Positions 1-28,615 of a stretch of 28,615 bases of DNA are shown here, one piece after another. A model generated the notes under the pieces. The model saw only the letters and a list, made by a program, of their open reading frames with translations, was not told where the DNA came from and did no database searches. Position 1 is the stretch's first letter. Each line of letters starts with the position of its first letter. The position numbers and the translations under genes were made by a program. The stretch comes from an uncultured archaeon (lineage in GTDB: Archaea > Asgardarchaeota > Thorarchaeia > Thorarchaeales > Thorarchaeaceae). Location of the stretch: contig CAZVZC010000025.1 of the NCBI GenBank assembly GCA_964631415.1, positions 1 to 28,615 on the forward strand, given 5' to 3'.

Positions 1-179
1 AACAGTTTCTTTGCAGGGATCATCGTCTTCTCGCCGCTCAGGACAAGGTCGCTCATTTTCTCGACCTTGTCGTACGTAAGCACGCCAGCTCTTCGGACGG
101 GACCATACGGTGCCCCGTACTTGGCTGTGCTCTCGAGGAAGACCTCGAGAAACTTATACTGCATCTTCATTATTCGCAC
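1..179 (-). CDS. hydB: N-terminal part of sulfhydrogenase / group 3b NiFe-hydrogenase beta subunit (HydB/AsrA-like 4Fe-4S protein), truncated by window edge
   Basis: Manual translation (not in ORF track): MRIMKMQYKFLEVFLESTAKYGAPYGPVRRAGVLTYDKVEKMSDLVLSGEKTMIPAKKL. Matches the HydB/AsrA N-terminal pattern FL..L...G..YAPV....T.+P.KK. GTG start preceded by AGGTG; alternative ATG at 170. Confidence 0.7.
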   Translation of the reverse strand, partial: MRIMKMQYKFLEVFLESTAKYGAPYGPVRRAGVLTYDKVEKMSDLVLSGEKTMIPAKKL

Positions 180-388
180 GTGACGACACCTGACCGTTTG
201 TGCATGAGATTGGGTGCCGTGCGGGACTTCGTGCCTTATTAAATCAAGTGTTGATTCTGATTGGAGGTCGAGCCGGATGTGCATCTTTCACTTTAGGGCA
301 GCCAACCCACATCGTTCTTGAACAGTCATGGCCAGTATCCGAAATCGTTCTCTCTGCAGAGATTCCTCTACGTGGTTGCGGATCCAGC

Positions 389-982
389 TCACTTCGACAC
401 AATGGCGTCTGTTGCCATCTGGTCAAACGTGGCAGCATTCATGCCTGCACGACGAGCTGCCGCCAGAACCTTGGGATGTGCCCGCACTTCACCTTTCTTT
501 TGTACTCCCGTCGCCACTATGGTGTCGACTATTCTCGCCCCAAGATAGTCCAGAGAATCAGTCAGCATGCCCACGGTGTGCCGTGCTATCTCTCGGCTGG
601 TTGCTCCGAGCGCGATTGTGATTACGACTGGTCGTCCCTTGAATTCAACCCTCTTTGCCCCATACCAGCAATCTAGAAAGACCTTGAACTGGGCAGTCGG
701 GCCCCACCAATAGACAGGTGTGCCCAGAACCCAGGCTTGACTGTTCTGCATTCGATCCAGAAGTCTTGGCATGTCGTCCTGCTGAACACACACTCCTTTG
801 CGGCACCTGTCACAGGCCTTGCAGGGTGAGATGTCCAGTTCGCTCAGTATCACTTTTTCTGTTGCTGCCCCCTTCTCTTCCGCACCTGCCAGCACCTCAT
901 CGACGAGGATCTCTGTGTTCCCACGTCTCCTCGGGCTGCCGACAATCCCCAGCACTCTGACAGAGACAGGTCGTTCAGTCAT
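389..982 (-). CDS. Iron-sulfur flavoprotein / NADPH-dependent FMN reductase (flavodoxin family)
   Basis: GSPRRRGNT FMN-binding loop, compact CxxCxxCxxxxC motif (CKACDRCRKGVC), QDDM and GTPVYW motifs. Confidence 0.9.
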   Translation of the reverse strand: MTERPVSVRVLGIVGSPRRRGNTEILVDEVLAGAEEKGAATEKVILSELDISPCKACDRCRKGVCVQQDDMPRLLDRMQNSQAWVLGTPVYWWGPTAQFKVFLDCWYGAKRVEFKGRPVVITIALGATSREIARHTVGMLTDSLDYLGARIVDTIVATGVQKKGEVRAHPKVLAAARRAGMNAATFDQMATDAIVSK

Positions 983-1103
983 ATTATCACGCCACGCAAC
1001 AACTGCTTACCCGTCTTGGGAAGGATAAATGCCTGTCTGGACTCTATGTTGGCCACAATCACATGGGAAGCATTCATATGCCATTCACAGGTGAGCGCGG
1101 TCA

Positions 1104-1637
1104 ATGGACGCCGCGGGATTGCTGAGCAAAGTCAAACAGGCAAGGGAGCTATTCACGGAAGGGCAAGCAAGCCACGACTCTTCTACTCTGGAAGAAGCTC
1201 TGAAGATTGCCCTTGAGATCCGCGAGTTCTTGGATATCAATGACACTTCTGAGATGCAGAACGAGATTGACCAGTTCGAGCATCTCGACATGGGTCTGAA
1301 CGCGTTCATCTTCAACTGCATGGAACTACTGGGTCACCACGACCGCATGCTACCGTTCTTAGAGCGAGGAATCCACTATCTTGACAATGAGCGGAATCCC
1401 GATTTGTGGCGTCAACTCGGACTGCTGTACCTCGTTCAGAAGAAGGACATCGACAAGGCATGTGCGGCCTGGACGAGAGCAATCCAGCTAGACCCGGCGA
1501 TTCTCGAGAAGTGCCCAGGCTTGAACTTAGTGCATGCCTACGAGGCGCTGAAGAAAGCCGGGAAGCGACCGAGATGGAAGCTGCTGCATGCTGACCTAAA
1601 AACGGGCGACTTTTCCGTCAGTATCGACAGTGACTGA
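1104..1637 (+). CDS. Tetratricopeptide-repeat protein
   Basis: TPR consensus in PDLWRQLGLLYLVQKKDIDKACAAWTRAIQLDP; otherwise helical. Confidence 0.75.
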   Translation: MDAAGLLSKVKQARELFTEGQASHDSSTLEEALKIALEIREFLDINDTSEMQNEIDQFEHLDMGLNAFIFNCMELLGHHDRMLPFLERGIHYLDNERNPDLWRQLGLLYLVQKKDIDKACAAWTRAIQLDPAILEKCPGLNLVHAYEALKKAGKRPRWKLLHADLKTGDFSVSIDSD

Positions 1638-1761
1638 GCAGGGCTGTCTTGCCTGAATCACTGCCGCAAACGGTGGTGATAGCGAGTGGTTGTATGTCTG
1701 TGGGCCCTTTTATCGTGTAGCACGGCACTGCACGTAGAATACAAGCAAAGGAAGGTATCGT

Positions 1762-2433
1762 ATGCAGCTGACTCCGGACATGGGTGTACTTGCGTATCTC
1801 TCGACTGTTGTGCTCTCTCTGGTCCTCTCTGTGTTCCTTCTTACGTTGTGGGCTAGGCAGAAGAACCATCTCTACACAGACTTGCCTCTTCTCTTTGGCG
1901 TGATGTTCATGGCTCAAGCATTCAACAGCGTCATCAGGACGCTGCCCACTCTCGGAGTACTGGAAGCGTCGCTCGACATCTTTCGGTTTCGAACACTTGT
2001 TATGTTGGGGTCCGTACTTCCTCTAGCCGTCATTGTCCTCTTCATCTGGTTGCCGAGGATTCGGAGCAAGTACGCACGTATGCTTGGTGTACTGACTCTC
2101 TACTGGGTTGCTGTGACACTGCTCGCACCATCAGAAGCGTTGATCATGATTCTCTGCATACCAATCATTCTAGTCCTCACGGTGGCCATGGTCGTGACCT
2201 TCTCGATAACTTGGAAGACAGGACGCCTTAGGGAAGTCAGGAGTGATCTCATGGTGCTATGCTTCGTCTTCGGTATCCTGAGTCAGTTGACCGCCAGTAT
2301 GGTGTTAGTCAACAATGCTCTCTGGGCACTAGGGACTGTCGCCGCGACATTGGCTCTGACAAATCCTTGGTACAGACGAAAGCAGTCCACCTCAACAAGG
2401 CTAGGCGAAGTCTATGGCAGTTGCGAGGCCTAA
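1762..2433 (+). CDS. Integral membrane protein, about 7 TM helices, no soluble output domain
   Basis: Seven hydrophobic segments separated by short basic loops (ARQKNH, PRIRSKY, KTGRLREVRSD). Confidence 0.8.
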   Translation: MQLTPDMGVLAYLSTVVLSLVLSVFLLTLWARQKNHLYTDLPLLFGVMFMAQAFNSVIRTLPTLGVLEASLDIFRFRTLVMLGSVLPLAVIVLFIWLPRIRSKYARMLGVLTLYWVAVTLLAPSEALIMILCIPIILVLTVAMVVTFSITWKTGRLREVRSDLMVLCFVFGILSQLTASMVLVNNALWALGTVAATLALTNPWYRRKQSTSTRLGEVYGSCEA

Positions 2434-2486
2434 GTTTATGGCACAGGCTCACTCTGTCGAATAACACCGTATGTCAGTATGCGATT

Positions 2487-2527
2487 GAAAAGAAGAAGAG
2501 AAGGGCAGAACCGAGGGCTCTCCCTTC
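2487..2527 (-). terminator. Hairpin plus pyrimidine tract downstream of SPFH gene
   Basis: GAAGGG(2500-2505)/CCCTTC(2522-2527) stem followed on the minus strand by TCTTCTTCTTTTC, 10 nt after the stop codon. Confidence 0.5.
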
Positions 2528-2536
2528 CTGCTGTGT

Positions 2537-3421
2537 TTATCCTACTTTGGTACCGCAATTGGGGCAGAACTTTGCACCTTGGAGGGCGGTGCCACAATTC
2601 GGGCAGAACTTCGCTCCTGCCGCTCCTGCTCCGGCTTGCCCGCTCTGCGGTCCACCTGAAACGGCTCCGCTTACAGCACCCATGAAACCCATGCCTGCAC
2701 CGAAGCCGGCACCAGGGCTCTTGCCGAGTGACTCAGCTGCACTCTTCATGGTTTCCATGCCTGCCAGATGAGAACCCTCAACCTTGCCGGTCTTGAGCCA
2801 GAAGAGTCTCTCACGGTACTGCTCGGTCGTGTCCATGCCTTCAAACTTGACGTCCACAAGCTCGAGTCCGAGTCGCTCGAAGTTCATGCGGACATTGGTC
2901 TTGACCTTGAGCGAGGTCTCATCGAGTTGCGTGAAGACCGTTTGCATATCGTAGTGAGCGAACTCGTCAATGATACGTTCGTTCATGAACGACCGCAGAT
3001 AGTCGTTGACCTTTGCAGTTGTGAATGCGTTCTGGTTACCGACGATCTCATTTGTGAAGATCTTCGGTTCCTTGATCTTGAACCAGAAGTTTCCGTGAAA
3101 CATCAGTGGAGCCAGGTCGCTCGTCTGTCCTCTGCCCCCGAACTTGCCTTGGAACTGGGAGCGTGAGACGAAGATGCAGGTTGCTTCAAAGACATCTCCC
3201 TTGATCTTCTTCTGCAACCAGCCGACCATCCCGGGCATACTGCTGGTAGTCAGCTTGTGGCGCCCTGCAATGAAAGTGTCGAGCGCTTTTCCGTCTCTGT
3301 AGAATATAGCAACCTGATTCTCCATGACAGTTAGCTGACTGCCCCACTTGACCCTGTTGTCGGGGAAGCGCCAGACGATATCGTCCGGGCTCGCGTTTGT
3401 CCACTCTATACTATCAGCCAT
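2537..3421 (-). CDS. SPFH (band 7) domain protein with C-terminal double zinc ribbon (YdjI-like)
   Basis: GSQLTVMENQVAIFYRDGKALDTFIAGRHKLTT SPFH N-terminus; Gly-rich GAGFGAGMGFMG linker; two FCPNCG repeats. Confidence 0.9.
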   Translation of the reverse strand: MADSIEWTNASPDDIVWRFPDNRVKWGSQLTVMENQVAIFYRDGKALDTFIAGRHKLTTSSMPGMVGWLQKKIKGDVFEATCIFVSRSQFQGKFGGRGQTSDLAPLMFHGNFWFKIKEPKIFTNEIVGNQNAFTTAKVNDYLRSFMNERIIDEFAHYDMQTVFTQLDETSLKVKTNVRMNFERLGLELVDVKFEGMDTTEQYRERLFWLKTGKVEGSHLAGMETMKSAAESLGKSPGAGFGAGMGFMGAVSGAVSGGPQSGQAGAGAAGAKFCPNCGTALQGAKFCPNCGTKVG

Positions 3422-3553
3422 GCTTCTTACACCCGTAGTGTGTTCGAGTATTGCGGCCTAATCGCTGTAATCCGTTTTAAAGATTGACATGTTCTGGTCC
3501 GCACTCGTCATAGTCAACCACGAGGTCGACACTGTATTGCGTGTAGAGCCCAC

Positions 3554-3562
3554 TATATAAAA
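3554..3562 (+). promoter_or_regulatory. TATA box for the 3594 gene
   Basis: TATATAAAA about 32 nt upstream of the TTG start. Confidence 0.5.
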
Positions 3563-3593
3563 GGAAGGTCGCGCACGGGAAGTCGAAAGAACG

Positions 3594-4049
3594 TTGTCAG
3601 AAGACCAGCCGCAGTCCACGGGTCAGGGCCAACGTGGAAACGACAAAAGTGCGCCAGCCAAGAGACCGTTCAACCCCCTCGGATCCTACTTCTACATTAT
3701 CGGCCTGACCATGGCAGCGTACGCCATGTTCTACATGTTCGGATACGTGCTACTGATCATCATCATGCTCTACTTCCAGGTGAGCATCTTCAGAGAGGTT
3801 TCCCATATTCTCGCAAGCTTTGGCCAAGGCTTTCCGAGGAAGGCTGCCTATTTCAATGCCGGCCATTCTGCCGTGTTCTTTGTAATCTTGACGCTCAACG
3901 GCTACACGACTATTCAGTTCGGCCTTCCGCTCATCCTCCCAGAGATTGGCGGTCTGACACTGGCTTGCCCGCTGTTTATCATGATGGCTCTTCTGGGATG
4001 TAGGAACATCAGGTCGATGTACGTTCCGGCTCCAGCGGCACAGTCATGA
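3594..4049 (+). CDS. Hypothetical small membrane protein (3-4 TM)
   Basis: Polar N-terminus followed by hydrophobic aromatic-rich segments; TATA box upstream. Confidence 0.7.
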   Translation: MSEDQPQSTGQGQRGNDKSAPAKRPFNPLGSYFYIIGLTMAAYAMFYMFGYVLLIIIMLYFQVSIFREVSHILASFGQGFPRKAAYFNAGHSAVFFVILTLNGYTTIQFGLPLILPEIGGLTLACPLFIMMALLGCRNIRSMYVPAPAAQS

Positions 4050-4075
4050 CAGTTGCGTCGTCGTTCAAGCTCTGC

Positions 4076-4831
4076 TCATATCTTGAGGGTCATGAGGTCC
4101 CTGCCCATAGCCACGTCAATGCCCGTGTCCTGGCCAATAATCGATGCGACCCTGCTTTCACTGGACACCACCTCCGGCGAGAGATGGGATATTATGACCT
4201 TCTTGGGTCTAGTTTCCTCCACGATTCGGGCGAGCTCACTGGGTGCTGTGTGAACACCCTCGGGGTGTTTTCCATCAAGCCACATGCACTCGTGGATGAG
4301 AAGATCAGTACCCCTAATGAGTTCCATCACATCCTTGCTCGGAGCGGTGTCGGATGAGTACACGAACGAGTGGTCTTTGTGTTCCACTCTGACGGCTCGA
4401 CTATCCACCGTTCCATGCTTACTCTTGCAGCATCTGATGGTGAGCGTTCCAACTTGCACAGTGTCCAGTTGTTTCAGCGGTGTGACCTCTACTGGCACTC
4501 TACCCTTCAGGTATGGGTAGATCTTGTCATTGAACTCCGCGAACCACTCATCTACATTTGATGGCCCGAACAGGTGAAGGATCTTGTCGAACCCGGACAT
4601 CATGAGGGTCTGATATAGAGTCATGAAGTCCGAGCAGTGATCGACGTGGAAGTGACTTATGAGGACAGAATCAATCGACTTCACGTCGGCTCCAGTCTGG
4701 ACCAGCCTGTGAAGTACGCCGGATCCGACATCCAGAAGCATGAGCTTTCGATCCTGCTCTACCAAGATGCCTGACTGTACTCGTTCGGGGTCTGGGTATG
4801 AGGTGCCTGTGCCAAGCAGCGTAATCTTCAT
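4076..4831 (-). CDS. MBL-fold metallo-hydrolase, ribonuclease Z/BN-like
   Basis: LLGTG, DVGSG, SHFHVDH (HxHxDH), YSSDT, LLIHEC, H-T and SH motifs; the tRNA-binding arm looks short or absent. Confidence 0.85.
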   Translation of the reverse strand: MKITLLGTGTSYPDPERVQSGILVEQDRKLMLLDVGSGVLHRLVQTGADVKSIDSVLISHFHVDHCSDFMTLYQTLMMSGFDKILHLFGPSNVDEWFAEFNDKIYPYLKGRVPVEVTPLKQLDTVQVGTLTIRCCKSKHGTVDSRAVRVEHKDHSFVYSSDTAPSKDVMELIRGTDLLIHECMWLDGKHPEGVHTAPSELARIVEETRPKKVIISHLSPEVVSSESRVASIIGQDTGIDVAMGRDLMTLKI

Positions 4832-4967
4832 GGTTATCGCTTGGGCTATCGGGTCAGAGAGCTAATCAGTCTTCTCCCAGACATGCTCTGAAGATACGCA
4901 ACTAGGGGGCAGCGAGGTGTCTGGGTTTCTCAGTCACCGATGTCATCCTTTGCGGGATTTCATGAAG

Positions 4968-5360
4968 TCAGTAATTGACCCCCTGACCTGTTACTCTGGG
5001 TACAATCAGATAGTCCATTGTGTTAACAAAGAGCCTGAGGTCGCGTAGAATCCTCGCATGCTGAAGGTGTGGTTCTCTCAACTTTTGATGCAGGTCCCAG
5101 CATGTGATGTCCTTGAGCACCCTGAGCAGTGGTACTGAACCAACAGATACCGCGCCCTGTTGAACACTCCTCCATAGGTCATCGACAGACTCGACCAAGG
5201 TTCTGAGATGATCGAGCAGTAGCGCTCGATCTATCCCGGCATGCATGTCCTCATCGACAAGCGTCTGCATCTCGACCAGAGTCTTCCGAGCCTGCATACA
5301 GCAGTATGGGACACGATGAGCGTGCTCGCTTTTGGGTAAGTTCAGAATGCGCTGAGTCAC
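4968..5360 (-). CDS. Hypothetical helical protein
   Basis: 130-aa ORF filling the gap, amphipathic helices, TTAAATA TATA-like box at 5394-5400 on the minus strand. Confidence 0.6.
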   Translation of the reverse strand: MTQRILNLPKSEHAHRVPYCCMQARKTLVEMQTLVDEDMHAGIDRALLLDHLRTLVESVDDLWRSVQQGAVSVGSVPLLRVLKDITCWDLHQKLREPHLQHARILRDLRLFVNTMDYLIVPRVTGQGVNY

Positions 5361-5432
5361 GGCTGTCTGCCATAACTGTAGATTGCAGTGTGGTATTTAA
5401 CCCCGCCCCGCAATGCAGTCAACCAACGAGGG

Positions 5433-5933
5433 CTAGCCACGCTCTTTGATGGAGCGAGCTTGTTTGAGGCGGTAGACGAAGATGACTTGATTGTTATGCC
5501 AGCTTAGGTAGTGGGATGCGAAACCACTGATTTGGAAACCGCATGCCAAATAGAATGCCTGAGCATAGTCCATGAAATCGCCGGTGTCCACTCGAATGAT
5601 ATCCATGTCTGGGCGATCTTCTCCAATCCTCTTGATGTGGTCAATCATGAGTCTGCCAATTCCAAGCCTCAGATGATTGTGCTCTGTGATGATTGACTCG
5701 ATGATGAGCGCTCTCCAATCAAATCTGACTGCGGCGTACCCGACAGTTTCTGCCGTTGCCTCCTCAGAGGCGACGAGAATCCTCCCCAAGTCAGGTGACT
5801 CATGGAAGGCGCGTATTACTCTTCTCTCGTGGTCAAGGAAGTCACGGCCGAAGTTCTGTGCGGTTAGGATAATCTCTTCGACCTGCTTCAGGTTTCTTGG
5901 GGTATAGTCTCTCACCCGAATGCCTAATGTCAT
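5433..5933 (-). CDS. GNAT family N-acetyltransferase
   Basis: Motif A HLRLGIGRLMI, motif B AQAFYLACGF. Confidence 0.9.
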   Translation of the reverse strand: MTLGIRVRDYTPRNLKQVEEIILTAQNFGRDFLDHERRVIRAFHESPDLGRILVASEEATAETVGYAAVRFDWRALIIESIITEHNHLRLGIGRLMIDHIKRIGEDRPDMDIIRVDTGDFMDYAQAFYLACGFQISGFASHYLSWHNNQVIFVYRLKQARSIKERG

Positions 5934-5950
5934 CTTGCCACCCGCGTTAG

Positions 5951-5996
5951 AAAGAGGGGAAAAGAAAACTAGGAAGAACGGGTGGGGACCCGTTCT
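5951..5996 (-). terminator. Hairpin plus U-rich tract downstream of the 6028-6588 gene
   Basis: Perfect 9-bp stem AGAACGGGT(5975-5983)/ACCCGTTCT(5988-5996), followed on the minus strand by TCCTAGTTTTCTTTTCCCCTCTTT. Confidence 0.6.
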
Positions 5997-6027
5997 CTTC
6001 AGTTGCAGTATCCAGCCCGAACAGGAC

Positions 6028-6588
6028 TTACTCTTGGTAGCCCTTCATGAAACCTTCGCGCTGGTTCCATTTCTCTTCAAGGCGCTGCATGATCTGCCAC
6101 AGTCTGTACGTGTAGTTCCATGCATCATCGAACTTGCCTTCGTTCATCTTCTCTGTGAACTCTTCTACGACATCGTTGATTGCACCGATGTCATCGACGA
6201 GCACGGAGTCGAACTGGTACATCTTGTCAAGTTCCTTCTCGTTAATCTTCTCCTTGGAGCCCCATCCCGCGTATCCGTAGTCAGCGTATCGCATTGCAGA
6301 CTCGATCTTGTCGGTCAGAGCTAGCATCCTGTCGAACGTTTCCCAGGTCTTTGTAAGGTTGTAGTCAACCATCATGGCCTGGAGCTTCTCAATGTCCTGC
6401 TTGACCAACCGAAGCTGATCAGCTAGGAATTCTCGAAGGACCTTGTCAGCGGAGCGGCGTTCATCCTTCTCCTGGTATCCATGCCACCCAGGGATGTAGT
6501 GCGTGATCTTACCCATGACGCCACCTTTGATGTCCTTGGCTGCTTTCTTTCGAATTCGTGTAGCAATGGGTTCGGTTATCTTGCCCAA
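6028..6588 (-). CDS. Conserved hypothetical all-helical protein (IPGxxGY.EK..RR.AD..LR family)
   Basis: 186-aa ORF, coiled-coil character, motifs IPGWHGYQEKDERRSADKVLRE and RYADYGYAG; own TATA-like box and 3' hairpin. Confidence 0.8.
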   Translation of the reverse strand: MGKITEPIATRIRKKAAKDIKGGVMGKITHYIPGWHGYQEKDERRSADKVLREFLADQLRLVKQDIEKLQAMMVDYNLTKTWETFDRMLALTDKIESAMRYADYGYAGWGSKEKINEKELDKMYQFDSVLVDDIGAINDVVEEFTEKMNEGKFDDAWNYTYRLWQIMQRLEEKWNQREGFMKGYQE

Positions 6589-6767
6589 CTGTGCTTTCTC
6601 CTCATGCGTTGAACAACCCCTCTATGGCACATGACCGGGGGTTGACCTTAGGAAAAGGTAACAACGATTCCTTAAAAACAATCTCTCTCTAGTCTCCTCT
6701 GAATCGTGCCCTCTGACTGAGAGAACCAAGCACGAACCCAAGTGCACTGCAAAAGGAGATGGTGCGT

Positions 6768-6792
6768 GCGAGGCATCGCAAAGACGCCTCGC
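6768..6792 (-). terminator. 3' hairpin after mat
   Basis: Minus strand GCGAGGCGUC-UUUGC-GAUGCCUCGC, a 10-bp stem with one G.U pair, 21 nt after the stop. Confidence 0.5.
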
Positions 6793-6813
6793 TAGGCTAA
6801 TCAGAGTAAAGCT

Positions 6814-8019
6814 CTACCAGAGCTGATACTCGCGCTTTACGAAACCTTTCCAGACATGAGGAAGCTTTGCGATGACCTCCTCACAGATGCTTTTGACAGA
6901 ACCTTTGATGGAGGTCAGATTCACGTTTCCGAATAGCTCGATGTTCACTGCTCTGGGCTCAGTTATTGGCGCACCTATCTGGCTCACGAGGTAGCAGTAG
7001 ACCTGCTTCAGGTCCGGGTGTTCCTCTGTTATTCGTTGGACAATCTCTCTGGCAGCCACATTGTAGGTCTTTCCAACATGTGAAACTGGGTTCTTGCCTG
7101 CGGCCGCTTCAAGCGTCATTGGTCTATAGGGTGTGATTAGACCGTTCGCCCTGTTCCCTCGGCCCACCTGCCCGTCGTCACCGTGCTCAGCAGAGGTGCC
7201 TGTCACTGTGAGGTAGTACAACCCCTTTGATGGGTCATCTGCAGTGTTGACGCTGACTGTCACAGGCATGTCCGTTGTCTTGGCACCAAGATCTAAGAGC
7301 ATGTCCTTAATTGCCTGCATCACGTTCGCATACTCGTTTGCGTCCTGCGTTTCGGTTGAGATCACTGCCGCAGCAATCTGAAGGTGAATCTCCTTCCCTA
7401 CTCTGGTTCCCATGACCTTGATGTCTTCTCCTATCTGAGGCCACTTCTTCTTGGTCGCTGGAGCATTCAGCAGATGCTCAGCCTCGAGAACCAGCTTCTC
7501 AGTGGGAGACAGTGGGGCATATCCGACACCAAAGCTGGTGTCATTCGATCTTGGCACCTCTACGCCTGCGTCGAAGTTGCCAACAAGGTCTGTACTACCA
7601 GAACGTATCTTGTAGTCGATGATCAGATCAGAATTCACGTCAAGATGGGGCAAGTCCTTGCTCATCCATTCACGTGTGTGTTCGATGGCGAACTTACCGA
7701 CGGGCACCTGCCGCGTGTAGTCCTTCCCAACCACATCGACGGCACGACCACTCATCAGAATGTATATTGGTTCGATGACGTCTCCGGCGCCGAACCGGAC
7801 GTTCGACAGACCACCGGCAAGTAGAACCTTGTCGACGTTGTGATGCTGCACTCTGCCGAAAGTTTCAAGATAATACTCACTTAGGCGTATCGACAGCTCC
7901 TCGGCTGCCTTATCACACAGAGTGTCAGGGTGACCTTTGCCCTTTCTTTCAACAATCTCTACGCGTCGGTCCGGTACGCAGAGGCCTTCTCCCCTAGTGA
8001 CTTCAAGGTTCAGTCCCAT
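6814..8019 (-). CDS. mat: S-adenosylmethionine synthetase, archaeal type
   Basis: VEIVERKGKGHPDTLCD, HHNVDK, SNDTSFGVGYAPLS, GEDIKVMG, YLTVTGTSAEHGDDGQVGRGNR, AAGKNPVSHVGK. ATG at 8019; alternative TTG at 8028. Confidence 0.97.
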   Translation of the reverse strand: MGLNLEVTRGEGLCVPDRRVEIVERKGKGHPDTLCDKAAEELSIRLSEYYLETFGRVQHHNVDKVLLAGGLSNVRFGAGDVIEPIYILMSGRAVDVVGKDYTRQVPVGKFAIEHTREWMSKDLPHLDVNSDLIIDYKIRSGSTDLVGNFDAGVEVPRSNDTSFGVGYAPLSPTEKLVLEAEHLLNAPATKKKWPQIGEDIKVMGTRVGKEIHLQIAAAVISTETQDANEYANVMQAIKDMLLDLGAKTTDMPVTVSVNTADDPSKGLYYLTVTGTSAEHGDDGQVGRGNRANGLITPYRPMTLEAAAGKNPVSHVGKTYNVAAREIVQRITEEHPDLKQVYCYLVSQIGAPITEPRAVNIELFGNVNLTSIKGSVKSICEEVIAKLPHVWKGFVKREYQLW

Positions 8020-8158
8020 TGTTCTCAACTCAATTGCTTTTCCGCGTCTGGCCGATGAAAGTTCTTAAATAGCTTCTTATTATGCGAGCTTTTTTATTAC
8101 CAAGGGTAATCAATGATACTACCTAGATGACCGAGAGGAATGACGGAGCTGGTCGATT

Positions 8159-8716
8159 ATGATGATGACATCTGGACAACTGACCACCATGAGACGTGAG
8201 AATGGGATGACTCAGGGAGAGCTCGCCAAGGCGGTGGGGGTTTCGCAGTCGTACATAGCTCGGATTGAGTCGGGTACACTCGATCCCAAGTTGTCAGTTG
8301 TGAACAGAATCGTTGAAACTCTAAGCAAGCGCAAGGGTTTCACGTGTGGCGACATCATGACACCAGACCCGGTGTCAGTCGATGCTCGTGACTCGGTGTC
8401 GACAGCGATACCGATAATGAGAAGACGCGGATTCTCGCAACTTCCCGTTGTCAGGAGCGGCAGAGTTGTAGGGATCGTGACCGAACGCGATATCATTCGT
8501 CACCTTGGTAGGGACCTCACGCAGATCTCTGTTCAGGCAGTCATGGATCCGGTTTCACCACCCATGTTTGACGAAAAGACTCCTCTCAAATCAATCCTCA
8601 CACTTTTCGATTCCTTCCAGGCCGTCTTGGTTCAAAAACAGGGACGGCTCACTGGTGTCGTGACCCGGGCGGACGCACTGAAGTCTGCAATGAGGCCTGA
8701 GCCGTCAAAATCCTAG
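8159..8716 (+). CDS. Transcriptional regulator, XRE-type HTH plus tandem CBS domains
   Basis: TQGELAKAVGVSQSYIARIESG HTH; CBS motifs FSQLPVV..GRVVGIVTE and LTGVVTRAD. Confidence 0.92.
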   Translation: MMMTSGQLTTMRRENGMTQGELAKAVGVSQSYIARIESGTLDPKLSVVNRIVETLSKRKGFTCGDIMTPDPVSVDARDSVSTAIPIMRRRGFSQLPVVRSGRVVGIVTERDIIRHLGRDLTQISVQAVMDPVSPPMFDEKTPLKSILTLFDSFQAVLVQKQGRLTGVVTRADALKSAMRPEPSKS

Positions 8717-8781
8717 TTTAAACGCATGTCCTCGCAGAAGTAGTTATAAGCCATAGTAGGGAAGACTCTTCGGAGAGAACC

Positions 8782-9438
8782 TTGGCTCAAGAACTCGAAG
8801 TCCTGGAGGACCTGCGTGAGGGCATTGACTCCTTCGTCGAGCGGTGGTCCAAGATTCAGCGTAATTCGATGAAGGCCATACAGGCTGTCACAAACACGCT
8901 TGCCCAGATCGAGCATCTTGATGGTCCAATGGGGAAGCTGGATGGCTTCAAGGACATCCGGGACAACGCGCGTGGGAAGCTCTTGGTGACTCTCTTCGAC
9001 AAGCTTGTGCCTTCCCTTGAGGCATCGATAAAGGAGTTCACAAAGCTCATGAAGATGTTCGAAACTCTGAGGCAGAGGGCATCGAGCATCCAGACCTTCG
9101 CTGAGTCGCTGAGGAACAATGTCGATGATACACCAGAGCTTGAGGACTTCATTGGATTCCTCGACCTCATTGTGATGAGTGTGCACGACATCCTCAACAT
9201 GTTTGAAGCTGAGTTTCTCGTGAAAATCACGATCTACAAAGACATCGAGGAGGACGCTGCGGACATTGGCGTTGTCAGCAACTATCTGACTATATGGACC
9301 GCCGAGCCCAATATCGAGCCGCATGCACTCGAGAAGCTACTGAAGGACTTGGACGAACACTTCGAGCTTCTAAGAGACGTCTTTCAGGGGAAGACTGGTA
9401 TCAGACTGCCCGACATCTATCGCAACGTGTCGTTCTAG
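8782..9438 (+). CDS. Helical-bundle protein resembling eukaryotic CINP / C1orf109 (candidate eukaryotic signature protein)
   Basis: 218-aa all-helical ORF; C-terminal HDILNMFEAEFLVKITIYKDI...YLTIWTAEPNIE matches the CINP pattern as I recall it. The CDS is confident, the family call moderately so. Confidence 0.7.
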   Translation: MAQELEVLEDLREGIDSFVERWSKIQRNSMKAIQAVTNTLAQIEHLDGPMGKLDGFKDIRDNARGKLLVTLFDKLVPSLEASIKEFTKLMKMFETLRQRASSIQTFAESLRNNVDDTPELEDFIGFLDLIVMSVHDILNMFEAEFLVKITIYKDIEEDAADIGVVSNYLTIWTAEPNIEPHALEKLLKDLDEHFELLRDVFQGKTGIRLPDIYRNVSF

Positions 9439-9505
9439 TGTGAGCTGTTTCTGCACGAGATCTGTTCAGAGTTTCGGGAAATGTCAAGAGGGCCATCTTG
9501 GCACC

Positions 9506-9690
9506 ACTACCGTTCATTGTAAGTTGGACAGAGTTGGGCACAGGAGTCCTTGTCCTCCCAGAAACGGCACTGGGGTCGTACTCCTTGAGGCTGGAATGTG
9601 TCGAGTCAGCCTCAAAGAGATGTCTGGTTCGGGCTATTTAAGTCCCCACTCGAAAATGTCCAAGATTGTCCAACTTCTACGCAGCTATTG
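9506..9690. repeat. 185-nt intergenic structured element, copy 1 (candidate ncRNA or non-autonomous element)
   Basis: Ungapped alignment to 14420-14604 with 23 substitutions (162/185 identical), several compensatory within stems. Confidence 0.9.
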
Positions 9691-9763
9691 CATACCCTTA
9701 ATTGAGAAATGCGCCTGCCGGCCGCTCATTCGCACCTAAGCCAGATATCGAGTGGATTAGCGC

Positions 9764-10912
9764 ATGGCTGACAAGAATGATGAGATGATCGTGACACCCT
9801 GGGAGGTCAAGGGCAAGATAGACTACGATCGACTCATAGAGCTCTTCGGTACGCAGAGGATAGACCAGAAGCTGAAAGAGCGCATCTATCGTGTGGCTGG
9901 AGAGAAGCATATGTACCTCGAGAGAGATCTGTTCTTCTCCCACAGAGACCTCGATTGGCTTTTCGATGAGTACGAGAAGGGGAATAAGTTCGTCATCTAC
10001 ACAGGCCGTGGGCCAAGTGGTCCCGTACACATTGGTCACATCGTGCCGTGGATATTCACCAAGTGGCTGCAGAAGAAATTCAAAACGCGTCTCTACTTCC
10101 AGCTGACAAACGATGAGAAGTTCTGGTTCAACGAGGAACTCACGATAGAGGATGTCCATCGCTTCACCCGTGAGAATGCGATTGACCTGCTGGCACTTGG
10201 CTTTGAACCTGAGAACACTTTCCTCGTAGACGACATCAAAGACATCAGCCTCCTTTACGAGATTGCCGCGAGGGTCGCGAAGAAAGTTACGTTTTCAACA
10301 GCAAAGGCAGTATTCGGCTTTGAGAACTCTATGAACATAGGCGGCATTTGGTATCCCGCGATGCAGGCTGTCCTTGCATTCCTTCACTCTGAAATCACGG
10401 GCAACAACACGCCTTGCCTCATTCCATGTGCCATCGACCAAGACCCTCACTGGAGGGTGACGCGCGATGTGGCTGATAAGTTGGGCTACTACAAGCCTGC
10501 CTCCATCCAGAACAGATTCGTGCCAGGTCTGGCAGAGGGAGGAAAGATGTCAGCGTCCGATCCAATGTCTGCAATCTTCATGACCGACAAACCGAAGCTC
10601 GCGAAGAAGAAGGTGATGAACGCTTTCACCGGTGGCAGAGCTACAGCTGAGGAGCAGCGGAGGCATGGGGCGGACCCCGAGGTCTGTTCAGTGTTCAAGT
10701 ACTACAACTTCATCTTCGTCCCAGACAACAAGGAGTTGGCAGACATAGAGCGGAAGTGTAGAAGCGGAGAGATGCTCTGCGGTGAGTGCAAGCAGATACT
10801 GCTCCCTAGAGTCATAGACTTCCTTGAGCGTCACCAGTCTGCCCGCGAGGAGGTCAAGGACCGGGTCGACGAGTTCTCAGCCTCGAGACTGATGGACGAG
10901 GCCAAGAGATAG
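9764..10912 (+). CDS. trpS: Tryptophan--tRNA ligase, archaeal/eukaryal type
   Basis: VTPW, YTGRGPS, HIGH, CLIPCAIDQDPHWR, KMSAS, AFTGG, CGECK. Confidence 0.98.
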   Translation: MADKNDEMIVTPWEVKGKIDYDRLIELFGTQRIDQKLKERIYRVAGEKHMYLERDLFFSHRDLDWLFDEYEKGNKFVIYTGRGPSGPVHIGHIVPWIFTKWLQKKFKTRLYFQLTNDEKFWFNEELTIEDVHRFTRENAIDLLALGFEPENTFLVDDIKDISLLYEIAARVAKKVTFSTAKAVFGFENSMNIGGIWYPAMQAVLAFLHSEITGNNTPCLIPCAIDQDPHWRVTRDVADKLGYYKPASIQNRFVPGLAEGGKMSASDPMSAIFMTDKPKLAKKKVMNAFTGGRATAEEQRRHGADPEVCSVFKYYNFIFVPDNKELADIERKCRSGEMLCGECKQILLPRVIDFLERHQSAREEVKDRVDEFSASRLMDEAKR

Positions 10913-11098
10913 TTCCCGGACCAGAGCAGCATCCAATGTGCGATTGTCAGCAGTCCCTCACCGGTTTTAGAGAGCGTGCTGGGTCCAAGGCAGGCGTCAT
11001 TGACACACCGGTCGGGTGATTTGGCCTTCATCACCACAAGTCATAATAGAGGAGGCCGGTGATTATGCGCTGACTCATAAACTCTGGAGAGTTTGACT

Positions 11099-12130
11099 AT
11101 GTCAAAGGAAGGACAGACAGCGGACATGTTCAAGTGTCCGGTCTGCAATGGGAATGTCCGGACGGGACCCGACGATGTGGTCATTACCTGTACCTATTGT
11201 GGTAACACGACCACCATCGAGGGGAAGGCGATCGGGGACCACCTGATGGAGTTGGCTAAAGATGCCCAGGAACGTGTCGATGGATTTCGAAAGTTCTTGG
11301 ACAAGAACAAGGGTATGAACAAGTCCCTTGCGCAGGGAGCCCAGGTGGTTGAGAACAATCTGATCTACGTACCTGTCTGGACAGCGAAGGTGAAGGCTGA
11401 TTCATGGTATAAGGGCTACAGGACTGTTCAGGTGCCTGTTCAGAAGACGAGGACAGTGAAGGACTCACAGGGACATACCCGCACTGAGAACTACACTGAC
11501 TACGAAACTGGCTACGAACCTGTACAGTCTGAGATCCACACAGACACTGACGAGAGGCTTCTGGCAAGAAAAGGGTCTCGCTTCTATGGTCTCGATGAGT
11601 ACCTTCAGACGATTGACCTGAAAGACACTGTTCCGTACAGCTTCGAGAAGATCAAAGACCTGCAGCCAACAATGCTCAATGCAGAGATTGGCGCAGAGGA
11701 GTTCGAGAAGACGGTGCATGGTCGCGTTGCTGACGGGCACAGAAGCAAGGCAAAGAGTGGTCTCACAGAGCTCTTCGACTGTAGGACGACGACAAACGTT
11801 CGAGGGACGACATATCTACAAGCGCCCTTCTCACTTGTCCGCTACAAATTCAAAGGCGAACTGTACAAGTGTGCTATGGACGGCAGCACAGGCAAGGTCG
11901 TTTTGGGGGAGATACCCATAACAAAGAGTCAGAGGACAATATGGGGGATCATGGGCTTCTTTGGCGTCTTTCTGGCTGGCGTGGGTGGAGAGTTTGCCTA
12001 CTTGGGCACGAAGATGGCGGATGGGACTGCAGTGATTCTTGGTGGAGCCATAGCGGCAATAGTAGGGGTGGTGTTAACCTTCTTAGGTCTCAGGGTGCTG
12101 CTGATGACTCAGCGGGAGAAGAAGGGGTGA
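11099..12130 (+). CDS. Zinc-ribbon membrane protein (YdjG-like), paralog A
   Basis: N-terminal CPVC-x14-CTYCG; YVPVW; RYKFKGELY..MDGSTGKVVLGEIP; two C-terminal TM helices. Alternative TTG at 11093. Confidence 0.8.
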   Translation: MSKEGQTADMFKCPVCNGNVRTGPDDVVITCTYCGNTTTIEGKAIGDHLMELAKDAQERVDGFRKFLDKNKGMNKSLAQGAQVVENNLIYVPVWTAKVKADSWYKGYRTVQVPVQKTRTVKDSQGHTRTENYTDYETGYEPVQSEIHTDTDERLLARKGSRFYGLDEYLQTIDLKDTVPYSFEKIKDLQPTMLNAEIGAEEFEKTVHGRVADGHRSKAKSGLTELFDCRTTTNVRGTTYLQAPFSLVRYKFKGELYKCAMDGSTGKVVLGEIPITKSQRTIWGIMGFFGVFLAGVGGEFAYLGTKMADGTAVILGGAIAAIVGVVLTFLGLRVLLMTQREKKG

Positions 12131-12135
12131 TAGAG

Positions 12136-13104
12136 ATGGCGAAGTGTGCGTTTTGTGATGCAGAGTTCAAGACGGGTCCTGGTGACGTCCTGTTGGTCTG
12201 TCCCTTCTGTGGGACTGCACAGACTGTCCAAGGCACGAAGTACAAAGAACACTACATGATACGTGTCCACTTTGACTCGACTGAGGCAGGGACAACATTA
12301 CTTGACTGGGTTTCAAAACAGCTTGGAGCTCCTGGTGACCTCGGCTCTGCAGCTAGTTTTGTGAAGGCTGAACAGGTTTGGTACCCGTTCTGGGTGTCCC
12401 GTGTTGATGCCCAGTCCACATACACAGGGTCTGGGCGCGACGCCAACTTCTCTGATGAGTGGCCACAGAGGCGGGGGGCCTACAAGAGAATCAACTTCTT
12501 TCTAAAACCTGAGTCGGGCGAGTTCGTGCGTCGACACGAGATAAAGATACCAGGTGTCCAAGGTCTTGACGAGGACATCAAGAACCAACCCATCCCCACG
12601 AAGGCCAAGGAGTTCTTCAGCAGTGCTCATGCCGAAGAGTACGACGGCAAGGTTCTGCACAGTCAAATGTCCGAGGAGCAGGCTAAGGCCACGGCCAAGC
12701 AGATGGCATTGGAGAGGCAGACGGCACTGATTATGCAAGAGGTTTCCAAGATAGACTCGCGAGCGGACAAGATAGACGTTGGAGAAACCTTCCTCGTTCA
12801 TGTGCCCGTGTGGGAGCTGGAGTACCGCTACGGCAAGAAGAAGTTCAATGCATCCGTGGCGGCGTCTACAGGCTATGTCATTGAAAGCAAGTATCCTCGC
12901 TCAGCTGCGTTCAGGGCAGGAGGAATCGGAGTAGGGTTTATTCTGTTTCTTATGGGCGCGGGTCTGATAGCTTTGGCCACGGGTGTTCTGGGACTGCAAC
13001 TGCTCATTGGTGGCGGCCTTGTTTCTGGTGGCTTACTGGCGATAGTAGGTCTCTCGTTCATGTACAAAGGCGCTTCACGAAAAGAAGCCAAGGAGAAGGC
13101 ATAG
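12136..13104 (+). CDS. Zinc-ribbon membrane protein (YdjG-like), paralog B
   Basis: True start ATG 12136 (MAKCAFC), 5 nt after paralog A; CAFC-x14-CPFCG, WYPFW, VPVWELEYRYG..ASTGYV; two C-terminal TM helices. Confidence 0.8.
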   Translation: MAKCAFCDAEFKTGPGDVLLVCPFCGTAQTVQGTKYKEHYMIRVHFDSTEAGTTLLDWVSKQLGAPGDLGSAASFVKAEQVWYPFWVSRVDAQSTYTGSGRDANFSDEWPQRRGAYKRINFFLKPESGEFVRRHEIKIPGVQGLDEDIKNQPIPTKAKEFFSSAHAEEYDGKVLHSQMSEEQAKATAKQMALERQTALIMQEVSKIDSRADKIDVGETFLVHVPVWELEYRYGKKKFNASVAASTGYVIESKYPRSAAFRAGGIGVGFILFLMGAGLIALATGVLGLQLLIGGGLVSGGLLAIVGLSFMYKGASRKEAKEKA

Positions 13105-13138
13105 GACTCCTGTCCTATCCCTTTCCTTTCTTTTTCTT
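13101..13138 (+). terminator. Hairpin plus pyrimidine tract between convergent genes
   Basis: ATAGGAC-TCCT-GTCCTAT stem followed by CCCTTTCCTTTCTTTTTC. Confidence 0.55.
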
Positions 13139-14282
13139 ATGTCTTGGAACGGGCAATTGCAGACGCGGTCGACTGTTCCTCACTGAGTCCAATCTTGGAA
13201 AGCAAGGGTGACTCGCGGAGTGCGGCCTTCATGTTCGGGCTAAGGATGGAATCAATAACAAGACCGACATCTATCTTGTTGTCAAGCGTAACAGGCGTGG
13301 AGTCGAGTGCGTCTTGGACTCCTGCTTTAACGATCCATGGTCCGAACGCCTGATTCGCGGCGCTGGGCGACTCGTGGAGCACGATGACATGTGATGTTTC
13401 CTTCTGCCTAGCGAGGTGTCCATAGACAGCGAACCTTGCGTAGTCCGCGTATATGGAAGTCTTAGGGTCGGTGGTTGGGTGCCGTGGGTCTTCAAGACTG
13501 TATCCCTGCGAGCGTACGCCTGCGTAGGCCTCGCTTCTCAAGTAGTCGACTCTGGGTTCGCCCGGGAGCGATAGCACTGTGAAGGAGTCACCATACAGCT
13601 TTCCGACCCAGATCTGGTGCAGTCCGGACTCGGGTTTCTCGACAAGCTGCATGAGAGTGTAGTTGATGGAAGCGTCGATGACGGCCTTGTAGGCACCTCT
13701 CATCGGAACAAACCGGCGACTGTGAAGTCTCCCCAGAAGACCGACAGCCATGATGCGCGCCACTTGGTCGAGCGTGTAGTCATACTCGAGGAGCTGACAA
13801 ATCCCTTCAGAGGCTGGGATGTCTTTCTGTGTGATTTTCTCGGCGACCTTGCTGACCTCGGGCTGTGAGAGTAGTTCGATAGACTCGACCATGACGTCGA
13901 GACCTGAAGGGAGCTGACCCGGCTGCGACCGGAGTTGACGGCCGGGAAGGCCCTCGACATGGACTTCCATGGCGACAGGGCTGACCGACAGAGCGATGGT
14001 CTGGAGAGTTTCAACAGCGTCGCTCGGATCCATGTCACGGCCATTGATTGGCATGACAAACCGGTAGAGTCCGCGTCTCATTGCGGCCACTGTTTCTCTG
14101 TCTAGCCCCTTCCACGACTCAGGGTGGTCGTGTATCGACAGATACTCTGATGGTTCAGTGGAGGCTAGGACGCCAGCTGTGAGAAAGGGATACCTAGCGG
14201 TATCAACAGAAACACCCGGAGGGCTGAATACTGTAAGAGTTCTCCTCGTGGGTGCCCGAGCCAGTCGGACCTGAGTAGTCAT
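13137..14282 (-). CDS. Divergent Nre-family (DUF650/DUF651) DNA repair protein
   Basis: SPPGVSV...YP, DHPESWKG, LQTIALSVSPV..E, VGLLG...RRFVP follow the Nre core pattern; the N-terminal Cys zinc finger and C-terminal PIP box are not visible. Confidence 0.7.
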   Translation of the reverse strand: MTTQVRLARAPTRRTLTVFSPPGVSVDTARYPFLTAGVLASTEPSEYLSIHDHPESWKGLDRETVAAMRRGLYRFVMPINGRDMDPSDAVETLQTIALSVSPVAMEVHVEGLPGRQLRSQPGQLPSGLDVMVESIELLSQPEVSKVAEKITQKDIPASEGICQLLEYDYTLDQVARIMAVGLLGRLHSRRFVPMRGAYKAVIDASINYTLMQLVEKPESGLHQIWVGKLYGDSFTVLSLPGEPRVDYLRSEAYAGVRSQGYSLEDPRHPTTDPKTSIYADYARFAVYGHLARQKETSHVIVLHESPSAANQAFGPWIVKAGVQDALDSTPVTLDNKIDVGLVIDSILSPNMKAALRESPLLSKIGLSEEQSTASAIARSKT

Positions 14283-14419
14283 CGCCTGACTAACGTACGT
14301 ATGTTATCCCTCTGATTCAGTCTAGACCTGTCTATTCTGGGAATCACTCTGCCAAGTCTATTCCTCAGTTCTGGAGTTCCATCGAACCTACGACTCCAGC
14401 CTAGGGGGAGATGCCCGAA

Positions 14420-14604
14420 ACTACCGTTCATTGTGAATTGGACAAAGTCAGACACGGGAGTCCTTGCCCTCCCAGAAACGGCACTGGGGTCGTACTCCTT
14501 GGGGCTGGAATGTGTCGAGTCAGCCCCAAAGAGATGTCCAGTTTGAGCTATTTAAGGCCCTACTCGAAAATGTCCAGGAATATCTGACTTCTATGCAGCT
14601 GTTG
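14420..14604. repeat. 185-nt intergenic structured element, copy 2
   Basis: Direct repeat of 9506-9690 at offset 4914, no indels. Confidence 0.9.
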
Positions 14605-14819
14605 AAGACCCATTTCGCATGACATATACAAGGAGGGCTGTTTCGAGTCTGAGTGTGACCAAAGGAGGTGGCAACAGGAGTGCTGATATCCTGACAGGCT
14701 GCTTCCCTGTGGGTTCCTCGCCAGTTGGTCTCGCTCTTTCTCTCAAGCAGAATACTGCAGCCTCAAGCTTTATGTCATGGCATGACGTGTGTGGCAAACA
14801 GGCGGGAGCGCCAGCAGTG

Positions 14820-16406
14820 ATGAACAGCAGCGAGAGAGTACCCTCTTCAGGCGGCCGAAGAGCAGTTCATCGCATTGTAGGTTTGCTACGACCATCTCGT
14901 GATACGTCCAGTCTTCTTGCTTTCTCAATCGTTGTGACTGTTGCCTCGTGCGTCCACTACTTGGCCACAATGCTGCAATGGACCCAACCCGGTCTCACCT
15001 TGGATGACTCGTGGATACACCTTCAATTCGCCCGTACTATCTACGAGGGTCATCCTTGGGAATACTCTCCGGGGATACCGTCAACAGGTTCCACCAGTCC
15101 CCTATGGTCGATCGTGCTTTCGTTTCTGTTTCTTTTCACGCGCGATCCAGTAGGGTTGGTCTGGGGCACGTACGTCGTGGCAACGATTCTTTACTGTACC
15201 TCCTCATGTTTGGTAGGCTTGATTGTACGGACCTACACTCATGAAACGACTGTAGGGTGTCTTGCAGTCCTGGGTTTTGTGTTGTTTCCACGCAACACTT
15301 GGCTGATGCTCTCCGGCATGGAAACGCCTCTGTTCATGTTCATGATTCTGCTTGCAGTGTACCTCCTTGATAAGCCCGAAATGAAGTTCGATCCAGCAAT
15401 AGGGCTGGTCGCAGGCTTGGCGTACTTATCGAGGCCGGAGGGAGTGCTGATACTGATCCTGTGTGTCCCGATGAGGTTTGTCATGCTCGGGCTCCGAAGA
15501 GATCTCAGTCTCCGGCGGCTGGCATCCTTCTTGTCGATTGGGGTCATAGCATTCCTTGTGGCGGCCCCCTGGATTGCCTATTGTCTGAGTGTGACTGGAC
15601 TTCCTTTTCCGGACACATTCTATGCGAAGGTCCACACACCGACTCAGTACGAGATAGACGTTTGGTCTTTCTGGTGGAACGTATGGTTGGTCGAGTTTCC
15701 ATTCATCACGATTGCGGCTGTTACTGGAGTCTATCTCGCAGCCAAGGGTAGACCATATACTTGGCTGCTGGCTATCTCGCTCTTCCTCTTCTACAGACTG
15801 AATGCCCCCTACATTGCGCTCATCAATAACGCCCGATATCTAGTTCCTGTATTCGACTTGCTCGTAATCATCTCGGTCCCCGCGATTGTTCTCACCCTGC
15901 GCAGAATCTTGCCTACACCTAAGCGGCCGCAGGCGAGAATCGATTTGAAGATAATGACACATGCTGTCGTCATTGCTCTGATAGTGATCCCACTGGTCCC
16001 TGGGTACTTGGCTCAAGCTCCTTTCTTTGGGAACGCTGTCAAGAACATAAACGAGCAACAAGTCCACATCGGCCTGTGGCTACGGGAAAACACTCCCGAG
16101 AATGCAGTCCTTGCGATTCACGACGCAGGGGCGCTTCGATTCTTTTCCGATCGCTCTGTTATTGACCTGGCAGGGTTGATCACGCCTGCCATCACTCACG
16201 GGAACATGACTGAAGTCGAGACCCTTGTCTATCTGCGAAACCAGGGCTGCAACTACTTCGTGTTCTTCGACGAGGTATTCTTCTACAGATTCTATTTGTT
16301 CGGAGCGTATGAGGTGATCTACACTGTTCACTTGGAGGACAATGTCATAAGTGGAAGGGATACTATGTCGGTATTCTTTGTGAACTGGACCAAGACCCCC
16401 TACTAG
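14820..16406 (+). CDS. GT-C fold multi-TM glycosyltransferase (PMT/arabinofuranosyltransferase-like)
   Basis: LDDSWIHLQFAR..YEG..G..STGSTSPLW loop, SGMETPL, RPEG, PDTFYAK, RYLVP, WLRENTP..A..DAGA...DLAGL. The frame opens at 14619, but the first 67 residues look spurious. Confidence 0.85.
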   Translation: MNSSERVPSSGGRRAVHRIVGLLRPSRDTSSLLAFSIVVTVASCVHYLATMLQWTQPGLTLDDSWIHLQFARTIYEGHPWEYSPGIPSTGSTSPLWSIVLSFLFLFTRDPVGLVWGTYVVATILYCTSSCLVGLIVRTYTHETTVGCLAVLGFVLFPRNTWLMLSGMETPLFMFMILLAVYLLDKPEMKFDPAIGLVAGLAYLSRPEGVLILILCVPMRFVMLGLRRDLSLRRLASFLSIGVIAFLVAAPWIAYCLSVTGLPFPDTFYAKVHTPTQYEIDVWSFWWNVWLVEFPFITIAAVTGVYLAAKGRPYTWLLAISLFLFYRLNAPYIALINNARYLVPVFDLLVIISVPAIVLTLRRILPTPKRPQARIDLKIMTHAVVIALIVIPLVPGYLAQAPFFGNAVKNINEQQVHIGLWLRENTPENAVLAIHDAGALRFFSDRSVIDLAGLITPAITHGNMTEVETLVYLRNQGCNYFVFFDEVFFYRFYLFGAYEVIYTVHLEDNVISGRDTMSVFFVNWTKTPY

Positions 16407-16487
16407 TGAGTCTTTGTAGTCTTCAGTACGGCTGGAAACGAATAAGCTTATGAGATGCGAGGACTTTCGAGAAAGGAGGAGAGTTCA

Positions 16488-16943
16488 TTGGTAGAAGTAA
16501 TGGCGCAAGTGGCAGAGTATCTCGACCTTCTGAAGATGAAGTACGCTTGGAAAGAGAAGGAGGGTCATTTCGAGCTTGTGTTCAGCGAGCGAAAGGACGA
16601 CCGTCCTGCATCTGCCGCTCGCCTAGACGAGGAGGGCTACTTCCGTTATATCATAAGGATCAAGCCGACAGAGAAGTGGGTACAGGTGAGTTCTGACATT
16701 TACCCTGTGAAGAGCGTTCCCCCGGAGAAGAAGGCTGATCTGTTGCAGGACCTGCTAGCTTGCAACAGAAAGTATGCGGAGGTGTGTTTCGACTTCAATG
16801 AGGAGAGAGGAATGCTGGGCACATCGCAGGAGATGATGACGCAGGGGCTCAACTTCGATGAGTTCAGAGAGGAGTTCTTTGCAGTACCATGGGCTGTCAA
16901 GAAGTTCTGGGCTGAGGTTGCCAAGAAGCATGCCCTGGATTGA
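16488..16943 (+). CDS. YbjN-like domain protein (type III chaperone-like fold)
   Basis: V.EYL....+KY, beta strands, then LLQDLLACNRKYAEVCFDFNEE and GLNFDEF. GGAGG upstream of TTG 16488; alternative starts 16455 and 16500. Confidence 0.65.
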   Translation: MVEVMAQVAEYLDLLKMKYAWKEKEGHFELVFSERKDDRPASAARLDEEGYFRYIIRIKPTEKWVQVSSDIYPVKSVPPEKKADLLQDLLACNRKYAEVCFDFNEERGMLGTSQEMMTQGLNFDEFREEFFAVPWAVKKFWAEVAKKHALD

Positions 16944-16945
16944 AC

Positions 16946-18154
16946 CTAGAGCCCAAAGAGTAGTTGCCTGAAACTGCCTACGAGCTGTTCGTAGGTTTCA
17001 CGAGGCTGACGCACGCCTGTCAGTCCACCCGTGTAGAGATCTTGGCTTCCTCCTCCCTTTCCATGCATTGCTATGATTAGCTGACCTGCAATCTCCTCAG
17101 CGGTTGTCCGCAGCTCATTTGTGGCAAACACGATGTTACATTTCTCACCAGGTGAGAAGAGCAGCATCGCAGCCGGGCCCTTCATTGACATCTTCTTGAC
17201 TACGTGCTTCATCCTACCGGTGTCGAAGCCCGGCAGGTACTCATGATAGAAGGCAATGCCTTTGACATTTTCGGACACGGGCCGCTCAGACATTATCTGT
17301 TCGACTCTCTCTAGAAGCTCATTTCGCTCAACCAAGAGAGTCTTCGCACGGTCGAGGACCGCTCCAAGCTGGTCGTATTCAAATGGAAAGTCATGCTTTC
17401 TCATCAGGATCATGTTGAACAGCCTCGATGCCAACTCAGTGGCTCTGTCGCCAGCCATGAACTCAAACCGGGCGCTAGACTCTTCGATCTTGTAGTCGAT
17501 GACCTTGAAGAAACCGATATCTCCTGACCTCAACACGTGAGTGCCCGAGCACGCTGAGCTGTCAAACTCGCCTACTTTCACAACCCTGAGCACGTCATGT
17601 TTCGAAGTAACCCCTTCCCTCGCTCTGACAGATGAATCGAGGCTGCCCGAACTGACAACTTCGCTTGTCACTGGAACATCAAGGCTCACAACACGCTGAA
17701 CTTCTGCTTCAGCAGTTGCCATCTGCTCGATTGTGATGGCGCAGTCAGTCACTTCCACTGTGCCATGCCTGCCGTCAATCCAGATGTAGCCCGGTTGAAG
17801 ATTCGGGTTCATTCTCTTGAGGCTGCCCACGAAGATGTGCTCAGCAGTATGATTGCGCATCATAGCCTTTCGCCAATCCATATCGACCTCTAGCGTGGCT
17901 GCCCCTTCCACCTGGACGGGCTGCTCTGTGACCAGGGCGGTTTCTCCATCCCTCAGAACTGTGTCGATGAACCGAACACGCTTGCCCTGCACGAGGAGGG
18001 CCCCCTGGTCCCCGGCTTGACCGCCGCCCTCAGGTCGCACGACATTCTCCTTGATACCGACTTCGAACACTTCGCCAGCCGCTCGACACCCAGTCAAAGT
18101 GACTAGGTGCTCCTTCAGAGTGGGATTGCTCCAGTATGATGGTTGATTTCGCAT
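16946..18154 (-). CDS. alaX: Alanyl-tRNA editing protein, AlaX-L type (editing domain plus C-terminal DHHA1)
   Basis: PEGGGQAGDQG, MRNHTAEH (HxxxH), ACSGTHV (CxxxH), GKGGGS. Confidence 0.9.
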   Translation of the reverse strand: MRNQPSYWSNPTLKEHLVTLTGCRAAGEVFEVGIKENVVRPEGGGQAGDQGALLVQGKRVRFIDTVLRDGETALVTEQPVQVEGAATLEVDMDWRKAMMRNHTAEHIFVGSLKRMNPNLQPGYIWIDGRHGTVEVTDCAITIEQMATAEAEVQRVVSLDVPVTSEVVSSGSLDSSVRAREGVTSKHDVLRVVKVGEFDSSACSGTHVLRSGDIGFFKVIDYKIEESSARFEFMAGDRATELASRLFNMILMRKHDFPFEYDQLGAVLDRAKTLLVERNELLERVEQIMSERPVSENVKGIAFYHEYLPGFDTGRMKHVVKKMSMKGPAAMLLFSPGEKCNIVFATNELRTTAEEIAGQLIIAMHGKGGGSQDLYTGGLTGVRQPRETYEQLVGSFRQLLFGL

Positions 18155-18234
18155 CCTTTCATCTCCGCCGAAACACACAAAACTCAGAGCAAAGCCCTAT
18201 TCGAAACTAACGGATGATACAGGGGCACGTACAG

Positions 18235-19485
18235 ATGGTCCGATTCCTGAAAAGAGATCCACTATCGAAGGCGAAGAAGCATATTGAGAAGGCCCTTTCC
18301 GAGATGGAAGCCGGCTATCCCGACTATGCCAGCGAGGAGTACGAAAAGGCAGCGAGGCTATTCATTGAAGCAGAAGAGGTGGACTTTGCTGTCAAGTACT
18401 TCCGTGAGGCGGCGTATTGTGCACTGGAGAAGGACGACCATTCACGTGCAGCTGGCATGAAGACAGAGGCTGCAGAAGCATTGATCTTCGACGGACGTTT
18501 TGAGGAAGGCGGCGCCGTCTTCTCAGAGGCATCTGACCACTACCATCGTGAGAAAAAGACCAGCGAATCCGTGCGTGCCCTGTCGATGTCAATCCTCTGC
18601 TATCTGGCAGCTCGCAACTTCGACACGGCAACAAACCTGCTCAGAAAGGCTGAGAAGCGGTTCACGGGGGCACTATCTCCAAAGGTTTCCGCCTACGATT
18701 TGGCCGCGATGGGTGTCAGGATCCTGTGTGAAGGGGAATCTGTCGACGCTCGGGAGCTGGCAAAGAGCGTGGAACAGTTCAAGACCAAGTCAGTCGAGTC
18801 GACGCTGATCACCTTTGTTGCGTCATCGCTTCGATTAGCCCTTGAAACTGAGGTTTCCCTAGAATGGGCCGGCCACAAGGAGGACATAATCCGAGTAAAG
18901 ACACCGATAGAGTTTGAGCTTCGCTACAAGTGCCCAGTGCCTGTTCGTGTCATAGACCATCGCATCGCATTGTCCAGCAACTTGACCCTTACGAAGGCTC
19001 CCAAGATCACGGGAGTGAATGCGACAGAAGAGTCATGGCTGATAGAAGTGAACCCCGTCCTGAATGGTACTGCTGTCGTTGGCCCTCTGAAGCTGGCGCT
19101 TGAGGGCGACAAGGTGCTAGTGAACAAACACAGCGATTCCGTCACATTTGAGGTCGCCCCAGCTCCGGCACTTCTTCAGGTTGATCTGTCTCCCCAGAGA
19201 ACCAGTTGCGGACTTGGTGATGAGGTCGTCTTGGACGTGACCCTGATGAACCGTGGCGATGGTCCGGCAAACAACATCGATGTCAACACTGAGTTCTCAC
19301 CGGGTCTCGAACTCGCGATGGGCAGCGGCCAGAAGACTATACAGTTCATCGGAACTGGCGAACACATGAGATTCCAGTTGTACATGCGAGCCGTGAAAGC
19401 CGGAGAGTCCCTCGTAACAGTGAAGACAAGGGAGCAGAATCAGGCTGATGAGATCGTGAAGACGGCGCTTGTGAGAGTAGGCTAG
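18235..19485 (+). CDS. SNAP-like alpha-solenoid protein with two C-terminal Ig-like (CARDB/DUF11-type) domains
   Basis: Repeats of Y/F.EAA type in the N-terminal half; beta-rich C-terminus with LGDEVVLDVTLMNRGDGPANNI. Alternative ATG at 18214. Confidence 0.7.
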   Translation: MVRFLKRDPLSKAKKHIEKALSEMEAGYPDYASEEYEKAARLFIEAEEVDFAVKYFREAAYCALEKDDHSRAAGMKTEAAEALIFDGRFEEGGAVFSEASDHYHREKKTSESVRALSMSILCYLAARNFDTATNLLRKAEKRFTGALSPKVSAYDLAAMGVRILCEGESVDARELAKSVEQFKTKSVESTLITFVASSLRLALETEVSLEWAGHKEDIIRVKTPIEFELRYKCPVPVRVIDHRIALSSNLTLTKAPKITGVNATEESWLIEVNPVLNGTAVVGPLKLALEGDKVLVNKHSDSVTFEVAPAPALLQVDLSPQRTSCGLGDEVVLDVTLMNRGDGPANNIDVNTEFSPGLELAMGSGQKTIQFIGTGEHMRFQLYMRAVKAGESLVTVKTREQNQADEIVKTALVRVG

Positions 19486-20231
19486 TTCGCCTTCTTTCCC
19501 GTCTTCTTCCTCTTCTTCTCGCGCTCTTCAAGGATGCTGAGGCAGGCATCCATCACTTCTTGGATTGTTTCATCTTGTTTGAAGGTCCTCAGCAGATCCT
19601 CTGCTTCCTCAAGTCTGTTCTCAGTGAGCGCTCGACTAAAAGTGAGAAGACTGTTAAGCCAATCCCATGAGGTCTTGTCGACAATACGCCTTGCCTTGTC
19701 AATGCGCTTCTTTGCCTCGATGGTCTTCTCGATTGTGGCAAGACCCATCGCGGCCAGTGAAAGGTCTATGACAGCTCGCTCAGCCTTGCCGTCCTGAAGA
19801 GCTTCATCTGCGGCCTTATCATAGAGTTGACCCATATTATCGGCACATGTAAGGAAGTACTCGCTGTTACCAAGCTTGTGACAAGAATGAGCAGCCCAGA
19901 GGTAGGACTGGGCCGCAGTCTCTGTCATCTTCTCCTCAAGGGCTTCTCTGGCAGCGTTCTCGAACAGAGTAAGAGCTGTGGCGAAGTCACTTAGCTGCTT
20001 GTATTGAGTCGCGGCCTCGAAGTAAGCTAATGCAGCTGCCTTGTGGTCGTCCTTCTCAACGCTATCCTCCGCATGAAGATGGAAGTACTCGGCCGCCTTT
20101 TTGGTCATCTCAACGACTCTCTCAAGATAACAGCTTGCAGCCTGCTTGTACTGCTTCGCAGCCTGAAAGTACTTCTCGGTTTCTGCGAACTCACCAGCAA
20201 GCCGCTCCCACTGACCGCATTCGTCTTCCAT
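19482..20231 (-). CDS. SNAP-like TPR/alpha-solenoid protein
   Basis: Repeated AA..Y..AA units (YFQAAKQYKQAASCY, AAALAYFEAATQY, AAQSYLWAA); basic C-terminal tail. Confidence 0.7.
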   Translation of the reverse strand: MEDECGQWERLAGEFAETEKYFQAAKQYKQAASCYLERVVEMTKKAAEYFHLHAEDSVEKDDHKAAALAYFEAATQYKQLSDFATALTLFENAAREALEEKMTETAAQSYLWAAHSCHKLGNSEYFLTCADNMGQLYDKAADEALQDGKAERAVIDLSLAAMGLATIEKTIEAKKRIDKARRIVDKTSWDWLNSLLTFSRALTENRLEEAEDLLRTFKQDETIQEVMDACLSILEEREKKRKKTGKKAN

Positions 20232-20405
20232 TCGATTCAGACTCCCATAGACAGTTCGTCACCTAACCGGAGGAATGGCCTAATCAGGCTCGTGTTTAGA
20301 CTAGTGACACAAAAATACATTGCGCCTACATACTGGATGTCGATAAAACGAAGGCTGCAGGGCTTGCGCGTCTTTGATACTGCCCCCCAGTGCCACAAAA
20401 CACCT

Positions 20406-21671
20406 CTAATCCCGTTTCAATTCCGCCAGTATCTCTTTTGCCCTCTCGACTCTCACGTTCTTCTCCTTCACAAGGCGGTCTGCAATGGCGTCGATCAGCT
20501 CTCCTTTGGCTCCCGCTGTCGCAGCGACATTTCGAGCGTGCAACGCCATGTGCCCTTCCTGTATGCCTTCTGCGACGAGCGCCCTCAAAGCTGCTAGGTT
20601 CTGAGCCAGACCCACGCTGGCGATTACATGTCCCAATTCGAGGGCGGTCTTCACCCCAAGAATCTTAACACAAGCTCTGGCAGTAGGATGAATCTTGGTC
20701 GCCCCGCCAACAAGCCCCACCGCCATAGGAATCTCGATAGTACCAATGATATGACCGTCCTTTCTCTTCTCATACTTCGTGAGCGAGGTGTAGCCGCCGA
20801 CAGCAGCATAGCTATGAGCCCCGGCCTCGATAGCGCGGAAGTCGTTTCCTGTAGCTATGACGACAGCGTCCACGCCGTTCATGATGCCTTTGTTGTGGGT
20901 CGCGCACCTGTACGGATCAGCTTCAGCAAAGGCCCATGCAGCGATGATGCCATCGACAATCTCGTCGCCACCTAGCAGCTCCTTGTCAAAAGTGGCTGTG
21001 GCCCGCACGATTCTGAGGTCTGCGAGATTGGAGAGGATGCGGAGCAGAACCTTGCCGCCGGTGAGTCTTTCGACGAGAGGTGCCACTGCCTCAGCCATTG
21101 TGTTGACTGCATTCGCTCCCATCGCATCTCTCACGTCTACAATGAGCTCGGTGATGACCATTGGCCCGACACGGCTGTCAATCACTCTGACTCTGAGGTC
21201 TCTTGCCCCTCCTCCGAATCGCACGAGAACCGGGTCCTGCGCGTTGGCGAGGCTGAGAATCTCGTCCTTCGCCTTCAGGACTTGCTGTTTCGCAGCAAAT
21301 GGTGTTGGCACGCCCACGGCCTGAACTTGAGCTACCATGAGAGGCCCTGTGTCAGTGGCTGTGAAACCTCCCAGGTCTCTTGCCATGCGTGCGGCGTTAC
21401 TTGCCGCTGCAACAACAGACGGCTCTTCAATAGCCATTGGTATGAGGTAGTCCTTGCCGTTGACTAGGAAGTTTGTCGCGATTCCAATAGGCAGGGTCAT
21501 GGCGCCGACGACATTCTCTATCATGTGGTCGAGGATCTCCATGTCGACCTGTCCTGGGTTCACGAGGGGTCCGAGTTCATCATCACTGAGACCTGCTAAC
21601 TCTGCCAGCTTCTTCGCACGCTGTTCCCTCGTCAGTTTGTAGAAACCCGAGATCCGCGAGTCCACCACCAT
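20406..21671 (-). CDS. mvaA: Hydroxymethylglutaryl-CoA reductase, class II
   Basis: SRISGFYK, MIENVVG, PMAIEEPSVVAAAS, DAMGANAVNT, THNKGIMNG, EGIQEGHMALH. Start ATG 21671. Confidence 0.96.
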   Translation of the reverse strand: MVVDSRISGFYKLTREQRAKKLAELAGLSDDELGPLVNPGQVDMEILDHMIENVVGAMTLPIGIATNFLVNGKDYLIPMAIEEPSVVAAASNAARMARDLGGFTATDTGPLMVAQVQAVGVPTPFAAKQQVLKAKDEILSLANAQDPVLVRFGGGARDLRVRVIDSRVGPMVITELIVDVRDAMGANAVNTMAEAVAPLVERLTGGKVLLRILSNLADLRIVRATATFDKELLGGDEIVDGIIAAWAFAEADPYRCATHNKGIMNGVDAVVIATGNDFRAIEAGAHSYAAVGGYTSLTKYEKRKDGHIIGTIEIPMAVGLVGGATKIHPTARACVKILGVKTALELGHVIASVGLAQNLAALRALVAEGIQEGHMALHARNVAATAGAKGELIDAIADRLVKEKNVRVERAKEILAELKRD

Positions 21672-21793
21672 TAGCACCTTCCACTCAAACCGCCTTCCGG
21701 CCCTAATAAGAGTGGCGGAGGTTTCGCTCCCTGTGACTGCTGTGACCATAGGTTTAAGTCATGAAATCTAGTGCGTGCGCTCTGGTCTTGGTC

Positions 21794-23323
21794 ATGACTT
21801 CTGAGAGAGACTTTGGCGAGACAGTCATTGGACTCTGCAAGAAACGCGGCTTCTTCTGGGGTCCATCACCCGAGATCTACGGCGGCAGCTCGGGGCTCTA
21901 TGACCTCGGCCCTCTTGGTAAGCTGCTCAAGAACAGGCTGGAGTCTCAGATTCGCTCTTCTTTCGTCAGGGCCAACTTCTGGGAGGTTGAGTGCCCCACC
22001 GTTTCTCCGGAGATAGTCTGGAAGGCATCAGGACACCTCGAAGGTTTTGTCGATCCTGTGACCCGATGCACGAAGTGCGGCCAAGCCTTTCGTGCTGACA
22101 ATCTGATTGAGGAGGAATTTCCTGATGCAGACATCAAGGGCCTTTCTCTCGACAAACTGACCGAGAAGATACGGGAATTGGGTGTACACTGTCCTGTATG
22201 CAAGGGGCAACTGGGTCCAGTCGAGCGGTTCAATCTCATGCTGAAGACTCGTCTTGGTCTCGATCAGGACGCTTACTTGCGTCCGGAAACCGCCACCACG
22301 ACGTATCTGATCTTCAAGAGACTGTTGACATTCTTCAGGGACAAGCTGCCGGCTGCAGTTTTCCAGATTGGTAAAGCGTACAGGAATGAGATCTCCCCGC
22401 GACAGGGGATATTGAGGCTTCGTGAGTTCACCCAAGTCGAGGCACAGCTGTTCATTCTGCACGCGGACGAAACCAACTGGCCAGCATTTGACGACATAGA
22501 GTCCCATGAGCTTCCTCTCCTGCCATTCAAGATGCAGGTGGACGGGTCACATGAGGTCAGCACGTTCAAAGTGTCTGATGCCCTGCGGCAAGGTCACTTC
22601 AAGACGAAGGCGTACGCTTGGTGTGTGGATCTCGCCTATCAGGTGTTCAGGAGCATGGGCTTCCAATCGGAATCGCTTCGACTACGTCAACATCTGCCGA
22701 CGGAACGGGCACACTATGCGGCTGACGCATGGGACGTAGAGGTACACACAAAGAGCTTCGGATGGGTCGAGTGCTGCGGGGTACACGATAGAGGCAACTA
22801 CGACTTGAGCCGGCACCAGCAGTACTCGAAGGAGAACCTCAGCGTCAAGGATGGCAATGAATCAGTCGTGCCCAACGTTCTCGAGATTGCGTTTGGTGCT
22901 GAGCGGCCTCTCTTCTGCCATATAGACAATGCCTATGCAGAGGACTCTGAACGAGTATGGTTGAGATTCCCGCCGCACATCGCGCCAATTCAAGTGGGTG
23001 TGTTTCCACTCATGGGCAAGTCCGAACTGATGGGTCCATCACAGGAGATCTACAACGAAGTCTTGGACAGCGGACTCACAACCTACCTTGATTCAACGGG
23101 CTCGATAGGTAGGCGATACAGGCGTCAAGATGAGATTGGGACTCCGTTCTGCGTGACGGTTGACTACGACTCACTGAGCGACAATACCGTGACTGTACGT
23201 GACAGAGATACAATGGAACAAGTCCGCGTTCCCCGCTCCGAACTTGTTGATATCCTGCGGAAACTGGTCCGAGGAAAGTCGACTATCGCGGCGCTGAAAG
23301 AAGGTCAGCCTGCGACAAGCTGA
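21794..23323 (+). CDS. glyS: Glycine--tRNA ligase, homodimeric archaeal/eukaryal type
   Basis: KKRGF..EIYGG, WKASGH..F.DP, YLRPETA, QIGKAYRNEISPRQG..RLREFTQ.E, AHYA..AWD, SIGRRYRRQDEIGTPFCVTVD. Confidence 0.98.
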   Translation: MTSERDFGETVIGLCKKRGFFWGPSPEIYGGSSGLYDLGPLGKLLKNRLESQIRSSFVRANFWEVECPTVSPEIVWKASGHLEGFVDPVTRCTKCGQAFRADNLIEEEFPDADIKGLSLDKLTEKIRELGVHCPVCKGQLGPVERFNLMLKTRLGLDQDAYLRPETATTTYLIFKRLLTFFRDKLPAAVFQIGKAYRNEISPRQGILRLREFTQVEAQLFILHADETNWPAFDDIESHELPLLPFKMQVDGSHEVSTFKVSDALRQGHFKTKAYAWCVDLAYQVFRSMGFQSESLRLRQHLPTERAHYAADAWDVEVHTKSFGWVECCGVHDRGNYDLSRHQQYSKENLSVKDGNESVVPNVLEIAFGAERPLFCHIDNAYAEDSERVWLRFPPHIAPIQVGVFPLMGKSELMGPSQEIYNEVLDSGLTTYLDSTGSIGRRYRRQDEIGTPFCVTVDYDSLSDNTVTVRDRDTMEQVRVPRSELVDILRKLVRGKSTIAALKEGQPATS

Positions 23324-23399
23324 AATCGCAGGCGTTCTGACATACTACAGGCAGTTCACAGCATGATTATTGCCTGACTGCTTCTGGTTCGGTTTGAGT

Positions 23400-23642
23400 C
23401 TATTTCAGGGGTCCCGTGGGGCGCGCGCCAGGAAACAGACCTGCCAAGTCATCCTTGAGAGCTGCTTTCTGAACTATTACACCCTTGCGCTTCAATGCAT
23501 CCCAGACTGTGTCTGTCATCTCAACGAGGTTCTTGCCCTGGAACTGGAAGGTCTCAACGAGCCTGCCTTGGTCCTTCAGCTCAATAGCGGACTCCCTTTT
23601 CTCGATTGTGAACTTTGTGCCTGTGATTCTCATGTTGACCAC
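23400..23642 (-). CDS. Small hypothetical protein (beta-beta-beta-alpha-alpha pattern)
   Basis: 80-aa ORF with protein-like composition filling the intergenic gap; TTATA box upstream on the minus strand; alternative ATG at 23633. Confidence 0.7.
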   Translation of the reverse strand: MVNMRITGTKFTIEKRESAIELKDQGRLVETFQFQGKNLVEMTDTVWDALKRKGVIVQKAALKDDLAGLFPGARPTGPLK

Positions 23643-23760
23643 CGGAACGAACAGAGTTGCCCATTCATTAGTATGGTTGCGGTATAACTACATTGTGGCT
23701 GGTTGCGCAATGCAGAAAGAGTCATAAGCTGCTCATCTCAACGGCTCCGAGAGGTCGCCC

Positions 23761-24213
23761 ATGAGCAGCAAGGATGCGGGAGGCGTTAGGCTAAAGACCA
23801 TCTTGGTCGCTGTCGACGGTTCTGAGTATTCCTACAAGGCTGTGCACTACGCATGTTTGATTGGACCTGCCGTTCGAGCAGAGATTCTCCTTCTTCACGT
23901 TGTTCCGATGCTACCCTCCGCTACGCCCTATCATGACACGGTTTCGGATCAGCCCTTTCTCGCGCTTCAGCAGGTTGGCGAAGACATCCTTGCGCGTGCT
24001 AAGGCACTCGCCTCCTCGGATGGTTGCCAAGTCATTGACCTGCTATCCCATGGAGACCCTGCTAGCAGAATCATCGAAGTGGCTGAAGAGAAGAAGGTCG
24101 ATTTGATAATCGTAGGGTCCCGGGGCGTGAGTGGGATCAGGCGCCTCTTTGTAGGGACCACGAGCGACAAGGTCGCCAAGAGCGCCCCCTGTCCTGTACT
24201 GATTGTACGATAG
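23761..24213 (+). CDS. uspA: Universal stress protein (UspA family)
   Basis: ILVAVDGSEYS, GDPASRI, DLIIVGSRG...LFVGTTSDKV..APCPVLIVR. Confidence 0.95.
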   Translation: MSSKDAGGVRLKTILVAVDGSEYSYKAVHYACLIGPAVRAEILLLHVVPMLPSATPYHDTVSDQPFLALQQVGEDILARAKALASSDGCQVIDLLSHGDPASRIIEVAEEKKVDLIIVGSRGVSGIRRLFVGTTSDKVAKSAPCPVLIVR

Positions 24214-24243
24214 AGTGCTTCTGAAACTGCAGTCTATGGCATC

Positions 24244-25554
24244 GTGAAGCATGATAAGGCCCCCAAGAGCGAGAAGTCCTTGAACAGTCAAGCAAAATTC
24301 GGACTCACTGTAGATATCGGAACAACTTGGGTGACCTTACACCTGATTGACTTGGTCAGTCAGAAGTGCGTTCTTCAGAACGTTCTCAAGAACCCGCAAC
24401 AATCGGCTGGTCTGGATGTTGTGTCCCGCATCAGATTCGGGGTGGGTGATGGCTCCAGATCTAGGTGGCTGACTTCATCGATTAGAAAGTGCGTCAACGA
24501 GGGGACCAGACGAATCCTGCGAGAACACAATTTGAGCCCGCGGTCGATTGCGAACGTAGTCGTGGTAGGCAACACTGTTATGCATCACTTCTTCTTCGGT
24601 TTCCCTGTCGTTTGCCTGCTGACCCCTCCATACATAGCAGAGCACAAGGAGGCGATCACAGTCCCATGTGCGAGTGTTGGTCTAAAGCTCGGCGAACCGA
24701 CACAATGCTATTCGCCACCTTTGATTGAGTCCTATGTGGGCCCGGATGTTATCGCTGTGATGATGGCTTCAGGCATTGCTCAACAAGAGCAGCCTGCAAT
24801 TGCGATTGACATCGGCACCAACACGGAGATTGCGCTCCGCTCAGGGGGTGCGACATGGGTGGCATCGGCCGCCTCGGGTCCAGCCTTCGAGGGCATGTCA
24901 CTGGACTGCGGAATGGCGGCCATTGAGGGGGCGATCTACGGAGTGTCAATAGACCCAAAGAGTCTGAGACCAACCTTCGAGGTACTCGGTCATGATTCCC
25001 CACGTGGAATATGTGGCACAGGCGTCATTTCAGCGCTGGCAGGGATGCTGGATGCTGGCATTGTCGATTCAAAGGGTTCCATGAACCGGAATCTCGAATC
25101 AGTGTGGTTGTCAAAGACTGGTGACATGATCAGCTACACCGTGTGCCCTGCAACTCAGTCGCAGACTGGAAAGCCGATCTACATATCGCAGCTCGACTTG
25201 CGCCTAGTTCAACAATCGAAGGCTGCAATCTATGCAGCAGTCCTTGTGCTCATGGACTATGCCCACATTAGTGCAGAGGATGTGCGCAGGGTTCACCTGA
25301 CTGGCTCGTTCGGCCACGGTATGAATCTTGAAGATGTCTATCGCGTCGGGGTCCTGCCGCGATTCGGTACTGCTCACGTCGAGCAAGTCTTGGGCGCCGC
25401 CAGCATTGGAGCGGATATGATCGTGGTCGACCCGGTAAGAAAACGTGAGGCCGAGCAGCTAGCGCTCTCAGCACGATATGTGGAGCTGGTCGACAACCCT
25501 CTGTTTCAAACTAGATACGCCGAAGCCCAGTTCTTCCCACCGAGTGGTCAATAG
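24244..25554 (+). CDS. ASKHA-domain ATPase, RACo/DUF4445-type reductive activator of corrinoid proteins, without Fe-S domain
   Basis: VDIGTT, NPQ...G.DVVSRI, GNTVMHH, IDIGTNTEI, SAASGPAFEG, PRGICGTG, ISQ.D+R.VQ..KAAI, G.FG. Confidence 0.9.
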   Translation: MKHDKAPKSEKSLNSQAKFGLTVDIGTTWVTLHLIDLVSQKCVLQNVLKNPQQSAGLDVVSRIRFGVGDGSRSRWLTSSIRKCVNEGTRRILREHNLSPRSIANVVVVGNTVMHHFFFGFPVVCLLTPPYIAEHKEAITVPCASVGLKLGEPTQCYSPPLIESYVGPDVIAVMMASGIAQQEQPAIAIDIGTNTEIALRSGGATWVASAASGPAFEGMSLDCGMAAIEGAIYGVSIDPKSLRPTFEVLGHDSPRGICGTGVISALAGMLDAGIVDSKGSMNRNLESVWLSKTGDMISYTVCPATQSQTGKPIYISQLDLRLVQQSKAAIYAAVLVLMDYAHISAEDVRRVHLTGSFGHGMNLEDVYRVGVLPRFGTAHVEQVLGAASIGADMIVVDPVRKREAEQLALSARYVELVDNPLFQTRYAEAQFFPPSGQ

Positions 25555-26039
25555 ACTAGTTTCCTGTGGTCCAAGGTTTCGCCACGTCTTACTCTTGAGG
25601 ATGACAATGGAATCCCGTCTTCTGTCCTGACTCGGGGCACGACGATTATGTCGAAACGGCGGAGGCCATTCCTTGCTCGCATTTCATTTATCTGAAACGC
25701 GTTGGCAACGACGCCAATCTCATCTGAAACTATCAGTGCCTCGAGGTCATCCATCGTTTCGGCACCGCCCTCCCGGGTCTTGATGATGAATATAGAGCAC
25801 CTCGCTGTCTGACCCTCAGACTTTATGAAATCCGTCAGCGCCTGCTTGCGTTCTTCAAAGCTCTGTATCTTGTCTGCTTCCGTCTTGTCACCCAGCATCT
25901 CGTTCGTTGTGAGACCAATGCCAACCCACGAACCTAGCTGGAAGGCCCTTCGTAGCAAGTGTTTGTGTCCATCGTGGAGATGGTCAAATGTGCCTGCGAA
26001 CACGACCTTCTTGTAGGGACAGACCTGCTTCTTCGACTC
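25548..26039 (-). CDS. coaD: Phosphopantetheine adenylyltransferase (archaeal cytidylyltransferase type); start codon anomalous
   Basis: KKVVFAGTFDHLHDGHKHLL, IGLT, ALIVS.E, IN..R..NGL, LSSSRVR. The frame is open from 26039 but the first canonical start is GTG 26003. Confidence 0.88.
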   Translation of the reverse strand, partial: ESKKQVCPYKKVVFAGTFDHLHDGHKHLLRRAFQLGSWVGIGLTTNEMLGDKTEADKIQSFEERKQALTDFIKSEGQTARCSIFIIKTREGGAETMDDLEALIVSDEIGVVANAFQINEMRARNGLRRFDIIVVPRVRTEDGIPLSSSRVRRGETLDHRKLVY

Positions 26040-28040
26040 TCAGACCTCCCTCGTTTCTACTAGGCCGAGCCTCCTAAGGTCTTCGACGATTCCGAGGAGC
26101 GTCTTCTGATCCATACGTCCGAACTGCATGCAGAGGCGGTTCCATATGTCCGTCAGTGGCTTCCACTCCATTGAGAGATTGAGGATTTCATCAATCCGTT
26201 CAAAGATCTGTGTATCAAACTCTCTGAAATCCAAATACTTGATGAGCATCTCGTCACTTGATCTCGCTAGGTGGCTTGGATCGAGCGCATACCTTACCCG
26301 GCGTTTCACTTCGAGGTCAAGGCTTTCTTTGTCTATCTGGAAATGCTCTTCTTCCTTCGCCTCTAGACCGGCTTCAGCACAGGCCCCTTCGTATGCCCTT
26401 CTAGCGATAATCATCTCAGCGGCATAACTCATCTCAAGACCCGCTCTCAAAGCCTGTCTAAGAGCCTCTTGCTCCTCTATGAGCGGCCACTCTTCGGAGG
26501 CGGCATTGAGGGTGGCCTGCCCGAGTTCGTGTGCCAACCCCAGCCACTTGAGATACCTTGGATAGAGAGTTTCTGGGTCGTCGATGCAGGAAGACAGATC
26601 GGTCACAGCCTTTTCGCCCACCCTGTGCAGCAGTTCGATTGCCTCGTTTCTCGCGGCTGTCAAAATCAGTTCTTTCATCACACGGTGGGGTAGTCCTAGG
26701 GATAGGGCACTGAGAATCACGGTTCTGGTCACGAACTCCATCTGGACTGGGTCAATCTTGTCGGGCGTGTCGGTCGATGTGTGATAGAACCTGTCAGGGA
26801 ACTGATTGATCATCACTGCGGGAATCCCCAGCGTCGAATCAACAAAGAGCAGGTGATCGCTGCCTGCAGAGTAGACATCGTAGCTCCACTTGATCGGACA
26901 GACACTGCCGCCAAGTGGATGCTTGGGTTTTCTTGCGACCTCGCTGTTCAACCAGTAGCGAATTAGGTTGTTGAGTGTTGTTGGCAGTGAGTAAGGCGTT
27001 CTGTAGAGGTGAAGTAGAGACCCGGACTTCGCTGGATCAGCTCCCACCATGTCGACGTTCACCATAGCCTTGCACCTGGATATCAGGTCTTTCTCATTAT
27101 GGACAAGCTTGATTGTCCCACTCCACTCTGGCAGCCAAAGAAACCTGATAGATCTGCTGGGCTCGGGCACAACTCCCTCGGCAATTAGCTTCGATATCAC
27201 TCTGAGAGACTCAAGAAGCACGGCAGCGCCAGACGCATTGTCATTTGCGCTTGGGTGGGGGTGGCAGATGTGAGCTACGAACCATACCTCATCCGATGTT
27301 TCCTTCCCCTTGATGAGCGCAGACACGATCTCGATCTTGCCGGTCCCAAGCTTGGCATCTACCTTTGCGCTCACCGTCACTCTCTTGCCTTGGTCAAGCC
27401 ACTTCTTGATCTTCACAGCGTCCGACTGCGTCAACGCAAAGCCAAAACGAGTCTTGTTCGCTTCACCCGGTCTTGGCCAGATTGCACTGTACGGCCTAAG
27501 GTTGCCAATCTCGTCTGAACCTGAGGGTGCCGTATACATGAGCACGCCGGCTGCATTCCTCTGAATACAGGCATTCCTATGCACATACGAGGCTCTGCCC
27601 TCTGCAAGTACAATCTTGCCAGCCACGTCTTTGTTCTCGAAATCGCTGGGCTTCAGCCCCTTCCCGACATATACAACCTCGGCCTCGACATCAGCTGAGC
27701 ACGAGTGCGCCACAAGAGAGATCGGTTCAACCTCGAAGTCCGCGAGTGTACGCCGCTCTGGCTCCGTGAGTTCCAGTCTTCCCGATTTCGGGAACCAACC
27801 ATAGATCTCTTCCCACGTTTCGATGGAACCTTGTCCGGCTGCGGGGTATTCGAAGACCTTCAGCTCCGCTTTTGACACTCTGGCTATCTCGTTCTTCAGA
27901 TACTCCACAGCATCATGAATACCAGGACTTGCTTGGATCCTGTGAAAGCGGGTGAGGTCTCTTACATAGTCCACTGCATGCAGGCCTGATACAGTATCAG
28001 CGACCGCCTCAACGACCTCTTCAGGTAGCATATGTACCAT
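26040..28040 (-). CDS. M28-family aminopeptidase-like protein (DUF4910) with PA domain
   Basis: HRIQAS.G, PA insert VYVGKG...DVAGKIVL, AHICHP..SANDNASG, PE, NVDMVG, GSDH, YHTSTDT. Confidence 0.88.
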   Translation of the reverse strand: MVHMLPEEVVEAVADTVSGLHAVDYVRDLTRFHRIQASPGIHDAVEYLKNEIARVSKAELKVFEYPAAGQGSIETWEEIYGWFPKSGRLELTEPERRTLADFEVEPISLVAHSCSADVEAEVVYVGKGLKPSDFENKDVAGKIVLAEGRASYVHRNACIQRNAAGVLMYTAPSGSDEIGNLRPYSAIWPRPGEANKTRFGFALTQSDAVKIKKWLDQGKRVTVSAKVDAKLGTGKIEIVSALIKGKETSDEVWFVAHICHPHPSANDNASGAAVLLESLRVISKLIAEGVVPEPSRSIRFLWLPEWSGTIKLVHNEKDLISRCKAMVNVDMVGADPAKSGSLLHLYRTPYSLPTTLNNLIRYWLNSEVARKPKHPLGGSVCPIKWSYDVYSAGSDHLLFVDSTLGIPAVMINQFPDRFYHTSTDTPDKIDPVQMEFVTRTVILSALSLGLPHRVMKELILTAARNEAIELLHRVGEKAVTDLSSCIDDPETLYPRYLKWLGLAHELGQATLNAASEEWPLIEEQEALRQALRAGLEMSYAAEMIIARRAYEGACAEAGLEAKEEEHFQIDKESLDLEVKRRVRYALDPSHLARSSDEMLIKYLDFREFDTQIFERIDEILNLSMEWKPLTDIWNRLCMQFGRMDQKTLLGIVEDLRRLGLVETREV

Positions 28041-28210
28041 TCACCACAGCAGGTCAGTGAAACAGCCCCATAAGTAATCTACTACTGTCGCCCTTCGGTC
28101 ATAGTCCAGGTCCAGTCCATACGGAGAGGTAGTCACAAGGTCTGTCCGACGAATCTTTTTTACTTGGCGAAACTGGACGACTCCGCTAGCACTAGGTGAG
28201 GACTAAAGAC

Positions 28211-28615
28211 ATGTCTGACCTTACTCCCCTGACATTAGCAGTTCAGTTCATCCCTACAATCATCGTGACATTTGCATACCTGCTGTTCTTCCGCCATCGC
28301 AGGAACCGGTTCATTGAGGCCTTCATTCTCCTCATGGTGATCAAGGTTGTATCATTCTTCCTGTACTACATCTGGACGTATCCAGAGGCGGTGCCTCCAG
28401 GATTCAATGATCAAATCGGGGGAGGTGACCTGTACTGGATTCTTCTCACTGACTTCCTGTTCCAGTTCTCCTACAGCCTTCAAGAGTTCTTCACTTGGGT
28501 GATGGTGTCTTTTGTGGCTGTGCTGTTTGGGCAACTCGTCTTGTTGGTGAAGCTTTCCCTTCAAGAGCCCTTGAAAATGCGGTTTCACAATGTCATACAC
28601 CGAATGACTGGGAAG
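28211..28615 (+). CDS. Multi-TM membrane protein, N-terminal part (truncated by window edge)
   Basis: Manual translation (not in ORF track): MSDLTPLTLAVQFIPTIIVTFAYLLFFRHRRNRFIEAFILLMVIKVVSFFLYYIW..., open to the window end; GGTGAGG SD-like motif upstream. Confidence 0.8.
   Translation, partial: MSDLTPLTLAVQFIPTIIVTFAYLLFFRHRRNRFIEAFILLMVIKVVSFFLYYIWTYPEAVPPGFNDQIGGGDLYWILLTDFLFQFSYSLQEFFTWVMVSFVAVLFGQLVLLVKLSLQEPLKMRFHNVIHRMTGK

Follow-up and report, generated by a model that had tools for sequence, protein, structure and literature searches.

The window analysed here, by which we mean the whole stretch of 28,615 nt of an uncultured archaeon of the Thorarchaeaceae (contig CAZVZC010000025.1), raises the question of why a non-coding sequence of 185 nt occurs at both 9506-9690 and 14420-14604, with substitutions that appear to preserve base pairs. 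An earlier note had taken this sequence for an independent, undescribed structured RNA. Our results point to another answer: the repeat is likely an IS607-family mini-transposon that has no genes and carries a stand-alone cassette for a TnpB guide RNA. Elements of this kind are known already, and it does not represent a new class of RNA.

Copy number, element bounds and insertion site

The two copies align without gaps and differ by 23 substitutions, 21 of which are transitions, and both this alignment and the positions of the stems quoted in the earlier note were borne out. The claim that there are two copies failed, as an iterated nhmmer profile returned 44 matches at E<0.01 in the 2.16-Mb assembly, 39 of them at E<1e-7, comprising full copies, fragments and lone ends. 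The genome carries about 40 copies or fragments of the element. Matches were also found in 24 of 36 genomes of the same family (Thorarchaeota), and none of the 24 genomes searched outside the family matched. The local copies are mostly 85-95% identical and decaying, and no pair in this genome exceeds 95% identity.

The bounds given earlier were also off, because the identity at 9506-9508 is chance identity of the flanks and the element extends 6 bp beyond 9690. Measured from GG core to GG core, copy 1 is a non-autonomous IS607 element of 187 bp at 9510-9696 and copy 2 lies at 14424-14610, both on the minus strand. The left junction of copy 1 (9694-9697, minus strand) reads GGG/T and consists of a host G on the TAM side, the GG crossover core and the first base of the element. 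Among 91 insertions, G, G, G and T were found at this junction in 88, 84, 81 and 78 cases, respectively, and a T follows the GG of the right junction in 83 of the 91. The minus-strand copies start with GGG/T and finish with AATGAACGG/T; the element inserts precisely at (A)GGG/T, and only the GG(T) core is common to both ends.

Copy 1 is situated upstream of trpRS, and its insertion is shared by the sister genome G002 (L040, L108); the element is absent from the orthologous region in G001 and G003, where divergence is too high to read the junction. Copy 2 lies between nre (13137-14282, minus strand) and an orphan ORF (14619-16406, plus strand). Its empty site, AAACT-ACC-CATTTCG, is present in G002 (L118) and corresponds on the minus strand to a TGGG/T target; apart from the GG(T) core shared by the two ends, the insertion thus left no duplication. 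Removal in silico of one copy elsewhere in the genome restored a host reading frame, GPAPPS-GTHRCFF. The insertions occupy varied positions, some of them within genes.

Prokaryotic MITEs are short, gene-less, multicopy elements that are mobilised in trans. The mini-element shares their shortness, lack of genes and multicopy state and, presumably, their mobilisation in trans. It is not a classical MITE, as its ends are asymmetric and only GG(T) is shared without target-site duplication; unlike MITEs, it has no terminal inverted repeats and contains a conserved promoter-RNA cassette.

Two further features of the window were noted. The ORF adjoining copy 2 encodes 595 aa, falls into no Pfam family and is conserved in genomes of the same genus. 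At 2549-2618, within an ORF on the minus strand (2537-3421), there are two 31-nt repeats 39 bp apart, which we read as encoding repeated Cys-pair motifs resembling zinc ribbons.

Ends and parental elements

In place of terminal inverted repeats, the element has subterminal repeats, with TTGGACA twice at the left end (LE) and TGTCCAA twice at the right end (RE). The left-end tandem repeats of ~10 bp (AGTTGGACA / CTTGGACA) lie at 9657-9675 on the minus strand in copy 1 and are putative binding sites of the serine recombinase TnpA. The right-end tandem repeats (TGTCCAACT twice) lie at 9522-9541 on the same strand, and the inner one also gives the GTGTC of the pseudoknot PK2 described below. The left-end motif and its spacing recur upstream of IS607 tnpA in C76, L102/L153 and L160, and the tnpA genes behind this end in the own genome (C76) and in G003 (L102) reached 174 and 120 bits with NF033518 (IS607), whose cut-off is 110. 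At the other side, the last ~65 nt of the element recur at tnpB 3' ends, both in the own genome (C2, C19, C32) and at about 30 loci of the family; this segment, matching about 30 tnpB right ends, corresponds to model positions ~123-189. In keeping with a TnpB scaffold, it is homologous to a right end that lies downstream of or overlaps tnpB, and it finishes at the element boundary.

Complete parents of 8.15 kb (G003, L153:470-8619, in which tnpB is broken) and 8.67 kb (G022, L160:428-9093) have the layout LE-tnpA-antisense cargo-tnpB-RE. Because its ends are homologous to those of these Thorarchaeota elements, the repeat is almost certainly an IS607 mini-element. The parental TnpB proteins of about 710-745 aa group with Cas12f1-like/TnpB clusters, and their three acidic RuvC motifs (VD, ED and AD) look intact when read from the sequence. 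Intermediate forms were found as well, namely L161, with the order LE-promoter-tnpB-RE, and a 645-bp element of the own genome (C6:40787-41431) that retains the two ends together with a stub of tnpA in decay.

The assembly of the own genome (85% complete) contains neither tnpA nor the cognate tnpB in intact form, with pieces of them at contig ends; together with the lack of copies above 95% identity, this indicates that the family may be inactive there. A GTDB-wide scan with tnpA returned G003 alone. At one contig end of the own genome (L031, C76:1-573, minus strand), an IS607 tnpA runs in frame into the TnpB C-terminal motif VNPAWTSQTC, and by its sequence this locus is an internal-deletion derivative of a parent. 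The cargo ORF, seen in the parents L160, L153 and L103 (G006), encodes 1,200-1,870 aa antisense to tnpA and tnpB and has no match in Pfam or Atlas. In an alignment of five cargo proteins we read a conserved E..G.xD..E-x-K pattern as resembling a PD-(D/E)xK nuclease site. Cargo homologues of ~1,580 aa run off the contig starts in the own genome (C1:3-4754 and C49:2-4735), consistent with parent-like elements that were not assembled. The own genome also holds a ~580-aa open frame (L033, C59:~3900-5800) with a TnpB zinc finger and a long, conserved-looking tail; no ends of the 187-bp element's family were found near it, and it is a separate, different TnpB element.

The earlier view, an independent plus-strand structured RNA of ribozyme or riboswitch type, has to be judged against these data. 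Rfam searches at E<=5 gave no match in the window, in three other copies or in a parental right end, so that the structure matches no Rfam family, and the covariation described below is real. A free-standing RNA does not explain why the ends are common to tnpA and tnpB elements, why the empty site is precise or why about 40 copies are dispersed at GGG/T. The IS607 tnpA-tnpB ends provide the link to a known IS family which the earlier note had itself named as refuting its proposal. The empty site and the homology of the ends already largely refute this reading, and we regard it as extremely improbable.

Promoter and predicted RNA fold

A TATA-like box, CTTAAATA, lies behind a purine-rich stretch at 9635-9642 on the minus strand and is a candidate archaeal promoter; the corresponding box of copy 2 is at 14549-14556 (minus strand). 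Its family consensus, YTTAWATA, is conserved next to a variable spacer. The usual archaeal spacing from TATA box to transcription start puts the start at the base of the first hairpin, and the RNA of copy 1 is accordingly predicted to begin near 9615. A scan for sigma-70 promoters and terminators returned nothing, as expected in an archaeon.

From this start we predict an RNA of ~105 nt with three helices and two pseudoknots, which would read into the flank like the omega RNA of TnpB. All parts in copy 1 lie on the minus strand. Hairpin HA (TTGAGGCT/AGCCTCAA) occupies 9585-9615, and its loop bases GACAC (9598-9602) form PK2. Helix HB (9543-9584; GGAGT 9580-84 with ACTCC 9543-47) encloses the core hairpin HC (CCCAG-TGCCGTTT-CTGGG, 9557-74), which is common to the tnpB 3' ends of the parents. 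The right-end terminus GAACGG (9510-9515) pairs with the HC loop CCGTTY as PK1 and is the predicted 3' end of the scaffold. In copy 2, the predicted scaffold of ~105 nt lies at 14424-14529 on the minus strand, with HA at 14499-14529, HC at 14471-14488 and the terminus at 14424-14429.

The host flank at 9490-9509 (minus strand) is predicted to serve copy 1 as its guide segment, the length being assumed, and would match the empty site; we infer this role by analogy with the architecture of IS607 omega RNAs (PMC11061315; 10.1101/2023.11.20.567912). In the own genome, two copies at C14:41174-41519 form a direct tandem in which one occupies the right-end GG of its neighbour; the predicted guide of the outer copy is accordingly element sequence. 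Regarding expression, a 220-nt contig of a relative in a 2017 wetland metatranscriptome spans 9510-9574, at a depth of 3.4 in unstranded data that may include DNA.

Covariation and strand

Across 40 copies, 90.1% of the cells of HA, HB, HC, PK1 and PK2 are paired, compared with 86.8% after shuffling and at most 46% when the strands are slid, and 42 cells changed on both sides as compared with 15.7 in shuffled alignments. None of 500 shuffles reached either the observed paired share or the two-sided count, a significance that is overstated because the copies are related by descent. In the same 40 copies, HA shows two-sided changes in six of eight pairs, with 79.5% of cells paired, and HB and HC are paired in 84% and 97% of cells, with two-sided changes in both. 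PK2 is paired in 98%, its terminal pair occurring as CG in 33, GC in 3, UA in 2 and UG in 2; copy 1 itself contains an A-C mismatch in PK2. When changes were counted on a tree, PK2 had 3 compensatory against 8 one-sided events, HC 5 against 13, and HA 4 against 82, the last partly reflecting alignment slippage. Covariation in these copies extends over the main hairpin with its loop pseudoknot, the enclosing helix and the inner stem, which supports the earlier proposal that selection acts on RNA structure; the fold is very likely selected as RNA.

The direction of that RNA is opposite to the one first proposed, as the G-U wobbles favour the minus strand. The sixth pair of PK1 is paired in 32/32 parents (as C-G, G-C, A-U, U-A or U-G) and in 81/81 mini-elements, and in 52 of these 81 it is U-G, whose equivalent on the plus strand would be A-C. 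Because this wobble exists on the minus strand only, it fixes the polarity. The wobble polarity of both pseudoknots and of the inner HC pairs speaks against a plus-strand RNA, which was rejected on these grounds; in HA and HB the two strands come out about even. Two details of the earlier description also changed. The 13-nt loop called invariant varies across the family, with conservation limited to GACAC at its core (minus strand), and the suggested pairing of TTCGGG or TTTGAG with CTCGAA straddles the TATA box and, as read from the alignment, occurs only in a close subfamily.

Folding of single sequences is unremarkable, with z-scores of -2.5 and -0.4 for full copies and, for the core of 109 nt, values from -0.5 to -1.5 whichever strand was folded, and the structural evidence therefore comes from the alignment. 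These weak z-scores, the decay of the local copies and an assembly without intact cognate tnpB would all suit a purely DNA-level parasite, an IS607 mini-element that has merely inherited its fold and makes no functional RNA today. We consider this unlikely, because HA, HB and PK2 are restricted to mini-elements yet covary across genera, the TATA box is conserved next to a variable spacer, and polar G-U pseudoknots are not expected from the binding of double-stranded DNA.

The long-range pair described in the earlier note joins left-end repeat 1 (9667-75) with right-end repeat 1 (9532-40). It covaries above the other registers, a point in favour of an independent RNA, with 27 two-sided cells, reached by 0/500 shuffles, against 13 in other registers, reached by 18/500; the other left-end/right-end registers showed no clear covariation. 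On the tree there are 5 events against 71 one-sided ones, and two of the five come from copy 2 alone. Some covariation stands, but the left repeat precedes the TATA box, and the pair is for this reason probably no RNA helix. In an excised circle the two repeats would lie more or less symmetrically on either side of GG, and we read them as DNA binding sites, a reading that leaves the excess covariation unexplained.

Candidate functions of the RNA

The mechanism that we favour begins with the serine recombinase TnpA of a parent, which would bind the ~10-bp subterminal repeats in trans, excise the element and integrate it as a circle at GG. The internal promoter would then produce the scaffold of ~105 nt followed by a host-derived guide and load the ~720-aa TnpB of the parent. 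The TnpB-RNA complex would cut the empty allele, recognised by the GGG TAM and the flank, and repair of the cut from the filled allele would retain or spread the copy. That the RNA acts as such a guide in trans, directing TnpB to the empty allele, seems to us reasonably probable, with clearly less assurance than its selection as RNA. As to guides aimed elsewhere, a search of 16 copies gave no genome match of GGG plus guide with two or fewer mismatches.

The RNA might instead serve as a decoy or regulator of TnpB, by titration or relief of autorepression, or the element might chiefly drive outward transcription of neighbouring genes, for example nre. In favour of these readings, 22 of 23 tnpB genes have a second copy of HC within their first codons, a place from which it cannot supply a guide derived from the flank, so that a binding-only role of this hairpin is plausible, and copy 2 is directed into the region upstream of nre. 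Against them stand the sixth PK1 pair and the exact AACGG terminus beside the flank, kept in 81/81 mini-elements as a guide scaffold needs, and the varied insertion positions, some within genes. Both possibilities taken together appear improbable, and the guide remains our preferred reading.

The hairpin in the first tnpB codons and a proposed origin of the mini-element

The second HC copy of the parental tnpB genes (loci L153-L182; e.g. L159:5812-5832) carries compensatory stem changes (A-T in 12, G-C in 10; also C-G and G-C). This 5' hairpin may act as a translational operator to which TnpB binds on the tnpB mRNA, and so mediate autoregulation. The parents also have a TATA box, about 22 nt and GAGG or GGAG before tnpB, with the spacing seen in the mini-element, which suggests that the promoter of the mini-element was derived from tnpB. 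Nothing at the right ends of the parents corresponds to model positions ~47-122, which comprise the TATA box, HA and the 5' strand of HB. Since HA, HB and PK2 are missing from these ends and from some mini-elements, they lie outside the native scaffold. One mini-element (L080 in G013) keeps the TATA box, HC and both ends and lacks HA and the PK2 loop, so the HA/PK2 module is dispensable in some lineages. A split scaffold, in which the tnpB 5' leader and the right end would pair over the intervening ORF, was tried on 23 parents and rejected, cognate combinations giving -11.7 and non-cognate ones -11.9 kcal/mol. The one Rfam match in a parent locus, to a snoRNA and at a distance from the ends, was put down to chance.

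To give rise to the mini-element, a parent may first have lost tnpA and the cargo and later the tnpB frame that separates the two hairpin copies, and HA, HB and PK2, including a strand complementary to GAGG, may have been gained. A more far-reaching and rather doubtful proposal is that a set of promoter-equipped guide cassettes, derived from the promoter and leader of tnpB, propagates itself genome-wide for an unusually large Asgard TnpB, and that its titration of the autorepression exerted through the tnpB hairpin amounts to a guide-counting feedback loop. The new hairpin would mask the old ribosome-binding GAGG and form a pseudoknot with the right end, and the duplicate hairpin would let TnpB repress its own translation unless the RNAs of mini-elements titrate the nuclease. 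We found no report of such a loop in the literature.

Comparison with known systems

The CboIStron element has a GG core, TGGG as target and TAM, a scaffold finishing in CGG, inverted end motifs of 6-7 bp and retention by TnpB (10.1101/2023.11.20.567912). The mini-element resembles it in the GG core at both ends, the (T)GGG target, the lack of target duplication, the short and inverted subterminal motifs and a scaffold finishing in CGG beside the flank. It differs in being only 187 bp long, without genes or a group I intron and with its own TATA promoter, and in its parent, which measures ~8 kb and encodes a TnpB of ~720 aa besides a cargo ORF of 1,200-1,870 aa. The reRNA of the IS607 TnpB of ISFba1, derived from RAGATH-18, has a scaffold of 187 nt and serves a TnpB of about 390 aa (PMC11061315). 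Both have a right-end scaffold with stem-loops and two pseudoknots and a G-rich TAM beside the left end (PMC11061315), whereas the scaffold of the mini-element is about 105 nt, of which about 65 are shared with the parents, and its TnpB about 720 aa. The empty Rfam searches at E<=5 mean that there was no RAGATH-18 match either. Omega RNAs that stand alone, are mobilised and act in trans have been described (PMC10691335). Unlike these, the element has IS607 serine-recombinase ends, resides in Asgard archaea with tens of copies per genome, and combines an apparently tnpB-derived promoter with an added 5' hairpin-pseudoknot module. Our literature search found no paper on this Thorarchaeota mini-element family.

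The hairpin in the first codons of tnpB leads to a testable proposal for how such nucleases keep their own level in check. If the guide role is true, the family would provide a compact natural scaffold of ~105 nt, with a core of ~65 nt and a predicted GGG TAM, serving an uncharacterised archaeal IS607 TnpB of ~720 aa, and gene-less IS607 derivatives would protect their own sites by using TnpB in trans.
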